From Candidatus Eremiobacteria bacterium (GTDB lineage Bacteria > Vulcanimicrobiota > Vulcanimicrobiia > Vulcanimicrobiales > Vulcanimicrobiaceae), in assembly GCA_963758295.1 (NCBI GenBank), contig CAVWUU010000004.1:1088001-1152000 (forward strand): a stretch of 64,000 bases of DNA, in the 5' to 3' direction. The translations under genes and the position numbers were made by a program. Below are positions 1 to 64,000 of this stretch, in pieces (positions within the stretch are counted from its first letter, which is position 1; each line of letters begins with the position of its first letter). The notes beneath the pieces are model-generated. The model searched no databases. It saw only the letters and a list, made by a program, of their open reading frames with translations, and was not told the DNA's origin.

Positions 1-181
1 CGCTGCTAGGACTGGGCGATGCCGTAACCGGAGGCGGCGAGCCCGACGGCTGCGCGCTGGGACCGGAAGGAACGACTCCACCGTTGGAGCCTCCTCCTCC
101 ACCACCGCCGCAACCCGCTGCGAGCGCGATTGCGAAAATCAGAATCGAAGTAGCCGGTCTTACAAGTAGTCGCCTTTGCAT
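1..181 (-). CDS. Lipoprotein, N-terminal part (runs off the left edge)
   Basis: ATG at 181 after AAGGGA. Reads MQRRLLVRPATSILIFAIALAAGC-GGGGGGGSNGGVVPSGPSAQPSGSPPP, i.e. lipobox plus Gly/Pro/Ser linker. Not in the ORF track because it is open to the edge. Confidence 0.75.
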   Translation of the reverse strand, partial: MQRRLLVRPATSILIFAIALAAGCGGGGGGGSNGGVVPSGPSAQPSGSPPPVTASPSPSS

Positions 182-259
182 CCCTTACCACCGTAGAAGC
201 GCGTCTTACGATAGTCTCCAAGGTAGGCGCTTATGCGGCGGTGCGAACGGCCGTGTCGG

Positions 260-279
260 ATGGGGGCTTTCGCCCCCAT
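260..279 (-). terminator. GC-rich hairpin after the uppP operon (no U-tract)
   Basis: ATGGGGGC-tttc-GCCCCCAT perfect 8-bp stem, GAAA loop on the minus strand, just downstream of the stop at 284. Confidence 0.4.
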
Positions 280-283
280 GGAC

Positions 284-481
284 CTAACGCGAGGTCTGAG
301 GCGAGCTCTGGAACCGGAACCAAATCAGGCAGAGCAGCGCGATAACCCAGCACAGGACGAGGTGGGAAATATGGTGGCTGTGCGCCTCACCGGACTTCGT
401 GAGGAAATTGATCGTGCCGAGCCCATAGAGCAGGCCGACGACGAAAAAGAAGACGGCTAGAACGATCGCTAGAGCTTTCAT
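284..481 (-). CDS. Small two-TM membrane protein
   Basis: 65 aa with two hydrophobic segments; ATGA overlap with the uppP stop. Confidence 0.7.
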   Translation of the reverse strand: MKALAIVLAVFFFVVGLLYGLGTINFLTKSGEAHSHHISHLVLCWVIALLCLIWFRFQSSPQTSR

Positions 482-1338
482 GAAAGCACTCCCATTCGAC
501 TAAGGATGAAGCAGACGATGCCCATCAGCAAGCAATACCAGCCGAATGGGCGCAAATCGTTGTCTTTGAAATACCGCGTCAGAAACGCGACGGAGAAGTA
601 CGCCGCAATGCCGGCGATGACCGCTCCGATGAAGGCCTGCAGCGCCACAACATGCGACCCCGGCGCGGCTAGCTTCGGAATTTCGAGCAGCGACGCTGCC
701 AGAATGACGGGCGTGGCCAGCAAGAACGAGTAGCGCGCGGCGTCTTCGTGATTCAAATCGCACAGTAACGCAGCGACCATGGACGAGCCAGAGCGCGAGA
801 TGCCCGGAAGCAATGCAAGGCCCTGAGCGACGCCCACGAAGACGCTTTGGCCCCAAGAAAGCGTTTCGATCGGGCGGTCTTTGCGATGCAAATTTTCGTG
901 CTGGCGGCGCCTAAGCGCCTCGCCCGCAAACATTACGAGACCGTTGATTGCAAGAAACGCCGCCGCCGGAGTGGGCGATCCGAAAAGCGCGCGCACCGGT
1001 TCCTGAAACAGCACGCCCAGGATGCCGACCGGGATCGTCCCGATAACGAGCAGCCACCCCAGCCGTTCGTCGCGATCGTCGGAGAGTTTTCCGCGCATGA
1101 CGCTGCCGATGAGTGCGCGCGCGATCGCAACCCATTGCTTGCGGTAGAAGATCACGAGTGCGATTGCGGTGCCCAAATGCAACACGACGACGAAAGCCAA
1201 AAACGTTGGATCGTCGCGCTTGATGTTATTCCAGTGCAAAAGAGCCGGAATGAGGATCGTATGCCCAAGGCTCGAGACGGGAAATAATTCGCTCACACCT
1301 TGGAGCAAAGCGAGAACGACGGCTTGGAAAACGGTCAC
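478..1338 (-). CDS. uppP: Undecaprenyl-diphosphate phosphatase
   Basis: QGVSELFPVSSLGH and PGISRSG BacA motifs; multi-TM protein. Confidence 0.95.
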   Translation of the reverse strand: MTVFQAVVLALLQGVSELFPVSSLGHTILIPALLHWNNIKRDDPTFLAFVVVLHLGTAIALVIFYRKQWVAIARALIGSVMRGKLSDDRDERLGWLLVIGTIPVGILGVLFQEPVRALFGSPTPAAAFLAINGLVMFAGEALRRRQHENLHRKDRPIETLSWGQSVFVGVAQGLALLPGISRSGSSMVAALLCDLNHEDAARYSFLLATPVILAASLLEIPKLAAPGSHVVALQAFIGAVIAGIAAYFSVAFLTRYFKDNDLRPFGWYCLLMGIVCFILSRMGVLS

Positions 1339-1421
1339 GGTGGCCAGACTTACGCCTCATAACCGCACGCAGCCTCCCCTTTTTGGAGGATTGCATCCGA
1401 ACCTAGACTAAGGCCGAAACG

Positions 1422-1805
1422 GTGGAAAGGCACGAAACCGCGCAATCGGAACCGCAAGAGCGCAAATTTCAGCGCCTCGGCGACTCGCTGCTAGTTTCGT
1501 ACAGCATCAGCGACGATTTCGCGCCTGAATTCACCGAAACGTACGATATCGCACTCGGCGGTCTAGCAATGCTGACCAATGCCGAACTCAAAATCGACAA
1601 TCCCGTGGCAATTCAACTCGAGCTTAGGGGTGATACCCAACCGGTGCTTCGACTTAGAGGCATCATCCGGTGGTCACGGTACGATCCTCTGATGCAGCGC
1701 TATCGCACCGGAATCGCGTTCCTCGAAGTTGACGATGTAACACGCGGACATCTCCAACGCTACATCGATACGTTGCGGCTCCTACGCGACATGGGGATGA
1801 TGTAG
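1422..1805 (+). CDS. PilZ-domain protein
   Basis: RKFQR (RxxxR) and DIALGG (D/NxSxxG-like) motifs; C-terminal GIAF strand. Confidence 0.8.
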   Translation: MERHETAQSEPQERKFQRLGDSLLVSYSISDDFAPEFTETYDIALGGLAMLTNAELKIDNPVAIQLELRGDTQPVLRLRGIIRWSRYDPLMQRYRTGIAFLEVDDVTRGHLQRYIDTLRLLRDMGMM

Positions 1806-1852
1806 CTCGACGCTACGTGTCAGCCTCAGCTTTCGGCTTTGGATCATGCGGT

Positions 1853-1884
1853 GTCATCCTGAGGCTGTCGAAGGACGCGCGCAT
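1853..1884 (+). repeat. Single copy of the REP-like GTCATCCTGAG-n-TCGAAGGAC element
   Basis: gtcatcctgaggctgtcgaaggacgcgcgcat matches the units at 9.6 kb and 43-44.5 kb. Confidence 0.75.
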
Positions 1885-1978
1885 GGATTCGTTGCCGGCA
1901 AGATTTACAAGACGCCGGTTGGGCGCGGGCAGATGTTCAGAAGTGAGGAGTGCGCTTCGGCCGATTCCGGCGTGTTGG

Positions 1979-2101
1979 CTAGCGCAAATAAGTTGCCGCG
2001 TAGATGATTTTGTTGTCGGAGAGGAAGACTTCTTCGCCGTTTAGTTCTTCGGCCGCCCGTCGGCGCGCTTTGGTTTGCTGCAGGTGGAGCGGTCGGCGCA
2101 T
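1979..2101 (-). CDS. Possible 40-aa small protein (MRRPLHLQQTKARRRAAEELNGEEVFLSDNKIIYAATYLR)
   Basis: Open ATG..TAG frame in an otherwise empty intergenic gap; no clear RBS. Confidence 0.25.
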   Translation of the reverse strand: MRRPLHLQQTKARRRAAEELNGEEVFLSDNKIIYAATYLR

Positions 2102-2197
2102 GACGCTCGGGCGGTACTTCAGCCTTTATCCACGTCAACGCCGGGCTTGGCGCGATTCGCCGCAACAACAAGCGTCCTCGCGTTCCGTGAATTTTAG

Positions 2198-2851
2198 CTA
2201 CCAGCTGACGAATTTGACGGAGTACGTGTAGTCTGAAGCGATAGCTTTGCAATCATGGCGCGCCGGATTGTATTGCGCCGCGCGCGCCATCGACACGGCA
2301 ACGAGATCGAGCGATGAGTTGCCGCTGCTCGAACTCACGGCAGCACTTTGAACGGCGCCCTTGTCGTCAAGCGTAACGCGGACGCGCGCCGTGCCGCTAA
2401 CGTTTGCTGCGCGCGCTTCGGGTGAGATCTCCGACGGCGGCGGGGACGCGGCGATGGTCGCCGGCAGATCGTTGTTTGCGCACGGGACCGACGGTGCAGG
2501 CGAGGGCGCGCGTGCAGGGCTGGGCACGGCGGTCGCTGCGGTTCCACCCGTTCCAGTTGCGGCCGGGAGGACACCCGCTGGATTACGCGAGGGGCGGCGT
2601 GGCGCGGCAGAACGAACGGGTGCCGGTGAAGCGGTCGGCGCAGGCGTTGCCGTTTGCGGAGGCGGCGTGTGCGGCGCAGGTGTGGGGACGCGCGCAATAC
2701 GCGTCACGCGAAGGTGCTGAACGTGCACGACTTCGGTTTCGTCGCTCGTCTTGGTAAACGGCCAGTGAACTCCCGAAGCGATGATGAGATGAATGATCAG
2801 CGAAAGCGCAAAGGCGGCGATCAGCAGTCGTCGTGTGCGTCGGACATCCAT
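2198..2851 (-). CDS. tonB: TonB family protein
   Basis: N-terminal TM with SLIIH (SxxxH) motif, Pro-rich linker, C-terminal GTARVRVTLDDKG..SSSGNSSLD TonB_C domain. Confidence 0.85.
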   Translation of the reverse strand: MDVRRTRRLLIAAFALSLIIHLIIASGVHWPFTKTSDETEVVHVQHLRVTRIARVPTPAPHTPPPQTATPAPTASPAPVRSAAPRRPSRNPAGVLPAATGTGGTAATAVPSPARAPSPAPSVPCANNDLPATIAASPPPSEISPEARAANVSGTARVRVTLDDKGAVQSAAVSSSSGNSSLDLVAVSMARAAQYNPARHDCKAIASDYTYSVKFVSW

Positions 2852-2870
2852 TGATAGTGCTGCCTTCGGG

Positions 2871-2902
2871 AAAAGAAACGGGCGCTCCCATTGGGAGCGC
2901 CC
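2871..2902 (-). terminator. Intrinsic terminator between the two tonB genes
   Basis: GGGCGCTCCC-att-GGGAGCGCCC perfect 10-bp stem followed by GTTTCTTTT on the minus strand. Confidence 0.8.
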
Positions 2903-2933
2903 TTCTTATCGTTTCCCTTGCGTAGACCACCCG

Positions 2934-3665
2934 TTAGTCGGGCTGGAAGTCTGCGCGGAAGATGTAATCGCCGGTCGTCGGCGCGCAGTTCACGAGTTTC
3001 GGAGCATACTGCGACTGACGAGCGGCACGGAGTGCAGCTTGGTCGATCGCCATGTTTCCCGAAGACTTGTTGATTGCAGCGTTGACTAGGCTTCCAGTCG
3101 GACCGACCGTGACTTGAACCAGAACCGTAACCGGTCCAAGGCCCATATCTTGCGCCGATTGCGGATATTCAGGCTGCATCGGGTTGGTTACCGTAGCTTC
3201 CTGATTCGGATTGGCGCAAGCCGGTTTTGCCGTCGGTGCCGGCGTTCCGGGTACCGGAGTACCCTTGTCGGCCGTTCCGGCCGGCACGCCGTTTTCGTTG
3301 CCCTTCGGCGGCGGCACGTACTGGTTTTCCGTCGTTGACGTGTTCGAATTCGTCCTCGTCTTAGGAACGTTCACCTTGAGCTTCGGCTGTACGACTTGCT
3401 TCTGCTGCGGAGGCGGGGTCCGTTGCGGCGGGGGCGTCGGCGTCGGAGGCGGCGTCGGCGTCGGAGGCGGCGGGGTCGGGATCTTGACCTGCACCTTCTT
3501 GGTTACGCTGACCTTTTCGACTTCGTCGCTCGAGTGATGTTGCGCCAAGTTCGGGAAGAACGGCGAAACGATAAGGTGGAAGAGCAGCGAAATTACGAAC
3601 GCGATCCCAACGTAATTCCGGAGTCGCTCTCCCGTAGTAATGAACGATGTATCTTTAGTCGCCAT
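2934..3665 (-). CDS. tonB: Energy transducer TonB
   Basis: SLLFH TM motif, PTPPP repeats, PEYPQSA..SSGNMAIDQAAL TonB_C domain. Confidence 0.9.
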   Translation of the reverse strand: MATKDTSFITTGERLRNYVGIAFVISLLFHLIVSPFFPNLAQHHSSDEVEKVSVTKKVQVKIPTPPPPTPTPPPTPTPPPQRTPPPQQKQVVQPKLKVNVPKTRTNSNTSTTENQYVPPPKGNENGVPAGTADKGTPVPGTPAPTAKPACANPNQEATVTNPMQPEYPQSAQDMGLGPVTVLVQVTVGPTGSLVNAAINKSSGNMAIDQAALRAARQSQYAPKLVNCAPTTGDYIFRADFQPD

Positions 3666-3668
3666 CAG

Positions 3669-4097
3669 TTACGAATTCGTTCCCTCCGGCGTGCCTTCGA
3701 CGTGATTTGCAAGTCCGAAGTCCACCAAATCGTGCGATTTGGCGGCGTCCATGATTTGCAGAATCAGGCCGTAGTTCGCCCGCGGGTCGGCCTTAATGAT
3801 GACGCTTTTGAACTTATGGTCCGTTTGATCTTGAAGCGTCGCAAAGGCGTCGCTCAATTGTGCAACCGGAACATCTTGAGTAGATCCGATTTGGATGTTG
3901 TTTTTGTCGTCAACGATGACGATGAGCTGAGATGCCTGCACCTTGTCCCGGTTATGGGCTTCGGGCAGCTTCGGCTCTTTCGTTACGGCGGCGAGAATAA
4001 TGAAGATAATGAGGAGGACCAGCAATACGTCCGTGAACGGCGTAATGTTGATTGTCGACATTACCTCATCTTCGCCACCACCTGTCGAAACGGCCAC
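3669..4097 (-). CDS. exbD: Biopolymer transporter ExbD/TolR
   Basis: INITPFTDVLLVLLIIF and IKAD..YG motifs. Confidence 0.92.
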   Translation of the reverse strand: MAVSTGGGEDEVMSTINITPFTDVLLVLLIIFIILAAVTKEPKLPEAHNRDKVQASQLIVIVDDKNNIQIGSTQDVPVAQLSDAFATLQDQTDHKFKSVIIKADPRANYGLILQIMDAAKSHDLVDFGLANHVEGTPEGTNS

Positions 4098-4117
4098 GAG
4101 TTGTCTTAAACCTCCAC

Positions 4118-4531
4118 CTAGGACGTGACGAAACCGACGTCTTCGAGTCCGGCTTCCTTAGCAGCATCCAGGATGCGAATGATGACGCCGTACGGCGCCT
4201 TCGCATCGGCGATAATCGAAACGTGCTTGTGCGGCTTCTTCTTGGAAGCGTCGTACATCACGCGGTAGATGCTATTCACATCCGCTTTCGTGCCGTCAAC
4301 AAAAATTATGCCTTTGTTGTTGACATCGACTTCGATATCGTTGTGCTGGTTTGGCTGCGCACTTGCTGGGTTGTTATTGTGATTCGGAAGCTCTTTTTCG
4401 AATCCGGGCGGCGTCACGATAGCAGCCAGAATCATGAAGATGATGAGCAGCACCAACAGCACGTCCGTGAACGGCGTGATGTTGATTTCCGCCATCACTT
4501 CAGAGTCTTGTTGTGCTGAGAGCAGTCCCAC
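4118..4531 (-). CDS. exbD: Biopolymer transporter ExbD/TolR
   Basis: AEINITPFTDVLLVLLIIFM and IADAKAPYG motifs. Confidence 0.92.
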   Translation of the reverse strand: MGLLSAQQDSEVMAEINITPFTDVLLVLLIIFMILAAIVTPPGFEKELPNHNNNPASAQPNQHNDIEVDVNNKGIIFVDGTKADVNSIYRVMYDASKKKPHKHVSIIADAKAPYGVIIRILDAAKEAGLEDVGFVTS

Positions 4532-4549
4532 GGTTACCTTCTTCCGCTA

Positions 4550-5218
4550 TTACTTAGCGGCCGACTTCGGCTGGTACAGCTCCGTCGGGATCGGTGCTCC
4601 CGTGTTGTGGAAGTGCAACATCTCGGCGAGTTGGTTAGCCGCGACGATCATCTCTTGGTTGTACGCTTTGATTCGCGACTTGAAGTAGTTGAAGAAGATG
4701 ACGGCGACGATAGCGACGACAAGACCGGAGAAGGTCGTGATCAACGCTTCAGAAACACCGGCTGCAACGACGGCGGGCGTCGAGTTGCCTTTGAGGGCAA
4801 TATCTTGGAACGCCTTGATGATACCGAGAACCGTACCGGCCAAGCCGACGAACGGTGCGATAACGGCAACGGTACCGATGACGCCGAGGTTACGCTCGAG
4901 CGCATTGAGATGCTCCATCAGCGCGATGGAAAGTGCATCGGTGATATCGGCGCGATTCTTCTCGCCGCGGCGAAGACCGAACTCAAGAATACGCGGAAGC
5001 ATACCTTTGTTCGATTGGCAAATCTTAATTGCGCCGTCAAGATCATCAGTTGCGATCTTCTGGCCGATCGCGCGCAGCAGGCCCTTCGTATCGCCGTGTT
5101 GCGATGCAAAGAACACCAAACGCTCGATGACAATGGCGACGGTGATGATCGAGAGCGCCAACAGGATCCACATATCCAGGCCGCCCTGATGCATGACGCT
5201 CATAAATCCGTCAAACAC
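4550..5218 (-). CDS. exbB: MotA/TolQ/ExbB proton channel
   Basis: APFVGLAGTVLG and GVSEALITT motifs; AGGGG RBS upstream of the GTG. Confidence 0.92.
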   Translation of the reverse strand: MFDGFMSVMHQGGLDMWILLALSIITVAIVIERLVFFASQHGDTKGLLRAIGQKIATDDLDGAIKICQSNKGMLPRILEFGLRRGEKNRADITDALSIALMEHLNALERNLGVIGTVAVIAPFVGLAGTVLGIIKAFQDIALKGNSTPAVVAAGVSEALITTFSGLVVAIVAVIFFNYFKSRIKAYNQEMIVAANQLAEMLHFHNTGAPIPTELYQPKSAAK

Positions 5219-5262
5219 GTATTTTCCGACCCCTCCCGGGTTAAGTTATCTTAGAGTGCATT

Positions 5263-5281
5263 GACAATGAGAAACGAAAGC
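5263..5281. promoter_or_regulatory. Possible Fur-box-like operator upstream of exbB
   Basis: GACAATGAGAAACGAAAGC matches 12/19 positions of GATAATGATAATCATTATC, about 45 bp before exbB. Confidence 0.3.
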
Positions 5282-5374
5282 GGTTGCCCGCCCCCGTGCG
5301 GGCGGACCATTGGCCTACCCGCAAAGAAAGTCCTGGTATCGCCGCCACCCCGGGAGACGACGATATTTTTCCCT

Positions 5375-6694
5375 TTATTGCGGAATGTTTTTCAACGTCG
5401 CTTCAATGTTTGAAGCGAGTTCCGTGTTGCCGGCTGCCTTAGCTAGCGAATCGGCTTTGTTGAGATAGCTCAGCGCCTGCTTCTTATCTGCATCGCTGTG
5501 GCTGGTTGCGTACACGCCTGCATAAGCGATACCTTCCGCAAAGTTCGCTTGTGCATCGTTCGGGTTACCGGCCACGGCCTTGTCCGCATAGGTTTTGGCC
5601 TTGGCGTAGTCCGGTTTATCCATTCTAAAAATCGCAAACGCGGCAAGCGTGCTGCCCGTGACCGCGACTTGCGGATCGTTCAACGATGAAGCCTGATCGA
5701 AATCTTTCAGCGCTTCAGGGTAGTTCTTTGCAGTCATTGCGTCGCTGCCGGCCTTCAGGAGGTGGTTGCCCATGACGCGGGCGCCGGCGTTCATGCTCGG
5801 ATCGAGCTGCTTCATTTCAGCAGAGATCGCGTTCGCGTCCGTGGTGTCGTTCGTATCAACGTACGCTTCGAGCAGTTGGCGATCGACCGCAGCTTTGACC
5901 TTCGAATCGGTCACCTTGTCGTGCACGGCCTTCAGTGTCGTGATTGCAGCACTATACTGCTTGTTGGCGATCTGCGCAACGCCCAGCGCGAAGCGCGAGT
6001 TGGTGCTGCCGTCGAGCTCGACTGCCTTCTGTGCGTAAGCGAGCGAAGTCGTCGCGTCGTTCGGCGCGATCTTCACTGCGGCCGAAGCAAACGAGCCCGC
6101 TGCAACCGGAACGAACGCCTTCGAAATCGTGCCCGCCTTGGTGAACGCGGTGGCGGCAGCGACTTGGTCGCCCGAATAGTACTGCGCCAGACCGAGCAGC
6201 GCGTTGAGCTGCGGGTCCGACGGATTGCTTTGAAGTGCGGCCTGCGCCTTGGAAACGGCTTCTGAGTATTGGCGCTTGCGAATCAGGCTATCGATTTGCG
6301 TGGCCGGGCCGGACGCCGAACTCGTTCCGCCTTGGCTTTGCGAAACCGACGCGGATGAGCCGTTGAACTTCAACGTGAAATCGTAAAACGTCTGAATCGT
6401 CGCCGAGCCTTTTTTGCCCGGGCGGTACGTCGAGTTCTGTGCGATTTCCATCGCCGCGTCATTGTCGCCGGCGTTCGTCGACTTCAGAATGCGGGTTACC
6501 TTATGCGAACCGTCGGGGTTTACTTGAACTTGCACGATGACCGTGCCGTTGCCGGCAATGGCCTTACTCGTGCTTCCTTTATGAACGAGTTTCGGCGGCG
6601 TGTATTCGTTCGCGTACTGCGCGAGCGCCGGCGAGGCGGCCGCTGCAATCGCAATCGCCGAAGCCCCTGCGACGATCCGGGAGAAGCTTTTCAT
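5375..6694 (-). CDS. Secreted protein with TonB C-terminal domain fused to TPR repeats
   Basis: Start reassigned to MKSFSRIV (GAGG RBS). Signal peptide ending ASPALA, GTVIVQVQVNPDG TonB_C-like domain, then Ala-rich helical TPR-like repeats. Confidence 0.75.
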   Translation of the reverse strand: MKSFSRIVAGASAIAIAAAASPALAQYANEYTPPKLVHKGSTSKAIAGNGTVIVQVQVNPDGSHKVTRILKSTNAGDNDAAMEIAQNSTYRPGKKGSATIQTFYDFTLKFNGSSASVSQSQGGTSSASGPATQIDSLIRKRQYSEAVSKAQAALQSNPSDPQLNALLGLAQYYSGDQVAAATAFTKAGTISKAFVPVAAGSFASAAVKIAPNDATTSLAYAQKAVELDGSTNSRFALGVAQIANKQYSAAITTLKAVHDKVTDSKVKAAVDRQLLEAYVDTNDTTDANAISAEMKQLDPSMNAGARVMGNHLLKAGSDAMTAKNYPEALKDFDQASSLNDPQVAVTGSTLAAFAIFRMDKPDYAKAKTYADKAVAGNPNDAQANFAEGIAYAGVYATSHSDADKKQALSYLNKADSLAKAAGNTELASNIEATLKNIPQ

Positions 6695-6797
6695 CTGTAC
6701 CTCTAGTGGTCGTATGTATCGTTGCTGAAGAAGGAAGCGACAATCGCCTCGTTCTTCCATCAATGAACGAAACTTAAACGCGGAATGATGCGAAATT

Positions 6798-7661
6798 TCA
6801 GGCAGCCAAAGTGGCCGCAGGCAATCGTCGGCCGACTGCGGTTGCAACCGCACCCAACCGCCCGACCAGCGCTGCAAAGTCGTCCGGTGTGAGTGATTGC
6901 TGACCGTCCGAGACTGCGCTTGCTGGGTTGGGGTGCACTTCAACCAAGAGCCCGTCGGCGCCCGCTGCTATCGCGGCTAGCGCCATCGGCTCGACCAACC
7001 GGGCCACGCCGGTCCCGTGTGACGGATCGACAATGACCGGAAGGTGCGTCATTTCTGCCAGCAACGGTACTACCGAGAGGTCTAGCAGATTGCGCGTGGC
7101 CGGATCGAACGAACGCACGCCGCGTTCGCAAAGGACGATGTTGGGATTACCAGCGACGAGGAGATACTCCGCCGCCATCAGCCACTCTTCGACCGTAGCC
7201 GAAAGCCCGCGCTTGAGCAGAACCGGTTTGCCGGATTCGCCGGCCTCGCGCAAGAGGGCAAAATTTTGCATGTTCCGCGCGCCGATCTGAAGCATGTCGG
7301 CGTAACGCGAGACCGCGAGGACGTCTCGCGGATCGAGAACTTCGGTTACGACGCCCAGCCGATGGCGATCTGCGGCCTCGCGCAAGAGCTGGAGTCCTTC
7401 GATGCCAAGCCCCTGAAAGGCGTAGGGCGAGGTCCGCGGCTTAAAGGCGCCGCCCCGGAGGATGTTCGCTCCGCCGCGCGCCACGCCCGCGGCTGTCGCC
7501 TCGATCTGCTCCGCTGACTCTACCGAACACGGGCCCGCACAGAGTGCGAGCTTGTCGCCTCCGAAAGTGGCTCCTCCGGCAAGCCGGACAATGGTGCGTT
7601 CTACGCGTGCGTCGCGCCGAGCCAGCTTGAGCTCGCGCATGGGAGGTAAGTACCGATCCAC
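6798..7661 (-). CDS. aroF: 3-deoxy-7-phosphoheptulonate (DAHP) synthase, class I-beta
   Basis: AGPCSVES, GGAFKPRTSPY, IGARNMQN, DPSH and SDG motifs. Confidence 0.95.
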   Translation of the reverse strand: MDRYLPPMRELKLARRDARVERTIVRLAGGATFGGDKLALCAGPCSVESAEQIEATAAGVARGGANILRGGAFKPRTSPYAFQGLGIEGLQLLREAADRHRLGVVTEVLDPRDVLAVSRYADMLQIGARNMQNFALLREAGESGKPVLLKRGLSATVEEWLMAAEYLLVAGNPNIVLCERGVRSFDPATRNLLDLSVVPLLAEMTHLPVIVDPSHGTGVARLVEPMALAAIAAGADGLLVEVHPNPASAVSDGQQSLTPDDFAALVGRLGAVATAVGRRLPAATLAA

Positions 7662-7704
7662 GTTAGCCCGGATTCTACCACGAACGCCGGATTACGTCGT
7701 GCGA

Positions 7705-8508
7705 CTATTCTTGGCTGCTTTCCATGCCGACGCGCTTGAGCGCGGAGAGTTCACGCGGGGTCAACGAACGGGTCCGCCCCACGCCGAGATCGCCAAGCGA
7801 AATCGGGCCAAAGCGAAGCCGCACCAGCGTTTGCACGGGATGACCGAGCGCTTCGAACATCTTGCGAACCTGCCGATTGCGGCCCTCATGGATCGTGATG
7901 TCGACGACCGAGTAGCCCGCACGCACCGAAACCACGCGCACCTTTGCGCCGCCGGCCGTATAGCCGTCGACTTCGATTCCGTCGTGCAGCGCCTTTACCC
8001 CTTCGGGCGAAAGCCGTCCGCCGATCGTGGCGCGATACGTTTTATCCACGCCGAACCGCGGATGGAGCAGCCGGTTCGCGAGTTCGCCGTCGTTAGTCAG
8101 GAGCAACACGCCCGCGGTGTCGTAATCGAGGCGTCCCACCGGAACGACGCGCGGCAGCTTTTTCGGAATCAGCTCGACGATCGTGCGGCGCCCTTGCGGA
8201 TCCCGCATCGTTGTCATTACGCCGATCGGCTTGTGCATCACGATATACGTCGCTTCATTTTTTAATGCGGAAATCGGCGTTCCGCTAACGTCCACCTTAT
8301 CGCCCGGCTGAACCATCGTTCCGAGTTCGCGGCAGACCTTTCCGTTGACACGGACCTTGCCGTATGCAATCAACTGATCCGCGCGGCGACGCGAGGCCAG
8401 CCCCGCCTGCGCGATATACTTGTTCAGCCGGACGCCGTCACCGGCGTCGTTTGCCTTCTTCGCCGTGGTTTGCCCCGGACGGCGAGGCACATTTCTTCCT
8501 ATAGCCAT
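7705..8508 (-). CDS. rRNA pseudouridine synthase (RluB/RsuA family)
   Basis: S4 domain RLNKYIAQAGLASRR, catalytic GRLD, EGRNRQVR. Confidence 0.93.
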   Translation of the reverse strand: MAIGRNVPRRPGQTTAKKANDAGDGVRLNKYIAQAGLASRRRADQLIAYGKVRVNGKVCRELGTMVQPGDKVDVSGTPISALKNEATYIVMHKPIGVMTTMRDPQGRRTIVELIPKKLPRVVPVGRLDYDTAGVLLLTNDGELANRLLHPRFGVDKTYRATIGGRLSPEGVKALHDGIEVDGYTAGGAKVRVVSVRAGYSVVDITIHEGRNRQVRKMFEALGHPVQTLVRLRFGPISLGDLGVGRTRSLTPRELSALKRVGMESSQE

Positions 8509-8706
8509 AATGATTCACCGCGCAGTTTATCAAAAAGAAGCGCCTCGCGCTATTACGAACGCCATCAAGCACTCTCCGCGCCGGCGGGCGTCGCGTTAGG
8601 TCTAACGGGAAATCCGCGAAACGCCGATGGCCGGGCGAGGGCAGCTTGCACAGATCTGGCAACTCGTTCCGCGTGTCGCAGACCCGTCAGTTTGGCCGGA
8701 TTCGCC

Positions 8707-9234
8707 TTAGCCTACGTCTTCGCTGCGAAGCAATCCGAAAAGATGCATGTCGCGTACTTCGCCGCCTTTGATAACCGCGCGGCGTAGAATGCCTTCGCGC
8801 CGGAATCCGCTTTTCTCGAGGACGCGTTGTGAAGCAAGGTTTCCACCGTGCGCGTGCGCTTCGATGCGGCGCAAATCATAACGATCGAATAGATACTTCA
8901 CGAGTGCAGTACACGCGGCTGTCGCATGACCTTTGCCCCAGAATGATTTGGCGAGCCAATATCCGAGTTCAGCGCAGCCGCGGCGCTCCGCCTCTAATAA
9001 CTGAAATCCGGCGCCGCCTGCTAATTGGCCGGCAACTTCGATTGCGAAGTTTTCAGGTTCTGATTTGCTCAGATTGAAACGCACCCATACCTCGGCGTCT
9101 TTACGTTCGTACGGATGAGGAAACGTATCCCGCATGTTTGCCGCGATATCCCAATCGTTCGCAAGCGCGGCGAGCGTTGAGACATCTTCTTCCCTCCACT
9201 CACGCAACGTACAGTTACCGCAGTCTATGGCCAT
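8707..9234 (-). CDS. GNAT N-acetyltransferase (RimJ/RimL family)
   Basis: ELGYWL..WGKG and N.ASQRVLEKSGF..EG motifs. Confidence 0.9.
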   Translation of the reverse strand: MAIDCGNCTLREWREEDVSTLAALANDWDIAANMRDTFPHPYERKDAEVWVRFNLSKSEPENFAIEVAGQLAGGAGFQLLEAERRGCAELGYWLAKSFWGKGHATAACTALVKYLFDRYDLRRIEAHAHGGNLASQRVLEKSGFRREGILRRAVIKGGEVRDMHLFGLLRSEDVG

Positions 9235-9260
9235 CTAGCGTTCGAGTAGAAATCGTTGCG

Positions 9261-9533
9261 CTAGTAGTCGCGCGGCTTTTCAAAAGGTGCGTTGACGATC
9301 CGGGCAGCCGCGCGGGCCGACATGCGCCGGCCTCGGTCGGTCGATGATTCCGCACCGCTCCGAAATGCGCGCAAGAAAAACGGCAAAAGCCACAACCCTA
9401 AGAGCAACACGATGACGCCGGCGAACACATAATGACTCCAGAGCATCCACGCGCCGTACGCAATGAGCGCAATTGACACGACGGTGCCGGGGATTGCGCG
9501 AATGGAGCGCCTCTTTTCTTCCATGATGCCCAT
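9261..9533 (-). CDS. Small membrane protein
   Basis: Two hydrophobic segments; collinear with neighbouring genes. Confidence 0.55.
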   Translation of the reverse strand: MGIMEEKRRSIRAIPGTVVSIALIAYGAWMLWSHYVFAGVIVLLLGLWLLPFFLRAFRSGAESSTDRGRRMSARAAARIVNAPFEKPRDY

Positions 9534-9588
9534 TGATTCGTCCAGCTCGCATGCTTGTCTTATGGCGGCAACGTGAGCCGTTGAGACT

Positions 9589-9920
9589 ATGACGGGGGCA
9601 GTGATGAGATGCGCCTGTCCTTCGACGGGCTCAGGATGACGAGCGGAAGATGAAACGCGCCTGTCCTTCGACCAGCTCAGATGACGAGGGCAGTGATGAG
9701 ATGCGCCTGTCCCTCGACGGGCTCAGGATGACGAGGGCAGTGATGAGATGCGCCTGTCCTTCGACCAGCTCAGATGACGAGGGCAGTGATGAGATGCGCC
9801 TGTCCTTCGACCAGCTCAGATGACGAGGGCAGTGATGAGATGCGCCTGTCCTTCGACGGGCTCAGGATGACGAGCGGAAGATGAAACGCGCCTGTCCTTC
9901 GACCAGCTCACATGGCGAGG
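9589..9920. repeat. Direct tandem array of 7 REP-like half-elements, period 46-47 bp
   Basis: Core GCGCCTGTCCTTCGAC(GG/CA)GCTCAG(G)ATGACG starts at about 9611, 9657, 9703, 9750, 9796, 9842 and 9888, with two recurring linker types. Confidence 0.92.
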
Positions 9921-9928
9921 GAACAAAG

Positions 9929-9963
9929 AAAAAGAGCCACCGAGAAAACGGTGGCCCTTTTTT
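9929..9963. terminator. Bidirectional intrinsic terminator downstream of rho
   Basis: AAAAAGA-GCCACCG-agaaaa-CGGTGGC-CCTTTTTT. Confidence 0.85.
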
Positions 9964-9976
9964 GTGTCCGGTGGAG

Positions 9977-11449
9977 CTAGTAGCGGCCGTTGGAGCTTTC
10001 TTCGTAGCCACGTGACATCGAAAGCGCTTCTTTGGTGACGGCTTGCAGAAACTCTTCGTTGTTTCGCGTTTGTGCCATCTTCTCGAGAATCATCTCGGTG
10101 ATGTCGCCGCTGTTAAGCGCAGCGCTGACGCGGCGAAGCATCCATACCTTGCGCATCTCTTCCGCAGTGAGGAGCAACTCCTCGCGACGCGTGCCCGACC
10201 GCTTGATGTCGACGGCGGGGAAAACACGCGATTCGGCGAGTTTGCGGGTGAGGTTGAGTTCCATGTTGCCGGTGCCTTTGAACTCTTCGAAAATCACGTC
10301 GTCCATCTTCGAGCCGGTCTCCACGAGAGCGGTGCCGATGATGGTGAGCGATCCGCCGCCTTCGATCTTGCGTGCCGCGCCGAAGAAACGCTTCGGTTTG
10401 TGCAGCGACGCCGTATCAAGACCGCCGGAGAGCGTGCGTCCGGAAGTCGGAACGACTTGGTTGTACGCACGGGCGAGACGGGTGATGGAGTCGAGAAGAA
10501 TCACGACGTCCTTGCCCATTTCGACGAGGCGCTTTGCGCGCTCCATCGTGAGTTCGGCTACGGCCGTGTGATTCTCGGGATGCTCGTCGAACGTCGAGGC
10601 GACGACTTCACCGTCGATCGTGCGTTGCATATCCGTTACTTCTTCCGGACGCTCGTCGACGAGCAACGCGATAATGTGCGCTTCCGGATGATTGATCGAG
10701 ATGCCCTGCGCGATATTTTTCAGCAGGGTCGTCTTGCCGGCTTTCGGCGGTGAAACGATTAGCGCGCGCTGACCTTTGCCGATGGGGCAGAACAGGTCGA
10801 TGACACGGGTGGAGAGCTGCGTCGAACGATTTTCGAGGCGAAAACGCTCCTCGGGGAAAATCGGCGTGCCTTTTTCGAAAACCGCGCGGCCCCGAATCGC
10901 TTCGGGATCGTAGCCGTTGACTTTGTCGACGCGAATGAGACCGTAGTACTTTTCGCTCTCTTTGGGGCGGCGAACTTGACCTTCCACCATGTCGGCGCGG
11001 CGCAATTCGAAGCGACGAATTTGCGACTGGCTTACATAGATGTCATCGTTTCCGATAACGTAGCCGCCGCGACGTAGAAAGCCGTAGCCTTCCGGAAGAA
11101 TGTCGAGGATGCCGCTCGCCATCTCCAGACCCGAGCGCTGTTGCTGCCCGGCCAGAATTGCGGCGACGATCTCATCTTTCTTCATCGTCGTCGGGTTGCC
11201 GAGAACGATTTCATGTTCTTGGGCAATCTCGACCAGTTCGGCTTTTTTCTTGCCTTCCAGATCGGCTGCCGTCAACATCGGCGGACCAGTTTCTACAGTA
11301 GGAAACTGATCGTGCTGTTGATACTGATTGTTGAAATGATGACGGCGGCGTGGACGGCGGCGACGACCACCGCTTCCTTGCGGCCCACCATTGGGGTTTG
11401 GGCGATGTTCCGTTTGCAGAGGACTTGTCTCTCTCGTAGAGCCGCACAT
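9977..11449 (-). CDS. rho: Transcription termination factor Rho (start uncertain)
   Basis: GYGFLR, DIYVSQSQIRRF, GKGQR..PPKAGKT, DERPEEVTD and EFKGTGNME motifs. Confidence 0.97.
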   Translation of the reverse strand: MCGSTRETSPLQTEHRPNPNGGPQGSGGRRRRPRRRHHFNNQYQQHDQFPTVETGPPMLTAADLEGKKKAELVEIAQEHEIVLGNPTTMKKDEIVAAILAGQQQRSGLEMASGILDILPEGYGFLRRGGYVIGNDDIYVSQSQIRRFELRRADMVEGQVRRPKESEKYYGLIRVDKVNGYDPEAIRGRAVFEKGTPIFPEERFRLENRSTQLSTRVIDLFCPIGKGQRALIVSPPKAGKTTLLKNIAQGISINHPEAHIIALLVDERPEEVTDMQRTIDGEVVASTFDEHPENHTAVAELTMERAKRLVEMGKDVVILLDSITRLARAYNQVVPTSGRTLSGGLDTASLHKPKRFFGAARKIEGGGSLTIIGTALVETGSKMDDVIFEEFKGTGNMELNLTRKLAESRVFPAVDIKRSGTRREELLLTAEEMRKVWMLRRVSAALNSGDITEMILEKMAQTRNNEEFLQAVTKEALSMSRGYEESSNGRY

Positions 11450-11575
11450 ATGAAACGAGCGATCTCATCACGGGCGAGGCTGCCACGCGCGGATCGATTC
11501 ATATGAACGAGGGGATTGAACGCAGTCACTATATCACACGCAATCTGCACACGACAAGACGCGTTGTAAGCCGAC

Positions 11576-12172
11576 TTACGGTGAAAGCGCCTTCGGACCG
11601 CTAACGAGCGGATTGCCGCGTTCGTAGAAACGAAGCCGGCGCGTTGCAGCGCGCGTGATGCCGATCCGCCGACTGCTGCCGACCGGCGAACCGAGGCTTG
11701 CCGGTTCCGCCACCCATAACCCGCGATCGGCCGGAAGATATGCGCCGTCTAGCGAGCGGTCGATGTCGAGCGCCTGGCACAGGCGGCCCGGGCCGCGGCA
11801 GAGATCGCGGATGACCAACGTGCGGCGACGCATTTGCATGAGCTTGAGGCCCTCGACCGGCTCCAATGCTCGCACAAGGACGCCGGCTCCGATGCCCGCC
11901 GCTTCGCTCCCGACGTTAAAGCAGAAGTTGGCCCCGTAGATGAGGTAAATGTAGGCGTGGAAGGGCTCGCGGAACATTGACTGATTCCTCGGCCGTTCGC
12001 CGATGTAGGAATGCGATGCCGGGTCGTTCGGGGGATAAGCTTCCGTCTCGATTATTCGGCCGGCGGCCAAGCCATCTGCGCTTTCCCGAACGAGCACATA
12101 GCCGATGAGCCGCCGCGCAAGTTCGACCGTTTCAATCGGCAATTTGCTGAAGTCGGCGCGCCGGAGATCCAC
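11576..12172 (-). CDS. DNA-3-methyladenine glycosylase (Aag/MPG family)
   Basis: GRIIETEAY..DPASH, YIYLIYG, GVLVRALEP, GPGRLCQAL and RIGI motifs; start reassigned to GTG at 12172. Confidence 0.92.
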   Translation of the reverse strand: MDLRRADFSKLPIETVELARRLIGYVLVRESADGLAAGRIIETEAYPPNDPASHSYIGERPRNQSMFREPFHAYIYLIYGANFCFNVGSEAAGIGAGVLVRALEPVEGLKLMQMRRRTLVIRDLCRGPGRLCQALDIDRSLDGAYLPADRGLWVAEPASLGSPVGSSRRIGITRAATRRLRFYERGNPLVSGPKALSP

Positions 12173-12182
12173 GGATGCCGCA

Positions 12183-12611
12183 TTATGCGGCAGAATGCAT
12201 CGCGACCTCTGCACGCGCACGTTCAGTAAGGTCGATTTCCGCACACGGCTCGACGGCGTACTTGCGGAAGCGATTGAGCTTGCAGCGCAGGCGGACATAC
12301 GGAAGCACGAGTGGCGGAGGGACGTCACGGTGGTTCGTCAGATCCTCGACGAGCGCCGCATCGGGTAGAGAGAACGCCACATTTTCGACGTTTCTCTCGC
12401 ACAACAAGCCGGCGACCGATTCCATTGCGGCGTACGCCACTTCGCGTTCCGCCAGGCCGGTGTAGCGTTTTACGCGGAAGGCGGCTCGCACAAGCCGCTC
12501 TCCCGCGCTCGACATAAGGCGCGCATAGACGATGCCGTCGCCGCTAGGGGCGGCTGCATAACCGAGTTGGACTCCGATTGTCTCTCGCGTAGTGGAACGC
12601 ATCATCATCAA
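12183..12611 (-). CDS. Hypothetical protein, probably a degenerate RNase HI-like fold
   Basis: EVAYAAMESVAGLL..NVENVAFSLPDAALVEDL..YVRLRCKLNRF follows the pattern of the archaeal/Gram-positive RNase HI (EbsB) family, but the catalytic motifs are not recognisable; GAGG RBS. Confidence 0.6.
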   Translation of the reverse strand: MMMMRSTTRETIGVQLGYAAAPSGDGIVYARLMSSAGERLVRAAFRVKRYTGLAEREVAYAAMESVAGLLCERNVENVAFSLPDAALVEDLTNHRDVPPPLVLPYVRLRCKLNRFRKYAVEPCAEIDLTERARAEVAMHSAA

Positions 12612-12624
12612 GCCTCGTGGCTTT

Positions 12625-12654
12625 ATGATATGCGAACGTATGTTCGTATGTCAA
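12625..12654 (-). promoter_or_regulatory. Sigma70 promoter with an embedded LexA (SOS) box
   Basis: Minus strand TTGACA(12654-12649)-N18-TATCAT(12630-12625). CGAAC-GTAT-GTTCG at 12633-12646 matches the Gram-positive LexA consensus CGAAC-N4-GTTCG. Confidence 0.9.
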
Positions 12655-13820
12655 GCCGGGCGGGATTCGCGCTTGTGCCCCGCCGGCTCGGGCTGCAAGA
12701 GGCTCCAGTACAATTCCAGCATTCGGTCCGATTGATCGTCGATTGCGAACCGTCCGGCGGCAATTTTGGCGCGTCGCTGCGCCGCTTCGTCGGGTTCATG
12801 CGGAATCGCACGTAAGGCCGCAGCAAAAGCCTCCGGCGTCGGTACCACGACGCTCCCCACGTCTCTGAGGACGTCGCGGTTCGGGGCGCAGTCCGCGGCA
12901 ATGACGTACGCGCCGGCGGCGAGCGCTTCGGCCTGAACGAGCCCCTGGGTTTCGGTCGTGCTCGGAAAAACGAAGGCGTCGGCGCTTGCATAGAGATTCG
13001 GCAACTGTTCCCGCTGCACGACGCCGAGGAATCGCGTTTGCCGGGCAACACCTATTTGTTGCGCCAGTTCCTGTAACTCTTCACGCTGCGGACCGTCGCC
13101 CGCAATGATGAGGCACAACGAAGGGTCTCCCGCTTTCGCCAGAGCTTGTAGAAGCATTTCGACGTTCTTCTCGCGCGCGAGTCGCGAAACGAAAAGAATC
13201 AATCGTTGATCGTCGCGCACACCGAGCGCCTTGCGCAGCTTTTTATCGCGTTTCCCGTTTCCGAAATGGCCCACGTCGATTCCGCTTGGCATGATCTCGA
13301 GGCGCACTTCCACGCCGATCTCGCGTAAATGATTCGCCATTGCTTGCGTCGGCACGACAACCGCATCAACGAGGTTGCCGAACGTCCGGGTTAATTGAGA
13401 AGCAGCGAATCGCGTTGCATTTGGTTCGAAGGGTACGTAATGCGCGTACATTTCGAGATGCGTATGATACGTATACACGACCGGCATTCCGAAACGGCGC
13501 GCGTAACGCAATCCGAGCCATCCCGTAACGAACGGCGAATGCACATGAATCAGCGACAAGCGCTTCACGATGTTGTTGATGTTTTTGCGGCTTACGAGCG
13601 GCAACGTCAGCCGGTACGGCGTGCGCGTCGGCAACGGAAGCGAAGGCATCCGCAACACCGGACCATCGTTCTCGTCCGCGCCCGGCATGCTGGGGGCGAA
13701 GCAATAGACTTCATGGCCGCGCGTGCGCAAACCGGCGGCGAGCGCATCGACGGCTTCGACGACGCCGTTGACTGCCGGCCGATAAATTTCGGTGAAGAAC
13801 CCGACTCGCAGGTGGTCCAC
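12651..13820 (-). CDS. Glycosyltransferase family 4 (diacylglycerol glycosyltransferase-like)
   Basis: FTEIYRPAVNGV, YTYHT, SRLAREKN and ETQGLVQAEALA motifs. Confidence 0.9.
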   Translation of the reverse strand: MDHLRVGFFTEIYRPAVNGVVEAVDALAAGLRTRGHEVYCFAPSMPGADENDGPVLRMPSLPLPTRTPYRLTLPLVSRKNINNIVKRLSLIHVHSPFVTGWLGLRYARRFGMPVVYTYHTHLEMYAHYVPFEPNATRFAASQLTRTFGNLVDAVVVPTQAMANHLREIGVEVRLEIMPSGIDVGHFGNGKRDKKLRKALGVRDDQRLILFVSRLAREKNVEMLLQALAKAGDPSLCLIIAGDGPQREELQELAQQIGVARQTRFLGVVQREQLPNLYASADAFVFPSTTETQGLVQAEALAAGAYVIAADCAPNRDVLRDVGSVVVPTPEAFAAALRAIPHEPDEAAQRRAKIAAGRFAIDDQSDRMLELYWSLLQPEPAGHKRESRPA

Positions 13821-13961
13821 AGGCGGGCTCTTTAGGCGTTAGGTTAGGTCGGCCTGCGACTTGGGAAAACCGTTGTCTATATCCGGGAATCCCGGCCCAA
13901 CACGGCAGGGGACCCCTGCCTCAATTGTGACTTTCAGCATATCCCGGCGTTTCGACGCCCA

Positions 13962-14179
13962 TGATATAGTGCCCGAGTTACCAACGGTCGCTCGCCCTAA
14001 GAGCGGCCAGCAGGCGATCACCCGTCCCACTTGAGGACAAGCCTGCGATCGTTTTGGCGTTTCCACTGGATCCGTCAACCACTACCTCCGTAACTGTTGG
14101 TTCAGCTTACCGGTCATCGTTCGCCCTGCGGGTTTGGCGCGGGCCTTGATGGGAGCTGGGACAGGAAAGGACTACCAGG
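13962..14179 (+). promoter_or_regulatory. Extended -10 promoter and structured 5' leader
   Basis: TGaTATAGT at 13962-13970, several stems between 13976 and 14100, RBS AGGAAAGGA at about 14163-14171. Confidence 0.55.
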
Positions 14180-15232
14180 TTGATAGGACGCGGCCCCCTT
14201 CGGATCAGCCACTTGCTGTCCGTAAGCGTCTTGACCGCCGGTCTAGTCTTAGCCGGCTTTATAACCCACCCGTCGCCCGCGTATGCGGGGAGCGGAGACC
14301 TCCCACAACAACAGACGGTGACACACGTCGTCACGTTCGACTCGCAAGGGACCGTTACGCAACACGTGACGGGCGCCGCTACGGTAGGCGATTTTTTGCG
14401 CGAACGCGGCATCGTGGTCGGTGACCGCGATTATGTCGCGCCCGCACCGGACGTTCCGCTTTCGGACAAACTGACGGTAACGTATCGTCCCGCCGTTCAC
14501 GTAAAAATTGCGCTCGCACACTCCGTTGAGGATGTCGTTAGCAACGCCGAAGATGTCGGCGCATTACTCGAAGAACAAAACATTCGCATCGGTCCACACG
14601 ATCAAGTCGAGCCTTCGCTCGCTGACGAAGTACCTTCCAACGGCACGGTTCGCGTAACGCGGATCGTCACGTGGAATCGCACCGAAAAGCGCGCGATCGA
14701 TGCAGCAACCGAACACCGTCTCGATTTTTCGCTTTCCCCTGGGACGACGAAGGTCGTTTCCAAAGGTGCGGTGGGCGAACGCGACGTGATGGTTCGATTC
14801 ACGCAGCGCGACGACGGCGCAGTACAGAAATCCGTCGTTTCCGCACACGTTGTGAAACGACCGCGCCCGCGCATTATCGCTGAAGGTGTCGGCGAGTACG
14901 CAGCGTTTGCACGCTTCGCGAAACACGGTATTCAACAGACGGCTTATATTGCGGCGTCGGCTCTTGATATGATCGCGACCGCATATACGGCAAACTGTTC
15001 CGGCTGCAGTGGAGTCACCGCAATCGGACGTCCCGCGGGACACGGAATCGTCGCCGTCGATCCGAGCCTCATACCGCTTGGCACGAGACTCTATATTCCA
15101 GGCTACGGCTTGGCGATCGCCGGCGATACCGGCGGTGCAATTCACGGACACCGCATCGATTTGGGATTCAATTCAGCGCACGACGCGCTCATGTTCGGAC
15201 GTCGCGAGGTAGTCGTCTACCGCTTGAAGTAG
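14180..15232 (+). CDS. YabE/RpfB-like cell-wall protein (DUF348 repeats + G5 + 3D domain)
   Basis: TVGDFL..GI DUF348-like repeats, G5-like segment, 3D domain ATAYT..VAVDP..DTGGAI..IDL; lies directly upstream of rsmA. Confidence 0.88.
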   Translation: MIGRGPLRISHLLSVSVLTAGLVLAGFITHPSPAYAGSGDLPQQQTVTHVVTFDSQGTVTQHVTGAATVGDFLRERGIVVGDRDYVAPAPDVPLSDKLTVTYRPAVHVKIALAHSVEDVVSNAEDVGALLEEQNIRIGPHDQVEPSLADEVPSNGTVRVTRIVTWNRTEKRAIDAATEHRLDFSLSPGTTKVVSKGAVGERDVMVRFTQRDDGAVQKSVVSAHVVKRPRPRIIAEGVGEYAAFARFAKHGIQQTAYIAASALDMIATAYTANCSGCSGVTAIGRPAGHGIVAVDPSLIPLGTRLYIPGYGLAIAGDTGGAIHGHRIDLGFNSAHDALMFGRREVVVYRLK

Positions 15233-15243
15233 CTGTCCTCGTC

Positions 15244-16083
15244 GTGACGCCCGAAGAACCGAAAGAACACCCACGCGCGCTCCTGCAAACGTGGGGTTTG
15301 CGCCCCAAGAAGAGATACGGCCAAAACTTTCTCATGGACGCAGGAGCCGCGCATCGGATCGCGCGACTTTCGCTTAACGGTGCGTCCGCCAATGCGCGCG
15401 TCATAGAGATTGGCGCGGGCACCGGTGCGCTCACGCTCGCGCTGCTCGAAGAGGGCGCCGACGTTACCGCCGTCGAGATCGACCCGGAGCTCGTCGCGCT
15501 TTTACGCGACCGTCCGGACTTGCACGCCGCACATATCGTTCAAGACGACGCACTCGCCTTCGATTTCGCCGCCTTTTCCGCAATCGGTGAATGGCGCGTC
15601 GCCGGGAATCTGCCGTACAACATCGCGACGCCGCTCATCGTCGGATTATGCGAAATGAACCGGCAGCCTGAAACGATTACGGTCATGATACAAAAAGACG
15701 TCGCCGACCGGCTCGCGGCCCGTCCGGGCACGCCCGCATACGGAAGCCTTTCGATCGCCGTGCAATATGCAATGACGGTCGAAAAAGCGTTCACGCTTGG
15801 CCCGCGCGCGTTCTTTCCGCCGCCAAAAGTGGATTCGACCGTCATTCAATTAACGCGCCGTCCCGAGCCGGCCGTGCTGCCCAAAGACGTCGAACTTTTT
15901 CGCAAAGTGGTGCGCGCCTCATTTGCGTATAGAAGAAAAACCCTGGCAAACAGCCTGATGCTGGCGCTCGGATACGATCGCGAGGGCATTGGACGCGCGC
16001 TCGAGCGGGCCGGTCTTGCGGCACAGGTTCGCGGGGAGCAACTCTCCATGGCGGATTTCGCCCGCTTGGCCGATACCTTGTAA
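15244..16083 (+). CDS. rsmA: 16S rRNA m6,2A dimethyltransferase RsmA/KsgA
   Basis: GQNFL, EIGAGTG, NLPYNI, FFPPPKVDS and RRKTL motifs. Confidence 0.96.
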   Translation: MTPEEPKEHPRALLQTWGLRPKKRYGQNFLMDAGAAHRIARLSLNGASANARVIEIGAGTGALTLALLEEGADVTAVEIDPELVALLRDRPDLHAAHIVQDDALAFDFAAFSAIGEWRVAGNLPYNIATPLIVGLCEMNRQPETITVMIQKDVADRLAARPGTPAYGSLSIAVQYAMTVEKAFTLGPRAFFPPPKVDSTVIQLTRRPEPAVLPKDVELFRKVVRASFAYRRKTLANSLMLALGYDREGIGRALERAGLAAQVRGEQLSMADFARLADTL

Positions 16084-16084
16084 G

Positions 16085-17752
16085 ATGTACTCCGACGCGC
16101 AAGCGGACATGTTTCTGTCGCTCCCGTATCCCGCCTGGGTTTACGATGCGGACACCCTTCGCTATCTCGCCGTCAACGAAGCCGCGATCGCGCTTTATGG
16201 ATACACGCGCGAACAATTCGTGCGCATGACTCTAAAGGATATCCGGCCGCCCGAAGATATTCCGTCCCTGCTGGCAACCGTGCAGAGCTTAGAGAATGAG
16301 CCCTCGTTCGACGGCCCGTGGCGCCACATAACGGCGTCGCGCGAAACGATTTTCGTAGAGACGCTCTCTTCGAGCGTCACCTTCGAAGGCCGTCATGCCC
16401 GAGTCGTGCTGCTTATCGATGTAACGCAACGCGTCCATGGCGAGCGGCGGCTGGAGTACCTGGCGCTGCACGACGGCCTCACGGGATTACCGAACCGCCT
16501 GTCGCTCACAGAAACGCTGGCTGCGATGGTTGCCACGAAACCGCACAGCATCGGCGTCTTCTTTCTCGAGTTTTCAGGGCTCAGCACGATCAACGAAACA
16601 TTGGGCCACGTGATTGGCGATGAAGTGCTGCGTCGCGCGGCGCACCGTTTGCAAGAAGCCTCTGAAGACGGGCACGTTATCGGACGCTGGGGCGATCATG
16701 AGTTTGTGATGTTCGCCCAAAACGTCGAAGACGACGATCTGCACCGCCTTTCTTCCCATCTGTTGCGCGCGTTCAAGCGGCCTTTCAATTTTCACGGGCG
16801 CACATTACACGTATCGCCGAGCATCGGCATCAGCGGATACCCGCTCGATTCCGAAAACGCCGATCAGCTAATCCGTCGGGCGAAGACGGCGATGTACGCG
16901 GCGGTTTCGCTCCAAACGGGGTGCGAGCTTTTCACGCCGGAGATGGAGCACGCGGTCGAAAGACGGCTGCAAGTCGAAAACGATTTGCGAGCAGCGCTGG
17001 AGACTAACGCCTTTGTCTTACATGTACAACCGATTTTCAACGCCCGCCTAGACCGCATTATCGCGGCCGAAGCGCTCTTGCGCTGGAAACATCCGAAATA
17101 CGGCGATCTTTTTCCGGGCGACTTTGTCGACGTGGCGGAGGAGACGGGTCTGATCGTCCCGATCGGCACGTTCGTCATTAAGGAAGCGTGCCGCATGGCG
17201 CGCGCATGGAAAGATCGCGGCATCAATGTGCCGATTGCGGTAAATATTTCAGGCCGCCAGCTCTATGACGACACGCTTCTTTCCGACATCAGCACGGCGC
17301 TGTTGCGCAACGCGCTGCCGCCGGAATATCTGGAAATCGAAATCACCGAAAGCAGCGTCGTCACGGATATGGAGTATGCGCTCGATATCATCCTCGAGTT
17401 ACGCGAGATCGGAGTGCGAGTGGCGATCGACGACTTCGGAACCGGATACAACTCCATGGTGCACTTGAAGCGCCTGCCGGTTCACACGCTGAAGATCGAC
17501 CGAACGTTCATCAAGGAAATGCTCGAGAATCAATTTGATTACGCAATGGTCGAGGCGATGATCGGACTTGGGCGGCGCTTGGGACTGCACATTGTTGCCG
17601 AAGGCATAGAAAACGCCGCACAAGCGAGCGCGGCCGTTCAATTGGGGGCGACTGCAATGCAAGGGTACCTGATGGCGCGGCCGATGCCCTCCGATGCGTT
17701 TGTCAGCTTCTACGGTAGCGACTGGAAGGTTAGCGCCCGCACGCTCTCGTAG
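16085..17752 (+). CDS. PAS-GGDEF(degenerate)-EAL protein, likely a c-di-GMP phosphodiesterase
   Basis: PAS domain (VNEAA..YGY), GGDEF replaced by GDHEF, intact EAL and DDFGTGY; start reassigned to ATG 16085. Confidence 0.9.
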   Translation: MYSDAQADMFLSLPYPAWVYDADTLRYLAVNEAAIALYGYTREQFVRMTLKDIRPPEDIPSLLATVQSLENEPSFDGPWRHITASRETIFVETLSSSVTFEGRHARVVLLIDVTQRVHGERRLEYLALHDGLTGLPNRLSLTETLAAMVATKPHSIGVFFLEFSGLSTINETLGHVIGDEVLRRAAHRLQEASEDGHVIGRWGDHEFVMFAQNVEDDDLHRLSSHLLRAFKRPFNFHGRTLHVSPSIGISGYPLDSENADQLIRRAKTAMYAAVSLQTGCELFTPEMEHAVERRLQVENDLRAALETNAFVLHVQPIFNARLDRIIAAEALLRWKHPKYGDLFPGDFVDVAEETGLIVPIGTFVIKEACRMARAWKDRGINVPIAVNISGRQLYDDTLLSDISTALLRNALPPEYLEIEITESSVVTDMEYALDIILELREIGVRVAIDDFGTGYNSMVHLKRLPVHTLKIDRTFIKEMLENQFDYAMVEAMIGLGRRLGLHIVAEGIENAAQASAAVQLGATAMQGYLMARPMPSDAFVSFYGSDWKVSARTLS

Positions 17753-17760
17753 GCGGCACC

Positions 17761-18525
17761 ATGGTAGCCGAAGACGTCGTCGAAGAGCCGGTAAGCGCAT
17801 GGCCTGACCGGTGGCCCCGCGATAGCTTCCGGGCCGGCCCCACAGCGCTCTTGATTTTTGCCATCGTCGGCGCGACAGCTATTATCCTCATAGCGGCCGC
17901 CGTTTGGTTCGTGCTTTCGAATCCCGCGGCAGCGCGCAAGGGCGCGCTGGATCTGTCCACGGGCATGGCTATCCAGCTGGTTCTGGAGGCGATAATCGTC
18001 GCCATGATTCTCTGGGCGCTCCCTCGCGTGTCGGGCATGTCGTTAAGAAGTCTCGGCTTCCGGGCGCTGCAGCCCAAACAACTCGCGTTTGCAGCCGTTG
18101 CTGCGCTCGTGATGGCGCTGGTCGTCAACGGCGGCGCTTCGCTGATCGAAACGCTGACACATCACCAGCACGAGCAGCAGGTCGTGCAGATGTTCAAAGC
18201 CGTGAAAAACCCCGGCGTCATGGTGTTTTTTGCCATTTTCGCCGTTCTTCTGGCGCCGATCGCGGAGGAAATCGTCTTCCGCGTTTTTCTCTTCAACATC
18301 GGCCTGCGCTACGGCGGCTTTTGGCTTGGCGCAATCATCAGCGCGGTGCTGTTCGGCTTCGCGCACGGCGACGTGTTCGTGGTCGCACCGCTGGCGCTCG
18401 GCGGCCTTGTTCTCTGTTACGTCTACTATCGCACGCGTAACGCGTACGCATCGATGATCACGCACGGGCTGTTCAACTCGTTCACGGTGATCGCGTTGAT
18501 TTTTGCGCCGAATCTAGCGAAGTAG
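17761..18525 (+). CDS. CPBP family intramembrane protease (CAAX/Abi)
   Basis: EEIVFR, FGFAH and HGLFN motifs. Confidence 0.9.
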   Translation: MVAEDVVEEPVSAWPDRWPRDSFRAGPTALLIFAIVGATAIILIAAAVWFVLSNPAAARKGALDLSTGMAIQLVLEAIIVAMILWALPRVSGMSLRSLGFRALQPKQLAFAAVAALVMALVVNGGASLIETLTHHQHEQQVVQMFKAVKNPGVMVFFAIFAVLLAPIAEEIVFRVFLFNIGLRYGGFWLGAIISAVLFGFAHGDVFVVAPLALGGLVLCYVYYRTRNAYASMITHGLFNSFTVIALIFAPNLAK

Positions 18526-19605
18526 TTTCAGCGCTTCCAACGCGTCCGGAGCTGAGGGAACTTCGCGCGGAAACGGAATGACCCGCGCGCGAAATTCCGC
18601 GGGTTTCGTGAGCGTTGCTTTGCGGCGATCCAGCTTTTTCGCATATACAGACGGTCCCGCAAGATGAATGGAGCCCTCGCGTGGTTCATCGTACCAGTCC
18701 GGGAAGTGCGCGAGCCAAATCCCGACGATCGGGCGTCCGCCCATGGCGAGCGCCGCGTGCAATGGTCCCGACGCGACGCCGATGAAGGCGGCGCTTGCCC
18801 GAAGCAAGCTTAACAGTACGTGGGCGAACGGCACGTCCAAATCGCCGAAGAGATCCTGCGTCGTCGGCGCCAATCCGCGCTCGCGTCCAATGCTCTCGGA
18901 CCGGCGCTCGTCGATGGTCACCACGCGCATCAGTGGATCGTGCGTGCGCAACAAACGCGCAAAGCGTTGTACTTCTTCTTCCGGCCAAATCTTCTTGAGG
19001 TTCGTGTGGCCGCCGGCCGCAACCACCACGAGCCGTTCGTTTCTTCCAACGCACTCACGAAGGCGTTCCTCGATTCGAGCTGCGCTTTGCGCCGGCGCGG
19101 TGAAACGCAGCGAAGACGGCAGCGGGGCGCGCAAATCGAACGAAGCCAGCCGCTCGGGTGTAACGAGATCGCGAGCGAGCGCACGTGCCTTGGTGTGAAA
19201 CGGAAACGCCAGTTGGCCCTCGTACTCGGGATAATCAGTGTAAAGCACCGCATCGATGCCTACCGCTTCCATTCGGCTGCGAAGCGGTTCGGGCACGTTA
19301 AGCCGCATCTCGCGATTGCGGATCTTCTTAAAGTTGACGCCAAGATGACGTGCATCGCGGGAGCTGCCGTCGTCTACGGCGCGCTGACCGCTGTAAAGCG
19401 GGTTGACGATAGCATCTTCGTCGTACAAGTGCACGAAGTCGTCGCCGAAGCGCGTAAGGTAATACGTGTTGCTCGGCTCGAGCAGCGGCGCGACATAGCT
19501 CAAATGCACGAAGTCGCCCAGGCCGTGCGGCCAATAGATGAGAACACGTCGGTCTCGCAAACGCGCGAACGCGCCGCCGCGTTCGTCGTAAACCGGCAGC
19601 TCCAT
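18514..19605 (-). CDS. Glycosyltransferase, GT9 (heptosyltransferase)-like
   Basis: HGLGDFV near the N-terminus, K.WPEE, FIGVASGPLHAALA. Confidence 0.7.
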   Translation of the reverse strand: MELPVYDERGGAFARLRDRRVLIYWPHGLGDFVHLSYVAPLLEPSNTYYLTRFGDDFVHLYDEDAIVNPLYSGQRAVDDGSSRDARHLGVNFKKIRNREMRLNVPEPLRSRMEAVGIDAVLYTDYPEYEGQLAFPFHTKARALARDLVTPERLASFDLRAPLPSSLRFTAPAQSAARIEERLRECVGRNERLVVVAAGGHTNLKKIWPEEEVQRFARLLRTHDPLMRVVTIDERRSESIGRERGLAPTTQDLFGDLDVPFAHVLLSLLRASAAFIGVASGPLHAALAMGGRPIVGIWLAHFPDWYDEPREGSIHLAGPSVYAKKLDRRKATLTKPAEFRARVIPFPREVPSAPDALEALKLLR

Positions 19606-20687
19606 CAGCGTTTTTCCGAAGCCACCCGTTCGACGATGGCGCGGAATCGCTCGATGAAGCGTTCGGGCGAAAACGTTTCGGCATGCGCCCGCAAAAGAGA
19701 CGGTTGGAAGCGCGCATCGTCGAACGAACGTAGAACCCCTGCGAGCGATTGCGGAGTCGCTTCATCGAAAAACGAGCCTGTAAGGCCCTCGATCACCGTT
19801 TCGCGCGCGCCGCCGCCGCGGTACGCAATGGTCGGTCGTCCCGCAGCCGCCGCTTCGATCGGAACGAGTCCCAGATCTTCTTCACCAGGTAGAATCGCCG
19901 CGCGTGCGTCACCGATCAGCCGGTTCACCTCTTCATCCGAAACATACCCGAGCATCGTCGTCGTACTGCCCCTAGCGCGTTCCCGAAGGGCGCGTTCGGC
20001 GGGACCGGTCCCTGCAACGAACAATTTCACGCCGGCGAGCTGCGCCGCGTCGATCGCCAGATCGATGCGCTTGTACGGCAGCAGACGCGACGCAATGAAA
20101 AAGTAGTCACCGGAGCCGCGTCCGACGGTAAAGCGGCCAACGTCTGCGGGTGAATGCAAGACTTCGGAAGGCCGATGGTAATAGTCGCGCACGCGTTCGG
20201 CCACGGTGTGCGAGTTCGCCACGTAATGCGTAGGCCGTTGCGCCGCCTCCAGGTCCCACGCGGCGAGCCGGTTTACAACGGGCCGCGCAATCGCGGCCAC
20301 GCCGAACCCGCCCAGATACCGGTCGTAGTCGAAGAGAAAGCGGCTGACCGTGTGAATGAAGCACACATGCACCGCATCGGCGTTAAAACGGACGCCTTTC
20401 GCCCACGACGCCGTCGAACTGACGATGACGTCGTACTGTGAAAGATCGAACGCTTCAAAGGCGCGCGGATAAAAGGGAGCAAGATAACGGAAGCGGCGGT
20501 TTGCGCCGGGCACCTTCGCGAGCGCCGACGTGCGAACGCGCGAGCGCGGCACGAGATCGCCGACGGCGGCTTCGTCATAAAGCGCGGTATAGACCGGTGC
20601 CTCCGGCCACGCGCGTGTAAAATGCGCGAAGACGCGTTCTGCGCCTCCGCGTTGATTCAAGTAATCGTGGACTAGTGCGACTCTCAG
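19605..20687 (-). CDS. Glycosyltransferase family 4
   Basis: RVALVHDYLNQRGGAERV, SRLLPYKRID and EEDLGLVPIEA motifs; the natural start position is a CTG at 20687. Confidence 0.88.
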   Translation of the reverse strand: MRVALVHDYLNQRGGAERVFAHFTRAWPEAPVYTALYDEAAVGDLVPRSRVRTSALAKVPGANRRFRYLAPFYPRAFEAFDLSQYDVIVSSTASWAKGVRFNADAVHVCFIHTVSRFLFDYDRYLGGFGVAAIARPVVNRLAAWDLEAAQRPTHYVANSHTVAERVRDYYHRPSEVLHSPADVGRFTVGRGSGDYFFIASRLLPYKRIDLAIDAAQLAGVKLFVAGTGPAERALRERARGSTTTMLGYVSDEEVNRLIGDARAAILPGEEDLGLVPIEAAAAGRPTIAYRGGGARETVIEGLTGSFFDEATPQSLAGVLRSFDDARFQPSLLRAHAETFSPERFIERFRAIVERVASEKR

Positions 20688-21985
20688 GGACTCTGCTGCT
20701 TGTCGCGCGGCAATACAAGAGCGATCGCGGGATTGCCCATGTACGTGCGTGCGACGCGTTGCAGATCCGCTGCCGTCGTGCCTTGGATCGCCTGAAGCGT
20801 ACGGTTCAAGTAGTCGGGCGACGATCCGTTCTGCGCAAAGAGTACCGCAAGCCACGCACGCGACTGCAACGACGTCGCATCGTTCACGAAATCACCGGCG
20901 GCCATCGCCTTGAACTCGTCGATCGACCCTTGCAACTTCGTGGCCGCGAGGATGCTCGCGATCGAAAGCGCCGTCGCAAAGGCGCGATTCGGATTGCCGA
21001 TGTTTCCATCAACGTAGAGCGTCAGATTCGCCGGCGCGCGATCGTACTGGTAAAGCGCACCGACGGCGCGCGAGGCAAACGTCGGGGAAACGACGCCCGG
21101 TACTTCGGCAATGTCGGCGAGCGTGCGCTGCAAAAATGCGCTGAGCACGAGCATCGGCCCGAAGTCTTTGCTGTCGATCGGCGGAGCGGAGTACTGAGCA
21201 ACGAGCCACGGCGCTTGAATGTCACGGTGGGCGATCAACTCACGCGTCGTGCCTTCAAGTTTCGGCAGCTTGATGTTGACGGCCGGCGTGTCGCCCGCGG
21301 GAAGCGCTTGCGCGAGGCTCTGGATGGCGTTGGGCGCCAGTACGTCCGAGCGTCCGACCGCACTTACGTAAGCGCCGCCCTGATGGTAATACTTATTGAA
21401 GAACGCGCGCACGTCTTCGGGACCGAACTGCGCAAGCGACGCAGGCATGCCAAGTGGCGGCAACCCGACGTTAGCCGACGGCGCCGACATGCCGCTGAGC
21501 ATATCGAGACCTACTTGCAACGCCTCTTGTTGATTGGCCGCAATCTGCTTCATCAGCGCTCCGCGCGCCGCATTTACCGTAGACGGGTTGATCGCCGGCG
21601 ATGCAAAGGCACGTTGAACGAGCGCCATGACCGCGGGCGCATCGGTCGGTAATGACTCGATGGCGAATCGAACTCCGCTCGGGTCGACGCCCGGCTTAAT
21701 GGATCCGCCGTGCGCGGCAATAGCGTCTTCCAACGGCGTACCGTCGACCGGCGTACGAAGGATCGTCTGCGCGGTCAATGCTGCCAAGCCGTTTTGTTGC
21801 AGCGTCTGGCGATCCAAACCGGCGCGTACGAGGAATTCGATATGCAGCAACGGTGCAGATGAATCTTGCTGCTCGATGATCGTAACGCCGCCGGCGCGTT
21901 GGATAACGGGAGCGGCCGCCTGCGCGGCAACCGGCATGGCGAGGAACGCGATCAACGCGGCGGCCGTGAGCGAGCGCAACTTCAA
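20684..21985 (-). CDS. Secreted M16 (insulinase) peptidase-like protein lacking HxxEH
   Basis: Signal peptide; GLAALTAQTIL where HxxEH is expected; EDVRAFFNKYY and TAADLQRVARTYM M16 patterns. Confidence 0.75.
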   Translation of the reverse strand: MKLRSLTAAALIAFLAMPVAAQAAAPVIQRAGGVTIIEQQDSSAPLLHIEFLVRAGLDRQTLQQNGLAALTAQTILRTPVDGTPLEDAIAAHGGSIKPGVDPSGVRFAIESLPTDAPAVMALVQRAFASPAINPSTVNAARGALMKQIAANQQEALQVGLDMLSGMSAPSANVGLPPLGMPASLAQFGPEDVRAFFNKYYHQGGAYVSAVGRSDVLAPNAIQSLAQALPAGDTPAVNIKLPKLEGTTRELIAHRDIQAPWLVAQYSAPPIDSKDFGPMLVLSAFLQRTLADIAEVPGVVSPTFASRAVGALYQYDRAPANLTLYVDGNIGNPNRAFATALSIASILAATKLQGSIDEFKAMAAGDFVNDATSLQSRAWLAVLFAQNGSSPDYLNRTLQAIQGTTAADLQRVARTYMGNPAIALVLPRDKQQSP

Positions 21986-23280
21986 GAGGAAGACTCCTTA
22001 GATTCGGTCGCCTGCAATTGCACGACGACAGGGTGCGCGAGATACTGCCGCACTACCGATGCGACGAAGCCCGGATCGAGCGAACGCGCGAGATTCCAAT
22101 ACGTGCTTTGCGGATCGCTTGGCGCATAGGCGGCGTTGCCTTCGGATGCATACCAGCCGAGATTGTCGGCCTGCTGCTCCGGCAATTGCGTATCGGAAGC
22201 AAGATGATAGAGAAACGCTTCCCGCGCCGCCCCGAAGGTGTTGGCATCGAGGGGCTGCTGAAGCTTTGCGAGCGTGTCCATTACGCGGCGTTGCAGATCG
22301 GCGGTCTTCTTTCCGCCGACCGTGACAAGCATTACGCCCGGGTGATGAAGCGTGATGAATTGCCCGTTGACGAAATCGTCGCTCGTAGGATCGAGCCCTT
22401 TACTCAAAAGCCCCGTGTCCTCACGAAAAAGATAGTCCGCAATAAAATCCATTGCCGTCGCCGAGCGTTCGTCGGCGATCGCCGGTCCAACCCACGCCAT
22501 GCCGACGCCGGGAACAGTCGCGGGAACGACGGACTGCGCGGGCGGCGAGGATGCAACGACCGAGTCGATCGGCGCGTCGCTGTTGCCGCCGCTGCCGGCC
22601 GTCACCGCGGCGACGAAGACCGGATCCACGTTGCCGGTGAGCGTAAGCGTCGCATTTCCCGAACGGAACGCGCGGTGGGCGAACCCGGTCACTTGCGCGA
22701 GCGAAATCTTCGTGATGTCCGGAACGGCGTTTGGAATCGGCGGATAGTGCGCCGCGCCGCCGGTAAAAATTCGTTCGAAGAGTTGATCGTGCAACAGCTG
22801 GTCGAACGAGTAGCGCTTCTGGACGCCCAATACCGCGACGTCGCGCTGCGCCGCCTTCAACGCATTGTCGTCGACCGTGGGCGAAAAGTACGCCGACGTG
22901 ATGGCGGCAATTGCGCGCCGCGCCGCATCGGCCGGGACGACGACGCTAACGCCGACGATGTCCGGATACACGTTGATCGTGAGTCGTCCGCCCAGTCCGC
23001 GCACGAACGTCACCAACGACTTTCCGCTTTCGAGCGGCGCCGCGGCGACGGCCGTAGCCGCTAAACGTGAAATGCCGGGCGACGCGTTGTCGTACCCGGC
23101 ACCCGGCGCGCGAAACCACAAATCTATCGCAGCATTTCCAAGCGCGGTATCGCGATAGATAATGTAGGACCCGCCATGTGGCAGGGTCCCACTTTGTCCG
23201 GACTGTTCGGCAGCAGGCGCCGCAAGCGGCGCCAACGAGACCGTCAGCGCCAGCGCTGCAACGAGCGCGCGTCGCTTCAT
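21982..23280 (-). CDS. Secreted M16 peptidase-like protein lacking HxxEH
   Basis: Signal peptide; IDLWFRAPGAG..PGISRLAATAV at the HxxEH position; C-terminal VASVVRQYL. Confidence 0.7.
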   Translation of the reverse strand: MKRRALVAALALTVSLAPLAAPAAEQSGQSGTLPHGGSYIIYRDTALGNAAIDLWFRAPGAGYDNASPGISRLAATAVAAAPLESGKSLVTFVRGLGGRLTINVYPDIVGVSVVVPADAARRAIAAITSAYFSPTVDDNALKAAQRDVAVLGVQKRYSFDQLLHDQLFERIFTGGAAHYPPIPNAVPDITKISLAQVTGFAHRAFRSGNATLTLTGNVDPVFVAAVTAGSGGNSDAPIDSVVASSPPAQSVVPATVPGVGMAWVGPAIADERSATAMDFIADYLFREDTGLLSKGLDPTSDDFVNGQFITLHHPGVMLVTVGGKKTADLQRRVMDTLAKLQQPLDANTFGAAREAFLYHLASDTQLPEQQADNLGWYASEGNAAYAPSDPQSTYWNLARSLDPGFVASVVRQYLAHPVVVQLQATESKESSS

Positions 23281-25190
23281 GCGGGTTCCGGCGATATTTT
23301 CGGCGGAATGCGCGACGGCTTTTCGCGCTGCGGCTCCTCTGCCGGTTTCTCCGGTTCCGGAGCGCTTGCGACGGCGCTACCGCCGGAGTTGCGGTCGAAC
23401 GGCTTGTTTTCCAGAATCGAACGAACTTCTTCCGCTTCGACGGTCTCATATTCGAGCAGCGATTTGACCATCCGCTCGACCTTCTGCCAGTTATCGGTCA
23501 GAATCTTGCGGCCGTGCTGGTAGCAGTCCTCGATGATGCGCCGCACCTCGCCGTCGATCTTGCTCGCAACTTCTTCGGAGTAGTTGCGCTCTTCGCCGAA
23601 ATCGCGGCCCAAGAACACCTGATGGCTGCCGCGGCCGAATTGAATCGGTCCGAGGTCGCTCATGCCGTATTGCGTCACCATGCGGCGCGCAAGTTCGGTA
23701 GCTTTTTGGAAGTCGTTGCTTGCGCCGGTCGTTACGTCGCCGAACTGAATTTCTTCGGCGAGCCGTCCGCCGAGCGCCATCGTGATCTGCGCGATGATTT
23801 CTTCGCGCGTCATCGAGTGGCGGTCGTCTTCGGGCAGCGACCACGTGAGCCCAAGCGCCATACCGCGCGGAATGATCGTGACCTTGTGCACCGGATCCGC
23901 CTTATCGAGCAGCCCGCCGACGATGGCGTGGCCCGATTCGTGATACGCGGTGAGCTGTTTCTCTTTTGAAGACATCACCGTAGACTTGCGTTCCGGACCG
24001 ACCATGACGCGGTCGATCGCTTCGTCGCAGTCGTTCATCTCGATGATGTTCTTGTTCTTACGCGCCGCGAGCAACGCCGCTTCGTTCAGCAAATTCTCGA
24101 GATCCGCACCCGAGAAGCCCGGCGTGCGTTTAGCAAGCGTTTCGAGAGAGACTTCTTTCGAAAGCGGTTTGTTGCGCGCGTGCACTTCGAGGATCTTCTG
24201 GCGGCCGCGGAAGTCCGCGCGATCGACGACGATCTGCCGGTCGAAGCGTCCCGGACGCAACAGCGCCGGGTCGAGAACGTCCGGGCGGTTCGTCGCCGCG
24301 ATCAAAATCACGCCGGTATTCTGGTCGAAGCCGTCCATTTCAACGAGCAATTGGTTGAGCGTTTGTTCGCGCTCGTCGTGTCCACCGCCGAGGCCCGCAC
24401 CGCGTTGGCGGCCGACCGCGTCGATTTCGTCGATGAACACAATACAAGGCGCCGATTTCTTTGCTTGATCGAAGAGGTCGCGAACGCGCGACGCACCGAC
24501 ACCAACGAACATCTCCACGAAGTCGGAGCCGGAGATCGAGAAGAACGGCACGCCGGCTTCGCCTGCAATCGCGCGAGCGAGAAGCGTCTTACCGGAGCCC
24601 GGAGGGCCAAGCAGCAGCACGCCCTTCGGAATGCGCGCGCCGAGCGCTTGATACTTCTTCGGATACTTGAGGAAATCGACGATTTCGCCGAGCTCCTCTT
24701 TGGCTTCGTCTACGCCCGCAACGTCGGCGAACGTCACCTTAGGACGATTCTCCGACATCATCTTCGCCCGGGAGCGTCCGAACGAAAGCGCCTGGCTGCC
24801 TCCGCTCTGCGCCTGCCTCAGGATAAAGAACAGGAAGAGTGCCATCAATAGGAGCGGGGCGAGCGTAACGAGACTCGAGAGCAAACCGCTGTTGGTCTGC
24901 TGTTCGAAGTTCACTTGACCGCTCTTGACGTGCGCTTGGACGTCCTTGACGAACTCTTGGTCGGTGTTCGGAAGTGAAACGGTGTACTTGCCGCCGCCCG
25001 AGAGATCGCCCGACGCCTGTTGTCCAACGGCGTGGAACGACTGAATCTGCCCTGCTTCAAGCTTCTGGTAGAAAACGCCGTAGTCTAGACGGGTCGCCCC
25101 TTCGCCGGGCTGTACGACGCGCTCGACGATGAGAAACACCGCCACTACGGCGAGGACGATCAAGAGGATCGATCGGAGATGTTTTGTCAC
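23277..25190 (-). CDS. ftsH: ATP-dependent zinc metalloprotease FtsH
   Basis: Two TM segments, [13 protein letters not shown], second region of homology, HESGH. Confidence 0.98.
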
Positions 25191-25319
25191 TTTAAAATAA
25201 TTGCTTTCGGTTGAAATGACGGTGCACGCTGCGCACCGTCCGGCACTCCGGCCAGCTTCCGGCAGAGGGCGGCATCTGTGTGTGGCATTCGTTCGGGGCT
25301 CTGGTCCACTAGTAGGATA

Positions 25320-25900
25320 CTAGTCTTCCTTAAAAATCGCTGATCGCAACTGGGCAAGGTAGGGCAGGTTCCGGAACAATTCCTGATAGTCCAAACCGTA
25401 ACCTACGACGAATTCGTCGGGGGCCTGGAGGCCGACGTACTCGACCGGTACCTCCACCCGCCGGTGGTAGGGCTTGTCGAAGAGCACGCAAGACCGGAGG
25501 CTCGCGGGCTTTCGCTCCGCGAGTAACGTCCGAAGATACTGCAGCGTGAGGCCGTTGTCCACGATATCCTCGACGATCACGACTGCCCGTCCCCTTACCG
25601 GCCGGCTGGTATCCTGGAGCATCCGCACTTCGCCGCTCGGACCGCGTCGAATTGCCGTAGCTCGATACACAAATGTAGTCCACCACGATTTCGCTCGGGC
25701 CGTCCGGCACGGCTGCGATGGCACGTGCGAGATCGGAAACGACGTACAGCGCTCCTTTCAACACACCGAGCAACGTGAGAGGTTGCCCCCGGTAGTCCTC
25801 GGCAATTTGACGCGCCAGACGCTCGATCGCTTGCCGAATGTCTTCACGAGTGTGTAAGCACCCGCTCGATTGTCCCATCGTAAGTATCGGTAACGTTCAT
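25320..25900 (-). CDS. hpt: Hypoxanthine phosphoribosyltransferase, broken by two +1 indels (about 25855 and 25640)
   Basis: Three frames join to MNVTDTYDGTIERVL/HTREDI..GVLKGA..SSYG/SGEVR..IVEDIVDNGLTL..FVVGYGLDY; span 581 = 193 codons + 2. Confidence 0.9.
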
Positions 25901-26790
25901 CGCTTTTCTTTCGACGGCTGCAATGGCGCCGCGTTCGATGCAAAGATCGACGCCCGCTTTCATATGGAAGCGGCCCGAACCGCCCGTTTCGAGCGCCCGA
26001 ACGGCTGCTTCGACATGCGCGAAGTCGACGTCGCGAAGCCCCTCTTGCTCGCTAAGCACTCGACGGACTTCACGGCGAAGAAAAGCGCACGCTCGGAAGG
26101 TTTGCGCTCCTCTCTAACGAGTTCCGCGGTACGGGCGACGGCGGCGTCGAGTCCGGGAAATAGCGGCCTGAGCGCGTCGAGCGCTGCCCGAACGGCGTTG
26201 CGGCGATAGCCCGCATCGGCGTTCGTCGGGTCCACGGCATACGGCAAACTGTGCACGTGACAGTAGTATCGCAAATCTTCTGCCGGGATACGCAGCAATG
26301 GTCGCACCAGCTCGATGTTTTCTTCGAGCGGGCGGCGGGGCGCAATGCCCGCTAATCCGTCCGGTCCCGCTCCGCGAAAGAGCGCAAGCAATACCGTTTC
26401 GCTTTGGTCTTCACAGTGATGGCCGGTCGCAACGGCGCCGGCTTTCCGCTCGCGCGCGATGCGGGCAAGCGCGGCATATCGCGCATCGCGCAACGCTTCT
26501 TCACTCGCGTCTAAGCCATCGAGCGAAACGACGTCGACGGGCAAGCCGAACGTCGCGCCGCACCGCAACACCACGCACTCGTCTTGCCACGCGGATTCGC
26601 GCGTTCCATGATGCACGTACGCCAAGCTCAAGCGCAGATCCATCGGTTTTCCTACAGCCGCGAGCGCCGCCGCCAAAGCGATCGAATCAGCTCCGCCGCT
26701 GCATGCGACAACGACGCGTTCGCCGCGGCGAATGACGCCGTCGCGTTCGATGGACTGCTCGAGGGCTGTTTCCGGTTTAGCGCCGCGCAT
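25897..26790 (-). CDS. tilS: tRNA(Ile)-lysidine synthase TilS (short form), frameshift at about 26082; 3' end uncertain
   Basis: SGGADS PP-loop, GHHCEDQSET, RPLL, DPTN..RN.VR; continues in another frame as LRREVRRVLSEQEG after a T run. Confidence 0.9.
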
Positions 26791-26801
26791 GTCGATTAGG
26801 A

Positions 26802-27293
26802 CTAATGAACGTGACGTGCCATCTCACGTTCGACGTCGCGCTTGGCGACGGACTCACGCTTGTCCCACATCTTCTTGCCGCGCGCCAATCCGAGTTCGAC
26901 CTTCACCATGCCGCGCGTAAAATACATCCGCAGCGGAACGATGGTGAGGCCCTTCTCTTTCACGCGGGCCTGCAAGTCGGCAATTTGCGCTTTATGAAGC
27001 AGCAGTTTACGGGGACGGTTCGGCTCGACGTTCGAAAAACTGCCTTCTTTATACGGGGGAACGTGCATGCTCATGAGCCACGCTTCGCCGTCGCGAAAAC
27101 GCGCGTAGGCCTCGTTCAAGCTCACGCCGCCCATCCGAATCGACTTGACCTCCGTGCCGGTCAGCGCAAGCCCGGCTTCGAGCGATTCGAGAATGTGGTA
27201 TTCGTGACGCGCTCGACGGTTGTCGATTGCGGGCGTGTTATGACGGCGCTTTTCCTCGGCCGCTTTTGCGCGCTGCTGTTTCATTTTAGCCAT
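26802..27293 (-). CDS. smpB: SsrA-binding protein SmpB
   Basis: NRRARHEY, EAGLALTGTEVKS, RKLLLHK and GKKMWDKR motifs. Confidence 0.97.
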   Translation of the reverse strand: MAKMKQQRAKAAEEKRRHNTPAIDNRRARHEYHILESLEAGLALTGTEVKSIRMGGVSLNEAYARFRDGEAWLMSMHVPPYKEGSFSNVEPNRPRKLLLHKAQIADLQARVKEKGLTIVPLRMYFTRGMVKVELGLARGKKMWDKRESVAKRDVEREMARHVH

Positions 27294-27305
27294 GATAAAG
27301 ATTCT

Positions 27306-27743
27306 TTATCGCGTAGCCGGATTGCGGCGGTCCATCGCCGCGTCAAGCGGGCCCATGGAAACGAAATTTCCGTCGCCCTGCACGAGCGTCGTACCCGATG
27401 CATCAAGCACCGTTGCTTCTAACCCGAGGACGTTGCGCCGCTGCCATGCGATGCGGCCGCGCACCTGAAGCGGCTCGCCCAACGGAACGGGCTTTCGAAA
27501 ACGCACGTTCATACTTCCCGTCACGCCGCGGTGTCCGGCATGACCGGCTGCGTGCGCCATCGCTTCATCGAGAAGCGCCATCGCGATTCCGCCGTGGGCA
27601 ATGTTTTGCCAGCCTTGAAAATCAGAACCGAGCGTAACACGCGCGAGCACGCCTTCACCGTCGCCGTCGAAATGTAAATGTAAACCAATGGGGTTGTCGG
27701 GGCCGCATGCAAAACACTTCCCGTCGTCGATCGGCACGCTCAC
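27306..27743 (-). CDS. PaaI family thioesterase
   Basis: CFACGPDNPIGL and HGG..LLDE hotdog-fold motifs. Confidence 0.88.
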   Translation of the reverse strand: MSVPIDDGKCFACGPDNPIGLHLHFDGDGEGVLARVTLGSDFQGWQNIAHGGIAMALLDEAMAHAAGHAGHRGVTGSMNVRFRKPVPLGEPLQVRGRIAWQRRNVLGLEATVLDASGTTLVQGDGNFVSMGPLDAAMDRRNPATR

Positions 27744-28469
27744 CTACCGCCCGGCCTCCAGACGCTGTGCCAGATAATCCGGCAAATGCGCCTCGTGGAT
27801 CTTTTCTTGCACCATTTCAATGGGATAGTCGTAACGCACCCATTCGACGCGGCGACTCTCCGAATCGAACCGCACGAACGACGCGTCCGGATTTAAGTCG
27901 CGCGGTTGCCCAACGCTTCCCACATCGACGATGTACCGCTTTCCGGGCTCCAGTTCAAGCTCTCCGCCTTTTTGCATGTGCTTGTGGCTCACGGTCCCGT
28001 CGAGTTCCAGCGCCCAATATTCCGCGATGTGCGTGTGGCCGACGAAAACCAGCGGGGCGTCCGTAGCATTGAACGCTCTTAATGCGGTGCGCTTGTCGAG
28101 AATGTACTCGAAGTAGTTTACCGGAGCGCCGTGTACCAGCAGAAACTCCGGAAAGCGCAGCTCGTACGATAGCGCGTTCAGCCACGTGCGGTTGTCGTCG
28201 TCCAACACGTCTTGCGTCCACGCAATCGCGGCGCGCGCCACGTCGTTGAAGTACTCCACGCCGAAGTTTTCCAGCGCCGCCAGATCGTGGTTGCCCAGCA
28301 CCGCATGCTTTGCGCGTTCGCGCACCATCCGGACGCATTCGTTCGGATTCGGACCGTAACCGACGACATCGCCAAGACACATCACGATGTCTTCGTCATC
28401 GATCATCGCGAAGGCGCGTTGGAGCGATTCCAGATTGCCGTGCACGTCTGAAACGATCGAGTACTTCAA
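27744..28469 (-). CDS. Metallophosphoesterase
   Basis: SDVHGN, GDVVGYG, GNHD, GHTH and GSVGQPRD motifs. Confidence 0.92.
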   Translation of the reverse strand: MKYSIVSDVHGNLESLQRAFAMIDDEDIVMCLGDVVGYGPNPNECVRMVRERAKHAVLGNHDLAALENFGVEYFNDVARAAIAWTQDVLDDDNRTWLNALSYELRFPEFLLVHGAPVNYFEYILDKRTALRAFNATDAPLVFVGHTHIAEYWALELDGTVSHKHMQKGGELELEPGKRYIVDVGSVGQPRDLNPDASFVRFDSESRRVEWVRYDYPIEMVQEKIHEAHLPDYLAQRLEAGR

Positions 28470-29563
28470 GCGGAAACCTCGTCAAGCACTTCGTTAAACG
28501 CTGATTCGAACGCCCGGCGCATCGGTTCCGTGCCGGCGCTTACCCGAACGAACCGGTCGAGAGGCGGAGCTCCCGGCTTGCGGATCCAAACGCCGCGAAG
28601 CAGCAGCTCGTTCATTACGCGAACCGCGCGAGAAGCGCTTCCGCAGTCGATGCAAACGAAGTTCGTAAACGATTCGATCGCATGCAAGCCCACCTCGCGC
28701 GCGATGCGGTAGTAGTCCTGCCGCGCCCGCGCGGTTTCTTCCACGACGTAGGTATGGAAAGCGGGGTCCCCAAGCGACGCAAGCGCGCCGATTTGCGCGT
28801 TGCGATTCACTCCATATTGCAAACGAATTTTTTGCAACGTCTGAATCACCGTCTCGGAGGCGATGGCGTAGCCGATTCGCGCGCCGGCCATGCCGTAGGC
28901 CTTCGAGAACGTCCGCGCCCGGACGATTCGGTCTTCGATGCGCGCCGGCAGCAACGTCTCGGCGCCGACGAAGTCCGCATACGCCTCGTCCAATAGCACC
29001 AAGACGTCGCCCGGAAGCTCGTCGAGAAATCGCTCGAGGTCCGCGCGCGCCGTGAACGTTCCGCTCGGGTTGTCCGGATTTGCAAGATAGATCAACGACG
29101 GCTTTTCACGTTTCGCCGCGGCGATCATCGCCTCGAGATCCAGCGTACCGTCTTCGCGGTAGTCGACGGTAACGAGCCGTCCGCCGTAGCCGATCACGTG
29201 ATAGTTCAAGGTCGGATACGAGCCGCGCGTTGTAAGGGCCGCGCTTCCCGGAGCGACGTAAGCGCGGACGACCAGGCCCATCAAATCGTCGATGCCGGCG
29301 CCGACGACCAGCTCTTGCGGCAGGCACGAGTGCTTCGCGGCCAGAGCGTCGCGCAAATCCAGTGACTCAGGGTCGCCGTACCACGAAAGATGCGGCATCT
29401 CCGCAACCATGGCTTCCACGGCGCGCGGCGACGGTCCGAACGCGCTTTCGTTTGCACCGAGGCGCACGAGCTGCGTGCGGCCGCTTTCGCGCATCAATTG
29501 CTCGGGGCCGATGAACGGCGTGGTGGGCGGAATCGCTTCGACTGAAGGTGCGGGTCGGATCAC
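28466..29563 (-). CDS. PLP-dependent aminotransferase class I/II (HisC-like)
   Basis: LGANES, NPDNPSG, DEAY and RTFSKAYGMAGARIG motifs. Confidence 0.9.
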   Translation of the reverse strand: MIRPAPSVEAIPPTTPFIGPEQLMRESGRTQLVRLGANESAFGPSPRAVEAMVAEMPHLSWYGDPESLDLRDALAAKHSCLPQELVVGAGIDDLMGLVVRAYVAPGSAALTTRGSYPTLNYHVIGYGGRLVTVDYREDGTLDLEAMIAAAKREKPSLIYLANPDNPSGTFTARADLERFLDELPGDVLVLLDEAYADFVGAETLLPARIEDRIVRARTFSKAYGMAGARIGYAIASETVIQTLQKIRLQYGVNRNAQIGALASLGDPAFHTYVVEETARARQDYYRIAREVGLHAIESFTNFVCIDCGSASRAVRVMNELLLRGVWIRKPGAPPLDRFVRVSAGTEPMRRAFESAFNEVLDEVSA

Positions 29564-29587
29564 CAGATGCTTTCTATTTCGAACGAG

Positions 29588-30814
29588 CTACCGGAAACTG
29601 CGGATTCTAACCGACGTACCCGCGGGCACTTCTTCAAGTTGCGGAGCGATCTCTAAATAGCCGTCCGCGCGGGCCGTCAAACTGACCATCGATGAGCGCA
29701 AGGGTAGGGGATGCGCCACGAAGGCCGCTCCCTCATGCCGGAGCGATACGGGAACGTACCAGGTCCACCCGAGACGGCTCCTCGCGGGAGCATCCAAAAC
29801 TGCATCCACTTCAAACGGGACCTCGGATTGGACACCGGTCATCGCCGCGACGATAGGCGCGGCGATGGCTTCGAGAATCATTAGTGCCGACGCCGGATTA
29901 CCCGGCAGGCCGATGACCGGCTTGCCGCCGGCCGCCGCCAGGACCGTTGGTTTTCCCGGCTTTACCTTCAGGCCATGAACGACGACGCCTGGCGTGCCGA
30001 GCGCCGCGATGGCGCCGGGCGTCCGGTCTCGCTCTCCCACCGAAGAGCCGCCGGTGACGACGACGGCATCGCAGCGGTCGAGCCCGGCGCGTAAGCCCGC
30101 TTCCAGCGCCCCGGGTTCGTCGTTCACCGTCGGCAAGTGGACCGCGGCAGCGCCCATGGCGAGCAGCGTTCCGGCGACGGCATAACGGTTTGAATCGCGG
30201 ATTTGCCCCAGACGCGGATAAGCTGCGACCGCGATCAATTCGTCGCCGCTCGACAGCACGCCGATCGACGGCCTCCGGAAGACGGACACTTCAGCCAAAC
30301 CGAGCGTTGCGAGTACGCCGAGCTCCGGACCGCGTATGCGCCGGCCCGGCTGCAGTACCGGCTCCCCGCCGCGCATGTCGTGCGCGCGCCGATTCACATT
30401 TTCACCCGGCTCCGTCGGCCCGACCGAAACCACTCCGTTGCGTAACTGCGCTTCCTCGATGGGCACCACGGTATCGGCACCCTCGGGAACGACGGCGCCG
30501 GTTGGAATGGCGAGCGCCGTTCCGGAAACGAGCGCCGCAGGCCACGCGCTGCCCATTGCAATCTCGCCGGCGACACGCAAGCTTTGCGCTTCTTTGCGCG
30601 CTGCCAGCGCAAAGCCGTCCATGGCGGAACGCGGCGCATCGGGATAGTCGCGGTCGGCGTGGACACGTCGCGCCAGGACGCGCCCGTGCGCCGCATCAAT
30701 GGAGACCGTTTCAATACCGGGTGCGGCGAGCGTGACGCGCTGAAAAAATGCCGCTATCGCATCTGCGGGCGACAAAAGATTTTCTTCTAAGAAGCCGAAG
30801 CCGCGCTGTTCCAT
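29588..30814 (-). CDS. moeA: Molybdopterin molybdotransferase MoeA
   Basis: SAMDGFA, TGAVVPEGAD, SSGDEL, TGGSSVG, KPGKP and LPGNP motifs; start taken as MEQRGF at 30814. Confidence 0.92.
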   Translation of the reverse strand: MEQRGFGFLEENLLSPADAIAAFFQRVTLAAPGIETVSIDAAHGRVLARRVHADRDYPDAPRSAMDGFALAARKEAQSLRVAGEIAMGSAWPAALVSGTALAIPTGAVVPEGADTVVPIEEAQLRNGVVSVGPTEPGENVNRRAHDMRGGEPVLQPGRRIRGPELGVLATLGLAEVSVFRRPSIGVLSSGDELIAVAAYPRLGQIRDSNRYAVAGTLLAMGAAAVHLPTVNDEPGALEAGLRAGLDRCDAVVVTGGSSVGERDRTPGAIAALGTPGVVVHGLKVKPGKPTVLAAAGGKPVIGLPGNPASALMILEAIAAPIVAAMTGVQSEVPFEVDAVLDAPARSRLGWTWYVPVSLRHEGAAFVAHPLPLRSSMVSLTARADGYLEIAPQLEEVPAGTSVRIRSFR

Positions 30815-32102
30815 GCTCGATATCGTTGCTTTACGTCGCGATCCCGATCGTTTTAGGCACTCCGCCCAACGTCGGGGAATCGACCCGTCTTTTGTCGATG
30901 AAGTTCTGCGTCTCGATACGGAGTACCGCTCGGCGCTAAACGCGGTTGAAACGGCGAAAGCCGAAAAGAACCGGCTCTCGGCAGAAATCGGCAAAGCGCC
31001 GGATAAAGCCGCCGCTGCGCGCGAGTTGAAACCGCAACTCGACGCATTCGCCGCGAAGATCGCCGAACACGAAACGCGCGCAAAAGAGCTGGCGCCGGAT
31101 GCACCCGGATCCCCTCTGCGCGGGCTGCTGGAGAATACGCCGAACGTGCTGGACGATTCGGTCCCCGACGGCAATGATTCCGAGGACAACGTTCAGGTAC
31201 GCGCGTGGGGAGAACCCCGCCGTTTCGATTTCGAGCCGAAACCGCACTGGGAATTGGGCGAAGCGCTCGACATCTTAGATTTCGAGCGCGCGGCCAAACT
31301 TTCGGGTAGCCGTTTCGCGGTCCTGAAAGGGAAAGGCGCGCGCTTGTCGCGTGCAATCGCGCAATTTTTTCTCGACCGCGCCGTCGATCGCGGCTACACG
31401 GAAATCGACCCGCCGTATCTCGTTACGCGCGATACCATGTGGCGCACGGGACAACTTACCAAGTTTTCCGACGCGATGTTCCAAGATCAAGACGCCGATC
31501 TTTTCATGATTCCAACGGCTGAAGTGCCGCTGACCGCGCTGCATGGCGAAGAAATTCTCAGCGCCGCCGAACTGCCGCGGCGATACACGGCGTACTCTCC
31601 GTGTTTTCGTAAAGAAGCCGGCGCGGCCGGAAAAGATACGCGCGGACTCGTGCGCCAGCATCAGTTCGAAAAAGTCGAACTCGTATGGCTCTCGTCGCCC
31701 GAGTCGTCGTTTGACAACTTGGAAACGCTCGCCGGGAATGCCGGGAGTTTACTCGAGGAGTTGGGACTGGCGCATCGCGTGATGCTGCTGTGCGCGGGCG
31801 ACACCGGTTTCAACGCCGCGAAAACTTACGATTTAGAAGTGTGGCTGCCGACGGCGCAAACGTATCGCGAAATCAGTTCCTGTTCCGACTGCACCGACTT
31901 TCAAGCGCGTCGCGCGAACCTGCGATTCCGGCGCGACGCGAAAGCCAAACCGGAGTTCGTGCACACGCTAAACGGCTCGGGGCTCGCGGTGGGGCGAACG
32001 CTCCTCGCAATCATGGAGAATTACCAAGAAGTCGACGGGAGCATTACCGTTCCCCAGGCGCTGCGCCCTTATACCGGCTTCCACCGGATCACTCGGTCTT
32101 AA
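30813..32102 (+). CDS. serS: Serine--tRNA ligase
   Basis: MLDI start, IPTAEVP, CFRKEAGAAG, YDLEVW, EISSCS and HTLNGSG motifs. Confidence 0.98.
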   Translation: MLDIVALRRDPDRFRHSAQRRGIDPSFVDEVLRLDTEYRSALNAVETAKAEKNRLSAEIGKAPDKAAAARELKPQLDAFAAKIAEHETRAKELAPDAPGSPLRGLLENTPNVLDDSVPDGNDSEDNVQVRAWGEPRRFDFEPKPHWELGEALDILDFERAAKLSGSRFAVLKGKGARLSRAIAQFFLDRAVDRGYTEIDPPYLVTRDTMWRTGQLTKFSDAMFQDQDADLFMIPTAEVPLTALHGEEILSAAELPRRYTAYSPCFRKEAGAAGKDTRGLVRQHQFEKVELVWLSSPESSFDNLETLAGNAGSLLEELGLAHRVMLLCAGDTGFNAAKTYDLEVWLPTAQTYREISSCSDCTDFQARRANLRFRRDAKAKPEFVHTLNGSGLAVGRTLLAIMENYQEVDGSITVPQALRPYTGFHRITRS

Positions 32103-32442
32103 GGCGTCCCAACGCGGTGGAAAGCGCGTCGACGGCGTTCGACCGTTCCGGGATCACTTTGCCGGCCGGAAAGAACGCTTCGACGCGAATCACCGTGTGT
32201 GTTTCGTCCACCGGCTCGAACGAACAGCGAATGCGCTCGTTATTGATGAGCCCGAAACCCGCTTCGATCAGCCTGCCGGTCCGGTCGTCAACGTAAACGT
32301 TCGCCCCGAGCGTCCCGTCGATTTCTTTCAGGCATAGCTCGTAGGCGGCGCCGAAGCCGAGCGGAACTTCCACGTTCCGGTGCGGCCGCAGGCCCACGCG
32401 CGACGAGGTTTCCGGACGAAGCCACTTCAGCAAAAACGACAT
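32089..32442 (-). CDS. Hypothetical protein
   Basis: Protein-like ORF starting MSFLLKWLRPE; no recognised motif. Confidence 0.6.
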   Translation of the reverse strand: MSFLLKWLRPETSSRVGLRPHRNVEVPLGFGAAYELCLKEIDGTLGANVYVDDRTGRLIEAGFGLINNERIRCSFEPVDETHTVIRVEAFFPAGKVIPERSNAVDALSTALGRLKTE

Positions 32443-32461
32443 TATTTTAGAATCCACCGTC

Positions 32462-32490
32462 TTGCATCACGAATTCCTTCATGCTATAGT
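32462..32490 (+). promoter_or_regulatory. Sigma70 promoter
   Basis: TTGCAT(32462-32467)-N17-TATAGT(32485-32490), with the extended -10 TG. Confidence 0.85.
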
Positions 32491-32500
32491 CGCCTCTAAC

Positions 32501-32578
32501 ATGTTCGCCCAGCACGCCACCGTTTCGTATTATTACGGCCGCTTCAATCGGAGCCGGCCCGGTGCGCCATTGCCTTAA
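32501..32578 (+). CDS. Attenuator leader peptide MFAQHATVSYYYGRFNRSRPGAPLP
   Basis: 25-codon ORF with tandem TAT TAT TAC at 32528-32536, lying between the promoter and the terminator. Confidence 0.85.
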   Translation: MFAQHATVSYYYGRFNRSRPGAPLP

Positions 32579-32599
32579 GCGAACTCCATCGCCAAATGC

Positions 32600-32633
32600 A
32601 AAAGCCGCCTCGCCGACGCGAGGCGGTTTTTTT
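32600..32633 (+). terminator. Attenuator terminator hairpin
   Basis: AAAA-GCCGCCTCGC-cgac-GCGAGGCGGT-TTTTTT, ending 32 nt before the downstream ATG. Confidence 0.9.
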
Positions 32634-32665
32634 CTTCCCTCAGCTCCAAGAAATCGAGGACTCCA

Positions 32666-33472
32666 ATGCAAAGCGCCCACGCCGTTCAGCCCAGTTCGGA
32701 TCTCGAAGCCTTTAGGCTCGAGGTTGCGCAAACGATCGAAAAGCACCCGATCGTGCGCGAAAACCGCTACACGCGCTGGTTTGCAAACGGAGAAGCGACG
32801 ATCGAACAGCTTCGAGCTTTCACGGTTCAGTTTTCCGTGTTCAGCCATCTCTTCATCGAAGCGCAGCTGCGCAAATGCATTAACGCCGCGAGCATGGAGA
32901 GTTACCGCGCCGGCAAAGAGATTCTCATGAATGAGCTAGGCGTGGTTTTTACGCCGAACGGCAGCATCGAAGGCGGCACGTTCCGATTTCGCGCCGGCCA
33001 CTTTGAATGGCTCGCCGAGTTTGCGGCGACGCTCGGCTTATCGTGGAGCGAGATCGGGAAACGGCGCCACGGCTGGGCGACGACCGTCGGATTCTGCGAC
33101 GCGCTCATGGAGTGGTACGGCTCCGACGACGAGTCCGTCGCGGCCGGCGCATCCTTCGCCATCGAGCACTGGGCCGCAGCCGGATTTTGGAAAGAGCTCA
33201 TAGCCGGCTTGAAACACCTCAAGCACACGCGCATGCCGGACATGCCGCTTGGCTTCTGGACCTGGCACGACGCGCTCGAAGATCAACACGCCGCGCATAC
33301 GGACGATGAATTGGCGGCGGCGTTCGCACGTGAGGACTTTTCCGCCGATCGATTTATCGCCGCCGGGACGGCCATCTTAGACGCCGTCGCGGCTTTCTGG
33401 GACGGCCTTGAGGGTCAGCGCCAGATTTCGCGCACCGTGGTGCTGCGCTCGGCCGCGTCGACGCCGCGATAG
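32666..33472 (+). CDS. Heme-oxygenase-like diiron oxidase/oxygenase (HDO; CADD/PqqC/TenA-like fold), function unknown
   Basis: HP..NRY..F..G N-terminus; ligand-like pattern NELG..GHFEW..AIEHW..FWTWHDALEDQH; GAGGA RBS. Confidence 0.75.
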   Translation: MQSAHAVQPSSDLEAFRLEVAQTIEKHPIVRENRYTRWFANGEATIEQLRAFTVQFSVFSHLFIEAQLRKCINAASMESYRAGKEILMNELGVVFTPNGSIEGGTFRFRAGHFEWLAEFAATLGLSWSEIGKRRHGWATTVGFCDALMEWYGSDDESVAAGASFAIEHWAAAGFWKELIAGLKHLKHTRMPDMPLGFWTWHDALEDQHAAHTDDELAAAFAREDFSADRFIAAGTAILDAVAAFWDGLEGQRQISRTVVLRSAASTPR

Positions 33473-34008
33473 GATTGCATGACGCGATCCATCGCCGGAT
33501 TGGTGACGCCGAACCAAAGATGTTCATTCTTGAAGTGATGCCAGAGGTGGTACTTCTTCATGTACCGGCCCATGGCGGTCTTCGGAACGAACGGCACGTG
33601 CGCAACGTAGTGAACCCACTCGTAAAATGCGAGGCCAAGGAACGTCCCGAAAATCAACGAGAGCGCAATCCCGACGTCGCGTGCGATCGCGAAGTACAAC
33701 GCGAAATACGCGAGCCCGGTCGGAATAACGAACCACCAAGGCAAAAACAGCAGTTCGAGTTTCGGGGGGTCGATGTGATGGTCGTAATGCAGACGATGCT
33801 GCAGCTTGAGAATCCAGTTCGCCTTCGAGGGCCGGGCGTGGAAGAGAAAGCGATGTGTCGAGTACTCCGACGTGAAGAATACGAGCGCCCCGACGAGCGC
33901 AGCGAACGGCGCAAACGGAAAAGCGTGCTCCGCAAAGCTTGCGGCCAGAACTGCGAGCGCGCCGAAAAGCAGCGCGTTGCTGCCATGTCTGAAGAACGCC
34001 GCTATCAC
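33415..34008 (-). CDS. Fatty acid hydroxylase/sterol desaturase family protein
   Basis: His boxes EYSTHRFLFH, HYDHH, EWVHYVAH, YHLWHH and FGVT. Confidence 0.9.
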   Translation of the reverse strand: MIAAFFRHGSNALLFGALAVLAASFAEHAFPFAPFAALVGALVFFTSEYSTHRFLFHARPSKANWILKLQHRLHYDHHIDPPKLELLFLPWWFVIPTGLAYFALYFAIARDVGIALSLIFGTFLGLAFYEWVHYVAHVPFVPKTAMGRYMKKYHLWHHFKNEHLWFGVTNPAMDRVMQSYRGVDAAERSTTVREIWR

Positions 34009-34934
34009 GCCGGCGTCCGGATCAAATCGAGGAGTCCCTGACGGTCTAAGTAGCGGATGTGTCCACGTTCGCGTTTGAGAAGACCGCGAAGCTCGAGCTC
34101 CGCGATCGCGCGTGCGGCAACTTCTTTCACCGTGCCTGCCGCGGCCGCGATTTGCGACTGCGTGAGGTTCGGCAACGGCGCTGTTGCCGGCGCAAGACCC
34201 TTCTCGGCAACGGCGTATTGGACAAGCACGCCGGCAATTCTAGAGAGGATCGGCTGCGTCGATTGCGATGACAGCATTTCGACCAGCAGGCGCGCGCGCT
34301 GCGCACCAATCCGAGCCAGGGAGACGAAGACGTCCGGATGCATTGCTGCCGCGTTCCGAACGGCTTCGTACGGGATGCGAAAGAAACGAGCCGTTTTGCT
34401 GAGCACGATAGTGCGCCCAAGCGTCCGCCCGTTATCGAAAAACTCCGTTTCACCGAAGATCTCACCCGCGGCGATTTCGTAGAAAATCCGATTGCGCGAG
34501 GCGGATCCGGATGCGAGTGCGAGCGTTCCTTCGACGACCATGCCGATCGCGGGCGATTCGGAATTTTCCGGCGCGATCGTATTTCCACGGCGGACCGTGT
34601 GCACCGTCGCCGCGTTCGCCAGCGCGTGCAACGCCAGCTCCGGAAGGTCGCAGAAGACCGGCGACCGGCCTAGCAACGCGGATTGCGAGGTATCGACGCC
34701 CCCTTTCGGGCGCCGCAGAGTTACGTGCCACTCTTCTGCGCCGACGCGATGCGGTGCGAGCAACAACTCACCCTGGCGGCTCTGCTGCAAGCTGGCAGTC
34801 AGTCCACGGGGTTCATTCTCGGTTACGACAGTGAGCATTTCACCGTCGGTGAGGCGATCGAACGCCTCGAAGACGGCGCTCGGGCGATCCCAAACCGGCA
34901 GTCCGCGCAAATCGATACGAGCCATTTGAAGCAT
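34005..34934 (-). CDS. Crp/Fnr regulator with an N-terminal DUF2249-like domain
   Basis: IDLRGLP..RPSAVFEAFDRL..GE..P N-domain, GEIFGE cNMP-like domain, HTH LTQSQIAAAAGTVKEVAARAI. Confidence 0.8.
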   Translation of the reverse strand: MLQMARIDLRGLPVWDRPSAVFEAFDRLTDGEMLTVVTENEPRGLTASLQQSRQGELLLAPHRVGAEEWHVTLRRPKGGVDTSQSALLGRSPVFCDLPELALHALANAATVHTVRRGNTIAPENSESPAIGMVVEGTLALASGSASRNRIFYEIAAGEIFGETEFFDNGRTLGRTIVLSKTARFFRIPYEAVRNAAAMHPDVFVSLARIGAQRARLLVEMLSSQSTQPILSRIAGVLVQYAVAEKGLAPATAPLPNLTQSQIAAAAGTVKEVAARAIAELELRGLLKRERGHIRYLDRQGLLDLIRTPA

Positions 34935-34963
34935 TACGACGATTTCTCGGCCTAATTCTTCCT

Positions 34964-35533
34964 CTACTGCCGCTGTTTCATGGGCGGCGGCAGCTTATCG
35001 GGCGGAACGAGTTCGGCCGGATTTTTCATGGCTTTCCACTTCTTGTCGGGGCCCGGCGGTAGTTTGTCCATGTGCTTGAGGAACAGGGACACTTCCCACA
35101 ACTGCGTGTCACTTAGCGAGTTGCTGAAACTGGGCATGCCGGTAAGACGAATGCCGTGCCTAACCTTCCAATACGTTTCCCCTTCCGGGTCGTCTTCGAC
35201 ACCATGTTTCGGAAGCAACGGCGCTTTCTGGTAAAGCCCGAAGCCGATATTGGAAGGCCGGGCGTCCGAGGCGCCGTGACAAACGATGCAGTTGTCGCCG
35301 TAAATTTTGATGCCGTCTTCAAGCGTCGCATCGTTCAATGCTACGGGAGGCTGCGTTTTCGGCGCTTCACGATCGATCGTTGCGCGCAGCGAGGAGCCCG
35401 CGGCCCAACGTTCGAGTTTTCCGGGCCGGGCGTCGGCGTTTGCCGGGATCAACGTGCCGGTTGTTACGCCGATGTAGGCACCGGCTGCTAGAACCAGCAA
35501 TGTAACGACGATTCCGAGGATAAATCCCTTCAC
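34964..35533 (-). CDS. Membrane-anchored monoheme cytochrome c
   Basis: CIVCH, GIRLTGMPSF, N-terminal TM; GTG at 35533 with GGAGG RBS. Confidence 0.9.
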   Translation of the reverse strand: MKGFILGIVVTLLVLAAGAYIGVTTGTLIPANADARPGKLERWAAGSSLRATIDREAPKTQPPVALNDATLEDGIKIYGDNCIVCHGASDARPSNIGFGLYQKAPLLPKHGVEDDPEGETYWKVRHGIRLTGMPSFSNSLSDTQLWEVSLFLKHMDKLPPGPDKKWKAMKNPAELVPPDKLPPPMKQRQ

Positions 35534-35612
35534 GATTGCTTCCTCCGTGGGCGAGGCAAGATTCACTTTCCGCACAATTGTTCCCGCGCAAACATTTTTC
35601 GAGGCCAGCACT

Positions 35613-36524
35613 ATGACTACCGCAAAAGCGCAGTTTCCCGACGAACAGTCCGCGGACGGCGCGTTCGAGCGCCAGGGCGATGCCTTTCGCGACTGGGTAA
35701 CGGCGGATGGCAGTTCAGGGTTCCCCGCCGAGCCGAACCGTTACCGGCTCTACGTTTCTTACGCGTGTCCGTGGGCGCATCGCACCCTTATCGTTCGGGC
35801 GCTCAAAGGCTTGCAAAAAGCCATCGACGTAGCGGTCATGGATCCGGTTCGCGACGAACGCGGATGGCATCACGGCGATTTTTTCTTGAGCGAGCTTTAT
35901 ACTGCGAGTGATCCGGCCTATGATGCGCGCGTTACGGTTCCCGTTCTCTGGGACACCAAAACCAATAAAATCGTGAGCAACTCCGACGACGACATCATGC
36001 GGATGTTCGAAACGCAGTTTAACGCAGTTGGCAACGATCTCGATCTTTATCCTCTCGAGCATCGCGCCGAGATAGACGCGCTCAACGCGCGGATCTATGA
36101 TAAGGTCAATGACGGCGTTTATAAGGCCGGTTTCGCAACGGAACAGCGGCCTTACGAGCGCGCCGCCTATGCGGTTTTCGAAATGCTCGACGAACTGGAC
36201 GAACGTCTTACCACGCGGCGCTTCCTTTTCGGCGCGCGGCCGCTCGAAACTGATTGGCGTCTCTTCGTAACCTTGATTCGGTTTGACGCGGTTTACGCGG
36301 GCCATTTCAAGTGTAACTTGCGGCGAATCGCCGATTATCTGAATCTTTCCGGCTATTTACGCGACTTGTATCAAATTCCGGGAGTCGCCGAAACGGTCAA
36401 CTTCGATCACATCAAACGCCACTATTACTACACGCACGACGACATCAATCCAACGCGCATCGTGCCGATTGGACCGGAACTCGATTTGATTTCGCCGCCC
36501 AACCGCGAACATCTGTGCGCCTAA
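35613..36524 (+). CDS. Glutathionyl-hydroquinone reductase (YqjG/ECM4-like GST)
   Basis: CPWAHR, TVPVLWD, GVYKAGFA, HFKCN and HIKRHYY motifs. Confidence 0.93.
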   Translation: MTTAKAQFPDEQSADGAFERQGDAFRDWVTADGSSGFPAEPNRYRLYVSYACPWAHRTLIVRALKGLQKAIDVAVMDPVRDERGWHHGDFFLSELYTASDPAYDARVTVPVLWDTKTNKIVSNSDDDIMRMFETQFNAVGNDLDLYPLEHRAEIDALNARIYDKVNDGVYKAGFATEQRPYERAAYAVFEMLDELDERLTTRRFLFGARPLETDWRLFVTLIRFDAVYAGHFKCNLRRIADYLNLSGYLRDLYQIPGVAETVNFDHIKRHYYYTHDDINPTRIVPIGPELDLISPPNREHLCA

Positions 36525-36543
36525 GGCCTTTGCAAACGTCATG

Positions 36544-36578
36544 AAAAAGGCGTCCGCTTGACGGACGCCTTTTCTTTT
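36544..36578. terminator. Bidirectional intrinsic terminator
   Basis: AAAAA-GGCGTCCG-cttga-CGGACGCC-TTTTCTTTT between convergent genes. Confidence 0.88.
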
Positions 36579-36592
36579 CGACGAGATGCGCG

Positions 36593-37267
36593 TTATTGAC
36601 GCGGCGGACGGGCAACCCAGTTCGTCTTCTTATGATGGCGATTGCTGGCGACAACCCCCGGACGGTTAAATTTATTGAGCCAGTCCGAGCCGTTCGGATT
36701 CGAACGGAGCATGTCTTGATTCTGCATCGCAGGCGCCGGAGCGCTGTTGTATTGGGTGTTAGTGGACGGCGCAGGCGCGGTCATCGTACCGGTCGCCGGA
36801 GCAGTCGTCGTATTCGTCGTGTTCGTCGTCGTGGTGCTGTTGCTCGACGGAGTCGTCGTCGTGCCGGTCGCGTTGTTTTGGGTGTCGACGCCGTTCGGGC
36901 TCGCATTCGCGCTTCCGTTCGATCCGGGCTTCGGCAACTCGTGCACGGTGGTGCCGGTGACGGAGGTGCCGGTCCCGGGTTTAGTAACGGTTTGCGTGCT
37001 TTGGCTCGCACCCGCTCCTTCAGTGGTCACAGTTCCGCAATTGCTGTTGGTCCCGGTGCTGCTCGTGGTCGAGCTAGTATCGGTCGAGCCGCTGGAGGTT
37101 TGCGTGCTGGGATTGGTCGCTTGACCGGTACTCGTGGTTCCCTGCGGACACGTTGTTTGCGTGTTCGTGTTTGGCGTCGATTGCTGCGCCAGTCCCGGTG
37201 CCGCCGTCGAAAGCAAGGCGGCAAATCCCAGAAGGGCCATTCCGGACATGACTTTGCTTGATCTCAT
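36593..37267 (-). CDS. Secreted Thr/Ser-rich low-complexity protein
   Basis: Signal peptide ending APGLA, then a T/S/N/G-rich disordered sequence. Confidence 0.7.
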   Translation of the reverse strand: MRSSKVMSGMALLGFAALLSTAAPGLAQQSTPNTNTQTTCPQGTTSTGQATNPSTQTSSGSTDTSSTTSSTGTNSNCGTVTTEGAGASQSTQTVTKPGTGTSVTGTTVHELPKPGSNGSANASPNGVDTQNNATGTTTTPSSNSTTTTNTTNTTTAPATGTMTAPAPSTNTQYNSAPAPAMQNQDMLRSNPNGSDWLNKFNRPGVVASNRHHKKTNWVARPPRQ

Positions 37268-37381
37268 GCTGTGCTGCGCTCCTGATGTGGTGAATGAATA
37301 TGCTCATCACCCGTTACCCGGTTTCGCAAGAAACGCATGAGTAAAGCGTAAGCTTACTGACGCTTTGGGTAGAGTTCGCGC

Positions 37382-38275
37382 ATGAAATCATACGATGCCG
37401 TCATTGCCGGCGGAGGCGCTGCGGGATTGAGCGCCGCGTTGGTTTTGGGGCGCGCGCGCAGACGCGTGCTTGTAGTTGACGGCGGTGCACCAAGAAACCG
37501 CACGGCGAGGGAGTTGCACGGGTACTTGTCGTGCGATGGAATGTCGCCCGACGCGTTGCTCACGAGCGCCCGCGAGCAACTGCAGATTTACGGCGTCGAA
37601 TTTCACCACGGCGTCGTTCACGAGATACGCGCAAACGGATCCGCCTTTGCCGTGACTGCCGGCGGCACGGAGGAGTTCATCGCGCGCAGCGTCATTTTGG
37701 CGACGGGCGTATACGACGTGCTCCCAGAGGTCGAAGGTCTGAACGAGGCGTGGGGCAAGAGCGTTTTTACGTGTCCGTACTGCGACGGATGGGAAGTGCG
37801 CGATCGCAAGCTCGCCGCGTGGGGAACCACTCGCAGCGGCGTCGAGCTGGCACGAGAACTCTATCAATGGAGCAAGAACCTTCTCGTGTGCAGTGATCTT
37901 CGCACCCCCCTGAGCGATGACGAGCGCTCCTGGATGAACGAGTGCACGGTGCGGGTCAAAGAGTCGCCGATCCGCCGCTTGGTAAGCCGTGATGGCGTAC
38001 TATCGCATATAGAGTTCGAAGACGGGGAAACAATCGAACGCGATGCGCTGTTCTTGTGTGTGCCCCTTGCTCAGAATTCCGATCTTGCGGAGAAGCTTGG
38101 TTGTAATATGACGATTCAGGGGCGCATCGACGTAGACAACGAGTACCGGACGAGCGTTCCGAAATGCTATGCCGCCGGCGACGCGGTGACGCACTTACAT
38201 CAAATCGTTTTTGCCGCCGCGAGCGGTGCTCGCGCAGCAATTTCGCTGAACGAAGACCTAATGGGAGAGAGGTAA
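37382..38275 (+). CDS. Thioredoxin-reductase-like NAD(P)/FAD oxidoreductase
   Basis: GGGAAG, ATG, CPYCDGWE and YAAGD motifs. Confidence 0.9.
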   Translation: MKSYDAVIAGGGAAGLSAALVLGRARRRVLVVDGGAPRNRTARELHGYLSCDGMSPDALLTSAREQLQIYGVEFHHGVVHEIRANGSAFAVTAGGTEEFIARSVILATGVYDVLPEVEGLNEAWGKSVFTCPYCDGWEVRDRKLAAWGTTRSGVELARELYQWSKNLLVCSDLRTPLSDDERSWMNECTVRVKESPIRRLVSRDGVLSHIEFEDGETIERDALFLCVPLAQNSDLAEKLGCNMTIQGRIDVDNEYRTSVPKCYAAGDAVTHLHQIVFAAASGARAAISLNEDLMGER

Positions 38276-38280
38276 CTTTT

Positions 38281-38637
38281 ATGGCCAATGCGACTGCGGC
38301 CCTCGATCTGAACAAGACGCCTCCGCGCAGCGGACGAGAAATGGTGGGCCGCTACGCCTGGCTCGGACGTCTTGCCGACAAAGCACGGGCCGAATTCGCC
38401 GGCACGGGCGGTGATTACGTAGCGTACTGCCCGCTTTCCATGGGATTTTTAGAGCGGGCGGGCGTTTCGCAAAACGTGTTCGAGCAAATGATCGAGCAAA
38501 ACGCGACGGACGAACAGTTCGTATCGTATTTCGACAAACACGTTTCCGATACGAACCGTGAAGCTGCAAATCGCTACGTGCTCGACGAGTCGCGCTCGCA
38601 TTTGGACGAGCAAGACGCCGAAGAAGGCCGCGCTTAG
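38281..38637 (+). CDS. DUF5069-like protein
   Basis: DLNKTPPRS..LGRLADKARA..GDY..CPL pattern; GAGG RBS. Confidence 0.7.
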   Translation: MANATAALDLNKTPPRSGREMVGRYAWLGRLADKARAEFAGTGGDYVAYCPLSMGFLERAGVSQNVFEQMIEQNATDEQFVSYFDKHVSDTNREAANRYVLDESRSHLDEQDAEEGRA

Positions 38638-39452
38638 CCGCCGACGCCCACGGGCGCATGACCGAAGAACGGCGGAATGAAGTGTCCGGCTAGATACGAT
38701 AGCGCGAAAACGACGCAGCCGAAGAGCACGATTTCAAAACCCTTGCCGACCGGGCTGCGATGACTGAGCGTACCCGCGTAGTAGCCGACGCTGAAGAGTC
38801 CGATGACCGCCAAAATCAAGGCCATCACGGTCGACACACCCATGGAAAGCGGCAAGAGAAAAGCGACGATCGGAATCAGCGATCCGCCCGCAAACGACAG
38901 ACCCATCGCGATCGGGCCGCGCAATCCGGTTTCCTCGGCGTCGCGCGGGTCGATGCCGAATTCGTCGCGTACCATTTCGTAGAGGTAGATGTCCGGGTGT
39001 TGCGTGAGGCGTGAAACAATCATCTGTGCCTCTTCCGCGCTGAAGCCTTTGAGCTTGTAGTAAGCCACTTGCTCGGCGAACTCGCCTTGCGGGTCGGTGG
39101 CCATCTCTTGCTTTTCTTTGCTAATTGCCGCCTGAACGACCTCACGCTCGGATTTGCCGCCGAGATACTCGCCGACACCCATCGAGAGGGCGCCGGCCAA
39201 CAGCGCCAGGAACCCGCTGATAAAGACGGCGGAGCGCGCGCCTTCGGCGACGCCGACGCCGGTGATGATGCCGAGGGTCGTGAGAATGCCGTCTTGCACG
39301 CCGAACACGACTTCGCGAACGCTGCGCTGCTTCTCTAAATTGCGCCGCTCGATGGTGTCCGGAATGCGCGGCTTGACGCGCTCCCAGCCGGGCACGTCGA
39401 CGACGACGTCGCGAATGGGCGGCGTAAGATTGTCGTTCACGGACTCGTCCAT
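38634..39452 (-). CDS. VIT1/CCC1 family Fe/Mn transporter
   Basis: VFGVQDG and GALSMGVGEYL motifs. Confidence 0.9.
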   Translation of the reverse strand: MDESVNDNLTPPIRDVVVDVPGWERVKPRIPDTIERRNLEKQRSVREVVFGVQDGILTTLGIITGVGVAEGARSAVFISGFLALLAGALSMGVGEYLGGKSEREVVQAAISKEKQEMATDPQGEFAEQVAYYKLKGFSAEEAQMIVSRLTQHPDIYLYEMVRDEFGIDPRDAEETGLRGPIAMGLSFAGGSLIPIVAFLLPLSMGVSTVMALILAVIGLFSVGYYAGTLSHRSPVGKGFEIVLFGCVVFALSYLAGHFIPPFFGHAPVGVGG

Positions 39453-39511
39453 GGTCGCGCAATTCCGCAGTGCCCATCCCCACTCCGGCTGCGCTGCCTA
39501 TTTAGGCGTGC

Positions 39512-41372
39512 CTAGATCGGGATGCGCACGCCGAAACGCATCACGCGTTCCGTCGGAAGCCCAAGCCGGTCGGTGCGCGACCTCGCATTGCGCGAGAGCA
39601 GGACGAAGAGCGAGCGCTGCCACGCGGGAAGCCCGTTCGACGAGGTGTCCGCGACGATACTCGGTGACGGCAGATAATACGTCACGGTTTCCGGTTCGAC
39701 GCTTGGGATTTCTTTGTGCAGCGCTTGCACGATGTCGTCGATGCACGATTCTTCCATAAAGCCGTACACGGCACGCACGCGTACGAGCTGAGCCGAGAGG
39801 GGTTCGATCTCTATTCTGTCGGCATTCGGAACGTAGGGGCGGCTGACGTTCTTGATCGTCAATAGGACGACGGTGCGCAAAGGCATATGTTCGGTGGTCC
39901 ACCAATTGCGGAGCGTTTCCGGAATGCCGCGACCGTCCTCGGTGAAGAGCACCGCAGTTCCCTCCGATTGGCCCGGCCGAACGAGATGCGCAAATTCCGT
40001 TAGCGGCAAGCTGTGATCGCGCAAGAAGGCCATCAACCGGCGGCGTCCGCGGTTCCACGTAACGAACAGCGTGAAGAGCACGAGCGCAATTGCGAGCGGC
40101 AGCCATCCGCCGCTCAAGACTTTCGAAAAATTCCCGACTAGGAAGGGCAGGTCGAACGACGCGAAAAGCGCCGTCAGTAAAACCGTCTCCCATAGCGGGT
40201 CGTGCCGCTTTCGCGAAAGGGCCGCGTAGGCGATGGTCGTGCAGGCCATCGTTACCGAGACGGCAAGACCATACGCACCGGCGAGCGCCGCAGACGACCG
40301 GAATGCAAGAACGATGGCGATGCAGCCGATGCCGAGCGCAAGGTTCACGCTCGGAATAAAGATTTGTCCGCCCTCGCGCCGCGAGGTGTGGATCGTGCGG
40401 AATCGCGGCACGAAACCGAGCTGTGTCTGCTTGATGCGTGAGCGAGAAGACGCCGGAGATCAGGGCCTGTGAGGCGATCACGGTTGCGACGGTCGAAAGA
40501 ACTACCATTGGAACGATCAGCTGCTGCGGATAGAGCGCAAAAAAGGCGTTTTGCAGCGAGCGCGGCGATTCGAGCGCGTTGGCGCCTTGGCCAAAGTAGT
40601 TCAACAGCAGCGATGGAAACACAATCGCATACCACGCCAAGGTGATTGGCCGCCGGCCGAAATGCGCGAGATCGGCATAGAGCGCTTCCGCCCCGGTGAC
40701 GCACAAAACAACCGCCGCAAAAATCACAACCGACGAAAGACCGTTGTGCAGGAAGAATTCCACGGCGAAGTACGGGCTAAGCGCGCGAATGACGCCCGGA
40801 TGTCGAAACACCGCTGCCGCGCCGGCTACGGCAATCGCTGCGAACCATACCACCATCACGGGGCCAAACAGTTTGCCGATTTTGCCCGTGCCACGGCTCT
40901 GTAATGCAAACAATAGGATCAGAACCGCGACCGCAAGCGGAACGACGAAGCGGTGTGCCTCACTCGTCCACACTTCGAGTCCTTCGATCGCCGATACAAC
41001 CGAAATGGCCGGCGTAATAGCGCCGTCACCGTAAAGCGCTGCGCCTCCGAAGAGGGCGATCATCGTAATTCCCGTGAGCGCGACGCTGCCGCCCGGACGG
41101 CTCGCCGCGACTTTAGCCAGCAGCGCGAGAATGCCACCTTCGCCGTCGTAATCGGCTCGTAACATAACGGTTACGTACTTGATGCAAACGACCACGATCA
41201 GCGCCCACGTGATAAGCGATAAAATACCAAGCACGTTGCGCGTATTCGGTAAGAACGAATGCGAAAAACATTGCGAGAAGGCGTAGAGCGGGCTCGTTCC
41301 GATATCGCCAAAGACAACGCCCAGCGCACCGAGCGCCAATGCGGCCATGCGACGATTGCTTTGGAGCGCCAT
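39512..41372 (-). CDS. kup: Potassium transporter Kup, broken by a +1 indel at about 40426
   Basis: GVVFGDIGTSPLY, GAEALYADL and IASQA in one frame; QLGFVPR..GQIFIP..AYG in the next; span 1861 = 620 codons + 1. Confidence 0.92.
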
Positions 41373-41461
41373 GCAAACGTCGCTTACCCAGAAGAGCGGC
41401 TCGTACCACCCGGGACAGGACCCGGGTCCGCGTTTAAGAAAACTCGCGTTCGTCCGTCCCG

Positions 41462-41549
41462 GGATGGGTGGCAGAGCGGTTTAATGCAGAAGTCTTGAAA
41501 ACTTCCGAACGTGATGAGCGTTCCGTCGGTTCGAATCCGACCCCATCCT
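41462..41549 (+). tRNA. tRNA-Ser (anticodon UGA), CCA not encoded
   Basis: Acceptor GGATGGG/CCCATCC, anticodon arm GAAGT-CTTGAAA-ACTTC, long variable arm, T arm GTCGG-TTCGAAT-CCGAC. Confidence 0.95.
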
Positions 41550-41569
41550 TATTTTCCGCCGGAGGGCCG

Positions 41570-41728
41570 ATGAGCGAGCGCGACATTCCTCACGAGATCA
41601 ATCGAGAACTCTTTCTCGATCCAGCGGTCGACGTAGATGACAGCGAGGCGTACGAAACGCTCAAAGAGTTCCACGAGAAAGAACTTTCGCGTGACGAGGA
41701 CGAGAAAAAGAGCTCGGGACCGCGTTGA
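41570..41728 (+). CDS. Small acidic protein (52 aa)
   Basis: GGAGG RBS, ATG at 41570; its stop overlaps the next start (TTGA). Confidence 0.6.
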   Translation: MSERDIPHEINRELFLDPAVDVDDSEAYETLKEFHEKELSRDEDEKKSSGPR

Positions 41729-43107
41729 AACGGCCGCATTTTGTTCGCCTGGCAGCCGCGGCAGCAGCCGTTCCATTTTTAGGCGCGAGCGGACCGGCGG
41801 ACCCCAAGACTGTTGCGAAAGCCGTTCGCGAAGAGTTCTTCCACGCGTGGACCGGCTACAAGCGCTTCGCGTGGGGACTCGATGAAGTCCATCCGATCGC
41901 CGGTACCGGTTCCAACTTCTTCATTTCTACGCACCCCTTCGGACTCTCGATGATCGAAGCGCTCGATACGCTTTACGTAATGGAGTTCGACGACGAAGTG
42001 GACGCCTGCGTGAAGTGGTTGAAGTCGCATCTCGACTTCAACGTTGACGGCAACGTGCAAATGTTCGAAGCCGTAATTCGCATGGTGGGCGGTTTACTCG
42101 CCGGGTACTATGCGACCAACGACCGCTTCTTCTTGGACGGCGCCAAGGATTTGGCGGACCGGCTGCTGCCGTGCTTCACAAAATCTCCAAGCGGCGCACC
42201 ATACCGGTATGCCAACTTACGCACGGGCGCCGTCAGCGATCCCAAAACGAACCTCGCGGAAATCGGCACGAACGTGCTCGAGTTCGGCGATTTGTCTCGC
42301 TTGACCGGCGATCAAAAATACCTCCGCGCTTCGATGCGAGCGTTCGAAACCGTCATCGCCAAGCGTTCGCCGCTAGGTCTGCTCGGCACGTACTTCGATG
42401 TCGAAAAAGGCGATTTCTTTGACACCGACGACACGGGGCCCGATGAGCCGTCGGATTCGTTCTACGAATACTTGTGGGGCGGTTGGCAGATGCTGCACCT
42501 CGAGCAATGCCGCGAGTGGTATGAACTCGTAACTCCGCCGCTCCTGAAGTATTGCAGCGCGCATGCGAACGGCCATTTATGGTTTCAAACCGTCAACTAT
42601 AAGACCGGTGCGCCGGCGGGCGACGGTACTCTCAGCGAACTTTCGTCCTTTTATGCTGAGCTTGTTTCGAAGAGCGGACACCGTGACGTTGGCGAGGCTT
42701 TCTATGACTCGTGGACGTCCGTGCTCGATCGTTACACACTTTTCCCGGAAACGATCGACTGGCGCACCGGGGCAATCGCCGACGCAGCATATGCGTTCCG
42801 TCCCGAATACGCGAACAGCGCCTTCGATCTCTGGTTCTTGACTCACGATGAAAAGTATCGTCGCACCGCTTCCCAATATTTCACGGCCGTCCGCGACAAT
42901 TGCCGCGTCGCCAACGGCTACACGTCGCTCAAGGATATCCGCACGCGCCCCATGACGCCGTCCGATCACTTCCCGGCGTACAGCTTCTCGGAAAACTTCA
43001 AGTATCTGTACTTGATGTTCGCCGATTCCCCACGCTTCGACGGCTCGAATTACTACCTCAACACCGAAGCCAAAATCCTCCGCGGCCTCCGCCCCCCGTC
43101 ATCCTGA
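41725..43107 (+). CDS. Glycoside hydrolase family 47 (class I alpha-1,2-mannosidase)
   Basis: HAWTGYKRFAWG.DE, IEALDTL, FEAVIR..GGLL, DSFYEYL, RPEY, ENFKYLYL and NTEA motifs; export signal. Confidence 0.9.
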   Translation: MKRPHFVRLAAAAAAVPFLGASGPADPKTVAKAVREEFFHAWTGYKRFAWGLDEVHPIAGTGSNFFISTHPFGLSMIEALDTLYVMEFDDEVDACVKWLKSHLDFNVDGNVQMFEAVIRMVGGLLAGYYATNDRFFLDGAKDLADRLLPCFTKSPSGAPYRYANLRTGAVSDPKTNLAEIGTNVLEFGDLSRLTGDQKYLRASMRAFETVIAKRSPLGLLGTYFDVEKGDFFDTDDTGPDEPSDSFYEYLWGGWQMLHLEQCREWYELVTPPLLKYCSAHANGHLWFQTVNYKTGAPAGDGTLSELSSFYAELVSKSGHRDVGEAFYDSWTSVLDRYTLFPETIDWRTGAIADAAYAFRPEYANSAFDLWFLTHDEKYRRTASQYFTAVRDNCRVANGYTSLKDIRTRPMTPSDHFPAYSFSENFKYLYLMFADSPRFDGSNYYLNTEAKILRGLRPPSS

Positions 43108-44557
43108 GCTTGTCGAAGGACGGGCGCATCAATCGTCCTGCCGCATTGACGACGCAAAGCTGGTGCTGATATGCGCCTGTCCTTCGACGAGCTCAGGATG
43201 ACGAGGTTTGCCGATAGCACGCGCTTCGGCGGCTCGCTATTTGAGCACCAACGTCCACCTCGGTCATCCTGAGCTTGTCGAAGGACGGGCGCATCAATCG
43301 TCCTGCCGCATTGACGACGCAAAGCTGGTGCTGATATGCGCCTGTCCTTCGACGGGCTCAGGATGACCGAGGTTTGCCGATAGCACGCGCTTCGACGGCT
43401 CGCTATTTGAGCACCAACGTCCACCTCGGTCATCCTGAGCTTGTCGAAGGACGGGCGCATCAATCGTCCTGCGCATTGACGACGCAAAGCTGGTGCTGAT
43501 ATGCGCCTGTCCTTCGACGGGCTCAGGATGACGAGGTTTGCCGATAGCACGCGCTTCGGCGGCTCGCTATTTGAGCACCAACGTCCACCTCGGTCATCCT
43601 GAGCTTGTCGAAGGACGGGCGCATCAATCGTCCTGCGCATTGACGACGCAAAGCTTGTGCTGATATGCGCCTGTCCTTCGACGAGCTCAGGATGACGGGG
43701 TTTGCCGATAGCACGCGCTTCGACGGCTCGCTATTTGAGCACCAACGTCCACCTCGGTCATCCTGAGCTTGTCGAAGGACGGGCGCATCAATCGTCCTGC
43801 GCATTGACGATGCAAAGCTCGTGCTGATATGCGCCTGTCCTTCGACGGGCTCAGGATGACGGGGTTTGCCGATAGCACGCGCTTCGATGGCTCGCTACTG
43901 AGCACCGACGTCCACCTCGGTCATCCTGAGCTTGTCGAAGGACAGGCGCATCAATCGTCCTGCGTGTTGACCATGCAAAGCTTGTGCTGATATACGCCTG
44001 TCCTTCGACGGGCTCAGGATGACGAGGTTTGCCGATAGCACGCGCTTCGAGGCTCGCTATTTGAGCAGCAACGTCCACCTCGGTCATCCTGAGCTTGTCG
44101 AAGGACGGGCGCATCAATCGTCCTGCGTGTTGACCATGCAAAGCTCGTGCTGATATACGCCTGTCCTTCGACGGGCTCAGGATGACCGGGGTTTGCCGAT
44201 AGCACGCGCTTCGGCGGCTCGCTATTTGAGCACCGAGTGCACCTCGGTCATCCTGAGCTTGTCGAAGGACGGGCGCATCAATCGTCCTGCGCATTGACGA
44301 CGCAAAGCTCGTGCTGACATGCGCCGGTCCTTCGACGAGCTCAGGATGACGAGGTTTGCTGATAGCACGCGCTTCGATGGCTCGCTCGTCCACCTCGTCA
44401 TGCCGACAGCACGCGCTTCGGCGGCTCGCTATTGAGCACCGAGTCCACCTCGGTCATCCTGAGCTTGTCGAAGGACGGGCGCATCAATCGTCCTGCGCGT
44501 GGACGCGGAAAAGCTTGTGCTGATATGCGCCTGTCCTTCGACGGGCTCAGGATGACG
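43098..44557. repeat. Tandem array of 9 inverted REP-like doublets (BIME-like), period about 164 bp
   Basis: GTCATCCTGAGCTTGTCGAAGGAC..GTCCTTCGAC(GA/GG)GCTCAGGATGAC units start at 43098, 43263, 43429, 43593, 43757, 43920, 44083, 44247 and 44453, with near-identical linkers. Confidence 0.95.
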
Positions 44558-44572
44558 AAGGGAGGCGCTACG

Positions 44573-45316
44573 TCAGGTGCGTTGCATGAAGTTCATGAGG
44601 GCGGAGCGGGCTTCGTCGGATTGGAGGGCGGCGGCGAAAGCGTGAGTTTCTTCACGCATGGCGCGGTCGACGAGGTCGGAGAAGCGGGCCTTCATCAAAC
44701 GTTTCGTTGTAGCGAGCGCATTTGGCGGAAGCTCGGCGAGCGCGCCGCACATCATGGCGACGCCGCCATCCACGTCGCAGTCTTCCATAACGCGCGTTGC
44801 GAGGCCCATATCGCAAGCTTCGTCGGCGCCGAACTGTTCGCCCGACAAGAGATACCAGCTTGCACGGTTGCGGCCGGCAATCAGCGGAAACAACACGCTT
44901 GATCCGGCTTCGGGAACGAGGCCCAACTTCACGAACGGCAGCATAAAACGAGCGCTTTTACCGCATGCCACTGCGTCGCAATGCATGAGCATGGTCGTGC
45001 CTATCCCTATTGCTACGCCTTTGACGCCGGCAAGTACGGGTTTGGGAAACTCACTCAGAGCGCGCAAGAACTGCAACACCGGCATATCTTCGCTAAAGCC
45101 GCCGGCCGCCACGAAGTCGGCAATGTCGTTGCCGGCGGTGAAGTCGTTTCCGCCGAAGATTCCAATCGCGCGAACGTGAGGATCTTGAGCCGCATCGCGC
45201 AATGCTTCTGCCATCGCGGAATACATCGCTACCGTGATTGCGTTCTTCTTCTGGGGGCGGTTCATGCGCAGCGACGCGATTGCGCCGTCTTTAGTGTAGA
45301 GAATTTCGTCGGACAT
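44573..45316 (-). CDS. Enoyl-CoA hydratase/isomerase family protein
   Basis: NRPQKKNA, FTAGND, GVAIGIG and GLVPEAG motifs. Confidence 0.92.
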   Translation of the reverse strand: MSDEILYTKDGAIASLRMNRPQKKNAITVAMYSAMAEALRDAAQDPHVRAIGIFGGNDFTAGNDIADFVAAGGFSEDMPVLQFLRALSEFPKPVLAGVKGVAIGIGTTMLMHCDAVACGKSARFMLPFVKLGLVPEAGSSVLFPLIAGRNRASWYLLSGEQFGADEACDMGLATRVMEDCDVDGGVAMMCGALAELPPNALATTKRLMKARFSDLVDRAMREETHAFAAALQSDEARSALMNFMQRT

Positions 45317-45330
45317 CTAGCGGCTCGATT

Positions 45331-46200
45331 CTAGTACGGCATCTTGTGCAGCGGCGTCGTCGTTTTGGCGATCGCTTCATCGGGAACGAAGAAATCCGGC
45401 ATCAGCGGGGTGTCCGGGACGATGGCGTATTTCGAGAAATCGGTGACGCCGGCGCTTCGCAGAACCTCCTCGTCGATAAAGAAGTTCCCGGTGCACTCGG
45501 TGGACGGCCGTTTGAGAATTTCGACCGCGGCATCCGCGACGATCTGGGGCGTACGCGAGACCTTCGCCATTGCGTCGCCGCCCAACACGTTACGAACCGC
45601 CGCCGTATCGATGGTCGTGAGCGGCCACAAGGAGTTCACGGCGATGCGCTGCGCCTTAAGTTCTTCCGACATACCCAAAGTACACATCGACATTCCGAAT
45701 TTCGCCATCGTGTACGCAACGTGATTGGCGAACCACCGCGCGATCATATCCAGCGGGGGCGCGAGATTGAGAATGTGGGGGTTTTCCGCCTTGGCGAGAT
45801 ACGGAATCGTCGCCTTAGAGCAGACGAACGTTCCGCGCGCGTTTACCTGATTCATCAAGTCGTACCGCTTCATGTCCGTGTCGACGGTAGGCGTAAGAGA
45901 AATGGCGCTCGCATTATTGATGCATGCATCGATTCCGCCGAATCGCTCAACCGTTTGCCGCACCGCCCCTACGACTTGTTCTTCGAAACGAATGTCGCAC
46001 ACCACGGGCAACGCGCGGCCACCCGCCGCTTCTATTTCCTCGGCCGCGGAATAGATCGTTCCGGGCAACTTTGGGTGAGGCTCCGTCGTTTTTGCAACGA
46101 TCGCGACGTTAGCGCCTTCGCGCGCTGCGCGTAAAGCAATCGCCAAGCCGATCCCGCGGCTCGCGCCGCTGATGAAGAGCGTCTTACCTTGAAGCGACAT
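45331..46200 (-). CDS. Short-chain dehydrogenase (HSDL2/AtuG-like)
   Basis: GASRGIG, HPKLPGTI, NNAS and YTMAK motifs. Confidence 0.92.
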   Translation of the reverse strand: MSLQGKTLFISGASRGIGLAIALRAAREGANVAIVAKTTEPHPKLPGTIYSAAEEIEAAGGRALPVVCDIRFEEQVVGAVRQTVERFGGIDACINNASAISLTPTVDTDMKRYDLMNQVNARGTFVCSKATIPYLAKAENPHILNLAPPLDMIARWFANHVAYTMAKFGMSMCTLGMSEELKAQRIAVNSLWPLTTIDTAAVRNVLGGDAMAKVSRTPQIVADAAVEILKRPSTECTGNFFIDEEVLRSAGVTDFSKYAIVPDTPLMPDFFVPDEAIAKTTTPLHKMPY

Positions 46201-46662
46201 CTACTCGGTTGCCTCCGGCGACGCAGAGCCTTCGCTGCTCGTTTCATGCATGATCACGATGTCGGTACGGCCCGGTTTGCCCGATATGGTCACCGTCGTT
46301 CTTTCTGTTGCTGAGACGTCGCCGAGTTCGAACGCGGCGACGGGTGCGGTTCCGGTCAAGACCTTCGCTGCTTGGGAACTGGCCGGCAGATGAGTTTTAT
46401 AGTATGCGTAGACCGCAGCGAAGGGATCGCTCGTCATGAAAGCCGCCATCGTCCCGTGCGGCGTCGTTGCGATGGACCCGTTAGCCTTTGCTGACGGATA
46501 GACGGGCGCACCGAGCGAGATTTCAGGCGTCTCGGGCGCAGCAAGGGTCGGCTGCGCGGCAACGCTCGTCGAAGCTGAACCGGACTCGGCGTTCTTGTGC
46601 GCGCCGCATGCGGCGGCTGACAGCGCGAGCGCCGTGAAAGCTGCGATCCGAAAGAAGTACAT
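46201..46662 (-). CDS. Putative lipoprotein
   Basis: Lipobox-like AAAC, PVYP, VYAYYK; GGAGG RBS. Confidence 0.7.
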   Translation of the reverse strand: MYFFRIAAFTALALSAAACGAHKNAESGSASTSVAAQPTLAAPETPEISLGAPVYPSAKANGSIATTPHGTMAAFMTSDPFAAVYAYYKTHLPASSQAAKVLTGTAPVAAFELGDVSATERTTVTISGKPGRTDIVIMHETSSEGSASPEATE

Positions 46663-46705
46663 CGCCGCCCTCCATCGTAGATTCGGAAGGGTTGCTTGCT
46701 ACTAT

Positions 46706-47176
46706 ATGAACGACGAGTCCTTTGCAGCAGCGACGCCGGTCGGCGCGCTCTGGATCACCGCAAACGGCGACGCCATCGTCGCTGCCGATTTTCGCCTCGC
46801 AGTGCGGCCGTCGACCAAGGCGCCGCACCACCCGGTGCTTCGCGAAGCGCACGAGCAACTGCGAGCATATGCGCGCAAGCGGCTGCGCCGATTTGACTTA
46901 CCGCTCGCTTTTGCCGGAACGCCGTTTCAAGTCGCAATTTGGCGCGCCGTCTCCGAACTTGAAATCGGCGAACTGGTTTCGTACGCGGACGTCGCACGTG
47001 CGGTCGGCGCTCCGCGCGCGCATCGCGGCGTCGCGATGGCCATGGGAAAAACGCCGATCGATCTTTTCGTTCCGGCGCACCGCGTCATCGGCGCCGATGG
47101 AAAAATCAAAGGCGCCGGCCCCAATTCTTTGCGACGGCGCCTATTGAGATTCGAAGGGATCGTTATCGGCGGATAA
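46706..47176 (+). CDS. Ogt-like alkyltransferase-like protein (active-site Cys replaced by Ala)
   Basis: TPVG, GTPFQ..W and SYADVA motifs; PAHRVIG instead of PCHRV. Confidence 0.88.
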   Translation: MNDESFAAATPVGALWITANGDAIVAADFRLAVRPSTKAPHHPVLREAHEQLRAYARKRLRRFDLPLAFAGTPFQVAIWRAVSELEIGELVSYADVARAVGAPRAHRGVAMAMGKTPIDLFVPAHRVIGADGKIKGAGPNSLRRRLLRFEGIVIGG

Positions 47177-47918
47177 GGTGCCGCCACTCGAGCATGAGCC
47201 CGACACCCACGTTACGATCGGCAGCGTCGCCCGCTTGAACGAACTTCGCACTGAAGTTTAGCGTTCGAAGGCCGACAAGCCATTCGCTGGCGTTGCGATC
47301 CCAGCCATAGGCAACCGACGCATCGATTTCCGACGCGCGCTCTTCCTTATTCACGGCCGGCGTTACGCCGTCGCTGTATTCATACCGGTCGGATCCGGTG
47401 AGTGAAGGCGCGACGCCCGCGAGTCCTTCGATGAAGCGTGAGGTGCCGAGCGGAGTGCGATATCGCACCGTATATCGCGCGCCGGCGAGTCGCGACGATA
47501 CTTGCTGGTCGAGATTGGGGAGCGGCGTTCGTTGATTGTAAATCGTCGTGCCCATACCGAGCCACAACCGCGCATCGGCCATCGGCGCAAACTCCACTTG
47601 CCCGTTGAAGATGCCGAGTTTCGGCGTTGCCTGCCCATAATGCGCCGACGGCCGCGTTGGAACGCTTACAACCGGAATGCCTTCGAGGTGCAGCGCGAAA
47701 CGCGGCGATCCGACGTGGATCTGCGCGAGCGGGCCGGCGCCGACGCCGTACTGGCTTCCGGCAATGTCGCGATGGACGCCGACGATCGACAATAGCTGCA
47801 CGCCCGCGTAGGAACGAGGCACGAGCGAAGCCGGGGCGGCTTCATCGGCGTGCGCAAAGATGGGGAATGCGGTCATCGCGAGTGCGACGAGCGCAATAAG
47901 GCTACTCTTTCGTTGCAT
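47163..47918 (-). CDS. Secreted, probable outer-membrane beta-strand-rich protein
   Basis: Signal peptide ending AHA, alternating beta-strand pattern; start MQRKSS at 47918. Confidence 0.6.
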   Translation of the reverse strand: MQRKSSLIALVALAMTAFPIFAHADEAAPASLVPRSYAGVQLLSIVGVHRDIAGSQYGVGAGPLAQIHVGSPRFALHLEGIPVVSVPTRPSAHYGQATPKLGIFNGQVEFAPMADARLWLGMGTTIYNQRTPLPNLDQQVSSRLAGARYTVRYRTPLGTSRFIEGLAGVAPSLTGSDRYEYSDGVTPAVNKEERASEIDASVAYGWDRNASEWLVGLRTLNFSAKFVQAGDAADRNVGVGLMLEWRHLIRR

Positions 47919-48588
47919 CAATGACGACGACGCCCCGGTCGCCGGACGAACGAAGTCCGTCAAGCGCGCCCAACGCGGCGCCGAGCGGGGTATCCTGACT
48001 TAGGGCTTCGCTTATCGAGAATCCCGTGCGTTCTTTGGCTTGCGCGTCGATCGGATCGCGCAGACTCTGAGGCAGCATTTGATATTTCGAAATGAAGCCT
48101 AGCATCGGTCCGGCCTTCTTCTGTAACAAATCCGGATCGATCGCGACGACGATAATGCCGTGACGTTTGCCGCCGACCGTTTTCTGGAATGCGTCGAAGT
48201 CCAGGCCCGCCGCCTGCGCGCGGTTACGCGCTTCTTGGACGCCGCTTCCCGTTGCCGCAGGTTGATAACCCGAAGGCGGCGTCTTCTCGAGTCCGTCCAG
48301 CCACTGGCGCAGGTCTTGCATGGAAGCGGTTGTGTGGGCAATCACTTCGTGGCCGGAATACGTCCCCGCGCCTTGACGGAAAACGCTTTTATCCGCCGAT
48401 GCCAGCGACGGACTAATGGCCTGTTTCCAATCGCGCGACGTAACGATGGAACTTCCGTTATAAAGCGGGAAATCCGTGGAGTTCGTCGCGACCGCGCCGG
48501 GCGATGCCGATGCCGACGAAGACGAACTGCCGCCGCTCGAGCACGCGGCCAGCAAGGCGACCGTGATGAGCGCTAAGCAACGTTTCAT
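47902..48588 (-). CDS. Lipoprotein
   Basis: MKRCLALITVALLAAC lipobox plus Ser-rich linker; GGAGG RBS. Confidence 0.8.
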   Translation of the reverse strand: MKRCLALITVALLAACSSGGSSSSSASASPGAVATNSTDFPLYNGSSIVTSRDWKQAISPSLASADKSVFRQGAGTYSGHEVIAHTTASMQDLRQWLDGLEKTPPSGYQPAATGSGVQEARNRAQAAGLDFDAFQKTVGGKRHGIIVVAIDPDLLQKKAGPMLGFISKYQMLPQSLRDPIDAQAKERTGFSISEALSQDTPLGAALGALDGLRSSGDRGVVVIDATKE

Positions 48589-48660
48589 GTTCTTCCTCCG
48601 ATGAAAGCCAGAGCGCCGTTTCGAGGAGAAGCCCGCCAAGCCCCGTAAGGCATAACGGCC

Positions 48661-48981
48661 ATGAGCTTCGACGAATTCTGGCCGCGCTATCTGCGCGCCC
48701 ATAGCGATCCGCGGACGCGCGCCCTTCACGTCGGCGGGACGCTGGCAGCGACGGCCATCGTACTAGCCGGTCTTGCCATGCGTAAACCGTGGCTCGCGGC
48801 CGCCGGTCTCGCAGCCGGCTACGGACCCGCATGGTTTTCGCACGCTTTCATCGAGCACAATAAGCCCGAGACGTTCCGGGCGCCTTTGGCTTCTTTGCGT
48901 GGAGATTACCTGATGGCGTGGCACGTGTTGCGCGGCAGCATCAACGAAGAATATGAGAGAGTAGGAGGACCGGTCGCGTGA
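48661..48981 (+). CDS. DUF962 (Mpo1-like) protein
   Basis: FDEFWPRYLRAH..RALHVGG..AWFSHAFIEHNKPETF pattern. Confidence 0.85.
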   Translation: MSFDEFWPRYLRAHSDPRTRALHVGGTLAATAIVLAGLAMRKPWLAAAGLAAGYGPAWFSHAFIEHNKPETFRAPLASLRGDYLMAWHVLRGSINEEYERVGGPVA

Positions 48982-49376
48982 AGCATCCGTTCGTTTCGGC
49001 GATCGTTGCCTCGATCGTCATCGCGTGCGCATCCCCGCTCCTCGCCTTCACGCCGCACTCGCCGGTGTTCGTACAAGACGATGCGGCCCAAACGCAAACC
49101 GTAAAAGCCGACGAAGACTTCTTCATCGCCTTGCCGTCGAACCGGACTACCGGCTTTGCGTGGACGGCGAGTATTGCGGATTCGAAGCTCGTCGCGTACG
49201 AAGGCAACGTCTACCAGCGTCCATCGCACGGCATGCCCGGCGCCGGCGGCCAGCAGCTTTTCATCTTCCATGCGAATCGCAGCGGGTCTACAACGATCAT
49301 CTTCAGTTACGCGCGGCCCTTTGACACCAATGCTGCGCCGGCGCGCAGCCTTACTTTCAATCTAACGGTGGAGTAG
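48978..49376 (+). CDS. Protease inhibitor I42 (chagasin) family protein
   Basis: LPSNRTTGFAW, GAGG and YARPF motifs; signal peptide. Confidence 0.85.
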   Translation: MKHPFVSAIVASIVIACASPLLAFTPHSPVFVQDDAAQTQTVKADEDFFIALPSNRTTGFAWTASIADSKLVAYEGNVYQRPSHGMPGAGGQQLFIFHANRSGSTTIIFSYARPFDTNAAPARSLTFNLTVE

Positions 49377-50153
49377 TGAGCGAACGTCTTTCTTACGGCA
49401 GCTATCTCAAAGTCGAGGAGTTGCTCAATCTGCAACGGCCTCTTTCGCGACCGGAGCACCACGATGAACTCCTGTTCATCATCATCCATCAAGTATACGA
49501 ACTGTGGTTCAAGCAGCTGCTGCACGAGTTGGAAGCCGTCATGGCGGCGCTTGACAACGACGACCTGCTGCGCGTTGCAAAATATTTCCGGCGTATCCAT
49601 ACGATTCAACGGCTGCTAGAGCAGCAAATCGACGTCTTGGAAACGATGACGCCGCAAGAGTTCAATCAGTTTCGCGATAACTTGAATCCCGCCAGCGGTT
49701 TTCAATCGATCCAATTCCGGGAGATCGAGTTTCTTTGCGGCGTGCGCCGGACGGAAACACTCCAGTACATCGAGATGAGCGACGCGCAACGCGGCCGGCT
49801 GGAACGCCGCCTTGGTGAGCCTTCCTTGTACGACGCCGTGAAAGGGCTGCTTGCACGCCGGGGCTTCAAGGTTGGAACCAACGACGAAGTGGTCGAATCG
49901 TTTCGCCAGATTTATACCGGCGAAGACGAATACTACGATCTCTACTTACTGCTGGAAGACCTCATCGAACTTGACGAACGGTTGTTACTGTGGCGCGGCC
50001 GTCACGTTCGTATGGTGGAACGCATGATCGGCAGTAAGAAAGGAACCGGCGGCAGTCTCGGCGCCGAATATCTTGGCGCGGACGTTGAGTTTCAAATTAT
50101 TCCCTGAGCTCTGGGAAGTCCGCACGCACTTGGGTGAGGGAAGCTACGCATGA
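49376..50153 (+). CDS. kynA: Tryptophan 2,3-dioxygenase, +1 indel at about 50075
   Basis: YGSYL, HDELLFIIIHQVYELWFK, ASGFQS, GTGGS. Removing one G restores YLARTL..FPELWEVRT and an ATGA overlap with kynU. Confidence 0.93.
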
Positions 50154-51310
50154 ACGCGCCCGCGACAATAACGCAACCGCTGCACCGCGACCGCTTTCCG
50201 ATTCTGGAAAATTCGACGTATCTTGTCAGCCATTCGATGGGTGCGGCACCGGTTGGTGCGCGAGACGCGCTCCAGACGTATTGGAACGAGTGGGCGACCG
50301 AAGGCCCCGAGGCCTGGGAACACTGGCTTCCGCGCATCGGCGAAATTTCCGATGGCATCGGCAAAATCATCGGCGCTCCGGCCGGTACGGTCTTTCTCGG
50401 ACCGAACGTTTCCGTGCTGCAAGCCGCGGTTGCAACCTCGATCGAGTTCCGCGGCTCGCGCAACGAAGTCGTGTATGAAGCGCTCCAGTTTCCGTCGCTA
50501 ACGTACGTGTGGGCCGAATGGGAACGGTACGGTGCGAAAACCGTCGTGATTCCGTCTGCCGACGGCATGACGATCCCTACGGAACAAATCATCGCCTCGA
50601 TTTCCGAACATACGGCGATCGCCGTGCTCTCGCACGCCTATTACGTCTCAGGAGCCGTCGCGGACATTCGCGCCATTCAAAAGCATTGCCGCGAAGTCGG
50701 GGCGCTGCTTTGCGTCGACGCCTATCAAACGACCGGCGTGTATCCGTACGACGTCACCGAATGGGATATCGACATGGTGACGGGCGGATCGCACAAGTGG
50801 CTAATGGGTGGTCCCGGCTGCGGATGGATTTACGTGAAGCCGTCGCTGCTCGAGCGTTTCCGTCCAGCGGTTACCGGTTGGATGGCGCACGCGAAGCCGT
50901 TCGATTTTGAAGAAGCGCCGATTCGCTATGCGGCGTCAATGTACCGTTTGGGCACGGGAACGCCGACGATTCCGGGCTATCTAGTCGCGAGCCCGGGTCA
51001 CGAATTGATTCGCGCGGTGGGCGTAACGCGCATTCGCGAGCATAACGTCCGCCTAACAACGAAAATTGCGCAGGCCGCGCTCGATCGAAAATTGCGCGTG
51101 AACACGCCGCTGGACCCGCAGAAGCGAACCGGCTGGATCGGCATCGACTTCGATAATTCCGGTCGCGTGTGCAAACAACTTATCGAAAACCGGGTCTTCG
51201 TAGACTACCGGCCCGGATGCGGCATTCGCGTAAGCCCGCATTTCTATACGTCGGACGAAGAAATCGATCGCTTTTTCTCAACGTTGGATGGCTTGCGGAA
51301 GCAAACATGA
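50150..51310 (+). CDS. kynU: Kynureninase-like PLP enzyme (aminotransferase class V)
   Basis: YLVSHSMG, DAYQ, HKWLMGGPG and GW.AH motifs; coupled to kynA. Confidence 0.8.
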   Translation: MNAPATITQPLHRDRFPILENSTYLVSHSMGAAPVGARDALQTYWNEWATEGPEAWEHWLPRIGEISDGIGKIIGAPAGTVFLGPNVSVLQAAVATSIEFRGSRNEVVYEALQFPSLTYVWAEWERYGAKTVVIPSADGMTIPTEQIIASISEHTAIAVLSHAYYVSGAVADIRAIQKHCREVGALLCVDAYQTTGVYPYDVTEWDIDMVTGGSHKWLMGGPGCGWIYVKPSLLERFRPAVTGWMAHAKPFDFEEAPIRYAASMYRLGTGTPTIPGYLVASPGHELIRAVGVTRIREHNVRLTTKIAQAALDRKLRVNTPLDPQKRTGWIGIDFDNSGRVCKQLIENRVFVDYRPGCGIRVSPHFYTSDEEIDRFFSTLDGLRKQT

Positions 51311-52662
51311 ACGGCCCAGCCTCGATGGTAGTGGATCACACCCGTGTAGGCGCCGCATTCCGGCGCCTTTCTCTTCCGCTCGCCGTGCAGATGCTTGGCG
51401 ACCAGATCTTGGGCATCGTGGACACCATCGTGGTCGGATATCTTGGCACCGTCGCGCTCGCGGGCGTTACGGCCGCAACGATCGTCTTCTTCACGCTCAT
51501 CATGACCGTGGGCGGTCTCTGGAGCGGCCTTAGCATTATTGCAGCGCAACGCATTGGTGCGCACGACGTCGAGGGATACGGGCGAACGGTGCGCGCGGGG
51601 TTCATTATCCCGTTCATTGTTTCGCTGGCCATTGCAATTGTGAGTATTCCGCTCAGCGTGCCGATGGTAACGCGCATGATCGGCGGCTTGCCGTCGTCGC
51701 ATGCTGCCGGTCTTTATTTGATGCTGCGATGCTTTTCGCTCGTGCCGATCGCCGTGTCGGCTCCGCTAATCGTTGGACTTGGCGCAGCGGGAAACCGCAA
51801 GCTAGGGATCTATTTGCTGGCCATCATCAACCTGATTCACATCCCGCTGCTCGTCGTACTCGCGCTTGGCGCAGTGACGCATCATGCATTCGGGATCGTC
51901 GGCGCCGGCGTTTCAACATTCTTATCGGAAGCGATTGCCGCGGTGTTCGCCGTGATTTACGTCGCTCGTAAGCCGCTGTATCGCGTCTTCTCGGAATTGA
52001 CGGTTGACTGGAATTTGGCCGTGCGGTGCGCGTGGCTAGGTCTTCCGGAGAGCGTCTTCGGTTTGGCGCTGGTCGGCCCGGACATCGCGATCGTCTCGAT
52101 GCTCGCTGCGGTCGGACCAACGGCAATCGCGGCATTTCGCGCGCTGAACGTCGTTTCGGACCTAACGTTCGTCGTGCCGAGCCCGCTGCAAAGCGCCACT
52201 CAAACCGTCATCGGACAACGGCTTGGTGCGCGAGACATCGAGGGCGCGCGTTGGTTTTTGCGACGCGCTTTGCGAACGACGTTGCTCGTTTCCACGGTCA
52301 CCGGTGCGCTCGTCGCCATCCTCGCGTGGCCGCTCTCCTACCTCTTTACGTTGAACGCGTCGGTCGCCACCGCAGCGGCGCTGCCGTTGGCGTTGCATAT
52401 GGCGACGCTGCCGATCAAAGGCCTCGCGATGGTCGGCCTTTCGCCGATTCGCGCCGCGGGCGATACCCGATTTTCAATGGTGCTCGGCGTAGTGTGCAGC
52501 GTCTGCGTACTTCCACTGACGTGGTACGGCATCGAGCGTTTGCACATCGGTTTATACAGCGTCCCCATCGCATGGATCATCGCCTGGACGGCACGCGGGC
52601 TCGTTACGGCGTGGAAGGTCCGGCGCGGTACGTGGACCGAACGCGCTCCGCTGGCGGCTTAA
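51307..52662 (+). CDS. MATE family efflux transporter
   Basis: VDTIVVGYLG and AQRIGA motifs, two-repeat multi-TM layout; ATGA overlap at 51307. Confidence 0.88.
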   Translation: MNGPASMVVDHTRVGAAFRRLSLPLAVQMLGDQILGIVDTIVVGYLGTVALAGVTAATIVFFTLIMTVGGLWSGLSIIAAQRIGAHDVEGYGRTVRAGFIIPFIVSLAIAIVSIPLSVPMVTRMIGGLPSSHAAGLYLMLRCFSLVPIAVSAPLIVGLGAAGNRKLGIYLLAIINLIHIPLLVVLALGAVTHHAFGIVGAGVSTFLSEAIAAVFAVIYVARKPLYRVFSELTVDWNLAVRCAWLGLPESVFGLALVGPDIAIVSMLAAVGPTAIAAFRALNVVSDLTFVVPSPLQSATQTVIGQRLGARDIEGARWFLRRALRTTLLVSTVTGALVAILAWPLSYLFTLNASVATAAALPLALHMATLPIKGLAMVGLSPIRAAGDTRFSMVLGVVCSVCVLPLTWYGIERLHIGLYSVPIAWIIAWTARGLVTAWKVRRGTWTERAPLAA

Positions 52663-52663
52663 A

Positions 52664-53086
52664 TTACGCGGGCTGCAGTTCCGGCCGCGAAGCGCGGCCG
52701 TGCCCGCCGTACAGCGTCACAAATGCGATCAACGCGTTGAGCCACAAGTCGTGCCCGTACAACGGCGCGATACCGAAGAACGTGTTAGTCACCGGAATCA
52801 AGCCGAAAAACGCGAGAATGAGCGACCACCAGCCGGCGACGCGGCACCAGGCAATCGCTCCGGCAAAAGAACGCGCGGCGAAAATAGCAACGAGCCCCAG
52901 CAGTATGTCGAGGATACTGTGCGCCGCGTTCGTGGCGAACATGCCGAAGGCAAGCCGGTAGAAAACCCCGAGCGCAAGCACCGGTGCGTCAAACGGCGCC
53001 GGCGGCGAAATCCAGGGAGCAAATCCCCCAACGCCAAGCACGAATAGAAAACCGCCGGTAATACGGGCGATCAACGGTGCGCTCAT
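52664..53086 (-). CDS. DUF4383-like membrane protein
   Basis: GF.P..FGMFATNAAHSIL..D.WL pattern with about 4 TM segments. Confidence 0.65.
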   Translation of the reverse strand: MSAPLIARITGGFLFVLGVGGFAPWISPPAPFDAPVLALGVFYRLAFGMFATNAAHSILDILLGLVAIFAARSFAGAIAWCRVAGWWSLILAFFGLIPVTNTFFGIAPLYGHDLWLNALIAFVTLYGGHGRASRPELQPA

Positions 53087-53095
53087 GAAGGTTTC

Positions 53096-53891
53096 TTACC
53101 GGGTGCCCGGGCGCAGCACCTCTTGAAATTCATCATGAATTCGTGCATTCGTTGCAAGAATCGACCGCGCTTCGAGCGCCGGAAGCACCGCCGTCGATGC
53201 GCGTGACCGCTCCGCCGGCTTCGGACACCAAGAGCATGCCGGCCGCAACGTCCCACGGATGCAGATCGAACTCCCAGAATCCGTCAAACCGCCCCGCGGC
53301 AACGTACGCGAGATCGAGCGCCGCCGACCCATCCCGCCGTACGGCCTGCGCGCGGTGTGAAGCCGCGGCGAAGCATTCAGCGTTGCGTTCAAAATCGGCG
53401 GGGTGAAAGCCGGTGCAGACCATGGCGTCCCCGACGCGATCGACGCCGGAAACGCGTAGCGGTTTCCCATTTCGCTGCGCTCCCGACCCGCGCTCCGCGA
53501 CAAAAAGCTCGTTCATGAACGGCGCGAACACCACACCGGCGAGCAGCTCGCCGGCGCGTTCGTACGCGATCGAAACGCAACACAGGGGATAGCCGTGCGC
53601 GTAGTTCGTGGTTCCGTCTAGGGGGTCGACGATCCACCGCTCGTCGTTCGTGCCGTGCGTCGTACCGGTCTCTTCACCCAAAATCGTTGCGTTCGGAAAG
53701 GCTGCGCGCAACCGTTGCGCGATCAACGCTTCGCTGGCCTTATCGGCCGCCGTCACAAGATCGGCACGACGGCCCTTTTCTTCGATTTCCAGCGGTAGCG
53801 CAGCATACTCGAGCAGCATCGCGCCGGCTTCCCGGGCTACGTCGACGGCGACGCTTAACGGATCGGGACGTCCGGCGGGTAAGAGGGTCAT
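53096..53891 (-). CDS. suhB: Inositol monophosphatase family protein, +1 indel at about 53183
   Basis: DLVTAAD, GEE, WIVDPLDGTTNY, GSAALDL, WDVAAG; the C-terminus SILATN..IH lies in the adjacent frame. Confidence 0.9.
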
Positions 53892-53893
53892 GT

Positions 53894-54334
53894 ATGTGGT
53901 TTTCTTTGCGGATCGTGTTGCTTGGACTTTGGGTAGGTGCGATGGCGGGATTTGCGTTCCTCTTCGCTCCGATCGCCTTCTCGCACGTCGGTCCGGTGCC
54001 GGCATTCGCGGGTACCATCGCCGCCTCGGTCACGGCGATTACGAAAACTGGAGACTGGCTAGGCATCGCCGCGGTCGCAATTACCGTCTTCACGGCATTG
54101 GAGTCGCGGCGCCGCGCCGCCGTGATCGTGGCATGCGTCGCAGCCGCGATTGCGTTCGGATTCGTCGAAACGCAGATCATCGTCCCGGAAATGCAAACGA
54201 CGCCGCTGCTAACTCCGGCGTACGATGCGCTTCACCGGAAAAGCAGCGGCGTCTATTCGATTGTGTTACTGGCAGCGCTCGCGGCCTTTGTCGCAAGCGC
54301 ACAGCGTTCTAGTTATGCGTCATCCGGTAACTGA
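53894..54334 (+). CDS. DUF4149-like membrane protein
   Basis: LWVG..FAPIAF..P.M..LHRKS pattern; start at ATG 53894. Confidence 0.7.
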   Translation: MWFSLRIVLLGLWVGAMAGFAFLFAPIAFSHVGPVPAFAGTIAASVTAITKTGDWLGIAAVAITVFTALESRRRAAVIVACVAAAIAFGFVETQIIVPEMQTTPLLTPAYDALHRKSSGVYSIVLLAALAAFVASAQRSSYASSGN

Positions 54335-55028
54335 ACGTCGCCTGATAGTCGCCCGCCGGGATATTGCTCGGGACGGTTAGCGAGAGATCGATGCAGACGG
54401 TCTTCGCGGCACCCGCCGCGCCGGTGAAGGTTGTTTCGCCCGGCTGACCGGAATTGGCGAACGGTTTGAACGTCGTCGTGATCGTTTCCGCGAGCCACGA
54501 AAGGTCGCTCTTCGTTGGATAATTGTACATAGGAAATCCGTTAAGCCCGGCCGTTCCACCCGTGGTATTGCTGCCGTAGGCGTAATCGGTGACAGTCCAT
54601 GCCGTCGCGTATTTTGCGAAGATTTGGAAAACGCACGGAAAGCTATTTGCGCCGTATCCCGCCGAAAGCGGAGAAGACATACTCGCCCCTGGGACGACGT
54701 GGAAATACTGGTACGACGGGTCCGCTTTTACCGTAAATTGGACTTTCACGCTTCCTTGCGGCGTGGCTTGCGCCACCATGTCGCTCGTACTGAGTGGATC
54801 GTAGGCGACTTCGTTAGACGCGTCCGCCCGCGAAAGAACACTGGCGAATGCAATCGTTCCCTGTTGCGACACCGGAACGTACGCGACGGGCGTAGGCGAC
54901 GGCGAAGGCGTGACGGTAAAATTGACGGTGATTTGCTTCGTTCCCAGCGTTCCTTGAAGCGCCTGCGCATGACGCGTGAATACTAGGACGGTAACGACGG
55001 CTAAAAACGCAATCGCAAATTTCTTCAA
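54309..55028 (-). CDS. Secreted pilin-like minor subunit
   Basis: Signal peptide, GSVKVQFTV motif, C-terminal LTVPSNIPAGDYQATFSYRMTHN. Confidence 0.6.
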   Translation of the reverse strand: MKKFAIAFLAVVTVLVFTRHAQALQGTLGTKQITVNFTVTPSPSPTPVAYVPVSQQGTIAFASVLSRADASNEVAYDPLSTSDMVAQATPQGSVKVQFTVKADPSYQYFHVVPGASMSSPLSAGYGANSFPCVFQIFAKYATAWTVTDYAYGSNTTGGTAGLNGFPMYNYPTKSDLSWLAETITTTFKPFANSGQPGETTFTGAAGAAKTVCIDLSLTVPSNIPAGDYQATFSYRMTHN

Positions 55029-55702
55029 TTTCCCACCGCCGTATAAACGATATAAACGCTGAAGCTGTCCGCCGGCGGGCTATTATACAAACGGAGTTCG
55101 TAGTCAAAGCCCTCCGTTACGGCGTTACCCGGCTGCGACATCGTCGTAGTCGGATACGACCACACCGCCGTGTTGGCCGGGGGCGGCGATCCGCCGTAGT
55201 TGATGCACGCCACGCCGCACGTCCCCGCGTGAGTCGGCTGGAAAGCCGTTGCACTGCTGAACGGCGTGTTTGAGGTGCCCGAAGGCAGCCAGAACAGCGT
55301 CTGATTCAGCGGGATCGTCGATCCGGGGCTGGTGCTGTCCTGAATGTCCGTCATGCCTTCGGCGTACAGCGTGAAACCGTTGTCGTCATTCGTTTGCACC
55401 GCCGCCTTCACCGCGTATTTATAAAGGTATGCATATCCCTGAACCACCTGGTTGCCGAAATCCACGACACCGCCGTTGAGCGATGCGCCGGCTCCCGGTG
55501 CAGGCGTTGAACCGGAACCCGATCCGCCTTGCGGACCAAAGCCCGTTTGATAGTTCGGCGTAATCGTCAGGTTGACGATCGGAACGATTTTCCACTGAAG
55601 TTTAACCGAACCGACTTCAGCGCAAGCGTTTCCGCTTCCAAACGCCACCAGCGCGGCGATCGCGAGAAGTCCTAGGGTGAGTGTGCGCGTTACCTTGCCC
55701 AT
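55025..55702 (-). CDS. Secreted pilin-like subunit
   Basis: Shares GSVKLQW, T.NY, FG and VQTND.NGF with the 60706-61461 protein; ends IVYTAVGN. Confidence 0.65.
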   Translation of the reverse strand: MGKVTRTLTLGLLAIAALVAFGSGNACAEVGSVKLQWKIVPIVNLTITPNYQTGFGPQGGSGSGSTPAPGAGASLNGGVVDFGNQVVQGYAYLYKYAVKAAVQTNDDNGFTLYAEGMTDIQDSTSPGSTIPLNQTLFWLPSGTSNTPFSSATAFQPTHAGTCGVACINYGGSPPPANTAVWSYPTTTMSQPGNAVTEGFDYELRLYNSPPADSFSVYIVYTAVGN

Positions 55703-58700
55703 TAGTTGAACACCAAAGTATAGGTGAGAGTAACCGTTTGAGGTGACGTGTTACCACCCGTCGCTACTGAGAAGTTCATCACAGAGTCGAGCGGACCATG
55801 ATACGCGTTGCCTGAGTAGTTTGCGAGTTGAAGACCCGGCGTTGTGGTAAGCACCGGCGTCATCGTCGTTTGATTGAGCGTAAATCCCGCGTGCGAGCTG
55901 GACCGGCCGGCGCCGTTGTCGATGTCGGCGGAGAGCATGTTCGAGGGATTCGTGCCCGGTGACGTGGTCACGTAGAGCACCCACGAATTGGGATTGTTCG
56001 CGTCGGAACGAACGCTCGCGTCCAAAACGTCCGCGGCGTTGAACGTGCCGTTGAAGACGCCGAAGTCGACCGTTGTCGGAGAACCCGCCAGAACACGGCA
56101 ACTGACGCAATTCGTTTGCGGCGTTAACGTGGCGTCAGCCGGCACAACCGAGTTGGGCTGCGTCGGGAAGACCCATCCCGCATTGGGCGTGAGTAGGGTC
56201 AGGGTCCCGTTCAAAATTACGGACAGAACGTTTGCTGCACTGTACGTTGGTTGCGTTGCGTAGTTCGTTCCGCCGCTCGTGATCGTCGACGGGAACGTGA
56301 ATTCGTTTCCGACGAGGTACGGGCTCTGCGCGACAAACACGATATTGACCGTGCCGCCGTTCTTCGGGATATTGCACCCCGTAAGGGTGATGGAGCCGTC
56401 TACCGGGCCCGCAGGCTTGACGTTGGTATATGCGACGGTACACCCGGATGCACCGCCGGAATACGTGAGTGTGGGCGCTGCCGTGATATTAAAGTAGCCG
56501 GCGTTTCCGGTTGCGTTGTCCGTCCCGTTGGTTCCCGACCGCGTAGCCGACGGAATCGTCAAGGTAACGCCCTGGATCGCTGTCGATCCCGTGTTTACAA
56601 CCGTGTAGACGAACGTGCTCCCGCCGTTTGACACGTCGGCGCCGACTTGGGGCTCCGTTCCGTTTGGAACAATGGCTCCGTTGATCTGGGTAAACGCCGC
56701 GGAGGCCGTCGTATTACTGAACGTAATCGGGGTCGTTTGCGCCATCGCGCTGGTATCCACGCCGCCGTTCGCGCCGGTGACATACCAGCCGACGTTGTAG
56801 TTTCCCGCCGCGGGGCCCGCACTCCAATTCACGGTCATGTTAAGCTGGCCGCCGGGAGCAATAGCGTTCGCCGTTTCGTTTGTCGAGCAGGGGTTGGCGT
56901 TCGTCGGTCCCGGCTTAGGACAAAGTGCGATAACCCACTGGCGGCTGCCCGCTGCCGTTTCCCACGAATACCAGCCGGCCGGCACGGTAATCGACGCCGG
57001 ATCCGTTCCGGCCGGGAACGTGAGGTTCACTTCATCGACCCAGTCCGGATTCGGATCGTGCGATGCCGGCGTGTTCGTAAATACGAGATTGCCGGAAGTC
57101 GCGCCGCCGCCCGTTCCAACCGTGCCCGGCTGGAATTGCATCGTCATCAGCGTCGGATTCAGCGAGTATGCGGAAAGCATCGAGGAGTCGACGTTCGTCG
57201 CTCCGGCGATCGCGTTCACGGTCGTAGACGTCGGGCTCAGCGTGTAAGCCGCATCGGCGCAGCTGCCGCAGTTTCCGTAGGCATTGCCCTTATCGAAGTT
57301 TGCGACGGCCGCAATATCGGTCTCGGTGAACGACGTCTTGAACAGCGGAAAGCGGATCACGAACGTTCCGGAGGCGCCCTTTGCGATACCGCAGCCATCG
57401 ACCGTGGTTTGCTTGCACGCGATAGCGATAACGTTTTGGTTTGCACCGGCAACGGGCGAAACGCCGGCCGCATTTGCGGTCGTATTCGAGTACAGTTTCC
57501 ACGTGTAGCCTGCCGGCCCGCTCACGAGCGTCGGAACAACCGCGTTCAAGTCGACAGCCGAGGGGAACGTCAGTCTAACTTCGCTTAACCGGTGATTCCC
57601 GGCTGACACGACGTTGTTTAGCGTCAGATTGACCGTATAGTAATCCGAGGTTGGCGAATTTGCCGTACCGTAGATGTAGGTCAGCTGTCCGTACTTGCTT
57701 GCGCGCGCCGCCATATTCGCAGTTGCGCTCTCGCTTTGCACCGACCACGCAATGGTCGGCACGACGGTGTTCGGATTGACACCCGACGCCAGCACCTGCA
57801 GATTCGGCGATGCCGAACCCGCCGCGCTGTAGGCGATTCCGTGCTCCGGCAAGACCTGTGTCGGAAGATCGCACGGAGTAGTGCACTTACCGGCCGGCAC
57901 CGTCACCGTCACATTGAACGAGAGCGTTCCGCCGACGGGGATGCCGACATTGCGTTGGTTCGGCGTTGCCGTGATAACGGTGTTCACACCGACGCCTGAA
58001 GAAGTAATCGTCCAGCTATTGCCGGCCGAATCGACCGCGGTAGTGGACGAGAGGCCAAGACTCTCGCCGTCGGTTGTAATGGAGGCAATCTGCAGGCCGC
58101 TGATAGCATCGCCGTTCCACGATCCGAAGTTCGTGCCGCCGGTGTTCGTAATCGTAACGTTCCCGATTGTGGGGGTCGTACCGGCTTGTAAGATAGAGTT
58201 GGTCGACCACGCGGCATTGGCGTAGTACCCGAGCAGCTGGAACGATTTGCTGCCGAGAACGATGCCCTTCGTTTGATCGTAAAGCTGCGCCGTTAGAACG
58301 TTGGGCGCAAAGGGATTTTGCGTCGGCCCGAAAGCTTCTTCAAAAACGGCGTTAAGCGGGAATGCAACTTGCTTCGTGAATGCCCCACCGGCTTGTACGG
58401 CCGTCGGCACGTTTTGCAGAATTGGCAATGCGCCGCTGCCATAATTATAGCTTTGCAGTTGCGTCAATACGACGCCGTTCGGATCGCTGACGGTGACGGC
58501 AATCGTATCGCCGTTAGAAGTCGCCGGAAGATTGGTTGCGTTATACGTCAGTCCCTGAACCGATTGGTCCAAGATGCCGTCAGTCGCATAAGTGCTGTTA
58601 TAGAAGGCCGTTGGCTGCACCGTGCCGCCCGATGCATTATACGGCGTGAGCGTCCACGAGAGGTTCGACGGCTCGATTGAAATCTGCTGATGGGAGACCA

Positions 58701-59820
58701 GACTACTGTCCGTGGTGTCGTACAACTGGACGTCGTAGGCTCCGGTCGGCGCCGTATTGGTAGATGGGCTGCTGAGGGGTCCCCAATACTGGGTCAAATT
58801 GCCGCCGAAGGCTTGGAGGCCGGCGACGGCGCCCGTAAAGCACACGGCATTATTGGTGTTTTTCGACGCGGTTGGAACCGTATATTCGCACGGAAGGCTG
58901 CTGCCGGCGGTATACACCCAGCCGATCGCGTAACTGTGCGCCGGATTCAAGCCGCTCGCGCCGACGACGACCGTATTGCCCGGCGTAAAGTCGTTCGTTA
59001 CCGCCGTCAAACCGAGATTCGCGTACGTCGAAAAATTGATCGCGGAGTTCGCGACGATTTCGGTTTCCGTAATCGGCGTGGCCGCATCGTAAAGGGCAAG
59101 GACCCAGACGCCCGGGTAAGCCGGATCCGAGTTGATCGTAGCACCGGCGTTGTAGCCGCCCCACGGCGTAGACAGGTTGAAGTTCGTGTAGGCGTTACAG
59201 TTGCCGTTCGCATCCGTATTGACGTTCTGCTTGTACGGGCCGCTGCCATCGGGCGGATAGATCCAATACGTATACGCATGGCTCGCCTTTGGCATGTTTT
59301 GGCAGTTGGCGTAAACGTCGGCGCCGTATGCGAGCGTGATGTCGTTCGTAAAGTAGTTCGACTGGTCGCCCGTGAGAATGATGGTGCTGCCGTCGGCGGA
59401 GAACGGACGAACCGGGCGGCCATGCAGACTCATCGTCGTAACGGGCCGCACGTTGCGAACGCCCCACGTATGCAAGCCGGTCTTCACTAAGAACTCGGAG
59501 AGCTTCTTGCGAACCGGCGGTTTTGGACCGTTTTTGTCGAGGATCCAGCGGCTGTTTACCGGACCCGCGGGCGCCTGAACATGGTCGGGAGCATTCGACG
59601 CGCCGGGTGAGGGCGAGGCCGAGGCACTCAGCGGCAGCGACGGCGTCCGCAGCGGCAGAGGATGCGCCGTGGGTCGATCGACGGGAGAAGCATCGATGGG
59701 ATGAGGCGTGAAAGGCGTTGCGCCTGCGATACGCGCACCGCCGAGCAGTCCGGCAACCGTAAAGGCGATTGCGGATAGCGTCAAACCGTATCGTGCGTAT
59801 CTAGACATCCTGTCTTTCAC
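55702..59820 (-). CDS. Large secreted adhesin-like protein (1372 aa) with a C-terminal pilin-like domain
   Basis: Signal peptide, T/N/G-rich Ig-like repeats, C-terminal VDFG..SWVLYV..TVTLTYTLVFN. Confidence 0.7.
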   Translation of the reverse strand: MKDRMSRYARYGLTLSAIAFTVAGLLGGARIAGATPFTPHPIDASPVDRPTAHPLPLRTPSLPLSASASPSPGASNAPDHVQAPAGPVNSRWILDKNGPKPPVRKKLSEFLVKTGLHTWGVRNVRPVTTMSLHGRPVRPFSADGSTIILTGDQSNYFTNDITLAYGADVYANCQNMPKASHAYTYWIYPPDGSGPYKQNVNTDANGNCNAYTNFNLSTPWGGYNAGATINSDPAYPGVWVLALYDAATPITETEIVANSAINFSTYANLGLTAVTNDFTPGNTVVVGASGLNPAHSYAIGWVYTAGSSLPCEYTVPTASKNTNNAVCFTGAVAGLQAFGGNLTQYWGPLSSPSTNTAPTGAYDVQLYDTTDSSLVSHQQISIEPSNLSWTLTPYNASGGTVQPTAFYNSTYATDGILDQSVQGLTYNATNLPATSNGDTIAVTVSDPNGVVLTQLQSYNYGSGALPILQNVPTAVQAGGAFTKQVAFPLNAVFEEAFGPTQNPFAPNVLTAQLYDQTKGIVLGSKSFQLLGYYANAAWSTNSILQAGTTPTIGNVTITNTGGTNFGSWNGDAISGLQIASITTDGESLGLSSTTAVDSAGNSWTITSSGVGVNTVITATPNQRNVGIPVGGTLSFNVTVTVPAGKCTTPCDLPTQVLPEHGIAYSAAGSASPNLQVLASGVNPNTVVPTIAWSVQSESATANMAARASKYGQLTYIYGTANSPTSDYYTVNLTLNNVVSAGNHRLSEVRLTFPSAVDLNAVVPTLVSGPAGYTWKLYSNTTANAAGVSPVAGANQNVIAIACKQTTVDGCGIAKGASGTFVIRFPLFKTSFTETDIAAVANFDKGNAYGNCGSCADAAYTLSPTSTTVNAIAGATNVDSSMLSAYSLNPTLMTMQFQPGTVGTGGGATSGNLVFTNTPASHDPNPDWVDEVNLTFPAGTDPASITVPAGWYSWETAAGSRQWVIALCPKPGPTNANPCSTNETANAIAPGGQLNMTVNWSAGPAAGNYNVGWYVTGANGGVDTSAMAQTTPITFSNTTASAAFTQINGAIVPNGTEPQVGADVSNGGSTFVYTVVNTGSTAIQGVTLTIPSATRSGTNGTDNATGNAGYFNITAAPTLTYSGGASGCTVAYTNVKPAGPVDGSITLTGCNIPKNGGTVNIVFVAQSPYLVGNEFTFPSTITSGGTNYATQPTYSAANVLSVILNGTLTLLTPNAGWVFPTQPNSVVPADATLTPQTNCVSCRVLAGSPTTVDFGVFNGTFNAADVLDASVRSDANNPNSWVLYVTTSPGTNPSNMLSADIDNGAGRSSSHAGFTLNQTTMTPVLTTTPGLQLANYSGNAYHGPLDSVMNFSVATGGNTSPQTVTLTYTLVFN

Positions 59821-59869
59821 CCACTCTTCCTAGATGGTGGCGGTTCGCAAAGCGAGCCGCATAAAAATT

Positions 59870-60652
59870 TTACTTAACCGAGAACGACGTCTGGCCGCCG
59901 GCCAAGTTCGCGCCGCCGAAATCGATAAGCGCGAGGGCGGTGTAATTTCCGGCGGGCAGATTATCGCTGTACGCCTGAATCACGCGTCGGCCGCCGCGCT
60001 CCACGAGCACTTGCGATTGCAGCGGCACTCGAGCGACGACGTCGTTGCCTTTGCGGATTTCGATCCGGCCGTTCAAATAAACGTGGGCGGTCCCCGTGTT
60101 CTTGAAACCGATCAGGAACCGTTCGCCGATCGACGTTTGCTTAACGGCGACGTCGTCAACCCGGCCGTCGATGCGAATCGAGTTGCCCGTATAAAGGTAA
60201 ATCTTCGAGGCTACGCGCTCCGAGAACGAAATGCCGCCGCCTTCGTGGCGTAACGGACGCGTTTGGAAGAACGCGATGCCGGAGTACTCGCCGGTGATGC
60301 CTTGCGGCACGTTCACCGTCAAGCGAATCAGTTGAAACGAATTCGGCGGAACGTCGAACTCTCGCGGGTTCACCTGCGCCCATGCGGCAAGTGAGTAGCG
60401 GCTGGAACCGGCCTTCGTGAACGTGTAGTCCCCGCCCGGAGTTACTCCGAAGTCGACCATCGACGTTTGAATGTGCATCGGTGCGCTGCCGCTATTCCGA
60501 ACCGTAATCGGAATCGTCTGCGTGGTGCCCGGCGCGACTTGCATTTCGATCTTCGCCGGAGCCACATCAAGGGAGAGATCCGCCGTTGCCGGATACGCCG
60601 AGGCAATGACGATGAGGACGGTCGCTATAGCAGCGATCAAATTCCTTTTCAT
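59870..60652 (-). CDS. Pilus-assembly chaperone-like protein (PapD/DUF916-like, two Ig domains)
   Basis: LDVAPAKIE..ITVRNSG..W..NP.EF.VPP..GEY.GIAFF..NTGTAH pattern; start MKRNLI. Confidence 0.7.
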   Translation of the reverse strand: MKRNLIAAIATVLIVIASAYPATADLSLDVAPAKIEMQVAPGTTQTIPITVRNSGSAPMHIQTSMVDFGVTPGGDYTFTKAGSSRYSLAAWAQVNPREFDVPPNSFQLIRLTVNVPQGITGEYSGIAFFQTRPLRHEGGGISFSERVASKIYLYTGNSIRIDGRVDDVAVKQTSIGERFLIGFKNTGTAHVYLNGRIEIRKGNDVVARVPLQSQVLVERGGRRVIQAYSDNLPAGNYTALALIDFGGANLAGGQTSFSVK

Positions 60653-60705
60653 ACCACCCGTCATATTCGGCTAGACGTCTCTCTCCTATTAGATGCTTGG
60701 CAGCC

Positions 60706-61461
60706 CTAGTTCGCGATGAACTGCAGGGTCATGACGGCGGAAATGTTGTTTCCCGACGCAGCCGTGCTCGCGACGTTGAGCTGGAGGTCCTCGCCGCCGA
60801 TCAGCGGTGCGCCCGCTGCGGTAGCGTTGCTGATGAACACCGAGCCCGCCGGCGCTGCCGACGAGGCATATTCACCGGTGTAGGCTGCCGCCGGCTGAGC
60901 CGGCGCCGCGCCGGGGTTCGTGATGGCACCGGCGTTGGTGAGGTTGGCACCGCCAGCGGCGCAAGCACCGGCGTAAGCAGCCGGAGCGGCGGCCCACGCA
61001 GTGGTCGTGATGGCTGCCGCCGGGGTTACCGGGAACGTCTTCGCCGCGTTGTTAGGGAACGCGCAAAGGTTCGTGCCGGCCGGAAGCGCGGCGTCGAGGT
61101 ACTGGTTGACCGCGAAGCCGTTGCTGTCGTTCGTTTGAACCGACACGCCGACGGCGTTCTGGTAGTCGCAGCTCTGCGTGGAGCCAAAGGTCGGGGTAAC
61201 CGTGCCGAACTGGAGGTTCAGGTCGGTGTTCGTGGTGGAGGTGCCGCAGCCGCCGGCGGGGTTAGCGCCGAGGGTCGCGTTGGCGCCGCCGAAGGCGAAA
61301 GCCGCCGTGTAATTCGTGTGGACGACGGCATTCATGGCCACCGCAACGTTCCATTGCAGCTTGACCGAGCCGTACTGATTGACAGTCGCTGCCGCGAAGG
61401 CCTGGCTGCTCATTGCCGCCACGCTCGCCAGCATCGCTGCTAGGGTGAGAGCTCGCTTCAC
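60706..61461 (-). CDS. Putative major fimbrial subunit
   Basis: Strong RBS (AAAGGA), signal peptide, GSVKLQWNV N-terminal strand, 4 Cys, C-terminal AVMTLQFIAN. Confidence 0.65.
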   Translation of the reverse strand: MKRALTLAAMLASVAAMSSQAFAAATVNQYGSVKLQWNVAVAMNAVVHTNYTAAFAFGGANATLGANPAGGCGTSTTNTDLNLQFGTVTPTFGSTQSCDYQNAVGVSVQTNDSNGFAVNQYLDAALPAGTNLCAFPNNAAKTFPVTPAAAITTTAWAAAPAAYAGACAAGGANLTNAGAITNPGAAPAQPAAAYTGEYASSAAPAGSVFISNATAAGAPLIGGEDLQLNVASTAASGNNISAVMTLQFIAN

Positions 61462-61630
61462 TCGTGAAATCCTTTCTCGTGCAATTGCTTGAGGCTGGCG
61501 TCAACCGAGCCACGCAAAGGCGAACTATCCGTAGCTTGCCTCCGCTACTTTAGCTTCGGCAGTCACCACCAAGGTTGTGAGGCGCTTAAGCGAGCCCGCG
61601 GCTATTCTTTACTACCGGTTTACTGCGCCC

Positions 61631-64000
61631 TCACGGACCGATTACAAATGGCAGCCGCTCGCCGCGTTTTGTGAAGATTAGCCCATGGTAAGGCAGCGGG
61701 TGCTTGGCGCGAATCGTCAGCACGTAGATGTGGCCCTTGGGCGCAGGAAGCTCGATACTCTGGCCGTCCTCGAGGGCGATCTTGTCGCCGGGTTCCACAT
61801 TAGCCAGGATCTTCGCCAGCACGTGAACGACCTCGCCGGGCTTCGGGTTGGCCGGCGTGCCGCGAGCGTAGATCAGGGGCAGCGCGTTGCTGACGGTCAG
61901 CGACGTATCGGTTGAACCGCTCTTCTCGCCCTGAACCTCGATATGAACGGGATAATCGCCGTTGGTCACGGCAGAAGACACGACGATGCGAGCTACCCAG
62001 CCGTGTTTGGCGGGGTTGTACTTCAGCGGAATCGTTCCAAAGAGGTCCGCTTGGGCGGTCACCGAGCGTGGGTGCGCTTCATTAGTAGTAACGAAAAGAT
62101 CGACGATGCTGTTCGGGGGCGCTTTGTCCGGAATGAAAGACGCTTGAACGGCCGCGCTGCTGCCGCCGCCGAAGCTCATGACCACCTGTTTTGCCTGCGG
62201 TCCAATCTTGAAAGTCACGCCCGCCGACGCGCTTCCGCCGTTCACCGTGACCGGCCCATCGGGACCTTGAATAATGCCCTGGCCGTCGGGCAGCGTGTCC
62301 TGATCGACGCTCAGGGTGTACTGTCCGGGTGAGAGGTTATCGATAATGAAGTGCCCGTCGGCGTCCGTGATAGCAGCGTGCTGCCCAGGGTCGGCTACCA
62401 CGTAGACGTTGGTAGCTCCCACGAGATCGCCGAAGCCGGCGTCGGACGTGTACAGCACAACGCCCTCGATCGATCCCAGTCCGGTGAGCAGGAAATTCGC
62501 GGGACTGACGCCCCCCTGACCGACGACGACTTCACGCGACGCGTCACCGCTTACCGCCATCGTCGCCGGAAGCGAATCGGCCGCGACCGCGATTGTGTGC
62601 TTGCCGTTTGTGAGATGGCCGATCTGGTACGTACCGTCGGCGCCGGTATATCCGCGTTCGTTGTTGTCGACGACGAGCAGAACGTTTGGCGCCGGCACCG
62701 GTTTGCCCGCGATCATCTCGGTTACAACGCCGCCGATTCCGCCGAACTGGCCCGCCGAGAAATCGACGTTGGCGATCTGGCCGCCCTGGACCATGATGCT
62801 CTGCGAACTGGCGTCCGGAATTACGCCCACCGGCAGCGTGCCGGGTGATATCGTCACCAAATGCGGACCGGGTTTCACGAAGCGGAATTCGTACGATCCG
62901 CTCGCGTCGGTACGCTGCGTAAGTCCGCCGTCGAGCGTAACCAAAACGTTGGGAAAGCCGCGCTGCCCGGTAAGCCCGTACGACGTCGCCTCCGTTTGCA
63001 GGTAGACGTGACCCTGAATTACCGCCGGCAGATTGGGATTTGCACGTCCGCTGTACCGGGCGGCATTACCGATCGCGAGCGGGCCGACCACGTCGAAATT
63101 CAAATAAGAAGCTCCGCCGCCGTAAAGGCCGCTCTGCCGAGTCTTTCCGTACGTCGCCCGAATGCCGACGACCGGTGAAATTCGCCGCAGCAAACTGTAG
63201 GTCGTCGTAAACTGATTGCTCGATGCGAGCCCTTCGCCAAGAACGCCGTTATGAACGGCCTCGGCCGAAAACGAGAACTCCGCCTTTGCGCCGATCGGGC
63301 GGGTGTATTGCGCCATGGCGTCGGTCACGCGGCCGGCCGCTCCACCACTCTTCGTGGTTAACAAGTTCGTTTCGAACGTGGCGTAGCCGCCTAAGAGATC
63401 GTGCGAGAGCTGCGCCATGAATTGGGTTTGCGTGGCCGAACCGGCAAGCAAATCGTTCACGACGCTGCTCTGCGCGGACTCTTGTAAATTGAACCCGTGC
63501 GCCTGTTCGCTCAGTGTCAGCGCCATGTCATGTTCTTTAGCGACGTCGCCCTGCGCAGCGGTCGACGAAAAGTTCACAAGCCACTGCGAAGAGATATTCT
63601 TCGCAAGCGGCACGTTCGCGTTCAGCGTCTCATGCGTCGACCGGTTAGCAACGCCGCCGGTAACCGCGTAAAGATCGCCGTAGTCGAACGTCAGGACGCC
63701 CTGATGGAAGATCGGATTACGCCGCGTGAATTGGAACTGCGATTGCTCGTACTGCACCTGTCCCAAGGCGACATAGGCATCCGGAATGTGAGTGTAGTTA
63801 ATGCTGGTAGATGACGGACCGCTGTTAAAATTCAGGTTCGCTCCGTAGGCCAAGCGCAAACCGTCGGCAATGCCGGGAATTCCGCGAACTGAAGAGATGG
63901 CTGTTTCCAGCCGCAACGTCTTCGCGCTCGTAAATCGGGTGTACGCAAGGTCGAGCGTGCCGGCCGTACCGTGAGATTGATCGCCCATCGCGTCGTAAAG
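61631..64000 (-). CDS. Usher-like outer-membrane protein with three carboxypeptidase-regulatory/SdrD-B-like domains (partial, open to the right edge)
   Basis: Amphipathic beta-strand region, then three I.G.V..NV..TD..G.Y/F..PG...LP repeats; reading frame open to 64000. Confidence 0.65.
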   Translation of the reverse strand, partial: LYDAMGDQSHGTAGTLDLAYTRFTSAKTLRLETAISSVRGIPGIADGLRLAYGANLNFNSGPSSTSINYTHIPDAYVALGQVQYEQSQFQFTRRNPIFHQGVLTFDYGDLYAVTGGVANRSTHETLNANVPLAKNISSQWLVNFSSTAAQGDVAKEHDMALTLSEQAHGFNLQESAQSSVVNDLLAGSATQTQFMAQLSHDLLGGYATFETNLLTTKSGGAAGRVTDAMAQYTRPIGAKAEFSFSAEAVHNGVLGEGLASSNQFTTTYSLLRRISPVVGIRATYGKTRQSGLYGGGASYLNFDVVGPLAIGNAARYSGRANPNLPAVIQGHVYLQTEATSYGLTGQRGFPNVLVTLDGGLTQRTDASGSYEFRFVKPGPHLVTISPGTLPVGVIPDASSQSIMVQGGQIANVDFSAGQFGGIGGVVTEMIAGKPVPAPNVLLVVDNNERGYTGADGTYQIGHLTNGKHTIAVAADSLPATMAVSGDASREVVVGQGGVSPANFLLTGLGSIEGVVLYTSDAGFGDLVGATNVYVVADPGQHAAITDADGHFIIDNLSPGQYTLSVDQDTLPDGQGIIQGPDGPVTVNGGSASAGVTFKIGPQAKQVVMSFGGGSSAAVQASFIPDKAPPNSIVDLFVTTNEAHPRSVTAQADLFGTIPLKYNPAKHGWVARIVVSSAVTNGDYPVHIEVQGEKSGSTDTSLTVSNALPLIYARGTPANPKPGEVVHVLAKILANVEPGDKIALEDGQSIELPAPKGHIYVLTIRAKHPLPYHGLIFTKRGERLPFVIGP

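Follow-up and report, generated by a model that had tools for sequence, protein, structure and literature searches.

Does the regulatory element that precedes a solitary enzyme gene reveal what that enzyme supplies? The question is raised by a locus within the window (the entire 64,000-nucleotide stretch of DNA analyzed here), where a monocistronic gene for a 268-amino-acid protein of the HDO type (heme-oxygenase-like fold) is located at 32666..33472, with a Shine-Dalgarno sequence (GAGGA, 32656..32660) positioned 5 nt upstream of its ATG start codon at 32666. This gene and the other parts of its locus described below are on the plus strand. An earlier note on this DNA had proposed that a tyrosine-sensing attenuator controls the gene and that the enzyme itself supplies tyrosine. 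The reading we favor, with a probability of about 55%, is that a ribosome-mediated attenuator specific for Tyr is joined to a single HDO gene whose product most likely yields tyrosine or 4-hydroxyphenylpyruvate.

The promoter and leader ORF upstream of the HDO gene

The promoter noticed earlier, TTGCAT-N17-TATAGT, is present at 32462..32490, wherein the -35 (TTGCAT, 32462-67) and -10 (TATAGT, 32485-90) hexamers can be read in the sequence on either side of a 17-nt spacer, and a TG at 32482-83 additionally creates an extended -10 element (TG-C-TATAGT, 32482-90). With 8 of 12 consensus matches, this promoter falls below the threshold of a consensus promoter scan, which called no sites. The pattern TTGC..N17..TGnTAnnnT is kept across orthologous HDO loci in a 62-sequence alignment, and a -10-like hexamer ends 9 to 10 nt upstream of the leader ATG in 42 of the 55 leaders where the hexamer was found. 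Because this distance is so short, the leader mRNA appears to be leaderless or nearly so.

The leader ORF (MFAQHATVSYYYGRFNRSRPGAPLP, 32501..32578) extends over 25 codons from the ATG at 32501 to the TAA at 32576-78, and includes the putative regulatory Tyr codons TAT TAT TAC at 32528..32536, just as the earlier note had described. A Tyr run in a single window is weak evidence (TAYTAYTAY occurs twice in the 64-kb window versus 0.33 expected, and 2 of 100 shuffles reach 2), and it rises beyond chance only through conservation. When the leader was sought in orthologous loci, as had been suggested, a homologous ORF with a Tyr run was found upstream of the HDO gene in 65 of the 66 assessable loci, which are drawn from two phyla (Eremiobacterota and Obscuribacterales/Melainabacteria). 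The assessable loci come from a total of 71, of which four are cut at contig ends and one is a partial match, and 63 of the 65 leaders were found by script and two (L005 and L042) by eye.

Across the orthologous loci, the ORF is 19 to 27 codons long, and Tyr accounts for 20% of the 1493 leader residues. The run comprises 2, 3, 4, 5, or 6 Tyr codons in 1, 16, 28, 12, and 5 leaders, respectively (n = 62), with TAT and TAC used 165 and 134 times, and the residues that flank the run vary freely. Third-position switches between TAT and TAC are present in the alignment, and the indels are multiples of three, which shows that the leader is read as codons. Queuosine or another modification of tRNA-Tyr was considered as the sensed quantity, but this idea was set aside because Tyr codons alone are clustered in the leader, whereas other NAY codons are not.

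The divergent HDO protein of one genome (G032, locus L007; 48% identity) is associated with a leader that has lost the Tyr run. Relatives of this divergent protein merge into the main HDO family, and they offer no independent clue. When the window's genome was searched with a covariance model for further copies of the leader, the only strong score was that of the element itself (135.6 bits). Weaker matches scored at most 32.2 bits, and these include one that is mainly a terminator (C4:1224809) and one that is an intergenic terminator on contig C2.

Alternative pairings in the leader RNA

The Tyr codons are directly followed on their 3' side by hairpin 1:2, where segment 1 (GGCCGCTTC, 32537-45) pairs with segment 2 (GGAGCCGGCC, 32550-59). 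This pairing, first recognized in the earlier note, is part of the minimum free energy (MFE) structure computed for the leader region, whose value of -57.4 kcal/mol (z -4.98) was equaled by none of 200 shuffles. In the alignment (helix 5), 79.7% of cells are paired, and five of nine pairs show changes on both sides. The U-tailed terminator that had been placed upstream of the gene is likewise evident (32601..32633), with a stem formed by 32604-13 and 32618-26, a CGAC loop, and seven T nucleotides (32627-33). Its alignment helix (helix 6) has 90.9% of cells paired and includes seven pairs with changes on both sides. Across 61 leaders the stem sequence hardly varies, and the T-run is present at all 63 loci that passed the script. 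A closing helix (helix 1) joins the start of the ORF with bases located after the stop codon, and four of its six pairs change on both sides. For the whole terminator-state structure, 75.5% of cells are paired, compared with 32 to 44% after sliding, and both sides are altered in 24 pairs.

The competing structure was originally drawn as a pairing between 32551-58 in segment 2 and 32604-11 in the 5' arm of the terminator. The location proved right, but this register is not the best one, as computation yields a longer helix formed by 32555-82 and 32589-32615 (antiterminator, 32555..32615). This long, imperfect helix has a predicted energy of -24.6 kcal/mol (z -1.85; 8 of 200 shuffles are as good), a moderate advantage over shuffles. 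Its outer pairs (32555-58, 32561-64, and 32566-67) take 10 of the 12 nucleotides of 32604-15, corresponding to 8 of the 10 nucleotides of the terminator 5' arm plus two loop bases, and its inner pairs complete the same stem-loop. On alignment A1, 71.3% of cells in the antiterminator are paired, versus 30 to 55% with the partner slid. The number of pairs with changes on both sides, seven, does not exceed that in shuffles, and this covariation support is thin because the segments are so conserved. Equivalent antiterminators form in a leader from Obscuribacterales (L058, -18.6) and in one from Melainabacteria (L071, -28.2). Conservation of the leader at the nucleotide level follows the two alternative pairings.

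Nascent-RNA folds were computed for 37 of 62 leaders, the other 25 having a C between the stem and the T-run, and in these folds pairing of the terminator 5' arm reaches 0.74 when the ribosome is stalled at Tyr, falls to 0.53 in RNA free of ribosomes, and is lowest (0.26) when the ribosome has arrived at the stop codon. When folding includes the complete terminator, this hairpin persists in the constrained MFE structure of 15 of 17 leaders, and therefore antitermination would have to be kinetic.

In the mechanism we propose, transcription would start a few bases upstream of the leader AUG to yield an mRNA that is leaderless or nearly so, whose 25-codon leader would then be translated by a ribosome. 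When charged tRNA-Tyr is scarce, the ribosome would stall at the Tyr codons (32528-36) and mask segment 1, such that segment 2 and the bases that follow it (32555-82) could pair with 32589-32615, including the terminator 5' arm. With this antiterminator formed, RNA polymerase would continue into the HDO gene. When Tyr is plentiful, the ribosome would reach the stop codon (32576-78) and mask the 5' strand of the antiterminator, in which case the terminator (32601-33) would form and transcription would stop. Without translation, hairpin 1:2 would sequester segment 2 and termination would likewise result. We infer both this ribosome-position logic and leaderless initiation from the sequence, and the same comparisons make a leader-peptide attenuator specific for Tyr a well-supported assignment.

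The E. coli trp, his, pheA, thr, and leu leaders each include a short ORF with a run of cognate codons, hairpins 1:2, 2:3, and 3:4, and a U-tailed terminator before the structural gene. The HDO leader has the same layout of codon run, alternative hairpins, and terminator, and the resemblance to trp/his/phe-type attenuators that was noted previously appears to hold in two phyla, wherein leader ORF, Tyr run, terminator, and alternative pairing are all conserved. It differs from its E. coli counterparts by its Tyr-only codon run, by its apparently leaderless mRNA that carries no Shine-Dalgarno sequence, by its occurrence in Eremiobacterota and Obscuribacterales, and by its association with one gene for a non-canonical enzyme, where the E. 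coli leaders precede biosynthetic operons. Published work lists putative attenuators ahead of tyrA operons from other bacteria (PMC1173090), and the HDO-leader element is not among them in the passages considered here.

A similar leader is found in HDO-negative relatives, which carry a canonical operon encoding PDT-DAHP synthase, the chorismate mutase AroH, and TyrA. All 11 of the PDT-DAHPS (AroH/TyrA) operons examined have an 18- to 27-amino-acid leader rich in Tyr, Phe, and Trp, and in 10 of these a T-run is located at most 140 nt downstream. The two types of leader occur in the same phylum and share a -10 box located a few bases upstream of the ATG, an ORF of 18 to 27 amino acids, and a terminator, and in some leaders of both types the aromatic run is followed by a common S-R-P-x-G stretch. 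The canonical-operon leaders carry mixed Tyr/Phe/Trp codons, in contrast to the Tyr-only run of the HDO leaders (Trp is present in 8 of 11 versus 1 of 62), and they match the HDO-leader covariance model weakly (22 bits). This comparison supports the view that the relatives use the same attenuator device, with mixed codons, to govern the PDT-DAHPS/AroH/TyrA operon.

The HDO protein and the distribution of tyrosine pathway genes

The HDO protein matches Pfam PF14518 with an E value of 2.2e-5 at 24.8 bits, which is under the cut-off of 28.9, and several of its close homologs carry a precomputed PF14518 match. NCBIfam returned no match for the protein, PDB sequence searches with the single sequence and with a profile returned nothing meaningful, and the ESM Atlas returned generic TenA/PqqC-like clusters only. 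A total of 4774 homologs were found at E<=1e-3, and some sources annotate homologs as PqqC. The earlier note had called for a comparison of the predicted structure with CADD and UndA. The AlphaFold model (pLDDT 83.6) has a heme-oxygenase-like fold, and both proteins are among its best structural neighbors, which are CADD/CT610, PqqC, TenA, BesC, HamA, HrmI, and UndA. Foldseek probabilities are 1.00 to CADD, PqqC, BesC, HamA, HrmI, UndA, and FlcD. The top neighbor is CADD/CT610 (TM 0.64 when query-normalized and 0.77-0.78 when target-normalized, at 17-18% identity), and PqqC is second.

The earlier note had described an E..H..E..H..E..H ligand pattern, which was assessed here at the level of residue invariance as a candidate dimetal site of three His and three carboxylates. 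Residues H61, E65, E85, E90, H112, E114, E167, H201, D202, E205, H208, H211, and E215 are invariant in 30 HDO sequences, and among these an H-x3-E-x2-H arrangement (H201, E205, and H208) together with E167 resembles the HDO ligand motif. The fold also occurs without metals, in PqqC and TenA, and we describe the protein as having a heme-oxygenase-like, probably dimetal, fold. The characterized HDO enzymes UndA, BesC, HrmI, HamA, and FlcD, which share this fold, act in natural-product or hydrocarbon pathways, unlike the role proposed here.

No conserved neighbor genes of HDO were found in 15 loci, and pqqA/B/D/E are not among its neighbors in the window and 15 other loci. The leader and the HDO gene form an autonomous unit whose neighbors change between loci, as expected for a one-enzyme solution.

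Evidence bearing on what this enzyme might supply comes from the genomes that encode it. Among the genomes of the window's family, which are related rather than independent samples and include many incomplete MAGs, PDH_N (TyrA) is found in 13 of 74 HDO-positive versus 156 of 223 HDO-negative members, and within one genus the equivalent values are 12 of 38 versus 31 of 42. In a sample of Obscuribacterales, full-length TyrA is present in 0 of 21 HDO-positive versus 31 of 60 HDO-negative genomes, and a short TyrA-like protein is present in 10 of the 21. Similarly, CM_1 is found in 15 of 74 HDO-positive versus 187 of 223 HDO-negative genomes of the window's family, and no recognizable chorismate mutase (CM_1) is evident in the other 59, including the window's genome. 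This latter genome, which is 82% complete, encodes chorismate synthase, and CM_1, CM_2, PDT, and PDH_N were not found in it; tyrA had been flagged earlier as a gene to look for there. Of 11 further distinct HDO-positive Eremiobacterota genomes that were checked, 8 likewise gave no PDT match.

The pattern has exceptions. Thirteen HDO-positive genomes of the window's family also have TyrA and AroH, 67 genomes of the family have neither HDO nor PDH_N, and one genus, with 33 genomes, has CM_1 in all of them, PDH_N in one, and HDO in none. Thus, with related genomes counted singly, HDO and TyrA are strongly anticorrelated, though not absolutely. An anticorrelation with tyrA and phhA had been suggested as a check, and it is borne out for tyrA, although not exclusively; for phhA, none of 61 relatives was found to encode Biopterin_H (pterin-dependent Phe hydroxylase). 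The phyletic pattern favors, but does not prove, the earlier claim that the HDO enzyme supplies tyrosine, which it probably does, and the reaction involved is a more conjectural matter.

Candidate reactions and their implications

In the reading we favor, the HDO enzyme would be made when Tyr is short, in hosts from which chorismate mutase and TyrA appear to have been lost. The second option of the earlier note, a pterin-independent Phe hydroxylase, would be the most economical: an O2-dependent para-hydroxylation of phenylalanine (or phenylpyruvate) that is imported or otherwise made. HDO-positive genomes often do not carry PDT, and in such hosts a Phe hydroxylase would need Phe supplied from outside. 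Such an enzyme would share with PhhA (Biopterin_H) the role of making Tyr from Phe under Tyr limitation, although PhhA has an unrelated fold and cofactor, and its domain is the one not found in the 61 relatives. We know of no HDO that hydroxylates the aromatic ring of a free amino acid. In the portions of a 2026 HDO review covered by a term search, no HDO is reported in primary aromatic amino-acid supply, the term "prephenate" is absent, and the passages with "tyrosine", "phenylalanine", and "hydroxylation" concern other reactions. We offer only tentatively the fully specified proposal, in which HDO is a single-enzyme, O2-dependent route to Tyr, most likely a pterin-independent dimetal phenylalanine (or phenylpyruvate) 4-hydroxylase, that operates in bacteria without chorismate mutase and TyrA under the control of a Tyr-specific leaderless attenuator.

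The earlier note had put a different reaction first: under the same attenuator, the HDO enzyme would use O2 to decarboxylate prephenate or arogenate oxidatively, and would thereby take the place of TyrA directly. Such a reaction would account for the anticorrelation of HDO with TyrA. UndA, which is an HDO among the neighbors of the structural model, performs oxidative decarboxylation. Moreover, PDT is kept in 8 of 11 HDO-positive Obscuribacterales that have no PDH_N match over the cut-off, which is the signature of a specific TyrA replacement. The difficulty is the substrate. TyrA-positive relatives do have AroH, whose gene adjoins tyrA, whereas CM_1 was not found in the 59 HDO-positive genomes described above, both CM_1 and CM_2 were not found in the window's genome or in HDO-positive genomes G002, G062, and G184 (of which G061 is the same assembly), and CM_2 was not found in G036. 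With no chorismate mutase recognized, no source of prephenate is evident in these genomes, and PDT was not found in most of the HDO-positive Eremiobacterota genomes checked. The missing chorismate mutase disfavors the prephenate route, which we now consider unlikely, and favors Phe hydroxylation or another prephenate-independent route.

A second alternative draws on the best structural neighbor of the predicted model. CADD/CT610 and NePabS are self-sacrificing p-aminobenzoate (pABA) synthases that share with the HDO protein an all-helical heme-oxygenase-like fold and tyrosine-centered chemistry. If the HDO enzyme were a CADD-like pABA synthase that consumes a Tyr residue, the Tyr-rich peptide might be the sacrificial donor, and the terminator might keep the ratio of peptide to enzyme high. 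The complete HDO-positive genome G184 fits this scheme, as FolP and chorismate synthase are encoded there, whereas no PF00425 enzyme, and hence no PabB, is. However, the window's genome encodes a PabB-PabC fusion (Chorismate_bind plus Aminotran_4, whose best NCBIfam matches are aminodeoxychorismate synthase), and the same second-type PF00425 enzyme is present in five of eight HDO-positive relatives. Because of this fusion, a CADD-like role is improbable, and it was rejected as the main reading. The identity to CADD/CT610 is low, and neither PDB chains nor NCBIfam models match the HDO protein at the sequence level. The regulation also points to making tyrosine, whereas CADD consumes it: a Tyr-consuming enzyme that is switched on by Tyr starvation would make no regulatory sense, and the HDO leader shares its architecture with the leader of a canonical aromatic operon.

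Scarcely better than this, and if anything slightly worse, is the idea that the product of the small ORF is a functional peptide, a precursor of the RiPP or PqqA-like kind, and that the HDO protein modifies its tyrosines, with the hairpin and terminator only tuning stoichiometry. The ORF is conserved and looks translated, PqqC is the second-best neighbor and is the name given to some homologs, and pqqA is likewise followed by a hairpin. Yet the number of Tyr residues ranges from two to six between freely varying flanks, and nucleotide conservation tracks the two alternative pairings. In addition, no maturation, transport, or protease genes are conserved near HDO, an analogous leader sits on the aromatic biosynthetic operon of relatives, and the anticorrelation with TyrA would be left unexplained. 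Least probable of all is a ligand-binding riboswitch or stand-alone small RNA with an incidental ORF, for although the structure is strongly non-random, helix 1 carries compensatory changes, and weak sub-threshold matches to Rfam sRNAs exist, the ATG, reading frame, and Tyr run are kept in 65 of 66 loci, the run varies by third positions (TAT/TAC) and whole codons, and no Rfam family reaches its gathering score (the best, DUF3800-I, has 27.5 bits versus 44.2).

Independent of the enzyme, these findings document two related leader-peptide attenuators, one with Tyr codons only and one with mixed Tyr/Phe/Trp codons, in phyla where experimental genetics is almost nonexistent. The leader mRNAs of both seem to be leaderless. 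For the favored reading, in which the Tyr-specific attenuator governs an enzyme that supplies Tyr, the regulatory signal shows what the cell lacks when making HDO, and an orphan protein thereby becomes the subject of a directly testable hypothesis, as does a family with thousands of members. If HDO makes tyrosine, then models that score Eremiobacterota and Obscuribacterales as Tyr auxotrophs would be wrong. The enzyme would provide a new O2-dependent entry to tyrosine, beside the TyrA and pterin-PAH routes, and would extend the HDO superfamily, for the first time, to primary amino-acid metabolism.

A tyrosine-codon leader conserved with the HDO gene

The gene for the heme-oxygenase-like (probably dimetal) enzyme (HDO) spans positions 32666 to 33472 (+) and carries its own GAGGA. 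Rereading of the sequence confirmed the position of each element that an earlier note had listed upstream of it. On the same strand, a −35 element (TTGCAT, 32462–32467) and an extended −10 element (TATAGT with TG 5′ of the hexamer, 32485–32490) are separated by a 17-nt spacer. They precede a leader ORF of 25 codons (32501–32578; peptide MFAQHATVSYYYGRFNRSRPGAPLP) that includes the Tyr codons TAT TAT TAC (32528–32536). A hairpin lies directly 3′ of these codons (32537–32545/32550–32559), followed by a strong U-tailed terminator with seven T (stem 32604–32613/32618–32626). The leader RNA has a predicted folding energy of −57.4 kcal/mol, far better than that of shuffled sequences (z −4.98). The leader promoter was missed by a generic promoter scan. 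Runs of three Tyr codons are only mildly unusual in the 64-kb window (two vs 0.33 expected), and therefore the case rests on comparing other loci. A 122-aa ORF (32089–32457, −) diverges from the leader promoter and has no Pfam or NCBIfam match; six-frame translations inspected by eye place similar small proteins upstream in two orthologous loci, L005 and L007.

HDO orthologues (62–84% identity) were gathered from relatives and public genome contigs, including seven Obscuribacterales or Melainabacteria loci. Contig ends truncate four of the 71 loci, and one more is a partial match, leaving 66 that can be assessed. In 65 of these (63 by script; L005 and L042 by eye), a terminator follows a small ORF that contains a Tyr run, which answers the earlier question of whether the Tyr-run leader is conserved. 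The lone exception, L007 (2150–2480, −), precedes a divergent HDO copy (48% identity) in the TyrA-positive genome G032. Its promoter, small ORF, and terminator are kept and the Tyr run is lost (MFHTARVTVSLITVLVRGREVAYSL), so that by sequence this leader looks decayed or retuned.

Examples of the leader peptides are MLVLKAVAYYYYGYFDRSRPGGSLQ and MFVTTSAYYYYYYGCFDRSRQGTSLL, together with MTARNAYSYYYYTYSLGVG from Obscuribacterales and MSRSVNSYYYYYYRGPAGGA from Melainabacteria. Tyrosine makes up 20% of all HDO-leader residues, and the longest run is two, three, four, five, or six residues in 1, 16, 28, 12, and 5 of 62 leaders, respectively. Changes within the run are TAT/TAC switches and whole-codon insertions, a signature of translation rather than of a purely structural RNA. 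Upstream neighbors vary from locus to locus, and therefore the leader belongs to the HDO gene. Because 42 of 55 leaders have a −10-like hexamer ending 9 to 10 nt 5′ of the ATG, and no Shine–Dalgarno sequence for the leader ORF was found in the compared leaders, the leader mRNA is probably leaderless or nearly so. Several HDO copies are broken by stop codons or in pieces (L009, L011, L013, and L014 of genome G003; L008 of G017; and one in G335) and are possibly pseudogenes or assembly errors.

Alternative structures of the leader RNA

An alignment of 61 leaders fits a termination-state structure composed of a closing helix (ORF start with the bases after the stop codon), a Tyr-region helix, the 1:2 hairpin, and the terminator. 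This structure pairs 75.5% of alignment cells vs 32 to 44% with partners slid, and in 24 pairs both sides have changed. The terminator stem sequence is almost invariant, more so than a terminator needs, which is explained by a second pairing partner for the 5′ arm. With the Tyr codons occupied by a modeled ribosome, the window's nascent RNA is predicted to form a long imperfect helix (32555–32582/32589–32615; −24.6 kcal/mol; z −1.85; 8 of 200 shuffles do as well) that takes up 10 of the 12 nt from 32604 to 32615, including 8 of the terminator 5′ arm's 10 nt. Folding yields the same kind of antiterminator helix in Obscuribacterales and Melainabacteria leaders despite their differing sequences. 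The 2:3 pairing proposed in the earlier note involves the right segments, but its register is shorter. On the alignment, the antiterminator pairs 71.3% of cells vs 30 to 55% when slid, with few compensatory changes.

Computed pairing of the terminator 5′ arm is highest when a ribosome is stalled on the Tyr codons (0.74), lower for ribosome-free RNA (0.53), and lowest when a ribosome sits at the stop codon (0.26), for the 37 leaders whose terminator was placed by script (25 of 62 were dropped). Counting against the antiterminator, 15 of 17 leaders retain the terminator in their constrained minimum free energy structure when the 3′ arm is present; the attenuation decision would thus have to be kinetic, as in classical attenuators. 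No Rfam family matches the leader at the gathering score. Conservation at 65 of 66 loci, codon-level changes, and alternative pairings bear out the leader-peptide attenuator first proposed, and this attenuator is very probably real and of the classical kind.

Distribution of HDO and TyrA, and the role of the enzyme

Among 61 relatives, the TyrA domain PDH_N is found in 0 of 8 genomes with an HDO orthologue vs 40 of 53 others, and none of the 61 has a detectable pterin-type Phe hydroxylase. A wider sample of the phylum, with 401 genomes, contains 74 that carry HDO, all within the family of the window. PDH_N is present in 13 of these vs 156 of 223 HDO-negative family members (12 of 38 vs 31 of 42 within one genus), counts for which Fisher values overstate significance. 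Related genomes are not independent, many are incomplete, and six unpublished genomes are included (G024, G033, G059, G268, G354, and G368). The predicted anticorrelation with tyrA is strong in counts but not exclusive: 13 HDO-positive genomes retain AroH-TyrA, and 67 family genomes lack both HDO and PDH_N. Genus g25 of the same family also counts against it (CM_1 in 33/33, PDH_N in 1/33, HDO in 0/33); its genomes make prephenate, yet have no HDO and a recognizable TyrA only once. Family f3, which belongs to the same class, has PDH_N in 15 of 19 genomes and prephenate dehydratase (PDT) in none, which suggests a non-PDT route to phenylalanine.

HDO occurs in 21 of 81 Obscuribacterales genomes. 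Full-length TyrA is found in 31 genomes of this sample, none of them HDO-positive, and a further 16 HDO-negative genomes match PDH_N more weakly, in frames 454 to 495 aa long. One such protein that we examined is a 455-aa PDH-PDT fusion with a TyrA-like domain (L089:126–1493, −; HDO-negative genome). PDT is present in 9 of 21 HDO-positive vs 53 of 60 HDO-negative genomes. Counting against exclusivity, 10 of 21 HDO-positive genomes match PDH_N weakly and only over part of it, in short frames (201–281 aa); classed by frame length, short matches occur in 4 of 60 HDO-negative genomes. Two examined examples, of 253 and 271 aa (L087:412–1227, +; L088:169–930, −), are TyrA-like, with prephenate dehydrogenases as best NCBIfam matches far below cut-off.

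Uncharged tRNA-Tyr would switch HDO on. This switch, carriers mainly without TyrA, and a self-contained mobile unit make a one-step source of tyrosine the best reading of HDO, to which we assign a probability of roughly 0.55 to 0.6. The most economical substrate would be phenylalanine or phenylpyruvate, whether taken up from outside or made by another route. Phe hydroxylation is our favored chemistry, if a tentative one; HDO would then fill the role that pterin-dependent PAH has elsewhere. A term search of a 2026 HDO review returned no HDO with such a role.

Oxidative decarboxylation of prephenate or arogenate, the first option in the earlier note, is improbable, given that chorismate mutase is also missing from most carriers. 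The AroH-type enzyme (CM_1) tracks TyrA, occurring in only 15 of 74 HDO-positive vs 187 of 223 HDO-negative genomes. The window genome (Eremiobacterota-type, six contigs, 82% complete) has chorismate synthase, and searches of it found no CM_1, CM_2, PDT, or PDH_N, the last settling whether tyrA is detectable there. HDO-positive G002, G062, and G184 (an assembly identical to G061) have no detectable CM_1, CM_2, or PDT; G166 and G197 have no CM_1 or PDT; and G036 has neither CM_1 nor CM_2 and keeps a PDT-fusion gene. The single-contig G184 genome has chorismate synthase and FolP, and across it no PF00425 enzyme (TrpE, PabB, MenF), CM_1, CM_2, PDT, or PDH_N was found.

The HDO protein matches PF14518 below the Pfam threshold and nothing in NCBIfam or PDB sequence searches. 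Its AlphaFold model (pLDDT 83.6) predicts the heme-oxygenase-like fold expected from the earlier reading, with CADD/CT610 as the nearest solved structure, then PqqC, TenA, BesC, HamA, HrmI, UndA, and FlcD. A CADD-like role in making pABA is weakened by a PabB-PabC fusion in the window genome, a type that 5 of 8 HDO-positive relatives also carry. Across 30 homologues, a set of His, Glu, and Asp residues is invariant; it includes E167 and H201-x3-E205-x2-H208, which we take to resemble the HDO ligand motif of a putative metal site.

The gene is monocistronic, with no conserved neighbor among the compared loci. Its 3′ end overlaps a convergent FA_hydroxylase-family gene (33415–34008, −) by 58 nt (33415–33472). 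Most orthologues stop about 15 residues earlier, and the C-terminal tail may therefore be unconserved read-on. A DUF2249/cNMP-binding/Crp-HTH regulator lies two genes downstream (34005–34934, −), and the same type adjoins a 73%-identical orthologue (L016:4340–5296, −), a synteny limited to close relatives.

Leaders of aromatic operons in HDO-negative relatives

The most telling comparison came from a weak match of the HDO-leader covariance model, which lies 5′ of an aromatic operon in a relative. The operon of HDO-negative relatives encodes a PDT-DAHP synthase fusion, an AroH-type chorismate mutase, and TyrA. An ORF of 18 to 27 aa rich in Tyr, Phe, and Trp (for example, MQVLTSYAYWYYTGGYIRRGLRFTR, MTFSFSYYAYYFWTSAGRAESCLRA, and MQHAPVYAYAYYFSRPVGPVGLAFA) is present at 11 of 11 fetched operon starts, with a T-run at most 140 nt downstream in 10. 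The 11 include one from the unpublished genome G033 and one from G036, an HDO-positive genome in which the fusion gene alone remains of the operon. These loci (L092:3140–3302, −; L093; L101–L109) hold a leader ORF plus terminator, and in L092 the −10 box is only about 6 nt 5′ of the ATG. The operon leader looks like an undescribed class of aromatic attenuator.

This parallel leader on a canonical operon, the codon-level pattern, and the variable Tyr number weaken the proposals that the small ORF upstream of HDO is a peptide precursor or that the leader is a riboswitch. One report (PMC1173090) lists putative attenuators upstream of tyrA operons in bacteria of other groups. Openly accessible literature on tyrA Tyr-codon leaders, HDO and tyrosine biosynthesis, and Eremiobacterota tyrosine or auxotrophy yielded no description of this element or role.

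Trp occurs in 8 of 11 operon leaders vs 1 of 62 HDO leaders. The HDO leader is thus tuned to tyrosine alone, whereas that of the operon mixes Tyr, Phe, and Trp. This shared device, mixed in one setting and Tyr-only in the other, indicates that aromatic amino-acid synthesis in this phylum is controlled through leader-peptide attenuation.
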